Assembly: GCA_046045965.1 (NCBI GenBank)
Contig: JBJOKS010000015.1
Coordinates: 32,001-96,000, forward strand
Source: Cyanobacteriota bacterium
Lineage (GTDB): Bacteria; Cyanobacteriota; Cyanobacteriia; Cyanobacteriales; Nostocaceae
Direction of reading: 5' to 3'
Length of the DNA stretch: 64,000 nt
The stretch's first letter is position 1. Each line of letters opens with the position of its first letter. The position numbers and the translations under genes were made by a program. A model generated the notes under the pieces. It did no database searches, was not told the DNA's origin, and was given only the letters and a program-made list of their open reading frames with translations. Below, in pieces: positions 1 through 64,000 of the stretch.

Positions 1-604
1 CATCAGATTTCTTTGCTTGCTGTTGAATATCCCGTACCCACTCAGCTTCAATAGGACGATATTTATGTCCAGATTCACCACCAACAATTACCCAATGAAT
101 TCCTGTTAAGTCCAGTTTTAATGAACCTAATAATGGTTCACATGAGAGAAATCTTACTTTTGCTGGAACTTTTCGCAAGTAATCAACTCGATGAATGTAA
201 TTTTGATTTTCAACAGATACACCCATCCAAATATTATCAGGCCAATTCAATTCAGGTGCTAATTCAAGTAACCTTTCGTGCCGTTTAGTAAGTATTTGAT
301 ATATGTGCCAAGGTGTTTGATGGATGGTGTTAAAAACTTCTTGCAGAAAAGAAAGAGGCACATCTTTATGAAACAAATCACTCATCGAATTAACAAAAAT
401 GCGGCTAGGTTTACGCCAGCGTAATGGTTCTTTTACTCTTTCTGGATGTAAAGTTAAAGTAAATCCATTAGGGAAATTATTCGAGAAACGTTTTGTGATT
501 GCTTCTGCATAACAATGGGTACAACCTGGACTCACTTTGTCACAGCCTGTGGTTGGATTCCAGGTTTTGTCAGTCCATTCTATGCCTGTATTAATGCTGG
601 ACAT
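1..604 (-). CDS. DUF5131 / phage Gp37-Gp68 family protein (3' end runs off the window)
   Basis: Manual translation from ATG at 604 gives MSSINTGIEWTDKTWNPTTGCDKVSPGCTHCYAE, the characteristic IEWT..TWNP..GC..VSPGC..CYAE three-Cys start. Not in the ORF track because it is truncated. Confidence 0.88.
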   Translation of the reverse strand, partial: MSSINTGIEWTDKTWNPTTGCDKVSPGCTHCYAEAITKRFSNNFPNGFTLTLHPERVKEPLRWRKPSRIFVNSMSDLFHKDVPLSFLQEVFNTIHQTPWHIYQILTKRHERLLELAPELNWPDNIWMGVSVENQNYIHRVDYLRKVPAKVRFLSCEPLLGSLKLDLTGIHWVIVGGESGHKYRPIEAEWVRDIQQQAKKSD

Positions 605-723
605 ACGCTGATTTTGCTTCAAAAATACTTGCAGGTTATCAGCCAATGGTATCACAAAAGTTTCTCGAATTTAATATTAATGTACTAACACAACTTCCAA
701 ACTAGGTTGATAAATTCTTCAAC

Positions 724-2145
724 TCACTCCACAACCGCAGGTAAAGATTTTGCTAAACTTTCCCCATTATTCAAATTTTCCCCTTGACCCTGGGAAGTGA
801 AAACCTGTTTCAAAACCTGCATGAAAATTCTAGGATGGAAAAATGCGCTAGGAGGTTTGATCATGTTAACTACTTCTAAAAACAACTGATGAACTTCCGC
901 ACTTTTGCTTTGTAATATCATCACTTGTTCTAAATATTTTTGCATCATTTTATTGATAAAACTAGGTTGTCCTCCCTCGGTAGTAGACCAACGGAAATCC
1001 TCACCTGTAGCCATCATCCAAGGTACACTAATTACCTGATTGAGTTGCTTTTGAAAACGTCGAGATAGACCAATTAAATTACTTTGTTTGCTTAAACATT
1101 CATCCAGAGTCATAGCACCTAAAGCAGAAGTAGTCATACCTTGACCGTAAACAGGATTGAAACTACAAACAGCATCACCGACTACTACTAAATTTTCTGG
1201 AAATCGAGACAATTTTTCATAATGACGCAAACAATTTTCTGTGCGTTTATAGGCGTAAATTGGGGAAATTGGTTGAGCTTTTTTGATGGTTTCGTAGATA
1301 ATAGGCGATCGCAAACTGCGAGTAAATTCCAAAAAACCAGCCTCATCTGTAGGTGGATAATCTCGACCTATACCGACTAATGTCAGAATCCAGCGATCGC
1401 CCTCAACTCGATAAATCACACCCCCACGAGTACCTGGTGGTTGTGCAGTCATATACACAGAATGCCAGTCAATTTGCAAATCCGATGGAATTTGATACCA
1501 GCGACTGGCATAACCTAAAAAAGAATTAACAATTGTTTCCTGGGGTGGTTCATAACCCATCTCTTGCAACCAGTGAGGTGTGCGCGAATTTCTGCCAGTT
1601 GCATCTACCACCAAATCAGCAAATATTTCTGTTTCCGGTTCATTACCAGTGCGTATCCGTACACCAGTAAAATTAGTTTTGTTGGCGTTGGATAACAAGC
1701 TAGTTACCTGTGTACCTGACCTCAATTCCACACGGTCATTTGCAGCCAAATGTTTGCGGATAGTCCATTCCAGCAAATTCCGACTACAGGTGTGGGTAGC
1801 TAAATGAGAACGAAAACGGGGAGACCATCCGCTAAAACCCAACCAAGGACAATCTGCTGTCCAATTAATCATTGGTGCGCCTGACTCTGCTAACTCACCA
1901 ACAATACCAGGAAACAACTGTTCTAAAATCTGTTGACCCCGCATCAGCAGCCCATGAACATGAAGAGATTGGGGAACACCAGGCCGTTGTTCTGGTTGTG
2001 CGGTTGCCCCTAGCAAATCCTTTTCTACAATTATTACACGGTCAAAATGCCGAGTCAGCACTTGAGCAGCCAGCATTCCGGCGATACTTCCCCCAATGAC
2101 AACAGCGGTTTTTTCTGTAGATGTGGAATTATTTGAGTACATCAT
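724..2145 (-). CDS. FAD-dependent monooxygenase/oxidoreductase
   Basis: VVIGGSIAGM dinucleotide-binding motif, DATGR and GDAVCSFNPVYGQGMT motifs. ATG at 2145 preferred over the ORF-track start. Confidence 0.85.
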   Translation of the reverse strand: MMYSNNSTSTEKTAVVIGGSIAGMLAAQVLTRHFDRVIIVEKDLLGATAQPEQRPGVPQSLHVHGLLMRGQQILEQLFPGIVGELAESGAPMINWTADCPWLGFSGWSPRFRSHLATHTCSRNLLEWTIRKHLAANDRVELRSGTQVTSLLSNANKTNFTGVRIRTGNEPETEIFADLVVDATGRNSRTPHWLQEMGYEPPQETIVNSFLGYASRWYQIPSDLQIDWHSVYMTAQPPGTRGGVIYRVEGDRWILTLVGIGRDYPPTDEAGFLEFTRSLRSPIIYETIKKAQPISPIYAYKRTENCLRHYEKLSRFPENLVVVGDAVCSFNPVYGQGMTTSALGAMTLDECLSKQSNLIGLSRRFQKQLNQVISVPWMMATGEDFRWSTTEGGQPSFINKMMQKYLEQVMILQSKSAEVHQLFLEVVNMIKPPSAFFHPRIFMQVLKQVFTSQGQGENLNNGESLAKSLPAVVE

Positions 2146-2271
2146 TTCCAAATAGACTGAGTTAAAACAAATTTATTTTGCCTATCTCAATTTTATCCAA
2201 ATTTTGTGGGGTGGGCATCTTGCCCGCCCTAAATATACAACTTAAATTATCTAATTTTTGATCATCGAAAA

Positions 2272-4434
2272 TTACCATTTTAAAACCTGTTTCCTCATTT
2301 CTTCCATATCTAAATAATCCTTAACAAAGGCTTTACGCAACAACTCATGAGGAATAAACTGATCATACTTTTGCAGTTCCGGTGCTTCCGCATGACTCAC
2401 TAAATGTTCTGCTGTAATTCTTTGCTCACATAAAGAGGCAATTTCTGAATAAACTGATGAAAATTTGTCCTTACCTAATTTCAATGTCAAATAATAAGGA
2501 TTTATCCCGCCAATACTGCTAATTTCCAAAGATTCCCGACAAAAGCAATTAAGCAATCTTTCTAAAGTTCGATAAGCTACAGTACCCATCCAAGGAAAGA
2601 TGCAGCATTTATTTTTTTCTAATTGCAGAATATTCTGTTTATCTAACCCCACCTTTCGCGTTAAATTTCTCACTTCCTGCAAACGTAATTTAGCATTTTT
2701 TTGTAAATAACTATATTCTGTATCTTCTAATAAAACCTGACGCATTTTCTGTAAAATTCTCCCATGAATATTACCACTACCACCACGCCAATAAATAGTA
2801 GATTTACCCTCAACCTGTTTAACCAAAATCACCTGCTTTTTAAAATCAACTTCTAACACCTCCCAACTCTTACCAGCTAAAGCAAATTGATTACCCACAG
2901 CAGGAGGTGTAACAATACTACCAATTTCTGTTTTCCCTTGTTTTACAGTATATTCTTGATGGTCAGCAAACACAGCATAAAACTGAAATTTATTAACTAT
3001 TTTTTCTCCTGCTAAACCAATCATTAATTTACCAGTTTCAGTTTTTTGAATGTGATTGATATCAATTAAATATCGTAGCAATAACTTATAATCCTCGGTG
3101 GAAATGTTAGCAAATGGTGAGAAGCTAAAAATTTGTTGAGCTAAAGCAACAGGAGAAATTTCTAATGTTGCGGCTAAAATACTCATGGTTTGATGATAAA
3201 GCAAACTAAAAGGATATTGAATTGGTGTAATTGGTTCTATCCAACTTTCTTCTAAATAAAGTTGAATAATAGCGATACATTGTAAGAGTTGCCAGGGAAT
3301 TTGTTCTGGTAAAGTAGCTTCTGATAATGGGTGTTCTTCAGCACAAACAAAACGCATATCCGCAGCTTCTCTCCTTCTTCCACTGCGTCCCAATCTTTGT
3401 AAAAAACTCGCAACAGATAACGGTGATTCTAATTGAATAACTCGCTCTAAATAACCGATATCTATACCTAATTCTAAAGTTAAAGTCGCCGCAGTCACCG
3501 CAGGGGTATGTGGTTCACGCATAGCATTTTCCGCAGCTTGTCGTAAGCTGGCAGAAATACTACCATGATGGACATGATAGATATCTGGAAATCCTGCATT
3601 TTGTGCTATGTTACGCAAATCAGAAATAATAGATTCTGTTTGGGTGCGGTTGTTAGCAAAGATTAAACATTTACGAGATTTGGTAAGGTTAAAAATATAT
3701 TTATCATAATCAGACTCATCAATATCTTTATTAATAAAAAAATGTTCTACAGCCAGTTTAACTTGTCGCCTTCCTGCTTCAAGTTTCGGGGTAACTACTG
3801 GTTTATCTGTTCCTGAACTTAACCATTTTTCCGCTATTGCATAGTCACCTAGAGTAGCGGATAAACCAATGCGTCTGGGTTGAATTTTAGTAACTTTTGC
3901 TAATCGTTGTAATTGACAGATAATTTGACAACCTCTTTCTGAACCCATAAAGGCGTGAATTTCATCAATGACGATAAAGCGTAAATCAGCAAATAATCTG
4001 CTTAATTCCTGATGTTTATTAATCAATAAACTTTCTAAAGATTCCGGTGTAATTTGTAAAATACCTTGAGGATTTTTTAAAAGTTTGTTTTTGCCCCTTT
4101 GAGATACATCACCATGCCATGAATACACAGGAATATCTGCGGTTTTTAATAAGTCATTGAGGCGTTGAAATTGGTCATTAATCAAAGCTTTGATAGGACT
4201 AATATACAATACACCGATAGTAGTAGATGGGTTTTCCTGTAATAAAGTTAAAATAGGTAAAAATGCAGCTTCTGTTTTTCCCGCAGCGGTGGCAGCAGCA
4301 ACTAGCAAATGAGCGTCAGTTTGAAATATAACTTCACAAGCCGCAATTTGTACTGGTCTTAATTCTGTCCAATTGTGAAGATAAATGTATTCTTGGATAA
4401 AGGGAGCAAGTCTAGAAAAGGTGCTGTTACTCAT
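2272..4434 (-). CDS. Lhr-like DEAD/DEAH-box helicase, SngC-like (Shango defence)
   Basis: Motifs AATAAGKTEA (I), DEIH (II), SAT (III) and QRLGRSGRR (VI). Co-oriented with DUF2791 ATPase and TerB_C genes. Confidence 0.85.
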   Translation of the reverse strand: MSNSTFSRLAPFIQEYIYLHNWTELRPVQIAACEVIFQTDAHLLVAAATAAGKTEAAFLPILTLLQENPSTTIGVLYISPIKALINDQFQRLNDLLKTADIPVYSWHGDVSQRGKNKLLKNPQGILQITPESLESLLINKHQELSRLFADLRFIVIDEIHAFMGSERGCQIICQLQRLAKVTKIQPRRIGLSATLGDYAIAEKWLSSGTDKPVVTPKLEAGRRQVKLAVEHFFINKDIDESDYDKYIFNLTKSRKCLIFANNRTQTESIISDLRNIAQNAGFPDIYHVHHGSISASLRQAAENAMREPHTPAVTAATLTLELGIDIGYLERVIQLESPLSVASFLQRLGRSGRRREAADMRFVCAEEHPLSEATLPEQIPWQLLQCIAIIQLYLEESWIEPITPIQYPFSLLYHQTMSILAATLEISPVALAQQIFSFSPFANISTEDYKLLLRYLIDINHIQKTETGKLMIGLAGEKIVNKFQFYAVFADHQEYTVKQGKTEIGSIVTPPAVGNQFALAGKSWEVLEVDFKKQVILVKQVEGKSTIYWRGGSGNIHGRILQKMRQVLLEDTEYSYLQKNAKLRLQEVRNLTRKVGLDKQNILQLEKNKCCIFPWMGTVAYRTLERLLNCFCRESLEISSIGGINPYYLTLKLGKDKFSSVYSEIASLCEQRITAEHLVSHAEAPELQKYDQFIPHELLRKAFVKDYLDMEEMRKQVLKW

Positions 4435-4554
4435 AGATAGCAGGATAATCACAGAATGTTGTGTTTCATGTCAGTTGCTGACCTCAGTAAGCTTACAGTA
4501 AGCTAGTAACAATGAGTCAAGTTATCAAAGTAACGAAGCTGTAAAGTTGGGAAA

Positions 4555-5952
4555 ATGACAAATCAAGATTTAGGTGAATTTGCCAAAGAGACCCTAGTAG
4601 AACGCTATGAAGTACAGCAACAACTGGGTAAAAAAGCTGGAAGGAGAACGCTGCTAACTCGTGACTTACAAACCCAAGAACTGGTAGTAGTTAAATTACT
4701 GACATTTGATGATGAATTTCAATGGCACGATTTAAAGTTATTTGAGCGCGAAGCAGAAACCCTAAAATCACTTTCTCATCCTGCTATTCCCCGTTATCTA
4801 GACTATTTTGAATTAGATACACCCTCTTACAAAGGATTTGCACTGGTACAAAGTTATATTCCTGCTGAGTCTTTAGAAACCCAACTGAAAGCAGGACGTA
4901 GTTTCAATGAAAAAGAAGTTAAACAATTAGCAACAGCATTACTAGAAATTCTCAAATATTTACACAGTCAGCAACCACCAATAATTCATCGTGATATTAA
5001 ACCCAGCAATATATTATTAACAAATCGCTCTGGTAATAGCGTTGGTGATGTTTATTTAGTTGATTTTGGTTCTGTGCAAACTATTGTCAGAAGTAATAGT
5101 ACCATGACCGTTGTTGGTAGTTATGGATATATGCCACCTGAACAATTTAGTGGTAAAGCTAGTCCTGCTTCTGACCTTTATGGTTTGGGTGCGACTTTAA
5201 TTTATTTAGTTACTGGTCAACATCCAGCAGATTTACCGCAACAAGATTTAGTGATTAAATTTGAACAAGCTGCTAATATTAGTCCTGATTTTAGTAATTG
5301 GTTGCGGAAGATGACACAACCGATGTTGAGTAAACGGTTCGCTTCTGCTCAACAAGCTGTACAAGCTTTACAGATACCTATCAATCAAATTACTACTCCA
5401 GTAAAAACATCTAATTTAATTTTAGACAAGCCGTTTGGTAGTCAGATTATTTTAAATAAAAATGCTGATTTTATAGAAATTATCCTTTCTCCCAAACCAG
5501 GAATGTCTAAGGTAGGGGCGATGTTTGTTTGGTATTTTACGACCGTTTTACCGCTTTCTATTGTTTTTGCCTTTTTCTCACCTATATTTGGTATCCTTTC
5601 ACCTTTGCTACCTACACTTAATATATTCATATTGGTTTTTATCATTCTGATGTCTTTATTTGGCAAAAAAAGACTATATATCAATAAAAGAGAAATTTCT
5701 TTATGTTATGACTTATTTGGTATGAGGCGCTTTAGTCCTCTTCCCAGTCACAGAAAGAATATTATTCGCTTGGAGCGTGGTAGTATATATTATAATCTTG
5801 CTCCTCATCCTTGTTTAATTATCTGGGCAGGACTAACAAAGTATGAAATTCATACTGGCCAGAATAATATGTTTTCTGTGAGTACCATAGAATTAGATTG
5901 GTTAGCTCAAGAACTCAGTGAATGGCTTGATTTACCAATTACAAAAAATTAA
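4555..5952 (+). CDS. Ser/Thr protein kinase with C-terminal membrane segments
   Basis: HRDIKPSN, DFG and GYMPPEQ motifs; hydrophobic stretch at about aa 320-370. Confidence 0.92.
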   Translation: MTNQDLGEFAKETLVERYEVQQQLGKKAGRRTLLTRDLQTQELVVVKLLTFDDEFQWHDLKLFEREAETLKSLSHPAIPRYLDYFELDTPSYKGFALVQSYIPAESLETQLKAGRSFNEKEVKQLATALLEILKYLHSQQPPIIHRDIKPSNILLTNRSGNSVGDVYLVDFGSVQTIVRSNSTMTVVGSYGYMPPEQFSGKASPASDLYGLGATLIYLVTGQHPADLPQQDLVIKFEQAANISPDFSNWLRKMTQPMLSKRFASAQQAVQALQIPINQITTPVKTSNLILDKPFGSQIILNKNADFIEIILSPKPGMSKVGAMFVWYFTTVLPLSIVFAFFSPIFGILSPLLPTLNIFILVFIILMSLFGKKRLYINKREISLCYDLFGMRRFSPLPSHRKNIIRLERGSIYYNLAPHPCLIIWAGLTKYEIHTGQNNMFSVSTIELDWLAQELSEWLDLPITKN

Positions 5953-6059
5953 ATTACTACATAGCAAAGCAAACAAAAAATTACCGCATAGAGCAGAATT
6001 TTCTCTTTCTCTGCGTTCTCTGCGTCTCTGCGGTTAAATAAATCAAAAAATGTAACTTG

Positions 6060-7385
6060 TTACAGACTAAATTCCGCTACATCATCATCTAAATCAGCAT
6101 CTTTACCTGCTACCGTAAGTTTAAAATTAGCACCGTGAATCAATTCAGAAAAGTTAATTTCTGGGTTTTGATAAATAACATTCAACACACTAATAAAATC
6201 CCGAATTATTTCCCCCGGTGTCAATAATGCTTCTGCACCTAAGCGAGTAACTATTTCTTGGACAAATTCTTTTAAATTAGCATCTTTCAATGTTGGTTCA
6301 TAACCAAAATTTAAGGCATGAATTTCTGTTAATCTTTGCAAAAGTGTAAGTATCTCTATTTCTGTTAAAGGGTTAAGGCGAATTACAGGACCTAAATATT
6401 CCTGTACATTAGCTTGGGTAACAAATCGACTTTCTTTGGTGCGTCTACGCCAAGCTTGGTCAGCAAAAAGTCCCCGGTTTGGGTCTTCTAAAAATTTTGT
6501 GGTTCCACCAATGAAAATCCCCAGATTTTCGGCTTTACATTGCATGGTATCGTTAAACATCCCCAATAGCCGATTATAGTTTTTTTCACGGGTAACTGTA
6601 GTGGATATTTGATATAAATTGACCGCTTCATCTATTAAAATTAACAGTCCTTTATAGCCGATTTCGGCGACGAATTTAGCTAATAATTTAATATAATCAT
6701 ACCAAGTTTCATCATCAATAATAACGCGCACTCCTAAAGCTGCTCTAGCTTCTGTTTTGGTGTTAAATTCTCCTCTTAACCAGCGCAAAGAAGCATTTTT
6801 TAAGTCATCATCATCTAAGCGATAACTACGCCAATAAGCAATAATTACACTACCAAAATCAAAGCCATGAACTAAGTCTTCAATATAATGAACTACTTCC
6901 CGAATTTTGGTTTCTACTTGGTCATCAAATCCTTCATCATTGGGACGCATTCCCGTTTCTTTGGCTACTTCTTGCTGCATTTTATTAATCCATGCTTCCA
7001 ATATGGAAATTAAAGCACCACCATCAGGACGGGTTTTTGTAGCGAGATGACTCATCAATTCTCGATAGGTTGCTAAACCTTCATTGTTGCTTCCTGCTAG
7101 TCTGCGTCCAGAGGATAAATCAGCATCAGCTACTACAAATCCTTGCTCTATTGCGCGGTTACGAACCATTTGTAGCATGAAGCTTTTTCCTGAACCGTAG
7201 TTACCAATGATAAACCGAAATGCGGCTACACCTTCTGCAATATCATTGAGATTTTGGAGGATGCTATTTAGTTCTTTTTCTCTACCTACTGCTATATGTT
7301 CAATTCCTGTTCTGGGAACTACTCCTGCACTCAGGGAATTAATTAAAGCTGTGGAAACTTTTTTTGATATTTTGTGTTTTGTCAT
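6060..7385 (-). CDS. DUF2791 (BrxD-like) P-loop ATPase, SngB-like
   Basis: N-terminal SLSAGVVPRTG, Walker A GNYGSGKS, Walker B LILIDE, and WLRGE motif. Confidence 0.85.
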   Translation of the reverse strand: MTKHKISKKVSTALINSLSAGVVPRTGIEHIAVGREKELNSILQNLNDIAEGVAAFRFIIGNYGSGKSFMLQMVRNRAIEQGFVVADADLSSGRRLAGSNNEGLATYRELMSHLATKTRPDGGALISILEAWINKMQQEVAKETGMRPNDEGFDDQVETKIREVVHYIEDLVHGFDFGSVIIAYWRSYRLDDDDLKNASLRWLRGEFNTKTEARAALGVRVIIDDETWYDYIKLLAKFVAEIGYKGLLILIDEAVNLYQISTTVTREKNYNRLLGMFNDTMQCKAENLGIFIGGTTKFLEDPNRGLFADQAWRRRTKESRFVTQANVQEYLGPVIRLNPLTEIEILTLLQRLTEIHALNFGYEPTLKDANLKEFVQEIVTRLGAEALLTPGEIIRDFISVLNVIYQNPEINFSELIHGANFKLTVAGKDADLDDDVAEFSL

Positions 7386-7490
7386 GTAGTTGGTATTAAT
7401 TCATTTTCCGTTTAAAGCATAATACAGTATATCAGAGAAATACAAGTTTTCCTATTCAAGTAATGGTGAAAATTCTTTGTTAGCTGATGG

Positions 7491-8747
7491 TTATTTATTC
7501 ATAGAATCTTCATAAATGGCGATAATTTTTTTGATATTTAGCAGATGTTCTGGATAAATTTCTGGGTTTTCTTCACTTGTTTCAATAATTAGTTCACCGA
7601 TAGTATTATTGGCAATTTCATTGATAGAGTCTATTAATAAATTCGGCATGGTAATTTGTGCTTCGGCAATTTGTTTAATTATTGCTTTGGGATTATCTTG
7701 TTCAACTATGGCTTTTAATACCTGAATTTGATAGGTTGGCAGGGTTTCTATAAAGTTACTCCATTCTGGAGGTAAAGAAGTCGTGATTTTCTCATCTAAC
7801 GGTTCTAGTAATTCATCAAAAGGAAATAATTCAATTTCATCTTCCTGGGTATTATCAGGTAATTGTTCTTGATTGAGGTTTTCTATTTTTTGGAGTAATT
7901 CCCAAACTTGGTTTTGTAATAAGTCGCGCTCATCTTGTAATAAGGAAATTTGATTTTGTAATTGTTTAATTTTAGCTTGTTCTGCTTGTTTTTGCGTTTG
8001 TAAATCACTAAGTATATTTTCTAGCTTTTCTCTGGCGGTTATCCTATCTGTTAGTAAGTTATTTTGATTGGATAATTTGATTTCTAAATCTTGAATTTCT
8101 ATTCGCAGTTCATAGAGTTTTTCCTCTAGTTGGGGTTTGAGTCTATTAGAGAGAATGAGGTTATTTTCGAGTTCCTCTTTTTCCTGTTTAAAGGCTTCAA
8201 TTTGAGCTTGAATTTGGTTAATTTCTGACCGCGATACATTACAAGTTATTTCTAAACGGCGTTTTTCTATTGCCAGTTCAGAACATGATTTTTTGAGGTC
8301 TGCGGTACTATTTTCTAGGTTTTCTAGTGCATTTTTGAGGTTATTAGTTTCTACTTCTAGCTGCTTTTTTTGTCCGGCAAAGTTGCCAATCTCTCTGTGT
8401 AAAGTATCTCTTTGATTACGGGATTCTGCTATTTGATTTTGCAGTTGCTGTGATTCGGTATAGAGAATAATTTTATGTTGTTTTACTTGTTCAACTTCTC
8501 TGGCAATTCTATATTTTAAGCCTTCAAGTTCTCTGATTTTTCTATGGAGAGAACTTAAAACCAGCAGTTCATAATTTCTGCGTCTTTTATCAACAAATAA
8601 TGCGGCTGAATAGGTTGCAAGTACGGTGATTATACCAGTGACTAAGGCTTGAGTAAAATTCCAGTTGGGAACAAGACTTAAACCAAAACTCACACTAAAG
8701 GCAGATACACCTAGAATTAATCTATTACTTACTATTCCTGATTGCAT
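7491..8747 (-). CDS. Membrane-anchored coiled-coil protein with TerB C-terminal domain, SngA-like
   Basis: Two N-terminal hydrophobic helices, a long heptad coiled coil and C-terminal LLIDSINEIANNTIGELIIE..PEIY (TerB_C-like). The start could alternatively be 8801. Confidence 0.75.
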   Translation of the reverse strand: MQSGIVSNRLILGVSAFSVSFGLSLVPNWNFTQALVTGIITVLATYSAALFVDKRRRNYELLVLSSLHRKIRELEGLKYRIAREVEQVKQHKIILYTESQQLQNQIAESRNQRDTLHREIGNFAGQKKQLEVETNNLKNALENLENSTADLKKSCSELAIEKRRLEITCNVSRSEINQIQAQIEAFKQEKEELENNLILSNRLKPQLEEKLYELRIEIQDLEIKLSNQNNLLTDRITAREKLENILSDLQTQKQAEQAKIKQLQNQISLLQDERDLLQNQVWELLQKIENLNQEQLPDNTQEDEIELFPFDELLEPLDEKITTSLPPEWSNFIETLPTYQIQVLKAIVEQDNPKAIIKQIAEAQITMPNLLIDSINEIANNTIGELIIETSEENPEIYPEHLLNIKKIIAIYEDSMNK

Positions 8748-8860
8748 TTTGCTTGTTTTTAGCGTAGTAACCTGGTGGGAATCAGTAGTTATTAAGGTCA
8801 TTATTGTTCACATCTTCTTGAAAATCACGGTGTGTAAATAAAAATTTATTAGTAAGTTAA

Positions 8861-10186
8861 TTACAGGCTATTTTTATTATCACCATAAACAGCTAAATCT
8901 GCTTTTAAGAAGTCAATAAACTGCCGTGCTGTGCGGCCAGAACGTCCATTATGGCGAGTTGCCCATTGTAAAGCTTGATATTCTAAATCTTCTTGATTAA
9001 TATTAATACCTGCTTGTACTGCTAAATGCTGGACAATTTGTAAATATGTTTTTTGATCTGCGGCTTCAAAGGTTAATGTTAAACCAAAGCGATCGCTAAA
9101 GGAAAGCTTTTCCTGCATTGTATCCCAAGCATGGACTTCCTCCTTATCCTTGGGGGTAGGTCTATCACTAAAATACTCTCGAATTAAGTGACGACGGTTA
9201 GATGTAGCATAAACCACTACATTTTCTGGTCTAGCGGTTAAACTGCCTTCTAAAACTACTTTTAGTGCTTTAAAAGCATCATCATCTTCCTCAAAGGAAA
9301 GATCATCTACAAAGATGATAAATTTTTGTGGTACTCCTCGCAAATGTTCGACAATTTGTGGTAGGTTTTGTAGTTGCGATTTTGCCACTTCGATTAAGCG
9401 CAGGTTTTTGTCGCTATATTCATTCAATAAAGATTTTACTAAAGATGACTTACCAGAACCGCGACTCCCGTAAAGCAATACGTGTAATGCTGGTTGTCCT
9501 GACAATAAGAACTTGGTATTTTTTAACAAAGTATCTTTTTGCCAGTCATAACCTACCAATGTATCCAGTTTAACTGGGTCAGGATATGGTATACCAATAA
9601 ACTGCCCATCTTGCCAGCGAAAAGCACGATATTCGGCAAATAAACCAGTTCCATGCTGCTGATAATAAGCTGCTAAATCTTTGACTGTATCAGCCCAAGT
9701 GTTTAACTGTTGCCAAGTGGTAATTAAATCAGTATCAATTGCTGCTTCTGGTTCTTGATACCACACGACGGGGGAAACTGGCAAATGAGATACAATTTGC
9801 ACCCACTCACTTAAAACAGCACTGTTACATTCATATAAATTTTGTAATACTTGTAAATCATGTTGGGCAGCTGCGACTAACGCCGATGGTAATTCAGTAA
9901 ATTCTCGCTGTTGAGCTAGTCTGGTAAAGGGGTTGTCAGCTATGAGAATTTGGTTAATTAGGTATTCTTCCCAGGTTTGTTTGCTGGCTGCCAAAGCTTG
10001 AAAATAATTACCGTAAGCTTGGAGACAGTCACGCCCGTCCGCGTCAGTGTAACGTATAGCTTGCAGCAAATCAAGAAATGCGATCGCTACTTCGCCGTTC
10101 AGGACAGATTGGTAAAGTAAAAGAGACGCTGCTTGGCGTTGGAAAAATTGCACTTTGGTGTACGACGAAGTATTTACGGTAGACAT
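8861..10186 (-). CDS. DUF815 family AAA+ ATPase
   Basis: Walker A GSRGSGKS, FVDDLSFE, ATSNRRHL, EKLSFSDRFGL and GRSGRTA motifs. Confidence 0.88.
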   Translation of the reverse strand: MSTVNTSSYTKVQFFQRQAASLLLYQSVLNGEVAIAFLDLLQAIRYTDADGRDCLQAYGNYFQALAASKQTWEEYLINQILIADNPFTRLAQQREFTELPSALVAAAQHDLQVLQNLYECNSAVLSEWVQIVSHLPVSPVVWYQEPEAAIDTDLITTWQQLNTWADTVKDLAAYYQQHGTGLFAEYRAFRWQDGQFIGIPYPDPVKLDTLVGYDWQKDTLLKNTKFLLSGQPALHVLLYGSRGSGKSSLVKSLLNEYSDKNLRLIEVAKSQLQNLPQIVEHLRGVPQKFIIFVDDLSFEEDDDAFKALKVVLEGSLTARPENVVVYATSNRRHLIREYFSDRPTPKDKEEVHAWDTMQEKLSFSDRFGLTLTFEAADQKTYLQIVQHLAVQAGININQEDLEYQALQWATRHNGRSGRTARQFIDFLKADLAVYGDNKNSL

Positions 10187-10246
10187 GGCTGATGTAATTG
10201 TCTGCTGAATTAAAACGTAAAATCCCAATCAACACAGGTTGTAACA

Positions 10247-10345
10247 ATGAATTTAGGTATAGTTGTCGCTTTTGGCTATGGCATTTTAGCATTAGTAGGG
10301 GGAATCATCGGCTACATCCAGGCTCAGAGTAAAGTTTCTTTATAA
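10247..10345 (+). pseudogene. Truncated TMEM14-family small membrane protein (N-terminal 32 aa only)
   Basis: Manual translation MNLGIVVAFGYGILALVGGIIGYIQAQSKVSL* matches the TMEM14 N-terminus (GG.IGY....S..SL). No continuation is visible on either side of the IS. Confidence 0.7.
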
Positions 10346-10467
10346 GGAAAAAGGCTGAAAACCCTTGAGGTTAAGTTTTGGAGCGTGGCGGAAAGACTTA
10401 ACCGTCCTTGATAGCAGGGATGAAAGCCAAACAAGGGCTGTCTTCCCTCAGCGACACATTCTTTTCC

Positions 10468-10496
10468 TTGACAGATTATGTAAAGTGAATTAACAT
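10468..10496 (+). promoter_or_regulatory. Sigma70-type promoter for tnpB
   Basis: TTGACA-N17-TAACAT, 27 nt upstream of the ATG. Confidence 0.5.
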
Positions 10497-10522
10497 AATA
10501 TCATGGTTGTTAGGTCGTCGCC

Positions 10523-11800
10523 ATGATAATTTACGAGTTCAAAGTCAAAGCAAAAGATAAGCAATATCAAGCAATAGATGAGGCTATTCGTACCAGCCAA
10601 TTTATCCAAAATAAGTGCTTACGCTACTGGATAGATAACAAAGGGGTGGGACGATATGACCTTAATAAATATTGTGCGGTATTAGCTTCTGAATTTCCCT
10701 TTGCCGATGAACTCAACTCAATGGCTAGACAATCTGCGGCTGAACGTTCTTGGAGTGCAATAGCTCGGTTTTACGATAATTGCAAAAAGAAAGTTAAAGG
10801 TAAAAAAGCGGAAAACGCGGTCTTGGGCTTTGCCCAAGTGGAGCGATTTTCCAAGACAGGCTTTCCAAAGTTTAAGAAAAATTGCCGTTCTGTCGAATAC
10901 AAAACAAGCGGATGGAAACTATCTGAAACTAGAAAAGCAATTACTTTCTCTGACAAAAAAGGAATAGGTACTCTGAAATTAAAAGGTACTTATGACTTGA
11001 ATTACTACGATATCAAGCAAATTAAACGAGTACGTTTAGTACGTCGTGCTGATGGGTATTATGCCCAGTTTGCAATTGATGTAAATATCAGGGTTGAAAC
11101 ACAACCAACTCAACAGGTAGTAGGTTTAGATTTGGGGTTAAACTATTTCATTGCTGATTCAAAAGGCAATATAGAAGAATGTCCCAAGTTTTACCGGAAG
11201 TCAGAGAAACAGTTAAACCGTGCTAATCGTCAAAAATCCAAGAAGTTTAGTCGGGAACGTAAACAAGCAAAGCAACGACAATCTAACAACTATCATAAAG
11301 CTAGAAATAGGTATGCACGGAAACATTTAAGAGTAAGTAGGCAGCGAAAAGAATATTGCAAGAGATTAGCATATTCCGTGATCCAATCTAACGATTTGGT
11401 AGCCTATGAAGACTTAAATGTGAGAGGCATGGTAAAAAACCGACATCTGGCTAAATCAATTTCTGATGCTGGTTGGTCTACTTTTAGGCAATGGTTAGAA
11501 TATTTTGGACATAAATATGGAAAGGCAACTGTTGCAGTTCCTCCCCATAATACAAGTCAAAATTGTTCTAATTGTGGTCAAAAAGTCCAAAAATCTCTGT
11601 CAACTAGAACTCATGTTTGTCATCATTGCGGGTTTGTTGAAGATAGAGATATTAACGCCAGTATCAATATTCTAAAACTGGGATTAACTACGGCGGGACA
11701 CGCCGGAAGCTACGCTTGGGGAGATTTGCCCTCTTGGGCGATTGGTGTAAACCTGTCGTCTAATGGCGAGTCTGTGAACCAAGAATCCCCTCGGCTTTAG
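10523..11800 (+). CDS. tnpB: RNA-guided endonuclease TnpB
   Basis: RuvC motifs GLDLG, YEDL and DRDINAS are all intact; zinc finger CSNC/CHHC; GFPKFKK motif. Confidence 0.93.
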   Translation: MIIYEFKVKAKDKQYQAIDEAIRTSQFIQNKCLRYWIDNKGVGRYDLNKYCAVLASEFPFADELNSMARQSAAERSWSAIARFYDNCKKKVKGKKAENAVLGFAQVERFSKTGFPKFKKNCRSVEYKTSGWKLSETRKAITFSDKKGIGTLKLKGTYDLNYYDIKQIKRVRLVRRADGYYAQFAIDVNIRVETQPTQQVVGLDLGLNYFIADSKGNIEECPKFYRKSEKQLNRANRQKSKKFSRERKQAKQRQSNNYHKARNRYARKHLRVSRQRKEYCKRLAYSVIQSNDLVAYEDLNVRGMVKNRHLAKSISDAGWSTFRQWLEYFGHKYGKATVAVPPHNTSQNCSNCGQKVQKSLSTRTHVCHHCGFVEDRDINASINILKLGLTTAGHAGSYAWGDLPSWAIGVNLSSNGESVNQESPRL

Positions 11801-11835
11801 CCAGGGGAGTGTCAAGACATATTAGGGAGTGTGGA
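11690..11835 (+). ncRNA. Putative TnpB omegaRNA/reRNA (scaffold overlapping the tnpB 3' end, guide from 11816)
   Basis: Established architecture of IS605 tnpB loci, with a GC-rich structured 3' region ending in TCAA. The 5' boundary is a guess. Confidence 0.5.
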
Positions 11836-12174
11836 TAAAAAAACTCCTTGGAGTTAAGAATATCAACCAATAATTATTAACTTGTTAGTAAAAATTACTA
11901 TCAACAAGATTTAAGCACAGAACTCTATATATACTAGAGTTAGTATTGTCCATAGTGTAAAGATTTTATGGAATATTCAGTATAATTTAAAGGAAAAATA
12001 AAGGTAATTTTGCCATTTTGGCAGGTTTTCCTGAGATAAATAAGATATTACTAGATAGTAGCAATCGTTATTAATGTTTGCGCTATTGTAGCTATATACC
12101 GAATCCTGCTCAGGCTAAATCCACCCCAGACTAAGTAATTCTCTCAGCAATTTAAGAAACTAGGAAAATCATAC

Positions 12175-13413
12175 ATGATATTATCACTGTCTTCTCAAAA
12201 TGTTATCCAGTATCTGCAAAAAGCAGGTCTGTGTAGCTCAGAAGATAGCGCATTATATGAATCTGATTTACCAGAAAGTGGCGGTAATAATCGGAATTTA
12301 CTGGTGAAGCTGGCAGATAATCGTAAACTTCGGGTTAAACAACAAAGGCGCATGAATTTTGATCGCAGTCGCCATGATTTTTTTAATGAGTGGCTGTTTC
12401 ACCAATTACTCGATAAGTTTCCAGTTATTGGCAATATTTCGGCGATCGCATCATTATTGCTCCATTTTGATCAAGAAAATTCTATCCTTGTCCATAGTTA
12501 CTTAAGTGAATATATGGAATTGGGGGAATTTTACGAAAGCACAAGTATTTTCCCTATAGAAATTGCCACCGCCATTGGTACGACATTAGCGGGGTTACAT
12601 CGTTCTACTTTCCAAAAACGAGAGTATCGTGATTTTATGGATACTGCTCCCGAAGGACAGTTTCGCTATCACTATTACAACCCCGCTCAAGGTATAGGTT
12701 CAATTAATCAAGATATCTTTGGACATATTCCCACAGAGGCACTCAAATTTCATACTCTTTATCAGCAATATGAAAGTTTAGAATCAGCGATCGCCGACTT
12801 AGCATATGAATGGAAACCCTGTTGTTTAACTCACAATGATTTACAGTTAAACAATATTTTGGTTCATTCCCGTTGGCAACAACTAGATAATTGCTTGGTA
12901 AGATTGATAGATTGGGAAGCTTGTGCTTGGGGAGATCCAGCTTTTGATTTAGGAACCTTACTAGCAAGTTATGTCAAACTTTGGCTTTCGAGTTTAGTAG
13001 TAGATCCCAGTTTAGAATTAGAAGAATCTCTACATTTGGCAATGATCCCGCTAGAGGTAATTCAACCTTCAATTGTGGCGATAATCCGCGCTTATCTCCA
13101 TGCTTTTCCCATGATTTTGGAATACCGTCGGGACTTTATATTGCGTGTTATTCAGTTTACAGGTTTGGCACTCACTCATCAAATTCAAAACATGATTGAG
13201 GAACGCAAATACTTTGATAATACCCACCTGTGTATGCTGGAAGTTGCTAAAAGTCTATTAACCATGCCTGAGCAAGCTGTGTTAACTATTTTCGGCAGTT
13301 CCGAGTCAGAAATTCTCCAACCTGTAACCGGAGTAAACACAATCGCTAAACCGGAAAAAGAACGGCAACTACTGCGGATTTATTACGAAAAAACTCGCCT
13401 TCGTGGTTGTTAG
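12175..13413 (+). CDS. Aminoglycoside-phosphotransferase-like kinase (LanK/TvaC-like)
   Basis: THNDLQLNNIL and LIDWE motifs, GDPAFDLG; directly upstream of a HopA1 gene. Confidence 0.82.
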   Translation: MILSLSSQNVIQYLQKAGLCSSEDSALYESDLPESGGNNRNLLVKLADNRKLRVKQQRRMNFDRSRHDFFNEWLFHQLLDKFPVIGNISAIASLLLHFDQENSILVHSYLSEYMELGEFYESTSIFPIEIATAIGTTLAGLHRSTFQKREYRDFMDTAPEGQFRYHYYNPAQGIGSINQDIFGHIPTEALKFHTLYQQYESLESAIADLAYEWKPCCLTHNDLQLNNILVHSRWQQLDNCLVRLIDWEACAWGDPAFDLGTLLASYVKLWLSSLVVDPSLELEESLHLAMIPLEVIQPSIVAIIRAYLHAFPMILEYRRDFILRVIQFTGLALTHQIQNMIEERKYFDNTHLCMLEVAKSLLTMPEQAVLTIFGSSESEILQPVTGVNTIAKPEKERQLLRIYYEKTRLRGC

Positions 13414-13454
13414 TATTTTAGGTAGTATTTAAATTTGGAGGTGCAAATTTATTC

Positions 13455-14546
13455 ATGTTAGATAATTCTACCAATCACATCATCAATTCTTTATTTGATA
13501 TTGCCAGCAATATTCAAATATCACCAAACTTTTGTATTCAACATCCCAATTATCAACCCTTTGCTCTACCAGCAACAGTAGCAAATCGCTTTAAACACAA
13601 TTCACCAGATTTACAACATAAATATCTAGCTCTACTCTTGCGGAATTTCCTACACGGTATTTATTATAATGGTTCGCTGCAAACTGTGTTATCAGTCAAT
13701 GCTGATCATGGAAATTACTCACCACACAAAAGTTTAGAAGAAAATTATAATGTGGGCATTGATGGGGATTTTTATGAGCAATTACACCAAAATAATCACG
13801 GTATTGGTCATTATGATTCTAGTTGGGAAGTATTAAGGCTAGAACCTGATCAGAGTATCGCCGTAACTAAAAATGATTTGACATTGTATGTTGAGCCAGA
13901 ATGTTATCTCAAATCTAGTAAAAAGTCTGTGAAACCAGGTGATTTAATAGCCATTTGGATGCCCAAAAATCGCTTACACAATGGCTGTTATGTGGCAGTT
14001 AGTAATCTAGGACAGGAACGCAAAATTACATCAGAGGCTAATTTGGGAGTAGGACGAATTTATTTTAATTTTACGCCATTGGGTGCGATCGTTCTCATGG
14101 ATACCCTCACACAAAAACTCAACAACGCCAATATTCCCTTTAGTTTTGAAGTTCTTTATAACCCTGGAAGTTATGGGCGTTATGATGCTGGTACACTTCA
14201 CTTTGAAAGACAAGATTATCCAGTCATTCATAAAATTCTTCAGGCAGCTTATACACAACATCAATCTTATTTTCACCCAGAAATTCCCCTATTTACTAAA
14301 TTTTTAGCTCCCGGACTCAGTTTATCAGAAGAACCAAACCAAAAATTTGCTGCCCAGGAAAGTTTCGGGATGAACAGATGTCAAATAGTTGCTAATGCTT
14401 TGTTAGAAGCTTGGGAAAAAGGTAAAAATGCCATTGAAGAACGCATCCAAATTATTGATAAACATTTTGCACAACATTTAATTGATGTTCAGCGTCCTTA
14501 TCTTAACCCCAGTTCTGAAGATATATACATTCCCTTAAATTGCTAA
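13455..14546 (+). CDS. HopA1-family protein (LanY/TvaD-like putative phospho-Ser/Thr lyase)
   Basis: RIYFN, YGRYDAG, PLFTKFLAPGLSLSEEP and ESFGMNRC motifs typical of cyanobacterial HopA1-domain proteins. Confidence 0.82.
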   Translation: MLDNSTNHIINSLFDIASNIQISPNFCIQHPNYQPFALPATVANRFKHNSPDLQHKYLALLLRNFLHGIYYNGSLQTVLSVNADHGNYSPHKSLEENYNVGIDGDFYEQLHQNNHGIGHYDSSWEVLRLEPDQSIAVTKNDLTLYVEPECYLKSSKKSVKPGDLIAIWMPKNRLHNGCYVAVSNLGQERKITSEANLGVGRIYFNFTPLGAIVLMDTLTQKLNNANIPFSFEVLYNPGSYGRYDAGTLHFERQDYPVIHKILQAAYTQHQSYFHPEIPLFTKFLAPGLSLSEEPNQKFAAQESFGMNRCQIVANALLEAWEKGKNAIEERIQIIDKHFAQHLIDVQRPYLNPSSEDIYIPLNC

Positions 14547-14558
14547 TAACTCAACTTC

Positions 14559-14591
14559 AGATCCCCCATTTCTTAAAGAAGTCGGGGATCT
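14559..14591. repeat. Palindromic dispersed repeat (ATCCCC...TTCT.AAAGAAG.CGGGGATCT family), possible terminator
   Basis: Related copies at about 22501-22532, 29079-29103, 45261-45289 and, degenerate, 46141-46168. Confidence 0.7.
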
Positions 14592-14668
14592 AAATCCCTT
14601 TGCAGTAAAATAAGTTTGTAGCGCAGGTACTTTACCTGTTTTTTGTTTTAATTGAGGATTTTTAGCAG

Positions 14669-15070
14669 ATGATTTTCACATATCAAAGAACCGTCAGATT
14701 TGCAGATACTGATGCTGCGGGAGTGGTTTATTTTGCTAATACTTTAAGTATGTGTCATGAAGCTTACGAAGAATCACTACGGAATTCAGGTATAAATATC
14801 AAAACTTTTTTTACACATCCATCTGTTGCTTTTCCCATTGTTCATGCAAATGTGGATTTTTTACGTCCGATGTATTGCGGTGACAAGTTAATGATTAGTT
14901 TAATACCACAAAAAATAGGTATGGATAAATTTAACATTAACTATGAAATTACGGTGGTTGATGTAATAGTTGCTAAGGCAATTACAAGGCACGTTTGTAT
15001 TGATGTGAATAGTAGAATTAAGCAGGAATTACCAAATGAGATGATTTCTTGGTTGGAAACGTTCGCGTAG
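14669..15070 (+). CDS. menI: 1,4-dihydroxy-2-naphthoyl-CoA thioesterase
   Basis: Hot-dog fold motif [13 protein letters not shown]; located next to menE/C/A/F. Confidence 0.82.
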
Positions 15071-15137
15071 CGTGCCGTAGGCATACCGCAGAGACGCAGA
15101 GGGCGCAGAGAGAAGAAAATCAAGGGAAGAGATTATA

Positions 15138-15212
15138 TAATTCATAATTCATAATTCATAATTCATAATTCATAATTCATAATTCATAATTCATAATTCG
15201 TAATTCGTAATT
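15138..15212. repeat. Heptamer tandem repeat (STRR-type) TAATTCA x8 + TAATTCG x2
   Basis: Read directly from the sequence. Confidence 0.95.
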
Positions 15213-15231
15213 AAAAATTAGGAATCAAGAA

Positions 15232-16602
15232 TTAAGAATTAACAGATGATTTTTCAATAAAATCTAGGGCTATTTGTTGGAGTTGTTGACGGTTTATTTT
15301 ACCTTGTTCATTACGAGGTAAGTTTGGTAGGGGAATCCAATATTTAGGAATTTTAAACTTACTCAGTTTATCTTTTAGTTGGTTTTGAATTTCTAAAATA
15401 GAGGTATTTGGGTGTTTAGGAATATAAATAGCTGTTAACGCTTCTCCCCAAATTTTATCAGGTATACCAATTACACAAACATCAATAATCATGTTTGTTT
15501 TTCTCATCTCTGATTCAACTTCTATCGGGTAAATATTTTCGCCTCCAGTAATAATTTTATTACTACTCCGTCCAATAATATTTAAATATCCCTCTGCATC
15601 TAAAATACCCATATCATCTACTAATAAATTATCTCTATTTTCCCAAAGTTGGGGATAATAACCTAAAGCTAAGGATTTAGCTTTTATATTTATATTTCCT
15701 GTCAAATTATCAATTGTTATTTCCGCATGGGGGAGAATTTGCCCACTATTAACTTTACCTTTCAAAAAATCATCAGGTTTCAAAGTAGCAACTTGAGAAG
15801 CTGTTTCTGTCATTCCATAGGTAGGTGCTAACCTAATTTTATGAAATCTCGCTTTTTCTAACAATTCCTCCCATGCCGGCGCACCTCCTAAAAGTACAGT
15901 TTTAAACTGAAATAACCATTGTGTTAATTGCTTATTTTGCAGCAATCTTTGTAGCTGGGTAGGAACTAAAGATATAAAAAAATCTGAATAATTAATATTA
16001 TATATACTAGGTATTTGTTGAGATTCTATTTCTTTAAATGAGGTAATTACTAATTTACCACCAGTGGTAAAACTTCTCATAAACTGCATCAAACCACTGA
16101 CATGATATAGCGGTAAAACACAAAAAGAATTAACTGCATTTAACTGAAAATATTCTGTAAAACCTTGTACAGATGCGGTTAATGTCTCCCAGGTGTGAAT
16201 AGCAAATTTAATCTTTCCTGATGAACCACCTGTAGGAATCATAATCCAATTTTCGAGATCAGATAAATGATTATTCCCAGTCCCCAGTCCCCAGTCCCCA
16301 GTCCCCAGTCCCCAAACTATATCCGGTTGTACCAAATCAAAAACTTGTTCCCATTCATTTTTCCCCCAGTCGGGATTACATAAAAAAACTGGACATTTCG
16401 CAGCACAAGCAGCAATGAAACCGGCTAAAAATCTCACTGGTTCACGTTCAGCTAAAATTATTTTTGGTGGGATTTCGTTTTTTGATAACTGCGTTAATTC
16501 TAAATATAATTCTGTCGCTATTTTATAAAAATTATGGCTATTTTCAACAATTAACCAATCATGAGTTTTGAGATTTTGTAAATAATTTAAAGGTTGTTCC
16601 AT
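15232..16602 (-). CDS. menE: 2-succinylbenzoate-CoA ligase
   Basis: AMP-binding motifs PTGGSSGKIK, TYGMTET and IITGGENIYP; men cluster context. Confidence 0.88.
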   Translation of the reverse strand: MEQPLNYLQNLKTHDWLIVENSHNFYKIATELYLELTQLSKNEIPPKIILAEREPVRFLAGFIAACAAKCPVFLCNPDWGKNEWEQVFDLVQPDIVWGLGTGDWGLGTGNNHLSDLENWIMIPTGGSSGKIKFAIHTWETLTASVQGFTEYFQLNAVNSFCVLPLYHVSGLMQFMRSFTTGGKLVITSFKEIESQQIPSIYNINYSDFFISLVPTQLQRLLQNKQLTQWLFQFKTVLLGGAPAWEELLEKARFHKIRLAPTYGMTETASQVATLKPDDFLKGKVNSGQILPHAEITIDNLTGNINIKAKSLALGYYPQLWENRDNLLVDDMGILDAEGYLNIIGRSSNKIITGGENIYPIEVESEMRKTNMIIDVCVIGIPDKIWGEALTAIYIPKHPNTSILEIQNQLKDKLSKFKIPKYWIPLPNLPRNEQGKINRQQLQQIALDFIEKSSVNS

Positions 16603-16613
16603 AAAGATTGAGG

Positions 16614-17546
16614 CTAGTTCGCTTCTTTTTCTGTAAAATAGTGGTTGATACCAAAACCTACTGCGCGATTATTTCTAGATAATTCTGCTGCTAATTTTAA
16701 TGCAGCTTGTCTACCAATTGCAGTTTCAAATACAGATGAAAATACAACATCAATTTGATATTTTTGGCAAAATTTCCTTAACCTTGATGGTGAACCCACT
16801 ATACCAGGTTTAATTACAAAAATTCCTTCCCAACCCCGTTGGTAACAATTTTCAAGTTGTTGTAATGTTGCTACAGATTCATCTAAAGCAATTTTTGTAC
16901 TATAATAATTACTCAATTCTAGCATTTCTGCGAATTTATCTACAGGTAAAGGTTGTTCAATAAATTCAATGTTGTTTGTAAAAAGTTCGCATTGTTTCAA
17001 GAATAATTTAGCTGAATCATAGTTAAGTCCACCATTAGCATCTAAACGTAATTTTGCTGATGTGGGTAATTTCTGAATCAGTAAATTAAAGATTTCTAAT
17101 TCTTTGGCTATTTCATCAACTCCAATTTTCCATTTAAATGTTTGATAACCCTGTTTCCATAAACTTTCCCATTGATTTAAAGCTGCTTCTCCTGCTGGTA
17201 ATAATCCGCTATAATTAAGATTGTCGTAATTGATAAATTTGGGATTTTCTGATAAATTCTCTAGTGCTGACTCAAAACCAAATTGACAAGCTGGTAATTT
17301 ATCTGGAATTGCAAAAATTATCTCTGGGGTAATTTGTTCTGGTAGTTGATGACAAAAATCTAAAGCTTGTTCTAAAGTTTCCGAACCAAACCAAGAAATA
17401 GGGGAAATTTCTCCCCAACTAACTTTACCTGTAATGTCTATAAGTCTGAGAATTATGCTTTCGCGTGTTTCCCAAATTCCATGATTTGTAATTACAGGAA
17501 GAGTGAATTTTTGAGTAATGTGACGAAAGGAAAATTGATAAATCAT
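16614..17546 (-). CDS. menC: o-succinylbenzoate synthase
   Basis: Enolase-superfamily motifs FKWKIG, RLDANG, IEQP and ALDES. ATG at 17546 overlaps the menA stop (ATGA). Confidence 0.9.
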   Translation of the reverse strand: MIYQFSFRHITQKFTLPVITNHGIWETRESIILRLIDITGKVSWGEISPISWFGSETLEQALDFCHQLPEQITPEIIFAIPDKLPACQFGFESALENLSENPKFINYDNLNYSGLLPAGEAALNQWESLWKQGYQTFKWKIGVDEIAKELEIFNLLIQKLPTSAKLRLDANGGLNYDSAKLFLKQCELFTNNIEFIEQPLPVDKFAEMLELSNYYSTKIALDESVATLQQLENCYQRGWEGIFVIKPGIVGSPSRLRKFCQKYQIDVVFSSVFETAIGRQAALKLAAELSRNNRAVGFGINHYFTEKEAN

Positions 17547-18445
17547 GAACCAATCACAAATCCTACACCCAAAAGTAAGCAACTCAAAAAATGAACTTTG
17601 ACAGCGATGAATTTAGAATTACTAACTTTGTCTGGTAGGTGATGATTTTCTAGAACATGACGACATAATTGAAACCCAAAGGGTAAACTTAAGCAACTTA
17701 ACAAAGTCCAAACTGGGAAAATTCCCAATCCAACTAACAACAAAGATAAGGGATAAATACTAGCTGTAAACCAAACTAATACTTGTGCGCCTTTTTCTGT
17801 ACCCAAACGCACAATAGGCGATCGCTTTCCAGCAGCTATGTCATCCTTAACTTGATGAAAATGTGAACAAAATAAAATTAAACTGGTGACAATACCAACA
17901 ATCACGGAAGCTGCTAAATTAGTAATTGACCAAGTTTGAGTTTGACTGTAGTATACTGCTGTCATTCCCAAAGGTCCAAAAGCAAAAAAGCAGAGAATTT
18001 CCCCTAAACCCTGGTATCCTAAACGAAAAGGAGGTCCTTGGTACATATAACCCAAACCGCAGCACAGCAGGATTATACCAATTACCGTCGGGTCTTTTTG
18101 CAAAAGGGCGATCGCAATTATTCCCAACAAACCCGAAACCAAGCATAAATTACCCAACCAAAACATTAACTGCTTATTACCAGTTAAATTCACCAAGGAA
18201 TGATGTTTATTTTTATCAATACCTGTTTCTGCATCAAAAACATCATTACTGATATTTTCCCAAGCCAAAATTAAAATTGCCGCAGTCATAAAAACCGCGA
18301 ATATGACACCATTAAAAATCCTAGTTTCTGCAAACGCTACCGCCGAACCTACCCATATAGGCATAATAGCAACACTGTACATTGGTGGTTTAATAGCCGC
18401 CATCCATAATTTATTTTTGGGGATTGATATCTGATTTGCAGTCAT
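17543..18445 (-). CDS. menA: DHNA phytyltransferase
   Basis: UbiA-family motifs NDVFDAETGID, YQGPPFRLGYQGLGE and DDIAAGKRS. Confidence 0.92.
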   Translation of the reverse strand: MTANQISIPKNKLWMAAIKPPMYSVAIMPIWVGSAVAFAETRIFNGVIFAVFMTAAILILAWENISNDVFDAETGIDKNKHHSLVNLTGNKQLMFWLGNLCLVSGLLGIIAIALLQKDPTVIGIILLCCGLGYMYQGPPFRLGYQGLGEILCFFAFGPLGMTAVYYSQTQTWSITNLAASVIVGIVTSLILFCSHFHQVKDDIAAGKRSPIVRLGTEKGAQVLVWFTASIYPLSLLLVGLGIFPVWTLLSCLSLPFGFQLCRHVLENHHLPDKVSNSKFIAVKVHFLSCLLLGVGFVIGS

Positions 18446-18743
18446 TAGTCGTGATCAATTAAATTACTAAAAATTTACTTATCAGTTAGATTTTATAGTT
18501 TGGTGAGACATTTTACGGTATTGAATTACAGAAAAATGCTAATTTTGTGATTGATGGTTTACCTTCTGTTCACAAAACTTGACTTGACATTTTGCCACCT
18601 CCAAGAGTATGTATTCTCGGTTTTCCCAGAACCAACTAAAGCTGAGGCTGGTTAATGGTAACAGAATATGCTACCTATAGAAATACGACCACGATTTATT
18701 ACACTTTAGGAAGATAACTTAAAAAAATTTAACTTATACATCC

Positions 18744-20159
18744 ATGACAATTTCACCATGTCGCAGCAGTTTCTTTGTAGACTATAAAGATTTGCATCAA
18801 TTACTGTTAGCAGTGCAGGAAAAGTGCTATGAAAATCACAGCCAGCAAATTGTTAGTATTTCCCTACCAATTGATTTCATAGACCCTTTAGTTGTATTAG
18901 AGAAGTTTGCTCAAGCAAATACATTGAATTTTTACTTTGAAAATAAAAGTAAAGGTGAAGCTATTGCAGCCATTGATGCTATCACAAAATTAGAGATTAC
19001 TGGTAAACACAGATTTAGTAAAACTGAAGAATTTATCAAAGATTGTCTCAAAAATGTGATCAATTTTGGCAATACTAACCAACATTTTGCAGGTACTCAC
19101 TTTTTTTGTAGCTTCAGCTTTTTTGATCAGCATCACCAATTAGATTATCCATTTCCATCTGCTACTATTTTCCTACCTAAATTACAAGTAGCTGTCAAAA
19201 ATTCTGCTTGCACCTTAGTTGTGAATAATTTAATTCATGCAGGTATTAATATTCAAACTATATTACGGGAATTACAAAGCCAAATTAAGACCCTCCAATC
19301 TTTAGGTAATTACTCTCCCAACCTGGAAATTTCTCCAACGACCTTTATCAAAAACCAGATTACCAATTCCGACATATTTAAACATTCAGTATTATCAGCC
19401 TTAGAAAAAATTGCATCTAATCATTTAATAAAAATTGTTTTAGCAGATGCCTTGGATGTCAGATCATATAATTCCTTTAACCTATTCAAATCTTTAAATA
19501 ATCTGCGACAATTACATCCTAATTGTTATGTCTTTTCTACCAGCAATGGCAAAGGACAAAACTTTATTGGTGCTAGTCCAGAACGTTTAATTAGTATTGA
19601 AGATCAGCAATTAATTACTGATGCTTTGGCAGGTTCAGCACCCAGAGGTAAAACACCTAATGAAGATGCGGCTAATGCCAACAATTTAGTTAATAGTAAT
19701 AAAGAAAAACACGAACACAGCCTAGTAATTGATTTTATCACCCAACGTCTATCACAACTAGGATTATTTCCGCAAATTTTAGCCCCGCGTCTACGACAAT
19801 TATCTAATATCCAACATTTATGGACACCAATTACTGCTGTAGTACCTGCTAACATCCATCCCTTAAAAATCGTTGCCCAATTGCATCCGACACCAGCAGT
19901 AGCAGGTGCAGCCAGAGATATTGCTTGTGCAGAAATTCGCCGTTATGAAAGTTTTGAAAGGGGTTTATATGCAGCACCGCTAGGTTGGGTAGATGGGGAA
20001 GGAAATTGTGAGTTTATTGTCGGTATTCGTTCAGCATTAATAGATGGCGATCGCGCTAGACTTTATGCTGGTGCTGGTATCGTCGCCGGTTCTGATCCTG
20101 ATAAAGAATTTGCTGAAGTGCAGCTTAAACTTCAAGCATTACTAAAAGCATTAGTCTAA
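18744..20159 (+). CDS. menF: Isochorismate synthase
   Basis: FIGASPERL, ALAGSAPRG, LHPTPAVAG and YAGAGIV motifs. Confidence 0.92.
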   Translation: MTISPCRSSFFVDYKDLHQLLLAVQEKCYENHSQQIVSISLPIDFIDPLVVLEKFAQANTLNFYFENKSKGEAIAAIDAITKLEITGKHRFSKTEEFIKDCLKNVINFGNTNQHFAGTHFFCSFSFFDQHHQLDYPFPSATIFLPKLQVAVKNSACTLVVNNLIHAGINIQTILRELQSQIKTLQSLGNYSPNLEISPTTFIKNQITNSDIFKHSVLSALEKIASNHLIKIVLADALDVRSYNSFNLFKSLNNLRQLHPNCYVFSTSNGKGQNFIGASPERLISIEDQQLITDALAGSAPRGKTPNEDAANANNLVNSNKEKHEHSLVIDFITQRLSQLGLFPQILAPRLRQLSNIQHLWTPITAVVPANIHPLKIVAQLHPTPAVAGAARDIACAEIRRYESFERGLYAAPLGWVDGEGNCEFIVGIRSALIDGDRARLYAGAGIVAGSDPDKEFAEVQLKLQALLKALV

Positions 20160-20271
20160 CGTAGCTATAGCCTGAATTAAATAAGTGTAACAAAATCTGT
20201 AACGAGAATATTATTCTCCCTAACTCTAGTCTAAAGTGGTGGGAAAGTTAGGGGTAAACCCTGAAAGGGTA

Positions 20272-21066
20272 ATGTTCAAAGATATTCGAGACTATCAAAT
20301 TTTATTTCTCAGTCTATTCCTCATCTTGGGAATAGGGACAAGAGACTGGACACTGCGGCCTGAATTGATTTTAATAGCGATCGCCACCTGTGTAATCACA
20401 CAATCTATATTCTCATTAGTCACCGCAAAAGAAGCAAATATCAATCTTCGCAGTTCCCTCATCACCTCTCTCGGACTCAGTTTACTACTACGGGCTGACC
20501 ATTGGACAACAATGGCTTTAGCCGCAGCAACTGCCATCGGTAGCAAATTTATCTTCCAAACAGGTGATAAACATTTCTTTAACCCCGCCAACTTTGGCAT
20601 TATTTCCGCCTTAGCACTAACTCCTGATGCGTGGGTTTCCCCCGGTCAGTGGGGGGAAGAATGGTGGTATTGTCTGTTATTTGTGGGTACTGGAGGGATG
20701 ATTTTACAACGAGTTGGCCGTTGGGACACTACCGCAGCTTTTTTAAGTGCATATTCCCTACTGGAAGCAGTTCGTAATATTTGGTTAGGTTGGACTTGGG
20801 ATGTTTACTTACATCGGTTGATGAGTGGGTCTTTGTTACTATTTGCCTTATTTATGGTGACAGATCCCCGTTCTATTCCTAACGCCCCCATCGGTCGTAT
20901 TATTTGGGCTGTATGTATCGCCATTATCACCTTTATTTTGCGGAATTATTTCTACCTTTCTACCGCAGTTTTCTGGGCTTTATTTGCCCTTGCACCTTTA
21001 ACTATTCTCATAGATACTCTCTGGTTTGCCCCTAGATTTTCTTGGTTACAAGAAGAAAATTCTTAA
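20272..21066 (+). CDS. RnfD/NqrB-like integral membrane protein
   Basis: HFFNPANFG and FMVTDPRS motifs, multiple TM helices; no other rnf/nqr genes nearby. Confidence 0.72.
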   Translation: MFKDIRDYQILFLSLFLILGIGTRDWTLRPELILIAIATCVITQSIFSLVTAKEANINLRSSLITSLGLSLLLRADHWTTMALAAATAIGSKFIFQTGDKHFFNPANFGIISALALTPDAWVSPGQWGEEWWYCLLFVGTGGMILQRVGRWDTTAAFLSAYSLLEAVRNIWLGWTWDVYLHRLMSGSLLLFALFMVTDPRSIPNAPIGRIIWAVCIAIITFILRNYFYLSTAVFWALFALAPLTILIDTLWFAPRFSWLQEENS

Positions 21067-21096
21067 TTCACAAATTGTAGCTTTCAATTACCAATT

Positions 21097-22482
21097 ATGA
21101 AAACAATGAAAAATTTTCGCTTGTTCATTCCCTTACTAATAGCACTTGTTACTGTGCTATCTTTTGCCCCTACAGCTTTAGCTTTTTGTGGTTTTTATGT
21201 TGCTAAAGCTGATACGAAATTGTATAACCAAGCTTCTCAAGTGGTCATTGCGCGAGATGGTAACAAAACAGTATTAACAATGGCTAACGACTTTCAAGGA
21301 GAAGTAAAAGACTTTGCAATGGTTGTACCTGTTCCTACAGTCATACAACAAGAACAAGTTCGCGTTGCTCAACCCAATATTATTGAAAGATTGGATGCTT
21401 TTAGCGCCCCTAGATTGGTAGAATATTTTGATGAAGATCCCTGTTCTCCAAAGAACAGACCACAATCATTATTAGCACCAACAGCAGCTACAAGAAGTGG
21501 ACGATCTGAAGAAAAAGCAATGCAAGATAATAGTTTAGGTGTGACAGTTGAGGCTCGGTTTAATGTCGGTGAATATGATATTTTGATCCTCAGTGCTAAA
21601 GAATCTAATGGTTTGGAAACTTGGTTAAATCGCAATGGCTATAAAATGCCTAGAGGTGCAAATCAATTACTCAAACCTTACATCCGTTCTTCTATGAAGT
21701 TCTTTGTTGCTAAAGTCAACTTAGATAAATTTGCAGAATCTGGTTATCAATTTCTGCGACCTTTGCAAATTGCTTATGAGTCACCCAAGTTTATGTTACC
21801 CATTCGTTTGGGGATGATTAACTCTACAAATGAGCAAGATTTGATTGTTTATATTCTCTCACCCCAAGGACAAGCAGAAGTCACCAACTACCGCACGGTA
21901 AAAGTTCCTTCTAATGTGAATATTCCTGTTTTTGTCAAAAACGAATTTGGCGACTTTTATAAATCTATGTTCCAAACTTCTTACACCAAAGAAGATAAAA
22001 AAGTTGCATTTCTAGAATATGCTTGGGATATGGGTAATTGCGATCCCTGTTCTGCTCAACCTCTCAACCCGGAAGAACTCAAGCAAGCTGGTGTATTTTG
22101 GTTGGATCAAAATGGCAATAATAACAATAGAATAGCACCTGGTTTTGGTTTTCCATTCTCTAACAGTAATGTTTACGTTACCCGTTTGCACGTCCGCTAT
22201 ACTCGTAATAAGTTCCCTGAAGATTTGATGTTTCAAACAACTTCTAACCGAGAATCTTTTCAAGGACGTTATGTTTTACAACATCCGTTTACAGGTAATT
22301 TACAATGTTCTGCGGGGAGGGAATATAAACGGTCTTTATCTCGACGTTTTGAACAAGAAGCGCAAACTTTAGCACAATTAACAAACTGGAAAATTCAAGA
22401 CATTCGCCAAAAAATGAAGTTTAATGTCGGAAATCTCACAACTTCTTGGTGGGAAAATCTCTTAATGTTTTTTGGATTTTAA
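21097..22482 (+). CDS. DUF2330 family exported protein
   Basis: Signal peptide followed by FCGFYVAKAD; DFAMVVPVP, WDMGNCDPCS and VTRLHVRY motifs. Confidence 0.8.
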   Translation: MKTMKNFRLFIPLLIALVTVLSFAPTALAFCGFYVAKADTKLYNQASQVVIARDGNKTVLTMANDFQGEVKDFAMVVPVPTVIQQEQVRVAQPNIIERLDAFSAPRLVEYFDEDPCSPKNRPQSLLAPTAATRSGRSEEKAMQDNSLGVTVEARFNVGEYDILILSAKESNGLETWLNRNGYKMPRGANQLLKPYIRSSMKFFVAKVNLDKFAESGYQFLRPLQIAYESPKFMLPIRLGMINSTNEQDLIVYILSPQGQAEVTNYRTVKVPSNVNIPVFVKNEFGDFYKSMFQTSYTKEDKKVAFLEYAWDMGNCDPCSAQPLNPEELKQAGVFWLDQNGNNNNRIAPGFGFPFSNSNVYVTRLHVRYTRNKFPEDLMFQTTSNRESFQGRYVLQHPFTGNLQCSAGREYKRSLSRRFEQEAQTLAQLTNWKIQDIRQKMKFNVGNLTTSWWENLLMFFGF

Positions 22483-22579
22483 ATAATTCTGTAATCACCA
22501 AATCCCCAACTTCTCAAAGAAGCCGGGGATCTATTGTTTTCAAATTGATTAAAATTTAGACAAGAAAATCAAGTTTTAT

Positions 22580-23164
22580 CTACAACCGGGAACATTGATC
22601 TTCTTTATTACCTTGGACAATATTGCCTCCACCCGTTGGTGCAGGACGGTTTTCTTTACATTGCAGATTACCATCAATTTTGTTAGTTCTGATAGTGATT
22701 CCTCCTGTGTTTTTAAAAGCCTGTAAATTACCGCCAATTGTGTTACCATTTGCAGTTAACTGAGCAGTATTCTCATCAAATTGTAAGTCTTGATTGATTC
22801 GAGAATTAGTAATCTGTGCTGCTCCAGATTGTTTGATTTGGATACTACCACCAATTACTGAGTTAGAATTAACAACCACATTTTTTGAGTTTTCAGCCTG
22901 AATGTTACCAACTACATTTATATTGGTTGCTCTGAGTGTTGCTTTAGACTCGACCTTGATATTACCTTTTACTTTTGTTCCAGATAAAGTACAAGTAGCA
23001 CCATCAGGTACTCGAAGGTTATCAACTGTAACAGCACCTAGTCTACTGCGACAGGTAACTTCTTCAGCTAGGACAAGTGTGGAGGAAGATAGAATCGCAG
23101 ATGCACCCAAAATAGCTATTGAAAAAAAATGTCTCTTGTTCATGGAAAAACCTATCATTCTCAT
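22580..23164 (-). CDS. Secreted hypothetical protein, probable beta-helix
   Basis: Signal peptide, repeated V/I-x-G-N/S-I/L-Q units and four Cys. Confidence 0.6.
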   Translation of the reverse strand: MRMIGFSMNKRHFFSIAILGASAILSSSTLVLAEEVTCRSRLGAVTVDNLRVPDGATCTLSGTKVKGNIKVESKATLRATNINVVGNIQAENSKNVVVNSNSVIGGSIQIKQSGAAQITNSRINQDLQFDENTAQLTANGNTIGGNLQAFKNTGGITIRTNKIDGNLQCKENRPAPTGGGNIVQGNKEDQCSRL

Positions 23165-23246
23165 GTTCAGTCGATAACTTTCTGAATGACGGTAATCAGG
23201 ATCTCTTGTTCCCGGTACTTACTTGAGAATACTGAAGCAGTGAAAA

Positions 23247-23810
23247 TTATTGTTTAATTCTGGGATGCTGGGGACGACAAGGACTTCCCCAACATACTTG
23301 GCCTGCTGGCATATTGGTAAATACACTGCTACGCGCACCTATGACAGCATTAGCACCAATTTCTACTCCCAGTCCAATAAAACAATCTGTTGCTACCCAT
23401 GCACCGTTACCAACGGTAATACTTGCGGTTTTCAACCCAAAGGCTGGATCTTGAATATCATGACTACCTGTACACAGGTAACTTTTTTGGGAAACTATAC
23501 AATGTTCACCAATGTGAATCTGATCCAAGCTGTAAAATACTACATCATCACCAATCCAACTATAATCACCAATGGTAACTTTCCAAGGGTAGGTAAAACG
23601 GGCTGTGGGTCGAATTACTACGCTTTTGCCAATTTTCGCTCCAAACAGTCTCAGTAGGTTACAACGGAGATTATTTAGTGGGTGGAGAGTGAGAGGAAAG
23701 GCGATCGCTTGCACTAACCACCATAACAAAACATACCAACCCGGACGACCACGATCAAACCTGGATTGATCATATTTGCGTAAATCTACAAATGGTTTTT
23801 CATCTGTCAT
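23247..23810 (-). CDS. hpsU: WcaF-family polysaccharide O-acetyltransferase (HpsU-like)
   Basis: LRLFGAKIG, YPWKVTIGDYSWIGD and LCTGSHD motifs; hexapeptide repeats. Confidence 0.7.
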   Translation of the reverse strand: MTDEKPFVDLRKYDQSRFDRGRPGWYVLLWWLVQAIAFPLTLHPLNNLRCNLLRLFGAKIGKSVVIRPTARFTYPWKVTIGDYSWIGDDVVFYSLDQIHIGEHCIVSQKSYLCTGSHDIQDPAFGLKTASITVGNGAWVATDCFIGLGVEIGANAVIGARSSVFTNMPAGQVCWGSPCRPQHPRIKQ

Positions 23811-23818
23811 TGGTAATT

Positions 23819-23962
23819 GGGGACTCTTTACTGGGGACTCTTTACTGGGGACTGGGTACTCTTTACTGGGTACTGGGTACTGGGTACTGGGTACTGGGTA
23901 CTGGGTACTGGGTTATTAGTTTTTAGCTAATAACTAATGACTAATGACTAATAACTAATGAC
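23819..23962. repeat. Mixed short tandem repeats (GGGGACTCTTTACT, GGGTACT, TAATGAC/TAATAAC)
   Basis: Read directly from the sequence. Confidence 0.9.
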
Positions 23963-24904
23963 TTAAATTGCTGTTTTTTCAACTTCTTTATTGACAGGTT
24001 TAAGAACAGATTCAGCAGTTTTGGCAACGTTTAAAGTTCCACCTAAAGATCGTAATTCGTAAAGTTTGACTCCTATTTGATATTCATATTGACTCAATAA
24101 ACGTCCATAGATATATCCGGCTTTGCCATCTAAAAAACCACGTTGAATAAAGTAGAATAAGATAAACCGCAAGAATGGTTTAAATGGCAAGCGTACCCAC
24201 AGAGTTTTTAAGAAACGTTTGCGTTGTACCGCATCACCAAATAAATTTGCGCCTATAGTACCACTGTCATCTTTACCTGTAAGTAAATTAAAATAAACAC
24301 GGGCTTCCCAGTTAGAATATCTATTATGTCTTTCTAACCAGTGATAGATATCCCGGAAGTCCTCGTGGATCATATCATGTTTAAGATAGCCAACTTTTCC
24401 TTGCAATATTACGTGTTCGTGAACTTCGTTATCCCCTGTGTTGGGTATATCTTCAGTGTTCAGGTTTTCGTAACGGCCTTTTTGATGTTTAAATAACCGC
24501 AAATTCCAATCAGGATATTTACCACCGTGACGAATCCATTTCCCTAAGAAAAATACACGGCGATTGATATAATAACCATTACATTCATCCTTTTTAATTA
24601 ATTCAGCAATTTCTGCCCATGATTCAGGTGTAATGCGTTCATCACAATCAACTATTAATACCCATTCATTGCGAAAAGGCAGGTTTTCTAATGACCAATT
24701 TTTCTTTTTTGGCCAACTGCCATTAAATTTAAATTGTACGACTTTAGCACCGTAACTTTCGGCTATTTCGATGCTGCGATCAGTGCTTTGCGAATCAACA
24801 ACAAAAATTTCATCGGCTACTTGTAAACTCGTAAGACAAGCTGGTAGGTTTGCTTGTTCGTTTTTGGCGGGAATGAGTACGGAAACTGGTATCTTAGATG
24901 ACAT
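23963..24904 (-). CDS. Glycosyltransferase family 2
   Basis: VLIPAKNE, VVDSQSTD and VDCDE (DxD) motifs. Confidence 0.9.
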   Translation of the reverse strand: MSSKIPVSVLIPAKNEQANLPACLTSLQVADEIFVVDSQSTDRSIEIAESYGAKVVQFKFNGSWPKKKNWSLENLPFRNEWVLIVDCDERITPESWAEIAELIKKDECNGYYINRRVFFLGKWIRHGGKYPDWNLRLFKHQKGRYENLNTEDIPNTGDNEVHEHVILQGKVGYLKHDMIHEDFRDIYHWLERHNRYSNWEARVYFNLLTGKDDSGTIGANLFGDAVQRKRFLKTLWVRLPFKPFLRFILFYFIQRGFLDGKAGYIYGRLLSQYEYQIGVKLYELRSLGGTLNVAKTAESVLKPVNKEVEKTAI

Positions 24905-24922
24905 AATAATTGTTATTTTAAT

Positions 24923-25855
24923 TCATTTTTTGTTGTGTTTAGACAGCAGTCCGTGAATGGCAGCATTTAAGTAACCAATCTGACTATAAGCATAGACCAA
25001 TTTATCAAATCTTTCGGCAGGGTCAGTAATATATTGTAATGATTTATATAAGCCACGCAAACACTTTTCGCTTCCTCGTTGCAGTTGTCCAATCCCAGCT
25101 TGACCAGCTAGTTGTTCTCTATAGCATTCACTAATGCCTTGCCACCAACCCCGGTTGAAAAACCAGGAGGGTTTTAGCCGTTCTGGGGCGACATTGTGAG
25201 CTACTAAGGCTGCGGGAAGATAAGCGACTTGCCAACCACGCTGGAGGGCAAATTCGGTCATTTGCAGTTCTTCGTTGGATAAGAGGTTTTTGCCGACTCT
25301 TCCGAGTTGTGGATCAAAACCTCCTATCTCGTCTAGAAAACTACGACGGATGGAGTAATTTAAGCCTCTAGGGGTGGAACCTGGTTGTTGAATGTGGAGG
25401 ATGTTGTCTCCTAAGTCGTAAGCTCCTAAGTTAGCAGCTAGTCCGGGAGATAGCCATTTTGGTGGTTGGATGTCTGGAGGCCAAAGTAGAGTAACTTTAC
25501 CACCGGCGATCGCTAATTTAGAATTATTTTGATATGCTGAGTACAAAACTTGCAACCATTGGGGACTGGCTTCTGCATCATCATCTAAATAGGCGATAAT
25601 GTCGGCATTGGCAGCTTTAGCCCCTGTGTTACGAGCTACCGATAAGCCAATAGTTGGTTCAAAAATATACTTCAGGTGAGGATGCTGGGATCTTTGTTCT
25701 ACTACTTCACGGGTGCGATCGCTTGAACCATTATCCACTACCACGATTTCAAAGTTAGCAGTAAATTCCTGCCCTAGCAGACTGTCAATTGCTGCGCCTA
25801 AGTAGGTATCTCGATTGTGAGTACAAATGATGGCAGAAATCTGGATATCTGGCAT
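24923..25855 (-). CDS. Glycosyltransferase family 2
   Basis: IICTHNR, VVDNGSSD, GLSVARN and YLDDD motifs. Confidence 0.9.
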   Translation of the reverse strand: MPDIQISAIICTHNRDTYLGAAIDSLLGQEFTANFEIVVVDNGSSDRTREVVEQRSQHPHLKYIFEPTIGLSVARNTGAKAANADIIAYLDDDAEASPQWLQVLYSAYQNNSKLAIAGGKVTLLWPPDIQPPKWLSPGLAANLGAYDLGDNILHIQQPGSTPRGLNYSIRRSFLDEIGGFDPQLGRVGKNLLSNEELQMTEFALQRGWQVAYLPAALVAHNVAPERLKPSWFFNRGWWQGISECYREQLAGQAGIGQLQRGSEKCLRGLYKSLQYITDPAERFDKLVYAYSQIGYLNAAIHGLLSKHNKK

Positions 25856-26041
25856 AGTCCTGGTTTGGTACTGAGGAATTTGAGTTTTTAGTTGAAAATA
25901 CTCAAATCAATTCTACTCTGGCTCTCTGTTTGTTAATATACCCTAAAATTCACCAAGTTTACCAGCCGTATTTATACTGTAAAAAACTTTATGAAAACTT
26001 GTTAATTCCTTCATATTTAATTCATCCAATTTTTTGCCAAA

Positions 26042-26848
26042 CTATAATTGTTGAATATGGCTGTGTAAAGCCACAAGTGTTTCCGCTAATTGGCTTAAGC
26101 GAGTTTCTAGATGCTGCTTGCGTCCAAACAGTTGACGTAATTTTTGATACCTGGCAATAGCCATACTAACGGTAGGAACCTGATCGACTGGACATTGACG
26201 AGACCAAACTTTACCAGACTCATCAATTCCACAAAGGCGGTAGCCAGTACGGGATGATTGATAGGATACCTTCTCTCCAGACTCGCAAATTTCCTGCACA
26301 TAATCCATCAGCCGTTCAACTTCCGCATGACGCAGGGTTGCGGTTCCCCCTGGTTCTGCTTCTTGGGGATTGGATTCTAACCAGCCATTAATAACTGGAC
26401 CTTCTAAGTAAATATCCTGAATTTCTTGAAGAATTGTTTGTAATTCTATTTGCCACCCTGCCACCGTCTCTTGAATATCCTGTAGGAGATTCATAGCAAA
26501 TGCTGGATTTGCACCGTGACGATGGTTACTAAAGCTTGGTGATTTAAATTTGGGTAAGCTGGGTGTTTTTCCTCCAGTTTCTTGGGCGGGAAAAGTCTGT
26601 ACGGAATTATGTTTGGGAAATAAATGCTGCTGTAATTCGGTTTCGATCTTAGTATTTGTATTTACATCAACTGTACTGATGCCTTCATCGGTGGAAGTTT
26701 CTCTACTTTCTCCAGCTTTGTTAGATCCGATACTAATCCTAAAGGAGAATGGGCGTTTTGTCCCATCACCTGTTTCTGGTGGCAACTGAGTTCCGTGTAT
26801 ACCTAAATCATGTAGAGTTGCCTCAATGCGTTTTAAGCCTGGTTTCAT
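26042..26848 (-). CDS. Conserved cyanobacterial hypothetical protein
   Basis: Long ORF with HRHGANP, YLEGPVINGWLES and GYRLCG blocks; function unknown. Confidence 0.7.
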   Translation of the reverse strand: MKPGLKRIEATLHDLGIHGTQLPPETGDGTKRPFSFRISIGSNKAGESRETSTDEGISTVDVNTNTKIETELQQHLFPKHNSVQTFPAQETGGKTPSLPKFKSPSFSNHRHGANPAFAMNLLQDIQETVAGWQIELQTILQEIQDIYLEGPVINGWLESNPQEAEPGGTATLRHAEVERLMDYVQEICESGEKVSYQSSRTGYRLCGIDESGKVWSRQCPVDQVPTVSMAIARYQKLRQLFGRKQHLETRLSQLAETLVALHSHIQQL

Positions 26849-27015
26849 AAACAGATCCTGAAGCTTGTTCTGCTGGTATTGTTAACTATTGAGAGTTTGT
26901 TAAGAGCGCAAATTTATTGAGAAACTTTTCTTTATTGTATAAGGAATTATAGTAATTGATAAGAATCTTAACTAGAAATCAGGACTGTTTTGAACAGATA
27001 TATGTCAAGATAATT

Positions 27016-27564
27016 ATGAGTAGAGTTATTTTAGTAACAGGTCCAGCACGCTCAGGGAAAAGTGAATGGGCGGAAAATTTAGCAATTCAGTCCAGAAATC
27101 CAGTTATTTATATAGCAACAGCTACAGAAAATCCCGATGATCAAGAGTGGCAACAACGTATTGAAAAACACAAACAACGTCGGCCGCAAGATTGGGTAAC
27201 TCTTTCTGTACCTGTGGAACTTGCTGCTACTCTCAGTAATGCCAAATCTGATACCTGTATTTTGATTGATTCTTTGGGAACTTGGGTAGCTAATTTTTTG
27301 GAAGAGGATGATTTAAACTGGGAAAAAACCTTGGCAGAGTTGTTAGCAGTTATATCTTTAGTTGAGGCTGAGTTGCTGTTTGTTGCCGAAGAAACAGGTT
27401 GGGGTGTAGTTCCAGCTTATCCCATAGGTAGGAAGTTTCGCGATCGCTTGGGTGCTTTAGTCCGTCAGTTAGGTGCGATGTGTGAAACGGTTTACTTAGT
27501 AACTGGTGGTCATGTTCTCAATCTCAGTGTTATCGGTTTTCCCTTACCACCCACAAAGTCTTAA
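27016..27564 (+). CDS. cobU: Adenosylcobinamide kinase / cobinamide-phosphate guanylyltransferase
   Basis: VTGPARSGKS, HKQRRP, EETGWGVVP and FRDRLG motifs. Confidence 0.92.
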   Translation: MSRVILVTGPARSGKSEWAENLAIQSRNPVIYIATATENPDDQEWQQRIEKHKQRRPQDWVTLSVPVELAATLSNAKSDTCILIDSLGTWVANFLEEDDLNWEKTLAELLAVISLVEAELLFVAEETGWGVVPAYPIGRKFRDRLGALVRQLGAMCETVYLVTGGHVLNLSVIGFPLPPTKS

Positions 27565-27621
27565 TTCAAAATTAAAGATTCACCAGGTAAAATTTCGGAA
27601 TTAGCCACTAAAATTAAGATT

Positions 27622-28065
27622 ATGGCAAATAAACAAGACGTAAAAAAATATCTTGCTCACTGGTTTCAGTTAGGGAAGAAAGTTATAGTTGGTCACAGTG
27701 ATCAAAGCTTCTTACCTAACCCAGTGTTAAAGGGCGATCGCTATAGTCCAGAATTTGAAGAGTCTTGGGAAACAATTCTTTCCTTAGAAACCCGTGATTG
27801 TTATTTAGAAGGCACTCAAGAAACTATAGCCCAACTGCTGACACCAACATGGGAAGTGCTTCCTTGTGGACGCTGTGCCATGTTAGTACCCGTTAAAACT
27901 ATGGGAATGCCATCAATATTGTGTCCTTGTTATTATTTGGACACCTGGCCTAATAATGAATTACCAGCGCCAAGATGTCCAGTGAATAGTCAACAACAAT
28001 TGATAGGAATTCGCGATGCCTGTAGCGAGCGAAGCGATCGCTTGCTGGAAAATGTATCTTCGTAA
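27622..28065 (+). CDS. Conserved cyanobacterial hypothetical protein (Cys-rich C-terminal half)
   Basis: YLAHWFQLGK, CGRCAM, CPC and WPNNELPAPR blocks. Confidence 0.7.
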   Translation: MANKQDVKKYLAHWFQLGKKVIVGHSDQSFLPNPVLKGDRYSPEFEESWETILSLETRDCYLEGTQETIAQLLTPTWEVLPCGRCAMLVPVKTMGMPSILCPCYYLDTWPNNELPAPRCPVNSQQQLIGIRDACSERSDRLLENVSS

Positions 28066-28092
28066 ATTTAACAACTTGTTAACCACATACAG

Positions 28093-28127
<35 letters not shown>

Positions 28128-28624
28128 AAAACAGGGGAATGTGTATAGGTTTCAATTTTGATTCTGTACCTCATTGATCTGCAATCTACTATAAGTTGTT
28201 AAATCATTCTTTTTAAGAGATTTTTAAAGAGATTTAAATAAAATTGTGGTTTTCCCTATAAATAACCACTTCATTTATATATATAGTTTTGCATTTGAGT
28301 CAAATACAGTTAAATACCTCTTTTCAAACCTCTCTCCCACAAGGATAGGGGTTTTGTCTTTTTCAATTCCATCCAGAACCACTATAACAGAGAGTTTTGA
28401 ATCTGGAATTTTCATCTTTATTATTTTTGCACAATTACTTATAATTAGCGCGTGTATTTTTCGGAAATACGGATTTCTAAATCTGGTAATTAAGTTTGCA
28501 TAAATTGAGCATGACTTCAAGGGTTACTCCTCGATATTCTATTAACAAGCGAGGAATTGAGCAGCACGCAAAACTAAATCAACTCCAAGCGATAACGAAG
28601 ATCAAGATCAAGGAGATTTCTATC

Positions 28625-28840
28625 ATGTCTAACTTATTTACCGCAGTATCCGTTGAACAACAAGAAATCGTAGCTGGTGGTATTACATTGGATGAGTTAA
28701 CTGGAACTGCTTTCTCTGAAGAAATTCTGCTATTTGATACCACTCTTTCCTCTAATCGTAACGGTAGCACAGTAGATCAGTTTGTTTTCGCTTCTGATGT
28801 ATTTACTGATGCTTTCAAAGATGTTAACATCAACATCTAA
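28625..28840 (+). CDS. Double-glycine leader peptide precursor, CTB-type (71 aa)
   Basis: AGGAG RBS, then MSNLFTAVSVEQQEIVAGG followed by a 52-aa core; upstream of a C39 transporter. Confidence 0.85.
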   Translation: MSNLFTAVSVEQQEIVAGGITLDELTGTAFSEEILLFDTTLSSNRNGSTVDQFVFASDVFTDAFKDVNINI

Positions 28841-29314
28841 TTGATTAATTATTAGGCAATTAACTCATATACAAAATTAATTGCCTAAGCTTCTTCCATC
28901 ACTCTTGGATAAATTGAAGATTTGTCGGCGTTCCAGTCAAGGTAAATTCGATATTTGCTCTGAAAGTGATGGAAGATTGTTAATCTAATCAGTTGTGAAA
29001 TTAGGATTTTTTTGGTTTTTTGATATATATCTTAATAAGAAAATCAACATAATTAAACTTAAAATTTCAGGATATAGCTCCCCGAATTCTCTAAGAAGTC
29101 GGGTATATTGTTGTTGATATTTAAATACTTCTCTCTAATAATTAGCGCGTGTATTTTTCGGAAATAAAGATTTCTAAAGTTGGAAATTAAGTTTGCAGAA
29201 ATTGAGCATGACTTCAAGGGTTAGTCCTCGATATTCTATTAACAAGCGAGGAGTTGAGCAGCACGCAAGACAAATCAACTCCAAGCAATAACTCAGATCA
29301 AGGAGATTTCTATC

Positions 29315-29533
29315 ATGTCTAACTTATTTACCGCAGTATCCGCTGAACAACAAGAAATCGTAGCTGGTGGAAGCATTACATTGGATGAATTGGCTGCAAC
29401 TATTTTCTCTGAAGAAATACTGCTATTTGATACCACTCTTTCATCTAATGGTAACGGTAGCACAGTAGATCAGTTTGTTTTCGCTTCGGATGTATTTACT
29501 GATGCTTTCAAAGATGTTAACCTCAGCATCTAA
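29315..29533 (+). CDS. Double-glycine leader peptide precursor, CTB-type (72 aa, paralog)
   Basis: MSNLFTAVSAEQQEIVAGG followed by a 53-aa core, nearly identical to the first copy. Confidence 0.85.
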   Translation: MSNLFTAVSAEQQEIVAGGSITLDELAATIFSEEILLFDTTLSSNGNGSTVDQFVFASDVFTDAFKDVNLSI

Positions 29534-29722
29534 TAACATCTAATTGAGTAATCATTAGGCAATTAAATCATATACAAAATTAATTGCCTAATCTTCTTCC
29601 ATCACTCTTAGATAAATTCAAAATGTTTCGGCGATACAGTCAACGTAAATTCCATATTTAATTTGAAAGTGATGGAAGATATCTATTTGGCTTTAATCAT
29701 AAAATAACCAAAAAATAACCAT

Positions 29723-30031
29723 ATGTCTGAAGATATCAAAACCCCAAAATCTGAATTATTCTATGATTTGTCTGAACAAGAACAAGAGTCAGTAGTTGGA
29801 GGAATTTCCTATTATTCACTTGATATTCAAAAGACAGATATATACTCTTATGCCTTGAATGAAACAAATTTTTCTGATGGTAACAAGAATTTTTCTACCA
29901 AACAACAAACTGGATATCTGCTTTCACAAATTACTATTGGATTGAATATATTTGCTCAAGAAAGCTGGCAAAGTTTCAACCAGAGTAGCTTAAGTTTATT
30001 AAATACGTTATTTCGGCTTCTACATTTTTAA
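29723..30031 (+). CDS. Third double-glycine leader precursor (divergent, 102 aa)
   Basis: Leader ...ELFYDLSEQEQESVVGG; hydrophobic/amphipathic C-terminus LSLLNTLFRLLHF. Confidence 0.78.
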   Translation: MSEDIKTPKSELFYDLSEQEQESVVGGISYYSLDIQKTDIYSYALNETNFSDGNKNFSTKQQTGYLLSQITIGLNIFAQESWQSFNQSSLSLLNTLFRLLHF

Positions 30032-30127
30032 ACTTGACAATCAAAAAGATTACTGAAAACCTAAGATAAGCAAACAGATTGACAACATTTTTGGTTGATA
30101 GTTGTTAATCTGTAAACTAATTAATCT

Positions 30128-32278
30128 ATGAAACTCCAATTTGTTAAACAGCACAGTGCAGAAGACTGTGGTGCAGCTTGTTTAGCTGCGATCGCTAAAT
30201 ATTACGGTCATACATTTACCCTCACCCGCATTCGTGAAGCCGTCGGAACTGGACAAACTGGAACTACATTATTAGGCTTAAGAAGAGGTGCAGAAAGCCT
30301 TGGTTTTAAAGCTAACCCAGTCAAAACATCACCAGAAGTTCTTGACAGAATGAACGAAGCACCCTTACCAGCAATTATTCACTGGAAAGGAAATCATTGG
30401 GTTGTTTTATACGGTAAAAAAGGCAAAAATTATCTGATTGCAGATCCCGCAGTCGGGGTGCGATATCTTTCTAAAAAAGACTTAATTGATGGTTGGAAAG
30501 ATTGGTTAATTCTCTTACTAGAACCAGACCCCATCCGCTTTTTTGAACAAGAAAGTGATAAAACTGGAGGTTTTTGGCGTTTCTTTAGACGAGTTTGGAT
30601 TTATCGCGCTATTTTAGTCCAAGCTTTACCTCTCAATTTAGTCTTGGGTTTACTATCTTTAGCTTCTCCTTTTTTACTGCAAATTCTCACCGACGATGTG
30701 CTAGTTAGAGGTGACACCAAATTACTCACTACTGTAGCTATTTCTGTAGTAGTAATGAATTTTGTTTCTAATAGCCTTTCATTTGTTCAATCTAACTTAA
30801 TTGCTCATTTTGCTCAACGCCTACAATTAGGGTTAGTTTTAGATTTTGGTCGGCAAATTCTCCGCTTACCTTTAAGTTATTACGAAGCTCGACGTAGTGG
30901 TGAAATCGTTAGCCGCTTGCAAGATATTCAGCAAATTAATCAATTAGTTACCAAATTAGTCGTTAGTCTACCCAGCCGATTTTTTATAGCCTTAATTTCT
31001 CTGGGTTTCATGCTTTTTTATAGTTGGAAGCTGACCACAGTAGCTTTAATCATTTCTGCGGTAATGACCTTATCTACTATTGTCTTTCAGCCGACTTTAC
31101 AACGAAAAACTCGTGAGCTTTTAGTACAAGATGCAGAAAATCAAGGTGTTTTAGTTGAAACATTTAAAGGTGCATTAACCCTCAAAACAACTACAGCAGC
31201 ACCACAGTTTTGGGATGAATTAGAAAGCCGTTTTGGTCGTCTGGCTAATCTCACATATCGAACCATGCAAATTGGCATTATTAATAATACCTTTTCTGGT
31301 TTTGTTTCTGGTATTGGTGGAGTTATTTTACTGTGGTTTGGTGGCTATTTAGTGATTGAACCGACTGAAAATCTCAGCATCGGAAAGTTACTTGCATTTA
31401 ACTCAATGAACGGTAACTTCTTGGGTTTAATTGGTACTATCATCAGCTTTGTGGAAGAATTTACGCGTGCGAAAACTTCTGTACAACGTCTGACAGAAGT
31501 TATTGATGCTACTCCAGAAAATGAAGGAGATGGTAAAAAGCCTTTTGCTAAAATTCCCGAAAATGCTGACATTTGTTGTACAAACATTAACTTTCATTAT
31601 GCAGGTAGAATTGACCTTTTAGAAGATTTTTCTTTAACAATTCCCGGTGGTCAAGTTGTGGCTTTAATTGGTAAATCTGGATGTGGTAAAAGTAGCCTTG
31701 CTAAATTAATAGCTGGATTATATACTCTCCAATCTGGAAATATCCGCATTGGACTTTATAACCTCACAGACCTTTCTCTAGAAAGTCTACGTCAACAGGT
31801 AGTTCTTGTTCCTCAAGACGCTCATTTTTGGAGTCGTTCTATTGTTGAAAATTTCCGTTTAGGAGCGCCCTACGTCACATTTGAGCAAATTGTCAGAGCT
31901 TGTCAAATTTCTGGTGCTGATGAATTTATCAGTAAACTTCCAGAAAAATATCAAACTATTTTAGGTGAATTTGGGGCTAATATTTCTGGTGGTCAACGTC
32001 AAAGATTAGCTATAGCTAGAGCTATTATTACAGAGCCACCAATTTTGATTTTGGATGAATCTACAGGGGGACTTGATCCTGTAAGTGAAGCGGAAGTTTT
32101 GGATCAATTATTTCAACATCGTCAGGGTAAAACAACAATTTTAATTACTCATCGTCCCAAGGTAATTAATCGTGCTGATTGGATTGTTTTGCTAGATCAG
32201 GGAAGGTTAAAAATACAAGGTTCTTTAGAAGATTTAAAAACTAAACCTGGGGAACATTTAGATTTTTTAATTCCCTAA
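30128..32278 (+). CDS. Peptidase C39-containing ABC transporter (PCAT)
   Basis: QHSAEDCGAACL (catalytic Cys), NHWVV (His), IADP (Asp); TM domain; GKSGCGKS, ISGGQRQR and ILDE motifs. Confidence 0.95.
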   Translation: MKLQFVKQHSAEDCGAACLAAIAKYYGHTFTLTRIREAVGTGQTGTTLLGLRRGAESLGFKANPVKTSPEVLDRMNEAPLPAIIHWKGNHWVVLYGKKGKNYLIADPAVGVRYLSKKDLIDGWKDWLILLLEPDPIRFFEQESDKTGGFWRFFRRVWIYRAILVQALPLNLVLGLLSLASPFLLQILTDDVLVRGDTKLLTTVAISVVVMNFVSNSLSFVQSNLIAHFAQRLQLGLVLDFGRQILRLPLSYYEARRSGEIVSRLQDIQQINQLVTKLVVSLPSRFFIALISLGFMLFYSWKLTTVALIISAVMTLSTIVFQPTLQRKTRELLVQDAENQGVLVETFKGALTLKTTTAAPQFWDELESRFGRLANLTYRTMQIGIINNTFSGFVSGIGGVILLWFGGYLVIEPTENLSIGKLLAFNSMNGNFLGLIGTIISFVEEFTRAKTSVQRLTEVIDATPENEGDGKKPFAKIPENADICCTNINFHYAGRIDLLEDFSLTIPGGQVVALIGKSGCGKSSLAKLIAGLYTLQSGNIRIGLYNLTDLSLESLRQQVVLVPQDAHFWSRSIVENFRLGAPYVTFEQIVRACQISGADEFISKLPEKYQTILGEFGANISGGQRQRLAIARAIITEPPILILDESTGGLDPVSEAEVLDQLFQHRQGKTTILITHRPKVINRADWIVLLDQGRLKIQGSLEDLKTKPGEHLDFLIP

Positions 32279-32313
32279 TTCCCTAATTAATTATTGAGAA
32301 TTATCAGGTAATT

Positions 32314-33708
32314 ATGCTCTACACTCATAATCAAAAAATTATCTCTTCAGTGGAAAATGATGAGTTTCTACCTCCTATTAGTCGTTGGACTTCTTTAGCG
32401 GGAATATTTCTTATCGGTACTGTTGCTACTGGTATTACCCTCTCTTCATGGGTTAAATATAATGTCACCGTCAAAGCTGATGCTATTGTTCGTCCTACAG
32501 GAGAAATTCGTGTGGTACAACCGGAAATGGAAGGAACTATTAAAAGTATTTTGGTGCAAGAAAATCAGGTTGTGAAAATGGGTGATGTAATTGCCCATCT
32601 GGATAATAATCAATTGCTGATCCAAAAAAGCCAAGTGCAAGGTAATATCCAACAAGGTAACTTACAAATAATTCAAATTGATGCCCAAATCCGTATTTTA
32701 GCTAATCAAATTTTTGCTGAAAAACAAGTTATAGAAAACGCTGTTGCTTCGGCAAAAGCTGATTTGTTACGCAACCAACGGGAATATCAAGAACGGCAAA
32801 TTAATACCCAAAATGAATTCCTGACAACTGAAGCAGGTTTGCAAAAAGCTAAGACGGATTTACAAAAAGCTCAAGCTGATTTAGAATTTGCCAAAATGGA
32901 TCGCGATCGCTATGAACAATTATCAGAAATTGGTGCAATTGGTAGACGAGAATTTGAGCAGAAACAATTGGTTGTCCAGCAGACAGAATTAACACTACAA
33001 GCACAACAAAAATCTTTTGAAATAGCAAAAATTCAAGTAAAATCAGCTAAAGCTGCGGTGAACCCAACTACAGCAATGGTGATGATAGCACAAGAAAGAA
33101 TTGCCCAAGAAACTGCTAAAGGTAAAGCTAATATTGCTAGTCTCAATAAAGAAAGACAAGCATTAATGGAGCGTCGAGTGCAATTACAAAACCAGATTCA
33201 GCAATCTCAAAAAGAACTAAAAAAAATAGAAAATCAACTCAAAAAGAGCATCATTCTTGCTAGTAGTAACGGTATTATCCAGAAGCTTAATTTACGCAAC
33301 CCTGGTCAAGTAGTACGTGCTAGTGAATCTATTGCTGAGATTGTTCCTAATAATGCTCCTCTAGTCATTAAAGCGATGATTCCTACGGCGGAAATTACAA
33401 AAATTGCTGTTGATCAAAAAGTTGATTTGCGGGTTGATTCTTGTCCTTATCCTGATTATGGCACACTTAAAGGAGTTGTTAAAAGTATTTCTCCTGATGT
33501 CATTACTAACCAAAGTAATACTACAGCTATAGCAACATCTAATAGTTATTTTGAAGCAACTATTCAACCGGAAACTATTCAATTTGGTAATAGTAATCAC
33601 CAATGTTTTATTCAATCAGGAATGCAAGCAAAAGCTGACATTATTTCCAGAGAAGAGACAGCACTAAGATTTATGCTGAGGAAAGCAAGATTAATTACTG
33701 ACTTATAA
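32314..33708 (+). CDS. HlyD-family membrane fusion protein
   Basis: N-terminal TM, long coiled coil, CPYPDYGTLKG and GMQAKADII motifs. Confidence 0.92.
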   Translation: MLYTHNQKIISSVENDEFLPPISRWTSLAGIFLIGTVATGITLSSWVKYNVTVKADAIVRPTGEIRVVQPEMEGTIKSILVQENQVVKMGDVIAHLDNNQLLIQKSQVQGNIQQGNLQIIQIDAQIRILANQIFAEKQVIENAVASAKADLLRNQREYQERQINTQNEFLTTEAGLQKAKTDLQKAQADLEFAKMDRDRYEQLSEIGAIGRREFEQKQLVVQQTELTLQAQQKSFEIAKIQVKSAKAAVNPTTAMVMIAQERIAQETAKGKANIASLNKERQALMERRVQLQNQIQQSQKELKKIENQLKKSIILASSNGIIQKLNLRNPGQVVRASESIAEIVPNNAPLVIKAMIPTAEITKIAVDQKVDLRVDSCPYPDYGTLKGVVKSISPDVITNQSNTTAIATSNSYFEATIQPETIQFGNSNHQCFIQSGMQAKADIISREETALRFMLRKARLITDL

Positions 33709-33876
33709 GTGGGTACAGTTAAGCTGAAAATGCAAATTTTTTGATGTTGGGTTGCACTTCATTTAACCCAACTTTCTAAGTTGTATCATATATTGTATCA
33801 CCAGCATATTCTCGCATATTTATATAAAAATATAAATACCCCCATAGAAATTCAAGTCATAAAAATTGTCAAGTTT

Positions 33877-34518
33877 ATGACCTATCATCAAAAAATTCAA
33901 CAAGCATTACAGTGGTGGTCTTATAGACAATCAATAAAACTTTTCTGGGAAGCCGAAAAAATCCGGGATGGATTATTACAAGAATCTTTCATCATCCGTC
34001 GCAGCTTAGATGTATTAAAAATAGATCATCTGAATTTATCAATTTATCCAATTTCCGAGTACATCAAAAAATTTGATAATTTTCATCACTCTTTAGTTCA
34101 ATTGAGCGATCGCTTATGTCCAGTGTATATTCAAGATAGTTTGCCCTTATCTATTCAGTGCTTACTAGCTCCTTGGTTAGCATCTCATCCCCATCTCACA
34201 ATTCATTTTGATCTACCAGTCTCCTGGAGACACGAACCAGTAGAATGTAGCCTCATAATTTTAAGAGCTTTAGAGGAATTACTGACCATAACTTTGCCAC
34301 AATTTTCTACACCTACTTCCATTTCTATCAAATTAACCCGCAAAGAAAATACAAAACAATTAATTGTAAAAATTACTTATCCTGATATATCTACCCTGCT
34401 CTTTTACTCCAATTTACCAGAATTAAAATATCTCAGTCATAGCTTTGAATATTTATTGTCTGGTCAATGCTTTTACAACAGTAGTAATCACAGGATAGCT
34501 TGTTATTTTTGTTGGTAA
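33877..34518 (+). CDS. Degenerate histidine-kinase-like protein (no phospho-accepting His)
   Basis: EAEKIRDGLLQ resembles a HisKA_3 H-box with Arg at the His position; eroded HATPase region (RALEELL). Confidence 0.55.
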   Translation: MTYHQKIQQALQWWSYRQSIKLFWEAEKIRDGLLQESFIIRRSLDVLKIDHLNLSIYPISEYIKKFDNFHHSLVQLSDRLCPVYIQDSLPLSIQCLLAPWLASHPHLTIHFDLPVSWRHEPVECSLIILRALEELLTITLPQFSTPTSISIKLTRKENTKQLIVKITYPDISTLLFYSNLPELKYLSHSFEYLLSGQCFYNSSNHRIACYFCW

Positions 34519-34648
34519 TTGTTATTATATGACCAATATTTTCACCACAACTCAGTATAAATATATGGGGTAAGGGTGGCATACCTCATAGCAAACCAAC
34601 CAACATAAATACAATTTAGAAAAAGCTAACTATGATTCATTATTAAAT

Positions 34649-35326
34649 ATGGAACAAATTTTATCAGCGAATAAATTCCTGAAAGTTTTGGTAATTGATG
34701 ATCACGAATCAGTATTAAGCGGAACCGTTGATATCCTCAGAAAAAACTATCCTAATGCTGAATTTATGACAGCTATTAATGTCAATAATACTCTGGAAAT
34801 AGTTACTAGCATTCAGCCTGATTTGATCGTCATGGATCTTTCAATTCCTGAAACAGTAGGCATGACTGCCCGACCTGATAACGGTATTCAGCTGCTCAAA
34901 ATTTTGATGAAAAAATATCCCAATTTGAATATAGTAGTTCAAAGCGCCCATGCCAGGACATTGGTACGTATTCGATTGGATATTGATAGTCATAAAGGAG
35001 GCTTTACCATTGCTGATAAAAGTCTTTCTACCCAGGAAATGTTAACAAGAGTTGATTGGGCTTTACAGGGATTAACTCATATAAAAGATATCAAAGGAAT
35101 TCACTCAGGATTAGAGGTAAAATCAGAATGGTTAAAGGTATTGTATCTAGCATTTGAAAAAGGATTACAAGATAAAGCAATTGCTGAAGAAATGTGTGTA
35201 TCTGAACGCATGGTACGTCATTATTGGAGTAAATTACAAGATGCCTTAAATGTTTATCCAGAAGAAGGTAAAAATATCCGCATTCAAACACAAATGCAAG
35301 CTAGAGCAGAAGGCTTGATTGATTAA
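34649..35326 (+). CDS. NarL/LuxR-type response regulator
   Basis: REC domain (VIDDH, VMDL, DKS) plus HTH GLQDKAIAEEMCVSERMVRHYW. Confidence 0.9.
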   Translation: MEQILSANKFLKVLVIDDHESVLSGTVDILRKNYPNAEFMTAINVNNTLEIVTSIQPDLIVMDLSIPETVGMTARPDNGIQLLKILMKKYPNLNIVVQSAHARTLVRIRLDIDSHKGGFTIADKSLSTQEMLTRVDWALQGLTHIKDIKGIHSGLEVKSEWLKVLYLAFEKGLQDKAIAEEMCVSERMVRHYWSKLQDALNVYPEEGKNIRIQTQMQARAEGLID

Positions 35327-35384
35327 TAAATTCAATTAATTACCAATTTTAAATAAATCATTATCCAGACTGGAGCCAAAGCTT

Positions 35385-36275
35385 ATGCAGTCTAAAATTA
35401 GGATGAAAATTAAATCAGCATGGCAAGATATCTGGATGTTAAATACATATCCAGTCACAAATATTGTAGTTATTGGTATTGCGTTCTCTAACCTAGTGAG
35501 TGCTAGTTATGTCCTATTAACCTGGGGTTGCGTAACTCCAAAATTTTCAGCAATTTTAGTTTTGGCTGTAAATGCTATAGCCATTACCGCATTATTTCAC
35601 TATAGACAAACAGTGAAGTCAGGAATTAAAGCTAGAAAAGCGATCATTGAAATTGCATTTGAGACAATTCATAATGGTCCACTACAAAGCCTCGATAGAG
35701 TTTTGAGACTGGTGAGAGGACAAGACATATCAATTAAGAAATTAATCCCAGAATTAGAACCAGAACTTGAACAATTAAACCAAGAATTACGGGGAATTTA
35801 TGAATTTTGGCAACAAGAAAACCTAATGCAAGAAGTAAACCTTTACTTAGGAAACAATATAATTATCAATTTACAATATCCCCTCCATGAAATTCTCTAT
35901 CAAGTTTATAGTCACACCTTAGAACGAGAGTTTCCCTGCTTTAAAACTATCAAGTTGAAGATTCGTAGTTTTGAAATTGTAGATGAAAGCAATTTAACTC
36001 TTGAAGCAAAACGCGGAATATGCAGATTTTTGGAAGAAGCATTGTGTAATGTGGGTAAATATGCTACAGGAGTAACCTGCCTCAAAGTTACCTGTTCTTT
36101 ATCTATGGGTTGGTACACACTGAGTATAGTAGATGATGGCTTAGGCGTTAACTCCGCCAAGGAAGGCCGGGGAACAAAACAGTTTAAAAATTTAGCACGA
36201 CAAATTCAAGGTAAATTTCAACGAATTCCTATTTATCCTCAAGGAACTATTTGTGAATTATCTTGGCCTGGATGA
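35385..36275 (+). CDS. Membrane histidine kinase (HisKA_3-like) with no evident sensor domain
   Basis: Two short TM segments, FETIHNGPLQ H-box, EEALCNVGKYA N-box, DDGLG and GRG boxes. Confidence 0.75.
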   Translation: MQSKIRMKIKSAWQDIWMLNTYPVTNIVVIGIAFSNLVSASYVLLTWGCVTPKFSAILVLAVNAIAITALFHYRQTVKSGIKARKAIIEIAFETIHNGPLQSLDRVLRLVRGQDISIKKLIPELEPELEQLNQELRGIYEFWQQENLMQEVNLYLGNNIIINLQYPLHEILYQVYSHTLEREFPCFKTIKLKIRSFEIVDESNLTLEAKRGICRFLEEALCNVGKYATGVTCLKVTCSLSMGWYTLSIVDDGLGVNSAKEGRGTKQFKNLARQIQGKFQRIPIYPQGTICELSWPG

Positions 36276-36353
36276 CTTGTAAGCTATCATAGATAAATCA
36301 TTAAAAGAATGAAGAATTTAGAATTTAGAATGTAGAATAGGCTAAAAAACGCT

Positions 36354-37298
36354 GTGCAGATAACATTTTTAGGAACAAGTTCTGGTGTACCTACAAGATC
36401 ACGTAATGTTTCCAGTGTGGCACTGAGATTACCACAACGGGCAGAACTGTGGCTGTTTGACTGTGGTGAAGGTACACAGCATCAAATCTTGCGGAGTGAC
36501 CTAAAAATTAGCCAACTCTCCCGAATTTTTATCACCCATCTCCACGGGGATCATATCTTTGGCTTGATGGGACTTTTGGCCAGTTGTGGTTTAGCTGGTA
36601 ATGTACAACGAGTTGATATTTATGGTCCTTCTGGGTTAAATGAATACCTGCAAGCCGCTTCACGTTACTCTCACACCCACTTTTCCTACCCCATAAAAGT
36701 ACATACGGTCCATCCAGGGGTAATTTACGAAGATGATGAATTTATTGTTAGTTGTGGTTTGCTGCATCACCGCATTACAGCTTTCGGTTATCGTGTAGAG
36801 GAAAAAGACCGCACTGGACGCTTTGATGTGGAACAAGCCAAAGCTTTACAAATTCCCTCCGGTCCTATTTATGGTCAACTCAAACGCGGTGAAACCGTTA
36901 CCCTGGCAGATGGACGGGTGATTGATGGTTCTCAGTTGTGCGGTCCGACAGAAATTGGCCGCAAGTTTGCCTATTGTACAGATACAGTTTATTGTGACGG
37001 TGCTGTACAACTAGCGCAGGATGCAGATGTCTTAATTCATGAAGCTACATTTGCCCATCAAGATGCGGATATGGCTTTTCAAAGATTGCATTCTACCAGC
37101 ACAATGGCGGCACAAACAGCTTATGCAGCTGGAGTAAATCAATTAATTATGACTCATTTTAGCCCCCGCTACACCCCAGGTAATGCAATTGAGTTAAAAG
37201 ATTTACTTCGAGAAGCCCGTGCTATTTTTCCTAAAACTATTATGGCTCAGGATTTTATGGTTTACGATGTACCTAGACGACGGGAAGTTAAGTCATAA
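36354..37298 (+). CDS. rnz: Ribonuclease Z
   Basis: [29 protein letters not shown] and THFSPRY motifs. Confidence 0.96.
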
Positions 37299-37967
37299 TT
37301 CATAATGTTTTATCTTGTTCCTAGTCTCCCACAGAGGTGTCATTTTCAATTTTCATAAGCATAAGTAAAATTCATATTTATTGGTTAAGTATTTTAATAT
37401 TTATAATTTATCGACATTTAAAATTAAATTTTATTAAAAATTAATTGAGAATTATTTTTATTAATTAACGAGCTTGCAATACTTTCAGCGATTTGCTATA
37501 ATTTATTAAATTTTCATAATTGGGTTTTTATTTTCAAATTTGCATATGTTGAAAATGATGATTCTCAAACCCTTTATTTATGGTCGTTTCAGAAATCAAT
37601 ACCCAAAAATAATATAAAACTTTACAAATTTCCAGCGATTTGAGAGAGCAATTTTAAAAAAAATTAATTGGCAGAAAAAATCAACTATTGACACATAAGC
37701 TGATTTATGGTATGAGAGCAGGTTTTTTCTAGTAGCTAGGGTAGGGGTTTAGCATTGCTAAACCCTTACATACTTATATTTCTTCTCTTCTTTCTTCTCT
37801 TCTTTCTTCTCTTCTTCCTTCGTGTTCTATCCCTAACGGGACGCTACGCGAACGCGTCTTCGTGGTTTATTCAATCGGTATTCTTTGGGTGGGAAAGGAG
37901 TAATGCTGATGTAGAGACATTTCATACAACATCTCTACAATCTGCTTTACCTAAACGATACCAGAAT

Positions 37968-39722
37968 CTAGACTAAGGTAGTAGTAAAGTTACCAAGTCC
38001 CAGAGTGCCGGTTAAACCTGTCACCTCAATAATGGCATCAGCAGTGGCACTAAACCCAGCTGTAGCATTATTAATAGCCACAAAGGTACGGCTACCAAAG
38101 GTGAATTGAGCAGCAGAATTAGCTGCAAAATTAGCGGTGGTTAATTTGGCCGCAATGCCAGATGTATTAAGAGTTGCCACGGTTCCCACATTATTGAATC
38201 CGGATCTTGCAGTAGCAACAAGGAATAAATCATTACCAGCAGTAGCATTGAAATCAGTAATAATATCAAAGTTATTGAAGACAGAATCAGCTAATTTGCG
38301 GTAGTCAAAACGATCAACTCCCAAGCCTCCGGTGAGAGTATCTTTTCCAGTTCCCCCTGTTAATCTGTCATTACCAGCACCACCCGCGAGGGCATTGTTG
38401 CCATTGTTACCTATAATGACGTTATTGCCTGCGTTACCTGTAGCGTTAATTGCGGCTGTTCCTGTCAGAGTCAGGTTTTCAATGTTGGTTAGGGCAGCAA
38501 TACTAAAGGTGACACTAGATTGAATTGTATCTGTCCCTTGTCCAGAAAGTTCGGTAATGGTGTCAGTGGTGCTATTGACGATGTAAGTATCATTACCTAA
38601 ACCACCAATCAATGTATCAACACCCGCACCACCATTGAGGGTATCATTACCATTATTATCAGTAAGAATGTTATTACCACTGTTACCTGTAATGACGTTA
38701 TTGCCTGTGTTACCTGTACCGTTAATTGCGGTTGATCCGGTCAGAGTCAGGTTTTCGATGTTGGTTAGGGTGGCAATACTAAAGGTGACACTAGATTGAA
38801 TTGTATCTGTGCCTTGCCCGGAAAGTTCAATAATTGTGTCGTTGGTGCTATCAACAACATAGATATCATTGCCTAAACCACCAATTAATGTATCAACACC
38901 AGCACCACCAATTAATGTATCAACACCAGCACCACCATTCAGGGTGTCATTACCAGCACCACCATTCAGGGTGTTATTATTGAGAGTGCCATACAGAACA
39001 TAATTTGTCTCATTACCATAGCTGGAAAGAGTAAAATCACCAGTGGTAACTGTATAATCGCCCAAATCATTGATATACGTAAAAATTGGCGTATTTATTT
39101 CATCTAAAAGATAGGTTCTGTAGTATTCCAGGTTGAATTGAGCATCAGTAAAATCTATGGAACTCTTGTTATTCAACTGTACTAGAACTTCTGCGACACC
39201 AAAACCCCCCCTTAAATTTGCCCCTGCTAAGATGCCAGACAAGGAGATGGTGATTTCCTGTGTATATATTATTTTGTCTCCATTAGCATCTTTCTGGAAG
39301 TCAGTACGGGCATCATTTAATTTAAAATATTTTACTGTTTTTGATCCTTGGTTAGCAGAATTAGAGAGATAGGTATCAATAGAGGTTATGCCATTTTCAC
39401 TCAGACTAAAATTGATATAGCCATAATTCGTGTAAAAAGCTTCTCGAATTGCTGTTTCCTGAGCAGCAGGGTTTGTAGTCCAAGAATTGAGGCTAGTTAC
39501 TCCATTTTTGCCTGTCCAAGTGCCATTAAAAACTCCGTCAAACAGGCTACCATCGCTATTGTAATAATCCAGGTCTACAAATAGTATTTCTGTGAACTGG
39601 TATTTCCCTGTAGCATTAGTGTATGGGTTCTGGGTACTGTACTGTAGTGGATCTCCTGATGGTTTTCCTGATTCCCTTGTACCCAATGCTTCTAGGAATT
39701 GCTCGAAATTTCCCTTTGTCAT
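37968..39722 (-). CDS. RTX Ca2+-binding secreted protein with N-terminal lysozyme-like domain and C-terminal bluetail-like domain
   Basis: GGAGNDTL nonapeptide repeats, duplicated DTIQSSVTFS..NIENLTLTG blocks, N-terminal RESG...Y...N...ATGKYQF and C-terminal FDIITDF...TFVAINNATAGF. Confidence 0.8.
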   Translation of the reverse strand: MTKGNFEQFLEALGTRESGKPSGDPLQYSTQNPYTNATGKYQFTEILFVDLDYYNSDGSLFDGVFNGTWTGKNGVTSLNSWTTNPAAQETAIREAFYTNYGYINFSLSENGITSIDTYLSNSANQGSKTVKYFKLNDARTDFQKDANGDKIIYTQEITISLSGILAGANLRGGFGVAEVLVQLNNKSSIDFTDAQFNLEYYRTYLLDEINTPIFTYINDLGDYTVTTGDFTLSSYGNETNYVLYGTLNNNTLNGGAGNDTLNGGAGVDTLIGGAGVDTLIGGLGNDIYVVDSTNDTIIELSGQGTDTIQSSVTFSIATLTNIENLTLTGSTAINGTGNTGNNVITGNSGNNILTDNNGNDTLNGGAGVDTLIGGLGNDTYIVNSTTDTITELSGQGTDTIQSSVTFSIAALTNIENLTLTGTAAINATGNAGNNVIIGNNGNNALAGGAGNDRLTGGTGKDTLTGGLGVDRFDYRKLADSVFNNFDIITDFNATAGNDLFLVATARSGFNNVGTVATLNTSGIAAKLTTANFAANSAAQFTFGSRTFVAINNATAGFSATADAIIEVTGLTGTLGLGNFTTTLV

Positions 39723-39869
39723 GATGATGCTCCTTGAATGTGGTAAACAAAATTATCTGATTGCTGTTTCTACGCACTGCTAGTCACGTTACTTACCATT
39801 TACCCACCTTACCAAACTGCTAACCGAGTTCCGCTTAATATCCCCAAAAATACCCCCTTTTTAAGGGTA

Positions 39870-39994
39870 CTAGTACACTGCGGTGTAAGTGAATGAACCA
39901 TTTTCAATCTCCGAAAAGTCTATTCTGTCTTAATTTTGACTTTTGAATTTTGAATTTTGAATTTTGATTTTTGACTTTCGCAAAGCGGTACTAG
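39870..39994. mobile_element. MITE-like 125-bp element with CTAGTAC/GTACTAG termini and internal TTTTGAA tandem units
   Basis: Terminal inverted repeats with CTAG at both ends; appears to interrupt a CCCCCTTTTTAAGGG..CTAGGGGGG repeat. Confidence 0.6.
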
Positions 39995-40321
39995 GGGGGG
40001 TATAAAGATTTTTGATACATCACTAGCAACTTTTCAAACTTCCTCTTAATATATTTCATATTTATCCTTCATTAAATATTTAAAATTCTGATCAAGAGAT
40101 TTAGTATCATAGTGCTGATTGGACATATATCTGAATGAATTGATTATCTAAGAGCTATATCAGGATATGTTCTGTTAAGTAGTTCTATCAACCTGGAAAA
40201 AATAACTCTTATTGATTTAAGAGACAAATTTGAGTATAAATTATCTCCAAAATTTTATCTCAAAATTTTTGCTCATCATTATCTTCCAGATATATTATTT
40301 TGATAGTAGAGGGCTTTTATA

Positions 40322-42535
40322 GTGGCTACAACTGGTCTCAATCGCAAACAACTGGTTACTACCTCTAAACAAAGCGTGTTTGATCTTAGACAAATAGCTA
40401 CAATTCTGTTTTATCGTCGCTTTTTCATCTTGGGGGTTTCCTGTGCAGTGATGTCAGTTACAAGCCTTCTAGCTGTAATCACGAAACCCATGTACCAGAG
40501 TTCTATGCAAATCATGGTAAGCAATGATTTGGACGAAGAATTACGCTCGCAACAATTCCAAAGTGATGTAAAAAGTGAGTTAAATAACCCTAATATTTCA
40601 TCTTTAGAAAATACCAGTCAGATTCAATTAATGCTGAGTTCTAAACTGGTACAAAAAGCTGTTGACTTACTAAGTTCTGATTATCCCAATATAACCATAG
40701 AAGAGATCAAAGGTAAAAGTGATACTGGTAACCCAGGATATTTGCAAGTCAGACCAGCCTCAGCAATTTCTGAATTTAATCAGGTTGCAAATCAAGTATT
40801 TGTTGTCTCTTTTAAAGATCCGAACCCAGTCAAAACTAAAAGAGTATTGCAAGCTCTACAGAAGGTTTATCAAGACTACAATATTGAGCAGAAAAACCTG
40901 CGTATCAATCAAGGTTTAGCTTTTGTTAATCAGCGATTACCTACATTGCAAAATGACACCCTAGCGGCTGAACAAAGATTAGCTATATTTCGCAAGAAAC
41001 ATAATTTGATCGATCCGCAATTACAAAGTAAAATCTTACTAGAATCTGTGGCTGATCTTCAGAAACAACGCCAAAAAACTCGCTCCCAAATTGAAGATAT
41101 CCAAAGTCGCTACAATAGTCTAGAACAAAAATTAGCATCTTCCCAGCAAAATGCACAATTGGCGGATAGTGTAAGTAGTTCCGGTAGTTATGAAGCTTTA
41201 TTGAATGAAGTTAGAAACACAGAAATGAGTTTAAATCAGGAGCTTTCCCGCTACACTGATAATTCTCCAGTCGTAATTAGACTCAAGGAAAAACGCCAAA
41301 TTCAAATGGCACTCTTACAACAAAAATTGCCACCTGTAGCTATTAATGATCACAACAAAACAGAAAATTCATTTGAGGCTGATAACAAGTTAAAAACCGA
41401 TTTAACAGAATTAAAAAATCAACAAATTTCCCTGATTCAAAAAGAAAACCAATTAGCTAAATCTGAACAGAAAATTCGCTCAGAGCTAAATACATACCCT
41501 GGAATAATAGCAGAGTATAATCGCTTGTTATCAGATGTCACAGTCCAACGGAGAACCCTTGAACAATTGGTGCAATTACAGCAGTCCTTGGGAATGAAAA
41601 TTGCTCAAAGAGGATTTGAATTGCAAGTTTTGGAAGAACCAGATTTGGGAATTTATATTGGCACAAAAAAATGGTTATTGATTATTAGTGGAGTGGTCAT
41701 TGGTCCGATTTTAGGTGTGATTTTAGCCTTGATCTGGGAAATGTTTAATCAGGCTATTTTTTCCCCTTTAGATTTACAGAAGCTGACGAATATCCGGTTA
41801 CTTGGTTCAGTGCCAAAATTGGGTAAACCTAGTTTAAAAACCAGGCTAAAAGACATATTTAGACATAAACGAAAAAAAGCACCATCTGTAATATCCGCAA
41901 GCGAAACTAAATTATCCAGCCATGAAACCCTGGATATGATTTATCAAAATCTGCAAATCTTCAAGAATTCCTTACCTTTTAAATCCTTGATGTTGACTTC
42001 TGCACTACCAGGAGAAGGAAAAACAACATTAGCTTTAGGGTTGGGAGCTAGTGCAGCAAATATGCACCAACGGGTATTAGTCATTGATGCTAATTTGCGA
42101 TCGCCCCAATTACACAAAATTCTGGAAATATCCAATGATTGGGGTTTATCTCTATTATTACTGGATGACATCAAAACTCAATTTCATAATTATATTCAAC
42201 CTATTCACCCATCAATTGATGTTTTGACCGCAGGACCCAAACCAGATAATGCAGCTAATCTACTGAGTTCAGGAAGACTAAAAGAATTAATTGAAACCTT
42301 TGAAAAAATCTATGACCTAGTTTTAATAGACGCTTCTTCTGTCTTAGATAGCGTTGATGCCAGAATGATCGCCTCTGTTTCTAATGGTATTGTCATCGTC
42401 GGACGCATCGGCAAATTAACCCCACAGGAACTAACACAAACAACAGAAATCTTGAGTCAGTTGAATTTAATTGGTATTGTTGCCAATGACGTAAAGAATT
42501 TAGGGAACAGGGAACAGGTGACAGGTGACAGGTGA
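40322..42535 (+). CDS. Wzc/GumC-like polysaccharide co-polymerase
   Basis: Two TM helices flanking a periplasmic coiled coil; Walker A ALPGEGKTT. Confidence 0.88.
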   Translation: MATTGLNRKQLVTTSKQSVFDLRQIATILFYRRFFILGVSCAVMSVTSLLAVITKPMYQSSMQIMVSNDLDEELRSQQFQSDVKSELNNPNISSLENTSQIQLMLSSKLVQKAVDLLSSDYPNITIEEIKGKSDTGNPGYLQVRPASAISEFNQVANQVFVVSFKDPNPVKTKRVLQALQKVYQDYNIEQKNLRINQGLAFVNQRLPTLQNDTLAAEQRLAIFRKKHNLIDPQLQSKILLESVADLQKQRQKTRSQIEDIQSRYNSLEQKLASSQQNAQLADSVSSSGSYEALLNEVRNTEMSLNQELSRYTDNSPVVIRLKEKRQIQMALLQQKLPPVAINDHNKTENSFEADNKLKTDLTELKNQQISLIQKENQLAKSEQKIRSELNTYPGIIAEYNRLLSDVTVQRRTLEQLVQLQQSLGMKIAQRGFELQVLEEPDLGIYIGTKKWLLIISGVVIGPILGVILALIWEMFNQAIFSPLDLQKLTNIRLLGSVPKLGKPSLKTRLKDIFRHKRKKAPSVISASETKLSSHETLDMIYQNLQIFKNSLPFKSLMLTSALPGEGKTTLALGLGASAANMHQRVLVIDANLRSPQLHKILEISNDWGLSLLLLDDIKTQFHNYIQPIHPSIDVLTAGPKPDNAANLLSSGRLKELIETFEKIYDLVLIDASSVLDSVDARMIASVSNGIVIVGRIGKLTPQELTQTTEILSQLNLIGIVANDVKNLGNREQVTGDR

Positions 42536-42657
42536 CAGGTGACAGGTGACAGTGAAAAAACTGATAACTGATAGCTGCATAATAAGTAGAAGTGGCAACT
42601 TCCTCACAAGGAAAAATATCTTTTAAACTTGTAGAGGCTTGTGATTAGACAATCAGC

Positions 42658-43803
42658 ATGAAAATCCAACTTTATTTAGGCGCTTTATTTTCCCGAATTC
42701 AAGGAAAACATTGGTGGATAGGTATCCTCTTATGGTTTGTTTTAGTTGCTCCTGCTCAAGCATCTGTCATCCTGCGCGTAGCAATTGAAAGGGGAGTAAA
42801 TCAAGTTAAAGTTGGTGCTTCCACGACAGCAATAGTTAAAGATAGTGCTGGCCGTACCCTGGGACAACTACCAGGAATGAGTGCTTATGCTGCTCAAGCA
42901 GTTCCAGGAGGAGTAGCTTTAGATAAATGGCAATCTGGTTTATTTTGGATTGAACCAACAGGTAAGGGATTTGTTTATATAGGCGATCGCTGGTTTCGCG
43001 GTAGAACTCTAGTTATCCCCACCGAAAAAGGCTTAACCGCAGTTAACTGGGTAGATTTAGAAGAATATCTTTACAGCGTCCTGGGAGGGGAAATGAACTC
43101 TAGCTGGCCGCAAGAAGCCTTAAAAGCTCAAGCGATCGCAGCTCGTACCTATGCCCTCTATGAGCGCGAAAAACAGCGCAACAACCCCGTTTATGACTTA
43201 GGAGATAGTCCCGACCGTTGGCAAATTTACAAAGGTGTTAGCAGCGAATCTCGCAACACCTACGCCGCAGTAGACAGCACCGCCGGTCAAGTCCTCACCT
43301 ACGACAACCGCATTATTCTCTCCGTATTCCATGCCTGTTCTGGTGGACACACCGAAAACGTAGAAGACGTTTGGGGAAATGCCCTCCCTTATTTACGTGC
43401 AGTCCAAGACTTTGATCAAAACGTCAAAGAATGCAACTGGGTAAGAACTTTCTCCCCAGGGGAAATTAACGCCAGAATTGACGGTATAGGCAACGTCAAA
43501 GATATGATGATCGAATCTCTCTCCCCTTTCCGCAGCGTTAAAACCTTGAGAATTGTTGGTGATCAAGGTACTAAACTCCTCAAAGGTGAAGCAGTCCGTA
43601 CCGCACTTAAACTAAGAAGTACCCGTTTTACCCTCAGCAAAGACGCAAATGGTAACTTTGTCCTCCAAGGATTAGGCTTTGGACACGGTTTAGGTATGAG
43701 CCAATGGGGAGCCTACAATTTAGCTCAACGCGGTGCAAACCACCTACAAATTTTAGGACATTATTACAAAGGTGTAGCTTTAACTCCTATTCAAGCTAAG
43801 TAG
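42658..43803 (+). CDS. SpoIID/LytB domain protein
   Basis: LEEYLYSVLGGEM, EALKAQAIAARTYA and GFGHGLGMSQWGA motifs. Confidence 0.92.
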   Translation: MKIQLYLGALFSRIQGKHWWIGILLWFVLVAPAQASVILRVAIERGVNQVKVGASTTAIVKDSAGRTLGQLPGMSAYAAQAVPGGVALDKWQSGLFWIEPTGKGFVYIGDRWFRGRTLVIPTEKGLTAVNWVDLEEYLYSVLGGEMNSSWPQEALKAQAIAARTYALYEREKQRNNPVYDLGDSPDRWQIYKGVSSESRNTYAAVDSTAGQVLTYDNRIILSVFHACSGGHTENVEDVWGNALPYLRAVQDFDQNVKECNWVRTFSPGEINARIDGIGNVKDMMIESLSPFRSVKTLRIVGDQGTKLLKGEAVRTALKLRSTRFTLSKDANGNFVLQGLGFGHGLGMSQWGAYNLAQRGANHLQILGHYYKGVALTPIQAK

Positions 43804-43805
43804 TC

Positions 43806-43910
43806 AGGAGGCAGGAGGCAGAAGGCAGGAGGCAGGAGGCAGGAGGCAGGAGAAATGAAATTTGTAACTTTTGCCTTTTCCTGTTCCCTGTTCCCTGTTC
43901 CCTATTCCCT
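43806..43910. repeat. STRR heptamer tracts (AGGAGGC)n and (TTCCCTG)n
   Basis: Read directly. Similar tracts occur at 42502-42553, 50613-50651 and 61616-61648. Confidence 0.9.
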
Positions 43911-43930
43911 GTCACTTTTTTCCCAATCAC

Positions 43931-45202
43931 CTATTCCCTATCATCTAACAAATTTTGCCTTTTCACCTGCTCAAATTCTTGTTCTAGTAAATCACTGTCA
44001 CTGGAATAAATTAAATCTTCTTTACCAATTACTTTTTCGGTTGCAAACTGATTTGCAAAAGCCATCTTCTGTTGTAAAGAATCATCTGCATTAGCTAAAA
44101 TTCTAGCTCTTTCTAAACGCTCACGGTTACGGACTGCAATTTTACCATTACGCCATTGAATCCAAAAATAACGCGCTAACGGTATTCCTAAAAAACCAAT
44201 TCCATAGACTAACAATAACCAATAAATTCCTTGTACAAAACCAACCAATCCCCCTATTTCGGCTGCAACTGTTCCACCTTTCAATAAACTGCCTAATATT
44301 AAAGCCCCCACCAAATTGACTGCACCCAAACCCGCACTGAGCATAATTTGTCCTGAACTAGCAGCACTAAACCGCCAAGGAATTTCATCTAAATATGGCG
44401 CTATAGACTGACGTTGCTTTTTACTAGCTTTTACCTGCAACTCTGGGAAATAATAAACAATTTGACCATCAGGACTTACCTGGGGTTTGCCATTAAATCG
44501 CACCAACACAGGTAACATATAATCTTCATATTCTTGTTGATATTTCTCACCCAAATTATCCAAATACGGCGCAATTTGTTCCGCTACCACTGCCCCTTTA
44601 TTATTCCTAATCACAGTACCAATATCTTGCCAGCGTCTTTCTTCTAATTTGGCGTTAGGATTTCCATCACCAAACAAAAACGAAAATACAGCTTCCAAAA
44701 AATTGAACTCACTATTTTCTCTTCTTTCTTTTCGTCGTTCTTGATTACCATAATCTGGGCTAAAATACCAGAATAAATCAGGGAAAAAGAAGAAATTGAA
44801 ACCACTAGAATTGCTGCTTCTATTATCTCCATCTCGGTCTGAATTAGCAGCAGTAATAATGATAATGATGGTGACAGTAATCAGCGCAATAGAAGCAATT
44901 AACAAAACACCAAAGGAAATACGAATTAGGTAAATTAGCATTCCCAAAATCTTTTTCCACCATTCTTGCAACCGCAACTGCAAGTATTTGTTACGTAAGA
45001 TAGTTCTAAAATTTTGCGGAAATTGATAAACAATATCACCTGTTTCTGCTACCTGTAAATGTCCACCAGCATCAGACGCTAAAGCTAATAAACCTTGACT
45101 CGCTTCACCTACATTCAAGCCAGCTTGACTAGCTACATCACCCACAGTAACACGGTAGCCCAATTGTTCCACAGATCGCATAATAGCGGGATTGGGAGTC
45201 AT
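43931..45202 (-). CDS. Conserved cyanobacterial/plastid membrane protein of unknown function
   Basis: RVTVGDVA, FSFLFGDGNPN and IVYYFPELQ blocks; TM helices. Confidence 0.75.
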   Translation of the reverse strand: MTPNPAIMRSVEQLGYRVTVGDVASQAGLNVGEASQGLLALASDAGGHLQVAETGDIVYQFPQNFRTILRNKYLQLRLQEWWKKILGMLIYLIRISFGVLLIASIALITVTIIIIITAANSDRDGDNRSSNSSGFNFFFFPDLFWYFSPDYGNQERRKERRENSEFNFLEAVFSFLFGDGNPNAKLEERRWQDIGTVIRNNKGAVVAEQIAPYLDNLGEKYQQEYEDYMLPVLVRFNGKPQVSPDGQIVYYFPELQVKASKKQRQSIAPYLDEIPWRFSAASSGQIMLSAGLGAVNLVGALILGSLLKGGTVAAEIGGLVGFVQGIYWLLLVYGIGFLGIPLARYFWIQWRNGKIAVRNRERLERARILANADDSLQQKMAFANQFATEKVIGKEDLIYSSDSDLLEQEFEQVKRQNLLDDRE

Positions 45203-45354
45203 CGCCTCTCCTCTCCTGTTGTATTTTACAGTTCTTTTATTTAGTATAAATAATTATTTAAAATCCTCGACTTCTGAGAAAAGTTGGGAACTAATGACAC
45301 TTAAATGTTAAAATTAATTACCTGCTTGGTAAACCAGCAAATTTTCTGCCTACT

Positions 45355-45834
45355 ATGGTTCAATATACTCTCGCTCAAAGTCCAGAAATTATTCTGACTG
45401 TTCCTGGTAGAGATTCGGCTAAAGCCCGTGATAAAGCTATGGATCAGTTGATGGAATTGATGGAAGCTGATAAACTACCTACAGAATTGGAAGAAGGATT
45501 TGGTCCTCAACAGTTAATTGAAGTCAAAGAACCAATTACTGATAATACTAGCGGTGAGGATGCCATTACTCAAGCTGTCCAAATTCTCAGCAATTTAGCT
45601 ACATTAAAGTTAAAAGTCCAAGAAACCCGCACTGAAGCTTTAGAAATTCGCAAAGCTGTTGATGTTCTATTTTCTGATAATACTGTGACTGAGGAAGAAA
45701 TTACCCGTCTCAAGGAAGGTTTTAAGGTTCTGAAAAATTTCGCTCAAGCCAATATCCGTTATCAAGAAGCAAAAACCAAAGCTGAACCAGCTAGAGAAGT
45801 TTTAGATCAAGCTCTCAAATCACCGGAAAAATAA
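45355..45834 (+). CDS. Conserved hypothetical protein
   Basis: Clean helical 159-aa ORF beginning MVQYTLAQSPE. Confidence 0.7.
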   Translation: MVQYTLAQSPEIILTVPGRDSAKARDKAMDQLMELMEADKLPTELEEGFGPQQLIEVKEPITDNTSGEDAITQAVQILSNLATLKLKVQETRTEALEIRKAVDVLFSDNTVTEEEITRLKEGFKVLKNFAQANIRYQEAKTKAEPAREVLDQALKSPEK

Positions 45835-45865
45835 CAATCTATCCAAAATCCAAAATCTAAAATCC

Positions 45866-45895
45866 AAAAAAGGGTAGACTTTTTAATCTACCCTT
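45866..45895 (-). terminator. Intrinsic terminator after tRNA-Gln (possibly bidirectional)
   Basis: Stem AAGGGTAGA/TCTACCCTT followed by a T-run on the minus strand. Confidence 0.7.
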
Positions 45896-45902
45896 AATAA
45901 TG

Positions 45903-45974
45903 CTGGGGCGCTAGGATTCGAACCTAGGGATGGCGGGACCAAAACCCGCTGCCTTACCACTTGGCTACGCCCCA
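45903..45974 (-). tRNA. trnQ: tRNA-Gln (UUG)
   Basis: Minus strand reads TGGGGCGTAGCCAAGTGGTAAGGCAGCGGGTTTTGGTCCCGCCATCCCTAGGTTCGAATCCTAGCGCCCCAG: cloverleaf, TTG anticodon, CCA not encoded. Confidence 0.97.
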
Positions 45975-45991
45975 ATGACTCAGCTTTAAAT

Positions 45992-46022
45992 AATATAGCA
46001 GTAACCATATAGGTTCTGTCAA
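45992..46022 (-). promoter_or_regulatory. Putative tRNA promoter
   Basis: TTGACA-N19-TATATT with an extended -10 TG. Confidence 0.45.
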
Positions 46023-46134
46023 GTATTTTTTCAAGAAAAATTTAGAAGTCAGGAGTCAGGAATCAGGAATCAGGAGTAAAACCCTGTTGTAGTGGGAGTT
46101 TCATCAATTGATGTCCTAACCACCCTATCACCTG

Positions 46135-46377
46135 CTATAAATCCACGAATCTTTGAGAAGTCGGAAATTTGGCGCAAAAAAAAGGGAAGGTTTCTATCCC
46201 TTCCCTTGGTTTGTTGTTTTGGTTGTTTTCTGGCTTTTGCTGTTCCTTTTGCTGTTCTTTGAGCTTGTTTCTCAGCATCTGCCTTTGTTTCTTCAGTTGT
46301 CTTTGTCTGGCTGAACCGCCTCGGCCTTTGTCGTTTCTCCCTTCTTTGCGGGGTGATTCCCATCTTTTTAAGCGCAT
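46135..46377 (-). CDS. Small basic protein; candidate ArfA/BrfA-like factor expressed from a nonstop mRNA
   Basis: MRLKRWESPRKEGRNDKGRGGSARQRQLKKQRQMLRNKLK...; terminator inside the ORF. The function is an inference. Confidence 0.6.
   Translation of the reverse strand: MRLKRWESPRKEGRNDKGRGGSARQRQLKKQRQMLRNKLKEQQKEQQKPENNQNNKPREGIETFPFFCAKFPTSQRFVDL
46176..46207 (-). terminator. Intrinsic terminator inside the small basic ORF
   Basis: mRNA reads AAGGGAAGG-GAUAGAAA-CCUUCCC-UUUUUUUU. Confidence 0.85.
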
Positions 46378-46475
46378 AGTGTTTTTTGGGTGAATAATTG
46401 ACTATGAAATGCTATAGACAGCACTTGTCTTATTATACTACAAAATTTTCAATTTTTCCAGAAACTTAGAAGATT

Positions 46476-46729
46476 GAGAACGAACCACTCCAGACGCAGA
46501 GGACACAGAGAGAACTATCTGTTATTTTTGATTAGGTTAACGGTAACATCCTGTACATCCTTTAATCCTGGTTATCCTGATTCAGACTTTTTCGGTTTTG
46601 TGTATAAGTTTTTTAAAGAAACGAACCGCAGAGGCGCAGAGGACGCAGAGAGCAATTTCTGTTATTTTTTAGTAGGTTAACGGTAACATCCTGTACATCT
46701 TTTAATCTTGGTTATCCTGATTCAGACTT
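46476..46729. repeat. Direct duplication (140-nt offset) of a composite GCAGAG / CATCCTGTACATCC...CCTGATTCAGAC repeat
   Basis: 46518-46589 and 46658-46729 are nearly identical. Confidence 0.85.
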
Positions 46730-46754
46730 AATATTTTTCTGTAATCTTTGAATT

Positions 46755-48167
46755 TTACAGTCCACAAGTCTCAACGCGAGAGAAGATAACTCCTCTCCCT
46801 AAACCTCCCACATTCCATTTTAACCGTGCTGGTAAGTGGCCTTCTGGTGCTTTTATATCAAAAGTAATATCTTTGTAGGATAACCATTTTCCTTCTTTTT
46901 TCCATCCTACTCTATCCCCAAAGCCTTCCCAGATTTCAGAATTATACTGTCTCGTTCCCCCTAAATTTTGATATATCCGTTGCTGTACAGAAAATCCAAA
47001 TTTACCATTACTATATTTAAGCCATAGTCTATCAATATTGTACAGGTCATCACAGGGAAAATTATCAATATTTGGAGCATCTAAAAAACCTTCTTTTTGC
47101 CGATTTGCTACTGCTAACATTACCCGCGCTGTTTCCTCATCAGCTTCTTTCCATTTACCTGCTGCTAATAATTTTTCTAGTTTTTGATACTGACTGGTTA
47201 CAGTAACAGATGGTTGAGGAATTGTTACAAGTTGTAGATATGGTGAAGGTGGTACAGGTAAAAATTTAGATGGCGATCGCTTCACATTTTGATCTACAAA
47301 ATTTAACTCCTGAATCACTTCCTTAACAGATTGATAACGATGCTTAGGAATAGGACTTGCTAATTTTTCCAGAATTTTACCTAATTCATCACTTACCACA
47401 TTCCCATTTAAAAAATCTCTCCATACCCATTCCCCTTCTATTGGACTATATAAATCAAAGGGACTAACTCCCGTTAATAAATGCAAACAAGTTACCCCTA
47501 AACTATATAAATCACTAATAAATAATGGTTTACCCATTGACTGTTCAGGAGCGCAATATTCAGCAGATCCAATAATTGTTCCTGTAGCTGTGCGTTGCTG
47601 GGGTTTAACTATTTTCGCTGCCCCAAAATCTACTAAAAATAACTTTTTATCACTGCTAAGAATAATATTTTCTGGTTTAATATCTCGGTGAATTACTTGT
47701 TGACTATGAACAAATTCCAATATTTGCAAAACTTCTATTAATAACTTTCTAATTTGCTGCTCAGAAAAAACACCATTATTATCTAACTCAGTTTGTAAAG
47801 TTTCACCTTTAACAAATTCCTGTACTAAATATTGACGATTATCATAAGTAAAATAAGCCATTAACTCAGGTATTTGAGGATGTTTACCCAACTCCTCTAA
47901 ACGTTGTGCTTCCTGTGCAAATAACTGAGATGCTTTTTCAATACTATCCGTTCCCTGTGCTTGGGGTAAAAATTGTTTAATTACACAAAAAGGTTTTGAT
48001 GGTTTATCCTCATCAATAGCTAAAAAAGTCCTACCAAAACCACCCTGACCTAAAATTGATAGAGGTGCATATCTTTCACGTAAAAGTAACTTATTACCGC
48101 ACTTCTGACAATATTGAAAATTATCAGGATTAGAAAAAAGACAGTCAGGATTAAGACATTGACGCAT
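46755..48167 (-). CDS. Ser/Thr kinase with N-terminal 4-Cys motif and C-terminal GUN4 domain
   Basis: CLNPDC..CQKC, GQGGFG, HRDIKPEN and DFG motifs; GUN4 blocks WKEADEET, WLKYSNGKFGFSVQ and PEGHLP. Confidence 0.93.
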   Translation of the reverse strand: MRQCLNPDCLFSNPDNFQYCQKCGNKLLLRERYAPLSILGQGGFGRTFLAIDEDKPSKPFCVIKQFLPQAQGTDSIEKASQLFAQEAQRLEELGKHPQIPELMAYFTYDNRQYLVQEFVKGETLQTELDNNGVFSEQQIRKLLIEVLQILEFVHSQQVIHRDIKPENIILSSDKKLFLVDFGAAKIVKPQQRTATGTIIGSAEYCAPEQSMGKPLFISDLYSLGVTCLHLLTGVSPFDLYSPIEGEWVWRDFLNGNVVSDELGKILEKLASPIPKHRYQSVKEVIQELNFVDQNVKRSPSKFLPVPPSPYLQLVTIPQPSVTVTSQYQKLEKLLAAGKWKEADEETARVMLAVANRQKEGFLDAPNIDNFPCDDLYNIDRLWLKYSNGKFGFSVQQRIYQNLGGTRQYNSEIWEGFGDRVGWKKEGKWLSYKDITFDIKAPEGHLPARLKWNVGGLGRGVIFSRVETCGL

Positions 48168-48308
48168 AGACTCAAAACCAAGGCTTTGTTCTTATCTTAA
48201 CCCTAATTAATCAAGACTTACGCAAAATATCTCTCAACCCTTCATTTCTCTGCGTCCTCTGCGCCTCTGCGGTTCGTTACTTAAAATGTGAACACCCCAC
48301 AACCTAAT

Positions 48309-50333
48309 TTAAAATCGCTGACCTATACCTATATGCACCCGACTGTTTCCTTGGTCATTAATGCCATAGTCAGCACGAATTAAACCTAAAGGCGAATCAA
48401 CGCGCACACCTGCACCATAACCAAAACCACTACCGGGTTTATTTCGCTCACCCGCAGGATCATCAATCACTGTATCACCAGAACCTAAGTCAGTAGCAAA
48501 GTCAGCAAATATCACACCTCCAGCGATGGGGAAGATGGGAAAGCGATATTCAGCGGAAGCTAATACAAAGCTGCGACCACTACCCACATCACCAGCATCA
48601 TAACCACGCACTGAATTAGAACCACCCAAGTTAAAAGCTTCGTAAGGTGGTAGATCACCAACTACAGTCCCAGCTTGCAGGTTTAAGGCAAATACTTGAG
48701 GCTGTTTACTGTTAAATAATTGTACGGGCATAAACTGGCTATAATTGCCCCGCAGCCGATTCATGGTAATCTGACCATTACCTACAGGTATAGATTGTTC
48801 GGTGCTGAAACTGAGAATAGAACCTTGAGTTGGTTGAACTGGGTTATCCCGTTCGTCTTTGGTAGCTGTGAATGATACGGTAGTGAGGTCATCAATTCCT
48901 GTATCGCTGAAAGATAATCTGTTGTTGTTAGCATCTCTTCGAGTAATATTACCTTGGCGATCGCGAATTGTCACACGAGTATAATTAAGACCAACCGCAG
49001 CATCCCAACCATCTATTTGTTGCTGAACACTCACACTACCGCCAATTTTACCTTCCCGCACTCTTTCTCCATTGGCCAGCCTGATTGTATCGTCAAAGGT
49101 ATCAGAAAGTTGTCGTCTACGAAAGGTTCTGATGTTGTAACCCAAGCGTTCCGGGTTAGTTTCTCGATAAGGACTATTAAAATTAGTGTTAAACAGTATA
49201 TCCTGTCTGTTTACTTCCACATTTGCGGCTAAGGTATCATTCACACCACCAACATTTTGATCTCTATAGCTTAATATCACTGATATCCCATCATCAGCAT
49301 TGTATCCACCGCCTACGTTAACTGAACGCGCTCCTACTTCTTGCAGTTCGTAAATTAAATCTAGTTTTGTTGCATCCCCTTCAAATGCAACATTTACGGA
49401 TTTAAATAAACCTAATCTATATAGAGTTTGTACATCTTGCCGTGCTAAATCGTCTGCAAAGACTTTACCTGGCTTTAATTTGAGTTGCTGTCTGAGAAAA
49501 TCTTCTTTAGTACGTCCTTTGATGGGATTACCATTATTATCCACCTTTTGTCCTTCTTCATTCGCAAAGCGAAATTTGACATCTCCCACTACACCTTCTG
49601 CTACGTTCACTGTGAGGACACCTTGACGGCTGGGTTGAATTGATAGTACCCTCGCTAGGGAATAACCGTTATCTTTATACCACTGGTTTATTTGCTGCAC
49701 TATTTTCTCAAGTGCTGCGGGACTAATATCTTTACCGATCTGATTTTTAAAGTTTTCTAAGGCTACTGTATAGCTGAGAACCTTTGCACCAGATAGTTGT
49801 ATTGCTTGTGCAACTATTGGCTTGACTTGATAGACGACATCCAACCCAGTAGATGTAATGCTACTGTTAACATTGGCACTAGCAAATAAACCAGTCTTTA
49901 AAATTGCGTCTACATCTTGTTGAAGTTGGTTTTGACTGGTTTCTCCCCCGGTCTGGGTTTTAATAACTTTGCGAATTATCTGCTCTAATTCTGAATTAGC
50001 GCCAATTATCTGTACATTGGTAGCGGTAACGAATAAATTAGCATCTGTGACCAAGTTGTTATTATTGTTTCTATTATTAATAGTATTATTCTGTACGATT
50101 ATTTGCTGAGATACTGGCTGAGAGCTAAATTCTATGGCATAAGTAGTTTCTGGATTTGTAGTATTTATTACTGGATTTTCTTGAGATTCCACATAAGGTA
50201 CTACTACCACATCTGTTGTTGCGGTTTTATTCTCTTGATTTGTGGTTTGAGTTGGTGCTGCATTGGCTTGCTGAGTGACATTACTCGCAGCTAAAGTAGC
50301 TAAGGTAAAAATGGCCGCAGAAGAAACTCGCAT
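48309..50333 (-). CDS. Omp85/BamA family outer-membrane protein
   Basis: Signal peptide, POTRA-like regions, GGSNSVRGY motif and C-terminal GIGQRF. Confidence 0.92.
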   Translation of the reverse strand: MRVSSAAIFTLATLAASNVTQQANAAPTQTTNQENKTATTDVVVVPYVESQENPVINTTNPETTYAIEFSSQPVSQQIIVQNNTINNRNNNNNLVTDANLFVTATNVQIIGANSELEQIIRKVIKTQTGGETSQNQLQQDVDAILKTGLFASANVNSSITSTGLDVVYQVKPIVAQAIQLSGAKVLSYTVALENFKNQIGKDISPAALEKIVQQINQWYKDNGYSLARVLSIQPSRQGVLTVNVAEGVVGDVKFRFANEEGQKVDNNGNPIKGRTKEDFLRQQLKLKPGKVFADDLARQDVQTLYRLGLFKSVNVAFEGDATKLDLIYELQEVGARSVNVGGGYNADDGISVILSYRDQNVGGVNDTLAANVEVNRQDILFNTNFNSPYRETNPERLGYNIRTFRRRQLSDTFDDTIRLANGERVREGKIGGSVSVQQQIDGWDAAVGLNYTRVTIRDRQGNITRRDANNNRLSFSDTGIDDLTTVSFTATKDERDNPVQPTQGSILSFSTEQSIPVGNGQITMNRLRGNYSQFMPVQLFNSKQPQVFALNLQAGTVVGDLPPYEAFNLGGSNSVRGYDAGDVGSGRSFVLASAEYRFPIFPIAGGVIFADFATDLGSGDTVIDDPAGERNKPGSGFGYGAGVRVDSPLGLIRADYGINDQGNSRVHIGIGQRF

Positions 50334-50655
50334 AATTAATATTGATTAACTTCATCAACTGGTAGTTAGCAAGAAGGGAATAGGGGATAGGGGATAGAAA
50401 ATCACTTCCTCACGATCCTGTCTCCTTTGTGCCTGTATTATGATCTTTACTGTCGATACCTATGGATGAATAGACCAAGAATAATAATTTTTTGTTTCTG
50501 GGTAAAAAAGCGATCGCTGAAAATCTGGGTATTGGGTGTTTTGGTAATTGATATTACTTATTATCAGACTCTATGATTACAAATTGCAAGAGCCAGTAAA
50601 TATTCCCAAACCAAAATCTAAAATCTAAAATCTAAAATCTAAAATCTAAAATTCT

Positions 50656-51996
50656 ATGAGTCATTTATCCCCACTACCTTTAGTTACCAATTCTCTAGAT
50701 ACTACTTCTCGTTTACAGCTACTCGTTTTAAGTAATGGTCATGGAGAAGATATCATTGCTGTACGTATAATCAAGGAATTACAACAGCTATCTACACCAC
50801 CAGATATCTTTGCTTTACCAATAGTGGGTGAAGGACGTGCTTACCAACAGTTGAATGTACCTTGTATTGGTAAGGTGCAGACCATGCCTTCTGGTGGTTT
50901 TATTTATATGGATAGCCGTCAACTGATGCGGGATGTGCGGGGTGGTTTGGTACAACTGACTTGGAACCAAATTCAAACTGTTCGCGGTTGGGTGAGTTCG
51001 CAAACCAAATTAGGTAATCAAAAGGCTATTTTAGCTGTGGGAGATATTGTTCCGCTGTTGTTTGCAACTATCAGCGGTGCTAATTATGCTTTTGTGGGAA
51101 CGGCAAAATCTGAATATTATGTGCGGGATGAGTTCGGTTTATTACCGAGAAAGTCAAAATCAGCACGGTGGGAAAATTTTTCTGGTTCCATTTACCATCC
51201 TTGGGAAAGGTGGTTGATGAGTCGTCGTCGTTGTCGTGGGGTGTTTCCTAGAGATGCGCTGACGACGGCAATTTTAAGAAAGTGGCCAATTCCGGCTTTT
51301 GATTTGGGAAATCCCATGATGGATGGTTTAGAATCGACTGTGACAAACCAGAGGTTTGACAGTGGTAATGTTGAACAAACAGAGATTGAGCGTCCTTTGA
51401 TGGTGACTTTGCTTCCTGGTTCCCGTGCAGGTGAGGCTTATGCTAATTGGGAAGTGATGATGATTGCTGTATCGGCTTTGATGGAGAGTTTTCGGGAGCG
51501 AGAGATGGTGTTTTTAGGGGCGATCGCTCCCGGTTTAGATAGCAATATTTTATCTCAAACTTTAAAAATTCAAGGTTGGCAAAACTGGGATCAATTTCCT
51601 ATTCAACTTGCTGATCCTCATGCTTTGATCTTTAAACACAGAAATGCTTCTCTTATTCTCACCCAACAAGCTTATAATGACTGTTTACATTTGGGAGATT
51701 TAGCGATCGCAATGGCGGGTACAGCAACAGAACAATTTATTGGTTTAGGTAAACCTGCGATCGCTATTCCGGGTAACGGTCCTCAATATAACCCTGCTTT
51801 TGCAGAAGCCCAAAGTCGTCTTTTAGGATCATCTTTAATTTTAGTAGACCAACCAGCACAAGTAGCCCAAGTAGTGCAAACCCTGTTCAAAAATCCCGAT
51901 CTTTTCCAGGAAATTGCCGAAAATAGCGTTAAGCGGATGGGTAGGCCAGGTGCTGCAAAACGTATTGCCGAATGTTTGCAAGCAAGATTTTGTTGA
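50656..51996 (+). CDS. Lipid-A-disaccharide synthase-related protein
   Basis: SNGHGED, LLPGSR and MAGTATEQ motifs. Confidence 0.82.
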   Translation: MSHLSPLPLVTNSLDTTSRLQLLVLSNGHGEDIIAVRIIKELQQLSTPPDIFALPIVGEGRAYQQLNVPCIGKVQTMPSGGFIYMDSRQLMRDVRGGLVQLTWNQIQTVRGWVSSQTKLGNQKAILAVGDIVPLLFATISGANYAFVGTAKSEYYVRDEFGLLPRKSKSARWENFSGSIYHPWERWLMSRRRCRGVFPRDALTTAILRKWPIPAFDLGNPMMDGLESTVTNQRFDSGNVEQTEIERPLMVTLLPGSRAGEAYANWEVMMIAVSALMESFREREMVFLGAIAPGLDSNILSQTLKIQGWQNWDQFPIQLADPHALIFKHRNASLILTQQAYNDCLHLGDLAIAMAGTATEQFIGLGKPAIAIPGNGPQYNPAFAEAQSRLLGSSLILVDQPAQVAQVVQTLFKNPDLFQEIAENSVKRMGRPGAAKRIAECLQARFC

Positions 51997-52003
51997 AATC
52001 ATC

Positions 52004-52726
52004 TTAACCCACCAAACCAGAACGCAAAGCGCGGACTGCTGCTTGGGTTCTGTCATCAGCGCAGAGTTTATTCAAAATGTTGCGAACATGAGTTTTTACT
52101 GTTCCCACTGTAATGTACAGTTTCTCCGCAATTTGTCCGTTACTGCAACCAGCAACAATTAATTCTAAAATTTCCAGTTCCCGCTGAGTTAGGGGATAGG
52201 TTTCCAAAACTTGCTCATATTCTGTAGCCAAAGCTTCAATTTTGACAGTCTTTGGTTTATCAGATGCCACACTTTCCCCTGGTAAACCCAAGCGCATTTT
52301 CTTTAATACCACATTGGCGATCGCCGGATCAATCCAAGAGTTACCCGCATGAGTAGCTTGTATGGCTTCGGTTAATTTATTAATGCTTGTCTCTTTCATA
52401 TAATAAGAATCTGCACCCGCAGCAAAAGCCGCTAAGACTGCATCTTCTGTGTGATCCATTGTCAGAATCAAAATTTTTGTATTGTTCTGCCCTGTCTCTG
52501 CTTGATGGCGTTTAAACTTACGGGTGAGTTCAATCCCATCCATATCTGGTAAACCAATATCCACTACAGCTACATCTGGCTTGGCAGTTTCCAAAAGTTT
52601 TAGTCCTTGGGTGGCATTTGCTGCTTCACCAATTACTCTTAATCCACTGTGTGACTGTAATGCAGCCCGTAATCCCATCCGGGTTAAATCATGATCTTCA
52701 ATTAAAAGAATGCTAATCTCACTCAT
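52004..52726 (-). CDS. orrA: NarL-family response regulator (resembles Anabaena OrrA)
   Basis: REC domain (IEDHD, VVDIG) plus LuxR HTH LTQRELEIL...TVKTHVRNIL. The symbol is from recollection of OrrA and is not verified. Confidence 0.55.
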   Translation of the reverse strand: MSEISILLIEDHDLTRMGLRAALQSHSGLRVIGEAANATQGLKLLETAKPDVAVVDIGLPDMDGIELTRKFKRHQAETGQNNTKILILTMDHTEDAVLAAFAAGADSYYMKETSINKLTEAIQATHAGNSWIDPAIANVVLKKMRLGLPGESVASDKPKTVKIEALATEYEQVLETYPLTQRELEILELIVAGCSNGQIAEKLYITVGTVKTHVRNILNKLCADDRTQAAVRALRSGLVG

Positions 52727-54234
52727 TGTTACACCCAATTATATATCTAACTGCTGCTTTGAACTTAAAAACATCAATGTAGGTTTTGGTTCTAATTTCC
52801 CCAAACCAAAGATAGATGATATTTTGACCTAGTTGCATCCATCGGTAGAAATAATAAATTTCACTGATTAAATGTGAGATAGAAGTAAAAATCTAGCTAC
52901 GGATATATGCCTAAATTTTTTGAATATGAAATATTGAGACGAATGCAAAATCATACATCCTCCTTGTCATGAACGCGCCTTCATTAGTCTCGATTTTTCC
53001 TTAATTCTTCTACCAAGCTTTGCAAAAAGCTGCGGAGGCTGCTTTACCCATATCTGGGAATTTATGCAATTAACTGAGCCGCATTTTTGCTCTTAGTCCA
53101 GTATCCTTGAATAGTTTTTCTATCCCTTTACGAGTTGCTTAAATGTGATCAATTTTTCTTTGCCTTCTCATTCAAGCCTGTAGTCAGAATCACCTGGTCA
53201 CATTTAATTCAAAATTAATTTGTCACATTTTCAGGTAAAAATCTGCAATTACTCTTATAAATAAAAGAGGTTTACACCATGATTATAGCACAATAGGAGG
53301 GTTTTGTGACATAAATTTACCAAGCGCATGACCATTTTGTAACTTCACATAGAACAGACAGCATTCTACGCCAAGATAATTAATACTTCCAAAACTCCGT
53401 AACGAAATTCAGAGGGAACTCTTAACGGGCGACTCTTAACAGAAAAAACTCATGTTTAAAAACATGAGATTGAAATAATGACACTGTTTTTTTCGTGCTA
53501 CGCATCTTGTAAAAACATCTTTTTTTTGACTGAGCTTTAAACTCACCAACTTTAGTTTCTTATCTGTTCCCTGTTCCCTGTTCCCTGTTCCCTTTTTTGT
53601 AAGGATTGTATCCGCTTAAAAAAGAATTACTGGTGCTTGTATGGAAATATCAACAGATGCACTTAAAACTTTTTAATATTGAATGAGTCATTACTCAAGA
53701 ATCAATACTGGGTACTGTTCAAATGAGTAAAACTGCTCAAGCTTATGGTACACAATGTTTGTATGCAACTCTCACTAATGGGTGAGGACGGTGAATCATC
53801 TGCTCATTTACAATTGTGTTGAGATAGATAAAGTATTTGATTTTACTTTATATCGACTCTGCCCAATTTAATAGAGAATCATTTTTACCTGGATAATTGC
53901 TAATTGTTTACAACTTATTATTTATTAAACGTGAGCAATTTTCCAGATACTAGAGTTATCAGGAAGCAGATTCAATGCCATCACAAAATTTGGCAGAAAA
54001 AATCAAATCCTTGATTCTGCAATCAGTGAAAGACATCAAAATTAATAACTACTAGGAATGGAGAACAGTAAATTAAATGTAACGAATATTAATTAGATAT
54101 TGTGTAAAATACCTGAGTTACTCAATAGCTATAGTTGAGATACACAAAAATTGTCAATTTTGTAGTTACATAGTTTAACAACACAAATGCTGTACTTGAA
54201 TCCAATCTCTATTGGACAGCGAAGATAAAAACTG

Positions 54235-55587
54235 ATGGAAGAGACGCTGAAAATTTTGGTTGTAGATGATGATGAAGTAGATCGCATGGCAGTCCGTATA
54301 GCCCTGACGCAAGCGGGTGTTTATATGGAAATGTGTGAAGTCAGTGACGGGAATAATGCTTTCTCTGCTCTCCAGAATACTAACTTTGACTGCGTTTTTC
54401 TCGATTATCGCTTACCAGACCAAGATAGCTTCACTTTAATTCACAAACTGCGCTCTTGTGAAATCAAAGTTCCTTTAGTCATCCTCAGCACTGAAGGGGA
54501 TGAACAAATTGCTCTTGAGTTATTGCAAGCTGGTGCTACAGACTATCTTTCTAAGTCTAAGCTGAACTCAGAAAATTTGGTAATGATTTTGCGGAATGCA
54601 ATTCGGTTGTATCGGGCAGAAATGAAAGCAGATTTGGCATATCAACAACTCAAAGAAAGTAATGAACAACTGATTAGAAAGAACCAAGAATTGGAGAAAC
54701 AACGGCAACAAATTCAGCTGCAAAATTTGAAACTGTTGGAAGCATCACGACTCAAATCACAATTTTTAGCAACCATATCTCATGAGTTGCGAACCCCAAT
54801 GAATGCCATCATTGGTTTTTCTCAGGTACTGTTACGTCCGAAATTTGGTCAACTTACCAATCAACAAACGGATATGGTAGAACGTATCCTCAATAATGGT
54901 AAGCATTTGCTGATGTTGCTCAATGAAGTTCTCGACTTTTCTAAACTAGAGTCCGGTAGATTAGAGCTAAAACCGGAAATATTTGATTTATCAAAGATAG
55001 TTAATAATACTGTAGCAGAAATACGTTCGTTAGCAGAAGCAAAAAAGTTATCTTTGCTAGTGGAAATAGATTTACAAAATACTTTAGTCTTTAATGATCC
55101 AGTGCGAGTTCACCAGATGTTAATTAACCTGCTTTCTAATGCCATTAAATTTACAGAATATGGAGGTATTAGAATAGAAGTGAAAGACATTGCACAAAAT
55201 CGATTAGCAATTACTATTCGAGATACAGGAATTGGCATTTCTCCTCAAGATTTTCAACATATTTTTGAGGCATTTCGACAAGTAGATCAAGGTATTAGCC
55301 GTAAATATCCTGGCACTGGACTAGGTTTGGCAATTATTGATTCATTAGTACAAATGATGGGAGGTCAGATATTTTTAGAAAGTCAATTAGGAGTAGGTTC
55401 GGTATTTCAAATTGAATTGCCCCGGCAAATAGCATTATCACCTCATAATGGAGATAATCATACTGGAGATAATTATAGTTTAAATTTAGGTAGTGGCGAT
55501 GGTATTTATTATTCTCATCCAAATCCACCTCACCTACCATCTCAATTCAACAAAGTTTCCTTAGGATATCCTCATCTCAGACTGTAA
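54235..55587 (+). CDS. Hybrid histidine kinase (REC-HisKA-HATPase)
   Basis: VDDD/FLD REC domain; SHELRTP, NLLSNAIKF, DTGIG and GTGLGL boxes. Confidence 0.93.
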   Translation: MEETLKILVVDDDEVDRMAVRIALTQAGVYMEMCEVSDGNNAFSALQNTNFDCVFLDYRLPDQDSFTLIHKLRSCEIKVPLVILSTEGDEQIALELLQAGATDYLSKSKLNSENLVMILRNAIRLYRAEMKADLAYQQLKESNEQLIRKNQELEKQRQQIQLQNLKLLEASRLKSQFLATISHELRTPMNAIIGFSQVLLRPKFGQLTNQQTDMVERILNNGKHLLMLLNEVLDFSKLESGRLELKPEIFDLSKIVNNTVAEIRSLAEAKKLSLLVEIDLQNTLVFNDPVRVHQMLINLLSNAIKFTEYGGIRIEVKDIAQNRLAITIRDTGIGISPQDFQHIFEAFRQVDQGISRKYPGTGLGLAIIDSLVQMMGGQIFLESQLGVGSVFQIELPRQIALSPHNGDNHTGDNYSLNLGSGDGIYYSHPNPPHLPSQFNKVSLGYPHLRL

Positions 55588-55634
55588 ATTTCCCAAGTGT
55601 AGATTGAGATTAATTTTCAAAAAGTTGATAAATT

Positions 55635-56756
55635 ATGTCTGTTGTCAAAAGTGATCAGGTTGATCGTATCCTCGCCGTTGATGATACAAGAGATAATCTC
55701 ATTTTGGTGCAAACACTCTTAGAAAGTGAAGGTTATGAAATTGATTTAGTATCAGATGGAGCAACTGCTTTACAAAAAGTGGCACAATCTCCACCGGATT
55801 TGATTTTACTAGATGTGATGATGCCAGGAATGGATGGTTATGAAGTAACACGGAGAATTCGTAGTAATCCTGATCTTAGCTATATTCCAATTTTGTTAAT
55901 CACAGCTTTTCACGAATCTAGTGTAGTGGAAGGATTAGATGCTGGTGCTGATGATTTTATCCGCAAACCATTTGATACAGATGAATTACTAGCGAGAGTG
56001 CGATCGCTGTTAAGACTCAAGCACAGTATTGATGAACAACAAAAAATGACCCGTCAACGAGAAGATTTTGTTTCTCGTTTAACTCATGATTTACGCACAC
56101 CTTTAGTAGCAGCTGATCGAATGTTAGCTTTATTTCAACAGGAGGTTTTTTGCAAAATATCGCCAGAAATGAAACAAGCGATCGCTGTGATGATTCGCAG
56201 TAACCAAAATCTCATGCAAATGGTCAATACCTTACTAGAAGTTTATCGCTTCGAGGCAGGTAAAAAAACCCTCAATTTAGAAAAATGCGACTTAAAAGAA
56301 ATAGCCCAAGAAGTCATCAGTGAAATAACTCCCCTAGCTATGGAGAAAAGCTTAACTCTCAAATTAGACACTCATCAGTTAAACCCAGGAGATCATGGGG
56401 GACTTGTTTTTGGTGATAGACTAGAATTACGCCGAGTCTTAAATAACTTCATCGGTAATGCCATCAAGTTTACAGATACAGGAGGTGTGGAAATTCGCAT
56501 TTTGGAAACCTTACCCACTAAAACAGTTCAAGCTGAAGTCTTGGTTGAAGTTGCAGATACTGGTTATGGAATTGCACCTGAAGATCAGGCAACTATTTTT
56601 GAGCGATTTCGTCAAGGGAGAAATAAAAGATCAGGTAGCGGTTTAGGATTGCATCTATCACAACGAATTATAGAAGCACACGGGGGAAAAATAGCACTGT
56701 TCTCACAATTAGGTAAAGGTAGTATATTCACAATCAGACTACCAAAAGCAACTTAA
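55635..56756 (+). CDS. Hybrid histidine kinase (REC-HisKA-HATPase)
   Basis: LLDVMMP REC domain; THDLRTP, GNAIKF, DTGYG and GSGLGL boxes. Confidence 0.93.
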   Translation: MSVVKSDQVDRILAVDDTRDNLILVQTLLESEGYEIDLVSDGATALQKVAQSPPDLILLDVMMPGMDGYEVTRRIRSNPDLSYIPILLITAFHESSVVEGLDAGADDFIRKPFDTDELLARVRSLLRLKHSIDEQQKMTRQREDFVSRLTHDLRTPLVAADRMLALFQQEVFCKISPEMKQAIAVMIRSNQNLMQMVNTLLEVYRFEAGKKTLNLEKCDLKEIAQEVISEITPLAMEKSLTLKLDTHQLNPGDHGGLVFGDRLELRRVLNNFIGNAIKFTDTGGVEIRILETLPTKTVQAEVLVEVADTGYGIAPEDQATIFERFRQGRNKRSGSGLGLHLSQRIIEAHGGKIALFSQLGKGSIFTIRLPKAT

Positions 56757-56907
56757 TTGTCAGAATTCAAAATATAGAATTCAGAATTTAGTATGAATCA
56801 GGATTTGCGATTCGAGCTTGATTATTTCGTGCAAAACTTCCTCCTCTATATTAATTCCTGATACCAGCAAATATTCTGACTCCTGACTCCTGACTCCTGC
56901 TATAGCT

Positions 56908-57366
56908 CTAACTTTCCCGACATACTTCCAATGATGAATGACGCTCAAATTTATCATCTAGCAAACGCCAAATAATCGCCTCTAAATCCTCAAGCATATA
57001 GGGTTTACTGATATAGTCATCAAAACCTGCGCTGAGGATACGCTCTTGCTGTTCCCTACCAGCTAAAGCCGTAACTGCAACTACAGGAATGTGACAAGTA
57101 AGTGGTTCATGTTTTAAAGATCGCACAACATCTAGACCGTTCAAACCTGGTAACAAAATATCCAACAAAATCAAGTCTGGCTGATACTCTTTGGCTACCA
57201 ATAGTGTGGTATAACTGTCATTCTGACAAATAAATTTACACCCTAGTAACTCAAGTGCATAACTAAGCAACAGTAGACTATCCTCATGATCTTCTACTAC
57301 CAAAATTAAAGGCGGCTGAGAGCTTTGCTTCTTTTCATCACTCATGAATGAATGTGTCAGATACAT
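56908..57366 (-). CDS. Single-domain response regulator (CheY/DivK-like)
   Basis: VVEDH, LLDILLP and ISKP motifs. Confidence 0.88.
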   Translation of the reverse strand: MYLTHSFMSDEKKQSSQPPLILVVEDHEDSLLLLSYALELLGCKFICQNDSYTTLLVAKEYQPDLILLDILLPGLNGLDVVRSLKHEPLTCHIPVVAVTALAGREQQERILSAGFDDYISKPYMLEDLEAIIWRLLDDKFERHSSLEVCRES

Positions 57367-58012
57367 CTGTTCTCCAGAAAATTAAATTGGGCTTTATCGT
57401 CTTTTTAGTCAAACCAGAGGATAATCCCACAAGACATCAGAGACTGCTGATTTAGCATTAGCTAGTGTTTTGCTCGCGCTCAGTTGTTCATCCTTACCTA
57501 CATCAAACAGGAAAGAAAAACTTAAGCTGAATAGCTTTAGCAGACACCCCTTGATTATATGCAAAATTACAGAATATTTTCCTCATAAGTTCACAATAAC
57601 TTTATAGAGAAAAATTGCCTAGTTATTTACTTCAGTATCTTTAGTGACCTATCTATTAAGTAAAAGTTCAATTTAAATTAGTTAAATTGAAATTCTTATT
57701 GAGTATGAAAATAGACTGTAAAATTGATAGCACCTGTATTTCACTTTGCTAACAGAATATGAAAAATTGCTATAAAACCTCATAAATAAATAGCTATATC
57801 CCCTCATAGGTTGTAAAAATTGCTAAATAAATATTACTTGAATTGCAATGGTACTTAGTTAGTTTGTAAAGAAGTGATATGATACTTGCTCAACCCAATC
57901 TATTTTAAGCATAATATTTGACGTAGCTATATTGGTGCTATATATGTAATGTACTATAATACATAGTTAGATCATTATTTAACAAGCATCTAGCGGGTTT
58001 TACTCCTGAACT

Positions 58013-58125
58013 GCAGTTGACGGCAGTTGCTACAAGTCGGGGAACCCGCCCAACGCACTGCCTCCTTTATGCCGGGAAACCCGTCCACCGCACTGCCTCC
58101 TCCTGACTCCTGACTCCTGACTCTT
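58013..58125. repeat. Nested small dispersed repeats plus CTCCTGA tract
   Basis: Two GCAGTTG...CGCACTGCCTCC units, one apparently inserted into the other. Confidence 0.7.
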
Positions 58126-58146
58126 GACACCGGATACCTGACTTCT

Positions 58147-59349
58147 ATGGATTTTGATTATTTCCGCAGTAACGACAATAATTCCGATAATAACAATCGA
58201 CAAAACCTCCTAGCTAGTGGTTGGCGACCATTTCAGCGTGATTTTGATTGGGAATATTTCCAGCAGCTAATATTTAATGATACTCAAGAGTTAAGCCAAA
58301 GAAGTATTAATTTAGTCAGCTTTTATGCAGATGCTTTAGCTAGAAAAGATTATGCTTGGTGGGCAAATATAATAAATTTAGCTTCTGACTATACTCGTGG
58401 AGAATTCCAAAAATTTTGGAACTTTATTACACCAGATGCACTCACACCTGATTATCGTTACAAAGACGTTTTAAGTACAGAAACTCCAATTGTCCAATTT
58501 GTCAATCGTAACAGCATTCCTATTGATTATGTACTGAATTTGTTACAAGAAATCGCGGTTTTGAGAGTTTTACGTTTATTGGAACGTCCTGATATCATCA
58601 CCCAATATTACTCAGAGAGAGATTTCTATTTCCCTGTAGAAAAATTTGTGAGTTGGGAACGTTTAGATGTCATCAATACCGTTTATGCTTACTGGTCTAA
58701 AAATGATATTTGGTTACAAATTGATCCCTATGATCGGGGACGAAGACAATATACTTTAATGGCGAAAAATTTAGCTCCATTAATTAATAAAGCCACTTAT
58801 GATTTAGCAGTGATGTTAAGTGGATATCAAAGTCGTGTTGGTAAGGTACATAATCAATTTCCTATTCGCACATTTACCCAAGAAATTCAAGATTTTACTG
58901 ATTCAGTTCAGCAAGCAATTCTCAATCAAAACCAATTAGCAGTTGTGGTACATGGAGAACCGGGTACAGGTAAAACAGCATGGACACAATCAGTAGCCAA
59001 AGAAATTCTTGTACCTTTAGGCTATGTAATTTTTATTTTGGATCATGATGCCATTACTAACTTTGTACCACCAAGCTATTTAGAAAGAATTTGTATTATT
59101 ATCAACGAAGCTGATAACTTAGCTCAAGATAGAGCTTCGGAAGTAGCCCAATATAACAACAAAACTGAACATATTTTGGCTTTGTTGGATGGAACTTTGT
59201 ACCAAAGTGTAATTGATGAATCGGGAGTGCAGATGAAACAGCGTTTAGTGGTATTAATGACTTGTAATACTACAGAAAGATTAGATCCCGCTATGTTACG
59301 TAAAGGCCGAGTAGACTTAATGTGTGAGTTTACACAACGGTTTGTTTGA
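58147..59349 (+). CDS. AAA-family ATPase with uncharacterised N-terminal domain
   Basis: GEPGTGKT, IIINEAD, TCN and LDPAMLRKGRVD motifs. Confidence 0.82.
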   Translation: MDFDYFRSNDNNSDNNNRQNLLASGWRPFQRDFDWEYFQQLIFNDTQELSQRSINLVSFYADALARKDYAWWANIINLASDYTRGEFQKFWNFITPDALTPDYRYKDVLSTETPIVQFVNRNSIPIDYVLNLLQEIAVLRVLRLLERPDIITQYYSERDFYFPVEKFVSWERLDVINTVYAYWSKNDIWLQIDPYDRGRRQYTLMAKNLAPLINKATYDLAVMLSGYQSRVGKVHNQFPIRTFTQEIQDFTDSVQQAILNQNQLAVVVHGEPGTGKTAWTQSVAKEILVPLGYVIFILDHDAITNFVPPSYLERICIIINEADNLAQDRASEVAQYNNKTEHILALLDGTLYQSVIDESGVQMKQRLVVLMTCNTTERLDPAMLRKGRVDLMCEFTQRFV

Positions 59350-59449
59350 GAAATCAGTTTATACAACAACGGAAACAAAGAGAAAAAATTATCGTCACCT
59401 TATTAAGTAAGAATACAAGTGATTACTGTACATATTTGCAGGAGTTTGA

Positions 59450-59941
59450 ATGTTGTTAAATCGTACTTCCATGAGGACACTGATACTATTGACTTTAGGT
59501 AGTTCCATAGCTGTTGCCCAGCCTAACTTACTCCTAGCTCAATCTCCTAAACCAAGCCCAACTCCTACCCAAAAACCTACTACCAATACAGAGTATCAAG
59601 GAGGATTACCCAAAGATTTGAATTTAACGCCTCAGCAGCTGGAGCAAGTTAGAGAAATTCGCAGAAAAAATCCAGTTAGAGAGCGTATACAAAGGACAAA
59701 GGGAGAGCTGCGTCAAGCACAACAAGAATTTTTGAAACTGATGGCCGGGAATGCCTCCGCGGAAGAGGTGCGTACAAAACACCGTCAAATCACTAACCTC
59801 AGAGAACAACTGGCAAATGCAGAGTTTGAAGATGAGCTACAGATTAGAGAAATTTTAACCGCAACACAACGTCAAAAGTGGTCTGAACATATACAAAAAC
59901 GGTTGCCTGCGCCTCCCAACCCCCCAACACAATCAAAATAA
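59450..59941 (+). CDS. Spy/CpxP-family periplasmic protein
   Basis: Signal peptide and LTxxQ motifs LNLTPQQ and ILTATQR. Confidence 0.85.
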   Translation: MLLNRTSMRTLILLTLGSSIAVAQPNLLLAQSPKPSPTPTQKPTTNTEYQGGLPKDLNLTPQQLEQVREIRRKNPVRERIQRTKGELRQAQQEFLKLMAGNASAEEVRTKHRQITNLREQLANAEFEDELQIREILTATQRQKWSEHIQKRLPAPPNPPTQSK

Positions 59942-59945
59942 CCCT

Positions 59946-61565
59946 ATGACCTTGCAGACTAAATACTGGGTTTTGTCACTGTTTCTGTTATTGGGAAGCA
60001 TTGCTCCTGCTGATGCAGAACCTAAACCAGCAAACCCCAGGGTTCTACATATCATTAATCGTTTGAGCTTTGGTCCTGCACCTGGGGATATTAAAAAAGT
60101 TGAATCTATGGGGATAGATAACTATATCAAACAGCAACTCTCCCCAGATTCCATTCCCGAACCAGAAAGTTTGACTCGTCAACTTGCACAAATGAAGACT
60201 CTGAATTTAAATTCAGTACAGCTTTGGCAATATGTTGCGACTTTCCGCAGGAAAAAGACACCACAACAGGAAAAAAAGCCAGGTGCAATTAATCCACCTC
60301 GTCAAATCTTCAACGAAGCAGTCCAAGCCAGGTTGTTAAGGGCTACTATGAGTAACCGCCAACTTCAAGAAGTGATGGTGGACTTTTGGTATAACCATTT
60401 CAATGTCGATGCGAATAAAGAAAAAAATCGGATGTGGGTAGGTGCTTATGAACATGAGGCGATTCGTCCTTATGCTTTGGGGCGCTTCCGGGATTTATTA
60501 GGAGCAACAGCACGCCATCCAGCAATGCTATTGTATTTAGATAACGCCAAAAATAAAGTTACTAATCGTCCTGGTGTGAATGGGAAAGTTGGGGGTTTAA
60601 ATGAAAATTATGCCCGTGAGTTGATGGAACTACACACCTTGGGAGTAGATGCTGGTTATACTCAACAGGATGTGATTGCTTTAGCAAAAATTTTCAGTGG
60701 TTGGGGAATTTTTACTGAAAAAAATCCCCAGAATAGTTCTGGCTTTGTATTCAATTCTAAACATCATGATTTGAGTGACAAAGTTTTTTTAGGACACAAA
60801 ATTAAAGGTAGTGGTCAAGCTGAGGGTGAAGAAGCTTTAGATATTTTGGCTCGCAATCCGGCTACTGCTCGTCATATTAGTTATAAGTTAGCGCAATATT
60901 TTGTCAGCGATCGCCCTCCAGAAACTTTAGTCAAAAAACTGTCACAACGATATCTGGCGACTGATGGCAATATTCGTGAAGTGCTGAATACTCTATTTCA
61001 AAGTTCTGAATTTTGGGATGAGAAAAACTTTAACAGCAAGTTTAAAACACCCTATCAATATGCAATTTCCGTAGTACGAGCAACAGATATAGAACTGAAG
61101 AATACCAGACCAATCACAAAATTTTTTAGTCAGTTGGCTATGCCTCTCTATGAGTGTCCGACACCAGACGGGTACAAAAATACTAAAGAAGCTTGGTTAA
61201 ATCCTGATGCCATGACTCGGCGGCTGAATTTTGCCACTGTTATCGCTAATGGTGGTTTAGGCTTATCTAGCCTACCCCCGCAAATAAACCCAGACAAAGT
61301 AAAAGTACCAAAACCCAAAACAACCATCCCACCTGCTGATAATGGTAATTTAACCATAGTTAAACCAACACGACAAATGAAACCAGGTAAAGCAAAAAAC
61401 TCCCCATCGAGAAAAGCCAATCAGCTTATACCTGTAGACTATGAACAACTGATCAATACATTGGGTAATGCTTTTTCTCCTCAAACCCAAAAAGCGATCG
61501 CATCAAGTCCACCAAAAATTCGTAGTGGCTTAATCTTAGGTAGTCCTGAATTTATGCAGCGTTAG
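59946..61565 (+). CDS. DUF1800 family protein
   Basis: DFWYNHFNV, HPAMLLYLDN, NENYARELMELHTLG and SPEFM motifs. Confidence 0.9.
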   Translation: MTLQTKYWVLSLFLLLGSIAPADAEPKPANPRVLHIINRLSFGPAPGDIKKVESMGIDNYIKQQLSPDSIPEPESLTRQLAQMKTLNLNSVQLWQYVATFRRKKTPQQEKKPGAINPPRQIFNEAVQARLLRATMSNRQLQEVMVDFWYNHFNVDANKEKNRMWVGAYEHEAIRPYALGRFRDLLGATARHPAMLLYLDNAKNKVTNRPGVNGKVGGLNENYARELMELHTLGVDAGYTQQDVIALAKIFSGWGIFTEKNPQNSSGFVFNSKHHDLSDKVFLGHKIKGSGQAEGEEALDILARNPATARHISYKLAQYFVSDRPPETLVKKLSQRYLATDGNIREVLNTLFQSSEFWDEKNFNSKFKTPYQYAISVVRATDIELKNTRPITKFFSQLAMPLYECPTPDGYKNTKEAWLNPDAMTRRLNFATVIANGGLGLSSLPPQINPDKVKVPKPKTTIPPADNGNLTIVKPTRQMKPGKAKNSPSRKANQLIPVDYEQLINTLGNAFSPQTQKAIASSPPKIRSGLILGSPEFMQR

Positions 61566-61659
61566 GCTGGTAATTCCTAATTAGGGAATAGGGAATAGAT
61601 ATAAAGTTATTCTCCTCCAATCCCCAATCCCCAATCCCCAATCCCCAGTTCCTTACTTT

Positions 61660-62886
61660 ATGAAAAGACGTGATTTCCTGATTCAAACTGGACTATTTTC
61701 CACTTCATTGATTACCACTATTGGTACTAATGCTTGGGTTGCTCATTCAGCTACTCCCAACAGCAACCCAAAACGCTTAATTGTCATATTTATGAGAGGA
61801 GGAGTAGATGGTTTAAACATCGTTGTTCCCTATTCAGAAACAGCCTACTACCAAGCTAGACCAAAAATAGCAATTCCCCAACCTGGTAAAGAAGGAGGAG
61901 TGATAGATTTAGATGGTCGCTTTGGATTACATCCCGTACTATCTCCCTTAATACCTTTTTGGCAAAAACGCAATTTAGCATTTGTTCATGCTTGCGGTTT
62001 AACTGACTCAACTCGTTCCCACTTTGATGCTCAAAAATATATGGAAAGTGGGACTCCCGGTAACAATAGGACTAGAGATGGTTGGATGAATCGTTTACTA
62101 GGAGTGATCGCGAAAAAAAACCCTGTGCAAGCAGTGACTGTAGGACAAAACACACCTGGGATTTTGTATGGTCAAATGCCCATAGCCAATTTACCATCAG
62201 GTCCAAATGCTAAACAACGGCTGCTGCTAGATCGTCCTCAAGTCACAACAGCATTTAATCAACTTTACAGTGGAGAAGATAGCCTCAGTCAAACTTATCG
62301 TCAGGGAAGAATGGCACGTGAAGCTATCATGAAAGACTTGGATCAGGAAATGATCATGGCTAACAATGGAGCGCCTTTACCTGATAGTTTTTCCAGGGAT
62401 GCGAGTAGATTAGCACAACTAATGGCTAGAGATTCCAGAATTGAATTAGGATTTATGGCTTTAGGTGGTTGGGATACTCATGCTAATCAAGGTAGTAGTA
62501 AAGGAATATTAGCTAATAATTTAGGCAAATTGGGTAAAGGTTTAGCTACTTTAGTGCAAGGCTTGGGCAATGTTTATCAAAATACTACCATTGTTGTGAT
62601 GTCTGAATTTGGTCGCACCGTGCGGCAAAATAATAACGGTGGTACAGATCATGGACATGGTAACGTTGTTTGGGTTTTGGGTGGTAATGTTAAAGGCGGC
62701 AAAGTTTATGGAGAATGGCCTGGTTTATCACCATCTCAACTTTATGAAAAACGAGATTTAGACATCTCTACAGATTTTCGTGATGTGATTTCTACAGTGT
62801 TGCAACGTCATCTGAATTTAAATACCAGCCAACTCAATCAAATCTTACCCAATTACAAACCTACTCAAAAAATAGCATTACTTTAA
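61660..62886 (+). CDS. DUF1501 family protein (Tat signal)
   Basis: KRRDFL Tat motif; RGGVDGLN, RSHFDAQ, GGWDTH, SEFGRT and GTDHG motifs. Confidence 0.9.
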   Translation: MKRRDFLIQTGLFSTSLITTIGTNAWVAHSATPNSNPKRLIVIFMRGGVDGLNIVVPYSETAYYQARPKIAIPQPGKEGGVIDLDGRFGLHPVLSPLIPFWQKRNLAFVHACGLTDSTRSHFDAQKYMESGTPGNNRTRDGWMNRLLGVIAKKNPVQAVTVGQNTPGILYGQMPIANLPSGPNAKQRLLLDRPQVTTAFNQLYSGEDSLSQTYRQGRMAREAIMKDLDQEMIMANNGAPLPDSFSRDASRLAQLMARDSRIELGFMALGGWDTHANQGSSKGILANNLGKLGKGLATLVQGLGNVYQNTTIVVMSEFGRTVRQNNNGGTDHGHGNVVWVLGGNVKGGKVYGEWPGLSPSQLYEKRDLDISTDFRDVISTVLQRHLNLNTSQLNQILPNYKPTQKIALL

Positions 62887-63044
62887 CAGTTATCAGTTGT
62901 AGGGGTTTAATGATCAGCCTCTCTTCTGTTCAGTGAATTTAAAACCAGGTGGAAATTAGCGTAAATCAAAGATTTTTGCTACAATGATTTACATAAGTTA
63001 ATATTCATTGTCCCCCTTGGGCGAATATCTGAGCAAAAACCCCT

Positions 63045-64000
63045 ATGAAGACAGTTCTTAAATCAGAACAAAAGCAAATCAATAGATTATTTTCTCACCT
63101 GGAATTTGATGGTAATAAATTAAATCATCAACCAGGTAGCGTCTTAGGAAGCACTGCTTTGATTGCTGGAACTACCATTGGGGCTGGTATTCTTGCCCTA
63201 CCTGCGGTGACTTTACCATCTGGTATTTTACCATCTACAATTGTCATCATTGCCGTTTGGTTATACACATTATTTTCCGGTTTGTTAATTGCAGAAGTTA
63301 GTTTAAATGTTATGGGTGCAGAAGGCATTCCCAGTATAGGTTTTCTGGCAATTGTAGAAAAAACATTGGGTAAAGTGGGAGCGAGAATTGCAGGTGCTAC
63401 ATATTTGTTTATGCACTACGCTCTTTTAGTAGCATATATCAGCAAAGGTGGAGATATTTTAGTATCGGCATTAACTAAAATTTCTGGGTTAGACAATATA
63501 TTAATCTTACCTAATTGGGTAGGAACAACAAGTTTTACACTGTTATTTGGGGGGATTTTGTATTTAGGAAAAGAAAGATTTATTCAGAAATTAAATAGTG
63601 CCTTTGTGGCAATTGTCATTACTTCTTTTCTAGGATTATTATTGTTAGGATCAGGACAAGTAAAAAGCGAACAATTACTATTTCAAAATTGGAATGCTGT
63701 TGGTAGTGCAGTTTCTGTGATATGTGTAGCTCTTTTCTATCATAATGTCGTGCCTGTAGTGGTGACACAACTAGAAGGAGATATATCGAAAATTAGAAAA
63801 TCAATTATCATTGGTTCGGGAATTCCCCTGATCATGTTCTTGGCTTGGAATGCTGTTATTTTAGGCAGCGTTAGTTCTGATATGCTACAGAATACTTCAC
63901 AAATTAGTAATGTTTTTGATCCCTTACAAATTCTGCGTTCAGGTGGAGCAGGAGAATTATTAGGATTAGTATTAACTATTTTTTCAGAGTTTGCAATTAT
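63045..64000 (+). CDS. Aromatic amino acid permease (TyrP/Mtr family), runs off the window end
   Basis: Manual translation MKTVLKSEQ...GSVLGSTALIAGTTIGAGILALP followed by multiple TM segments. Confidence 0.85.
   Translation, partial: MKTVLKSEQKQINRLFSHLEFDGNKLNHQPGSVLGSTALIAGTTIGAGILALPAVTLPSGILPSTIVIIAVWLYTLFSGLLIAEVSLNVMGAEGIPSIGFLAIVEKTLGKVGARIAGATYLFMHYALLVAYISKGGDILVSALTKISGLDNILILPNWVGTTSFTLLFGGILYLGKERFIQKLNSAFVAIVITSFLGLLLLGSGQVKSEQLLFQNWNAVGSAVSVICVALFYHNVVPVVVTQLEGDISKIRKSIIIGSGIPLIMFLAWNAVILGSVSSDMLQNTSQISNVFDPLQILRSGGAGELLGLVLTIFSEFAI

Follow-up and report, generated by a model that had tools for sequence, protein, structure and literature searches.

The Bacillus subtilis factor BrfA is, according to the paper describing it, made from a stop-less mRNA that arises by termination within the coding region, and is repressed by trans-translation; its ∼62-residue product escapes tagging and degradation only when trans-translation fails. 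ArfA (PF03889) from Escherichia coli likewise derives from a stop-less mRNA, generated by a terminator and an RNase III site under trans-translation control, and its KGKGS motif binds the empty mRNA channel, as stated in the ArfT preprint. That preprint describes ArfT from Francisella tularensis as a very small, basic protein that uses RF1 or RF2 and carries a KKGGS-type motif proposed for the empty mRNA channel. In its account, arfT differs in that neither a terminator nor an RNase III site precedes the stop codon, and an ssrA mutant has the same level of arfT mRNA. A broad ArfT-like family has been reported by Burroughs and Aravind. Because an mRNA ending before its stop codon is the design of the E. 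coli and Bacillus back-up factors, we regard the stop-less gene for a basic protein analyzed here as a strong candidate for a cyanobacterial back-up rescue factor.

The window, that is, the whole stretch of DNA analyzed, comprises 64,000 nt from a Cyanobacteriota bacterium (Nostocaceae; GCA_046045965.1, JBJOKS010000015.1, positions 32,001–96,000, forward strand). An earlier sequence-only reading of this DNA had pointed to an 80-codon, Lys/Arg-rich ORF with a DKGRGGSARQR motif, and had cited the KGKGS and KKGGS motifs of ArfA and ArfT and the internal terminator of brfA, all of which are described in the ArfT preprint or the BrfA paper. The ORF list contains this frame, motif included, on the minus strand (46377..46135), with 18 Lys and Arg versus 5 Asp and Glu among residues 1–48. 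The gene is short and single-copy and is found in strains that can be cultured, and a GGQ motif is absent from its 80-residue product and from the consensus of 30 family sequences. Our consensus scan places a putative promoter upstream (TGGAAA, 17 nt, TATAAT; 46432..46460, minus strand; 10 of 12 positions matching), a consensus match only, of which the shuffled region averages 1.8; transcription from it would start ∼50 nt 5' of the ATG.

We located a terminator inside this frame by a consensus scan of the minus strand. Its stem (46207–46182; arms AAGGGAAGG / CCTTCCCTT) has 9 pairs and an 8-nt loop and is followed by TTTTTTGCGC; the hairpin folds with −16.3 kcal/mol (z = −2.9 versus shuffles). 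As the scan puts the hairpin at codons 57–66, ending 44 nt ahead of the TAG, the position given in the sequence-only reading is correct, and so is its estimate of about 40 nt to the stop codon. The U tract, a run of eight T from ORF nucleotide 194 (46176..46183, minus strand), shares the last two pairs of the stem, and the 3' end of the mRNA is expected there or a few nucleotides further on. Terminated transcripts would carry codons 1–67 (MRLKRWESPRKEGRNDKGRGGSARQRQLKKQRQMLRNKLKEQQKEQQKPENNQNNKPREGIETFPFF; 46177..46377, minus strand), and the tail of the ORF (CAKFPTSQRFVDL, then TAG at 46137–46135; 46135..46175, minus strand), unconserved in a comparison of 70 loci, is probably left untranslated on them.

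Comparison with homologous loci revealed an in-frame hairpin and U tract ahead of the first stop in 30/30 loci and then in 47/48 additional ones, which, over several orders, amounts to 70 of 71 distinct loci, as the sequence-only reading had anticipated. With a U-tract criterion of at least 6 T in the 8 positions after the stem, the same finder returned 2 hits in 142 shuffled sequences and 2 in 71 windows elsewhere in the loci. It also detects the E. coli arfA hairpin (codons 52–66) once the T requirement is eased to 5/8. The loci contain 65 distinct hairpin sequences with folding energies from −9.4 to −22 kcal/mol (median −15 kcal/mol), and the expected stop-less products have 51–84 residues (median 64). 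The terminator inside the frame is thus conserved with many different stem sequences. A stop codon upstream of the hairpin, named beforehand as the pattern that would speak against a stop-less gene, is not the normal state of the homologues: one locus (L072), the sole one of its kind among the 71, lacks the terminator and ends in an ordinary stop. Four of the 71 loci have a stop that starts just 3–7 nt past the stem, inside the U tract, and may therefore be on the transcript. The predicted stop-less design is well supported by these comparisons.

In its architecture the gene resembles brfA, which is also small, encodes no GGQ motif, and has a typical Rho-independent terminator within the coding region, as found in 70 of the 71 loci here. 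ArfA shares a hairpin that lies within the ORF and precedes the stop, a likeness that concerns sequence architecture in our family, whereas the T tail of the arfA hairpin is weaker and the hairpin doubles as an RNase III site. In both families variable junk tails make the annotated lengths differ (69–110 amino acids among ArfA hits, 64–119 amino acids here).

The reading frame itself behaves differently on the two sides of the U tract. Between codon 43 and the U tract, the coding frame of 30 loci contains 0 stops in 651 codons, versus 21 and 43 stops in frames 1 and 2 (in 17 and 21 of the 30 loci). In 71/71 loci no stop interrupts the frame before the U tract or, for L072, before the ordinary stop. 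Past the U tract, the first in-frame stop follows after a median of 16 codons, much like the 15 and 12 codons of the other frames, and the first 10 codons share 8% identity versus 82% for the core, which comprises 34 residues and extends across orders (70 loci). This lack of conservation beyond the hairpin had been predicted. In two loci (L006 and L009) the ORF tail passes through the promoter of a tRNA-Gln gene. The frame is held open as far as the U tract and becomes random beyond it.

The proposal that the tail stems from dispersed-repeat DNA holds in part. Positions 46127–46176 are single-copy in their own genome (blastn-short, E ≤ 0.01), and the dispersed element, with 22 hits, begins only at ∼46126, 9 nt past the stop. 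The decayed palindromic element at 46141..46168 (minus strand; comparison with L002–L004 and L006) stands: its intact form, GATCCCCGACTTCT..AGAAGTCGGGGATC, lies at the same place in the close relatives L002 and L004 and is nearly intact in L003. No intact copy occurs in the genome of the window.

This ORF represents, in the window, a cyanobacterial gene that is old and widely distributed. Relatives are present in 114 of 401 genomes of a phylum sample, including 9 genomes of other orders, and 57 of 61 genomes of relatives have a match, one of them spurious (G046, E = 0.008). A word-index protein search returned 1436 proteins (E ≤ 0.01), and the 120 matches listed carry only “hypothetical” or “uncharacterized” as source names; an exhaustive profile search recovered 451 clusters at 50% identity (E ≤ 0.001). 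Look-alikes in the ESM Atlas were unnamed cyanobacterial clusters (scores 0.91–0.93), with no named cluster among them. Third codon positions are the most variable (entropy 0.36, 0.18, and 1.06 bits for positions 1, 2, and 3), and pairwise comparisons yield 7069 synonymous versus 2289 non-synonymous codon differences, about three to one. This is a conserved protein-coding gene.

Its product has a conserved basic segment of ∼45 residues, made up of a disordered N terminus (LKRWESPRxxGRN), a KG[RK]GGS motif and a basic helix, and a variable Asn/Gln/Lys-rich linker of ∼20 codons follows. In the window, the motif lies within DKGRGGS, codons 16–22 (46312..46332, minus strand); Lys-17, Gly-18, and Gly-20 are invariant in 30 sequences, and Gly-21 and Ser-22 are at least 90% conserved. 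AlphaFold2, run on a 30-row alignment, predicts an α-helix for codons 23–46 (ARQRQLKKQRQMLRNKLKEQQKEQ; 46240..46311, minus strand) with mean pLDDT values of 87 (residues 21–30) and 94 (residues 31–40) and leaves the remainder disordered. No folded or catalytic domain is present in this model of a single helix with disordered flanks. SmpB and ArfB recognize the vacant mRNA channel by positively charged helical segments in their C-terminal tails, and the predicted helix would be of this kind; these tails are attached to folded domains (a tRNA-mimic body and a GGQ domain, respectively), unlike the segment described here.

Homology searches did not connect the family to a known rescue factor. Scanning the ORF product against Pfam and NCBIfam returned nothing relevant and no RF-1 domain. 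Thirty family members matched 12 Pfam families (E ≤ 10), none of them ArfA, ArfT, or KGG, a family that we take to be linked to ArfT. A family profile compared with all PDB chains gave a single hit, NOP14 (E = 0.26), and no BrfA chain at E ≤ 10, the BrfA-ribosome entries being assumed to be in the set. BLASTP against E. coli ArfA yielded E = 14, and hhalign against a 15-row ArfA alignment yielded a probability of 1.7% over 15 columns, where KG[RK]GGS is the only stretch paired, without significance, with the KKGKGS region of ArfA. At this level of comparison we find no relationship to ArfA, BrfA, or ArfT, and only KG[RK]GGS resembles the KGKGS motif of ArfA.

The Gly-rich basic motif is followed by further basic residues both in ArfA and here, but in ArfA it is found at residues 34–38, past the RF2-binding N-terminal part, whereas it occupies residues 17–22 in our family. 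BrfA differs in its layout as well: the published description has two N-terminal rRNA-contacting helices and a positively charged C terminus in the mRNA channel, whereas here the conserved basic part lies at the N terminus and the C-terminal third is variable. BrfA also comes from another phylum and has no sequence match in our family, whose gene is often joined to tRNA-Leu(CAA).

The ORF begins 23–70 nt after tRNA-Leu(CAA) in 23 of 71 loci, and the terminator therefore also ends the tRNA unit there; this link suggests that the messenger is cut from a tRNA precursor. In the window the linkage is lost. Conserved neighbors are genes for a WecG-type glycosyltransferase, an FMN-dependent dehydrogenase, and an M48 peptidase, none of them translation-related. 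Public RNA was available as assembled contigs from four metatranscriptome runs, which show neither ends nor strand, may include DNA, and are uninformative where they leave a stretch uncovered. X2 contigs span 46252–46471 with no mismatches. In X1, from a related strain, one 589-nt contig links 45902–46039 to 46154–46560, with 46040–46153 swapped for 43 other letters; it passes from the ORF over the terminator to tRNA-Gln and could represent DNA or read-through.

We favor, with a probability of about 0.55, the interpretation that the gene encodes an independently evolved alternative ribosome-rescue factor that is switched off by trans-translation. In this mechanism, the frame would enter and cross the Rho-independent terminator, and polymerase would halt within the U tract, close to 46176, to give a stop-less mRNA. 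Ribosomes reaching its 3' end would stall with a peptidyl-tRNA of ∼65 residues. As long as trans-translation works, tmRNA-SmpB would tag the product for degradation, and when it is saturated or lost, untagged product would build up. This product may then bind other stop-less ribosomes, its motif and basic helix filling the empty mRNA channel, and its N-terminal segment may recruit a class-I release factor (RF2 or RF1) for peptidyl-tRNA hydrolysis, as ArfA and BrfA do. We infer termination in vivo, tagging, ribosome binding, and release-factor recruitment, as well as the factor used. The predicted product looks the part: it is small, lacks GGQ, and combines a modeled basic helix with a KG.G motif.

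The genome of the window encodes tmRNA (tag ANNIVKFARREALVAA), SmpB, ArfB, an RqcH-type protein, RF1, and RF2, the RF2 gene with a CTT TGA C frameshift site; ArfB (NF006718) is a separate gene (C17:55602–56009, 140 amino acids, 181.7 bits). To our knowledge, cyanobacteria are credited only with tmRNA-SmpB, RqcH, and, in part of them, ArfB. Among 401 genomes, 57 have both our gene and ArfB, 57 this gene only, 70 ArfB only, and 217 neither, and a complementary distribution of the two was not found in this set. In the table of a 2024 survey, none of 162 cyanobacterial genomes is listed with arfA, and 161 of the 162 are listed with RqcH. The absence of ArfB above its curated cut-off from 57 of 114 carrier genomes, along with the survey entry for arfA, makes a niche for a further back-up factor plausible. 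The sequence-only reading knew of no cyanobacterial ArfA or BrfA analog, which agrees with that survey table, and our literature searches returned no description of such a factor in cyanobacteria.

Several observations weigh against the rescue-factor interpretation. Homology to ArfA, BrfA, and ArfT was not detected in our comparisons, and the conserved basic part is N-terminal and followed by ∼20 variable non-basic residues, whereas ArfA, BrfA, SmpB, and ArfB have their basic tails at the C terminus. The genome already contains ArfB and RqcH-type back-ups, and ArfB shows no complementary pattern. In one large group, family f38, the gene is present in 0/29 genomes and ArfB in 29/29. The stops close to the stem in 4/71 loci, the ordinary L072 gene, and the contig spanning the terminator, which could be DNA or read-through, likewise count against it.

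It is possible, though considerably less probable, that the stop-less mRNA is gated by trans-translation and that its product does not recruit a release factor. The gene would then report low tmRNA capacity and have another output, for example ribosome silencing or hibernation, marking of stop-less ribosomes for splitting toward RqcH, or general stress RNA binding. All architectural evidence fits this scenario equally well, and so do the lack of homology to any release factor-dependent rescue factor and the N-terminal position of the conserved part, unlike that in ArfA and BrfA. The presence of RqcH in this genome and in nearly all genomes of the survey, and of ArfB in half of the carriers, also agrees with it. 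Against this stand the known conserved genes of such design, arfA and brfA, whose products are both described as release factor-dependent, the resemblance of KG[RK]GGS plus basic helix to published mRNA-channel binders, and the lack of a conserved adjacent partner gene hinting at another pathway. A specific and rather unlikely form of this scenario is an ancient trans-translation gauge, born in the 3' trailer of tRNA-Leu(CAA), that would sense the empty mRNA channel and divert stop-less ribosomes with no release-factor recruitment. Their fate could be subunit splitting that feeds the RqcH pathway, or reversible silencing. Such a gauge would represent a new class of tmRNA-gated ribosome factor.

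We find it doubtful that the gene specifies an ordinary small basic protein whose overlap with the terminator stems from a compact tRNA-Leu unit, the missing stop having no regulatory meaning and the protein being supplied by read-through transcripts or simply being released. The close spacing behind tRNA-Leu(CAA) in 23 of 71 loci would be in line with this explanation, as would the 4 stops inside the U tract, the normal stop in L072, and the one RNA-library contig that crosses the terminator. But the ∼20-codon linker could hold a stop, yet the coding frame has none in 651 codons where the other frames have 21 and 43, and stops past the U tract are random even within a neighboring promoter. 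The arrangement is also kept where the linkage to tRNA-Leu is lost, as in the window, and across several orders with 65 different hairpins.

The hairpin within a translated frame, a linker with many Gln and Asn codons, and the tRNA-Gln(UUG) that follows in the window (45902..45974, minus strand; ARAGORN and Rfam) could also describe a leader peptide or attenuator, in which translation close behind polymerase would block the hairpin and let transcription proceed downstream, here into tRNA-Gln. We consider this very improbable, and a Gln-codon attenuator for tRNA-Gln was rejected because this linkage is confined to 10 of 71 distinct loci, outside the conserved arrangement of the family. In the window tRNA-Gln appears to have its own promoter, and our terminator scan places a terminator-like site of its own at 45895–45870. 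The commonest downstream gene on the same strand is instead the WecG-type glycosyltransferase (25/71 loci), ∼500 nt away in an example locus, and leader peptides do not resemble a 34-residue core with 82% identity across orders. A non-coding small RNA with an accidental ORF, to which the short transcription unit, the strong terminator at its end, and a protein matching no named family would be suited, is hardly credible given the third-position variation, the three-to-one excess of synonymous over non-synonymous differences, and a frame open in all 71 loci when the non-coding frames of 30 loci contain 85 and 120 stops.

If the rescue-factor interpretation is true, the gene would mark the third time, following ArfA and BrfA, that a back-up rescue factor encoded on a stop-less mRNA has arisen independently, a design that makes the back-up factor a substrate of the primary rescue system. 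A frame that stays open across a conserved terminator and then gives way to a random tail provides a search signature for more such genes. This would be the first such factor in a photosynthetic phylum and, being common to several orders, an old one, and the gene would fill a gap in the known cyanobacterial rescue inventory.

The Lys/Arg-rich ORF lies on the minus strand (46377..46135) and comprises 80 codons (MRLKRWESPRKEGRNDKGRGGSARQRQLKKQRQMLRNKLKEQQKEQQKPENNQNNKPREGIETFPFFCAKFPTSQRFVDL); residues 1–48 of its product contain 18 Lys and Arg versus 5 Asp and Glu. A consensus scan places a promoter-like site (TGGAAA-17-TATAAT) at 46460-46432 and a terminator at 46207-46182, both on the minus strand, the latter a 9-pair stem with an 8-nt loop, after which comes TTTTTTGCGC. 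The hairpin (-16.3 kcal/mol, z = -2.9) spans codons 57–66 and ends 44 nt ahead of the TAG, so that the sequence-only reading had correctly described a basic 80-codon ORF with a terminator inside the frame. Its derivation of the tail from dispersed-repeat DNA holds in part: segment 46127-46176 is single-copy within its own genome and a dispersed element (22 hits) starts only at ∼46126, but the degenerate palindrome in the tail is a decayed copy of one that is intact at the same position in two close relatives (L002 and L004) and nearly so in a third (L003).

Several repeats and one further ORF surround the gene. Upstream of the promoter-like site, a ∼120-nt unit is present in two tandem copies (46470-46700). 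Because its ∼40-nt core (46547-46587) has about 136 hits in the genome, and numerous contigs and loose ends in each of the four metatranscriptome runs, it is a dispersed and probably mobile small element. The upstream neighbor, a 470-aa ORF (46755-48167, minus strand), resembles by eye a Ser/Thr protein kinase with a Cys-rich N-terminal segment. Between the gene and the promoter of the tRNA-Gln, tandem heptamers (CCTGATT/CCTGACT, 46048-46078) coincide with almost 500 overlapping blastn-short hits across the genome.

Neither Pfam nor NCBIfam has a family that fits the protein, and Rfam reports only the neighboring tRNA at this locus. A word-index search with the protein returned 1436 proteins at E ≤ 0.01, and the source names among the 120 matches listed are all “hypothetical” or “uncharacterized”; an exhaustive profile search gave 451 clusters at 50% identity. 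Fifty-seven of 61 related genomes matched, one of these matches being spurious (G046, E = 0.008, within a 574-aa frame). In our phylum sample the gene is found in 114 of 401 genomes: it is carried by 40 of the 45 from the window's own family, by most other families of its order, by nine genomes from other orders, and by none of the 29 from a family of small genomes (f38). Significant matches occur once per genome, with a weak second hit in one genome (G216, E = 5e-5). Over codons 2–41 of 30 loci, column entropy amounts to 0.36, 0.18, and 1.06 bits at codon positions 1, 2, and 3, and synonymous codon differences number 7069 versus 2289 non-synonymous ones. The third-position entropy and the synonymous excess thus identify the gene as protein-coding and under purifying selection rather than as a non-coding RNA. 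Conservation covers approximately the first 42 residues, with 24 positions invariant among 30 sequences (including W6 E7 S8 P9 R10, G13 R14 N15, and K17 G18 G20), and gives way to a variable linker rich in Asn, Gln, and Lys.

The gene was identified in 78 loci, corresponding to 71 distinct ones, and in each we sought the best hairpin (at most -9 kcal/mol) with 6 or more T among the 8 nt after it. In 70 of the 71 loci, such a hairpin and U tract are found within the frame, ahead of any in-frame stop, whereas the same search was positive for 2 of 142 shuffled controls and for 2 of 71 windows taken from other parts of these loci; the E. coli arfA hairpin (codons 52–66), our positive control, is detected only with the T requirement relaxed to 5 of 8. 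The hairpins comprise 65 different sequences among related loci, and therefore structure rather than sequence is maintained. The peptides that they encode (REGIETFPFF, QGEEKLIFPLFF, RGKVNFPLFF, and ERLASLFLC among others) are conserved only as far as the G-rich arm, the C-rich arm, and the U tract dictate. The variable stretch that starts at codon 43 and closes with the U tract comprises 651 codons over 30 loci without a single stop in the frame of the gene; the other two frames have 21 stops (spread over 17 loci) and 43 stops (spread over 21 loci) there. Past the U tract the first stop follows at a median of 16 codons, similar to the other frames (15 and 12), and the next ten codons show 8% identity between loci versus 82% over 34 core residues. 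Both features that the sequence-only reading had anticipated for homologs, a terminator preceding the in-frame stop and unconserved sequence beyond it, are thus borne out.

The tail even crosses the promoter of the next gene in two loci (L006 and L009). In a 589-nt RNA-library contig from a related strain (metatranscriptome run X1), both flanks match and 46040-46153 (114 nt) is swapped for 43 other letters, a strain-level replacement just past the terminator that eliminates the stop codon of the window. As exceptions, four loci have a stop that starts 3–7 nt past the stem and could be included in the transcript, and one (L072, G293:C141) ends after 51 residues with an ordinary stop (codon 52) and lacks a terminator in the frame. 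In the family of that genome, the gene is present in just one of four sampled genomes. Assuming a transcript end 8 nt past the stem, the predicted products have 51–84 residues (median 64). Taken together, these comparisons indicate that constraint ceases beyond the U tract and that the stop-less architecture is the conserved feature of the gene. In the RefSeq record of E. coli MG1655, a small regulatory RNA from arfA (yrdG) is annotated over the arfA 3' end (L087:5432-5485), and the cut-off 3' parts of such stop-less genes may have a role of their own.

Downstream of the gene lies a tRNA-Gln(UUG) (45902-45974) with its own terminator-like hairpin (45870-45895). Its promoter-like site (TTGACA, 19 nt, TATATT; 45992-46022) was identified by eye, the scan making no call owing to the 19-nt spacer, and is conserved in six related loci (L002–L006 and L009). 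The tRNA accompanies the gene in no more than 10 closely related loci out of 71 and here appears to have a promoter of its own, which makes a Gln-codon attenuator for tRNA-Gln unlikely. In 34 of 71 loci, a tRNA-Leu(CAA) precedes the gene on the same strand, and in 23 of the 71 its end is separated from the start codon by only 23–70 nt (L016, L031–L058, L061, L063, L065, and L067, for example, at position ∼1470–1500 in gene orientation); several of these spacers contain an AGAGG-like ribosome-binding site. This gap is too short for a promoter, and thus the messenger in these genomes is presumably excised from a tRNA-Leu, ORF, and terminator precursor. The link is old, reaching other orders (L061, L063, L065, and L067), and was lost in the lineage of the window, where repeat elements are found upstream in its place. 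Other neighbors include a WecG-type glycosyltransferase, an FMN-dependent dehydrogenase, and an M48 peptidase, none of them translation-related.

The genome encodes one tmRNA (tag ANNIVKFARREALVAA), SmpB, RF1 (364 aa), ArfB (181.7 bits), and an RqcH-type protein. Following its first 24 codons, the RF2 gene carries the classical programmed +1 frameshift site, CTT TGA C (L085:820-895, contig C13 of the same genome); beyond this site the frame stays open for 348 codons when counted from the GAC overlapping the TGA, or 368 when counted from the preceding in-frame stop. In Table 1 of a survey covering 15,259 genomes, smpB is listed for 161 of the 162 cyanobacteria, ssrA for 155, arfB for 90, arfA for none, and rqcH for 161, and an earlier paper reports ArfB in 25 of 55 cyanobacteria. 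Among our 401 genomes, our gene and ArfB occur together in 57, our gene without ArfB in 57, ArfB without our gene in 70, and neither in 217; this distribution is not complementary, and half of the carriers (57 of 114) are without ArfB.

AlphaFold2, run with a 30-row alignment, predicts a single helix (residues 23–46; mean pLDDT 87 for residues 21–30 and 94 for 31–40) with disordered flanks. The protein contains no GGQ, none of 30 members matches the ArfA or KGG Pfam families, and the family profile returned NOP14 alone from all PDB chains (E = 0.26). BLASTP against E. coli ArfA gave E = 14 and hhalign against a 15-row ArfA alignment a probability of 1.7%, the only aligned stretch being KEGRNDKGRGGSARQ with RVEKNKKGKGSYMRK, the KGKGS motif of ArfA. 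The likeness to ArfA is thus at the level of the motif, which according to the ArfT preprint binds the empty mRNA channel and has KKGGSTNKK as its counterpart in ArfT, and not one of homology. BrfA is described as having a terminator inside its coding region and a product of ∼62 residues that is degraded via the SsrA tag and recruits RF2.

We assign a probability of about 0.55 to the gene encoding a trans-translation-gated, release factor-recruiting rescue factor as in BrfA and ArfA. Coding constraint, a conserved in-frame terminator, a frame open up to it, a tail of random sequence, and a genome that contains the machinery are established by sequence, and we infer all steps past the end of transcription. 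Transcription would terminate in the U tract, the ribosome would stall at the mRNA 3' end, and tmRNA-SmpB would tag the product for degradation. With trans-translation in short supply, untagged peptide would build up, bind stop-less ribosomes via its KG[RK]GGS motif and basic helix, and recruit RF2 or RF1 via its N-terminal LKRWESPR segment. The main rival, a distinctly less probable one, would retain the gating and give the peptide a different job on ribosomes. That the gene encodes an ordinary small protein is improbable and fits the counts poorly, as does an attenuator, for which we see little chance. A non-coding RNA, likewise at odds with the counts, is the least credible of all.

Interpretation as an ArfA/BrfA-like factor is thus supported to the limit of sequence comparison, with the function a candidate one. 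A search of the literature on cyanobacterial ribosome rescue, ArfA/BrfA/ArfT, non-stop, and peptide motifs, its coverage mostly outside subscription journals, returned no description of such a gene; a wide ArfT-like family reported by Burroughs and Aravind could bear on its novelty. The gene represents a new family that shares the stop-less design of ArfA and BrfA, has no homology to the known factors, and is unusual in its link to a tRNA gene.
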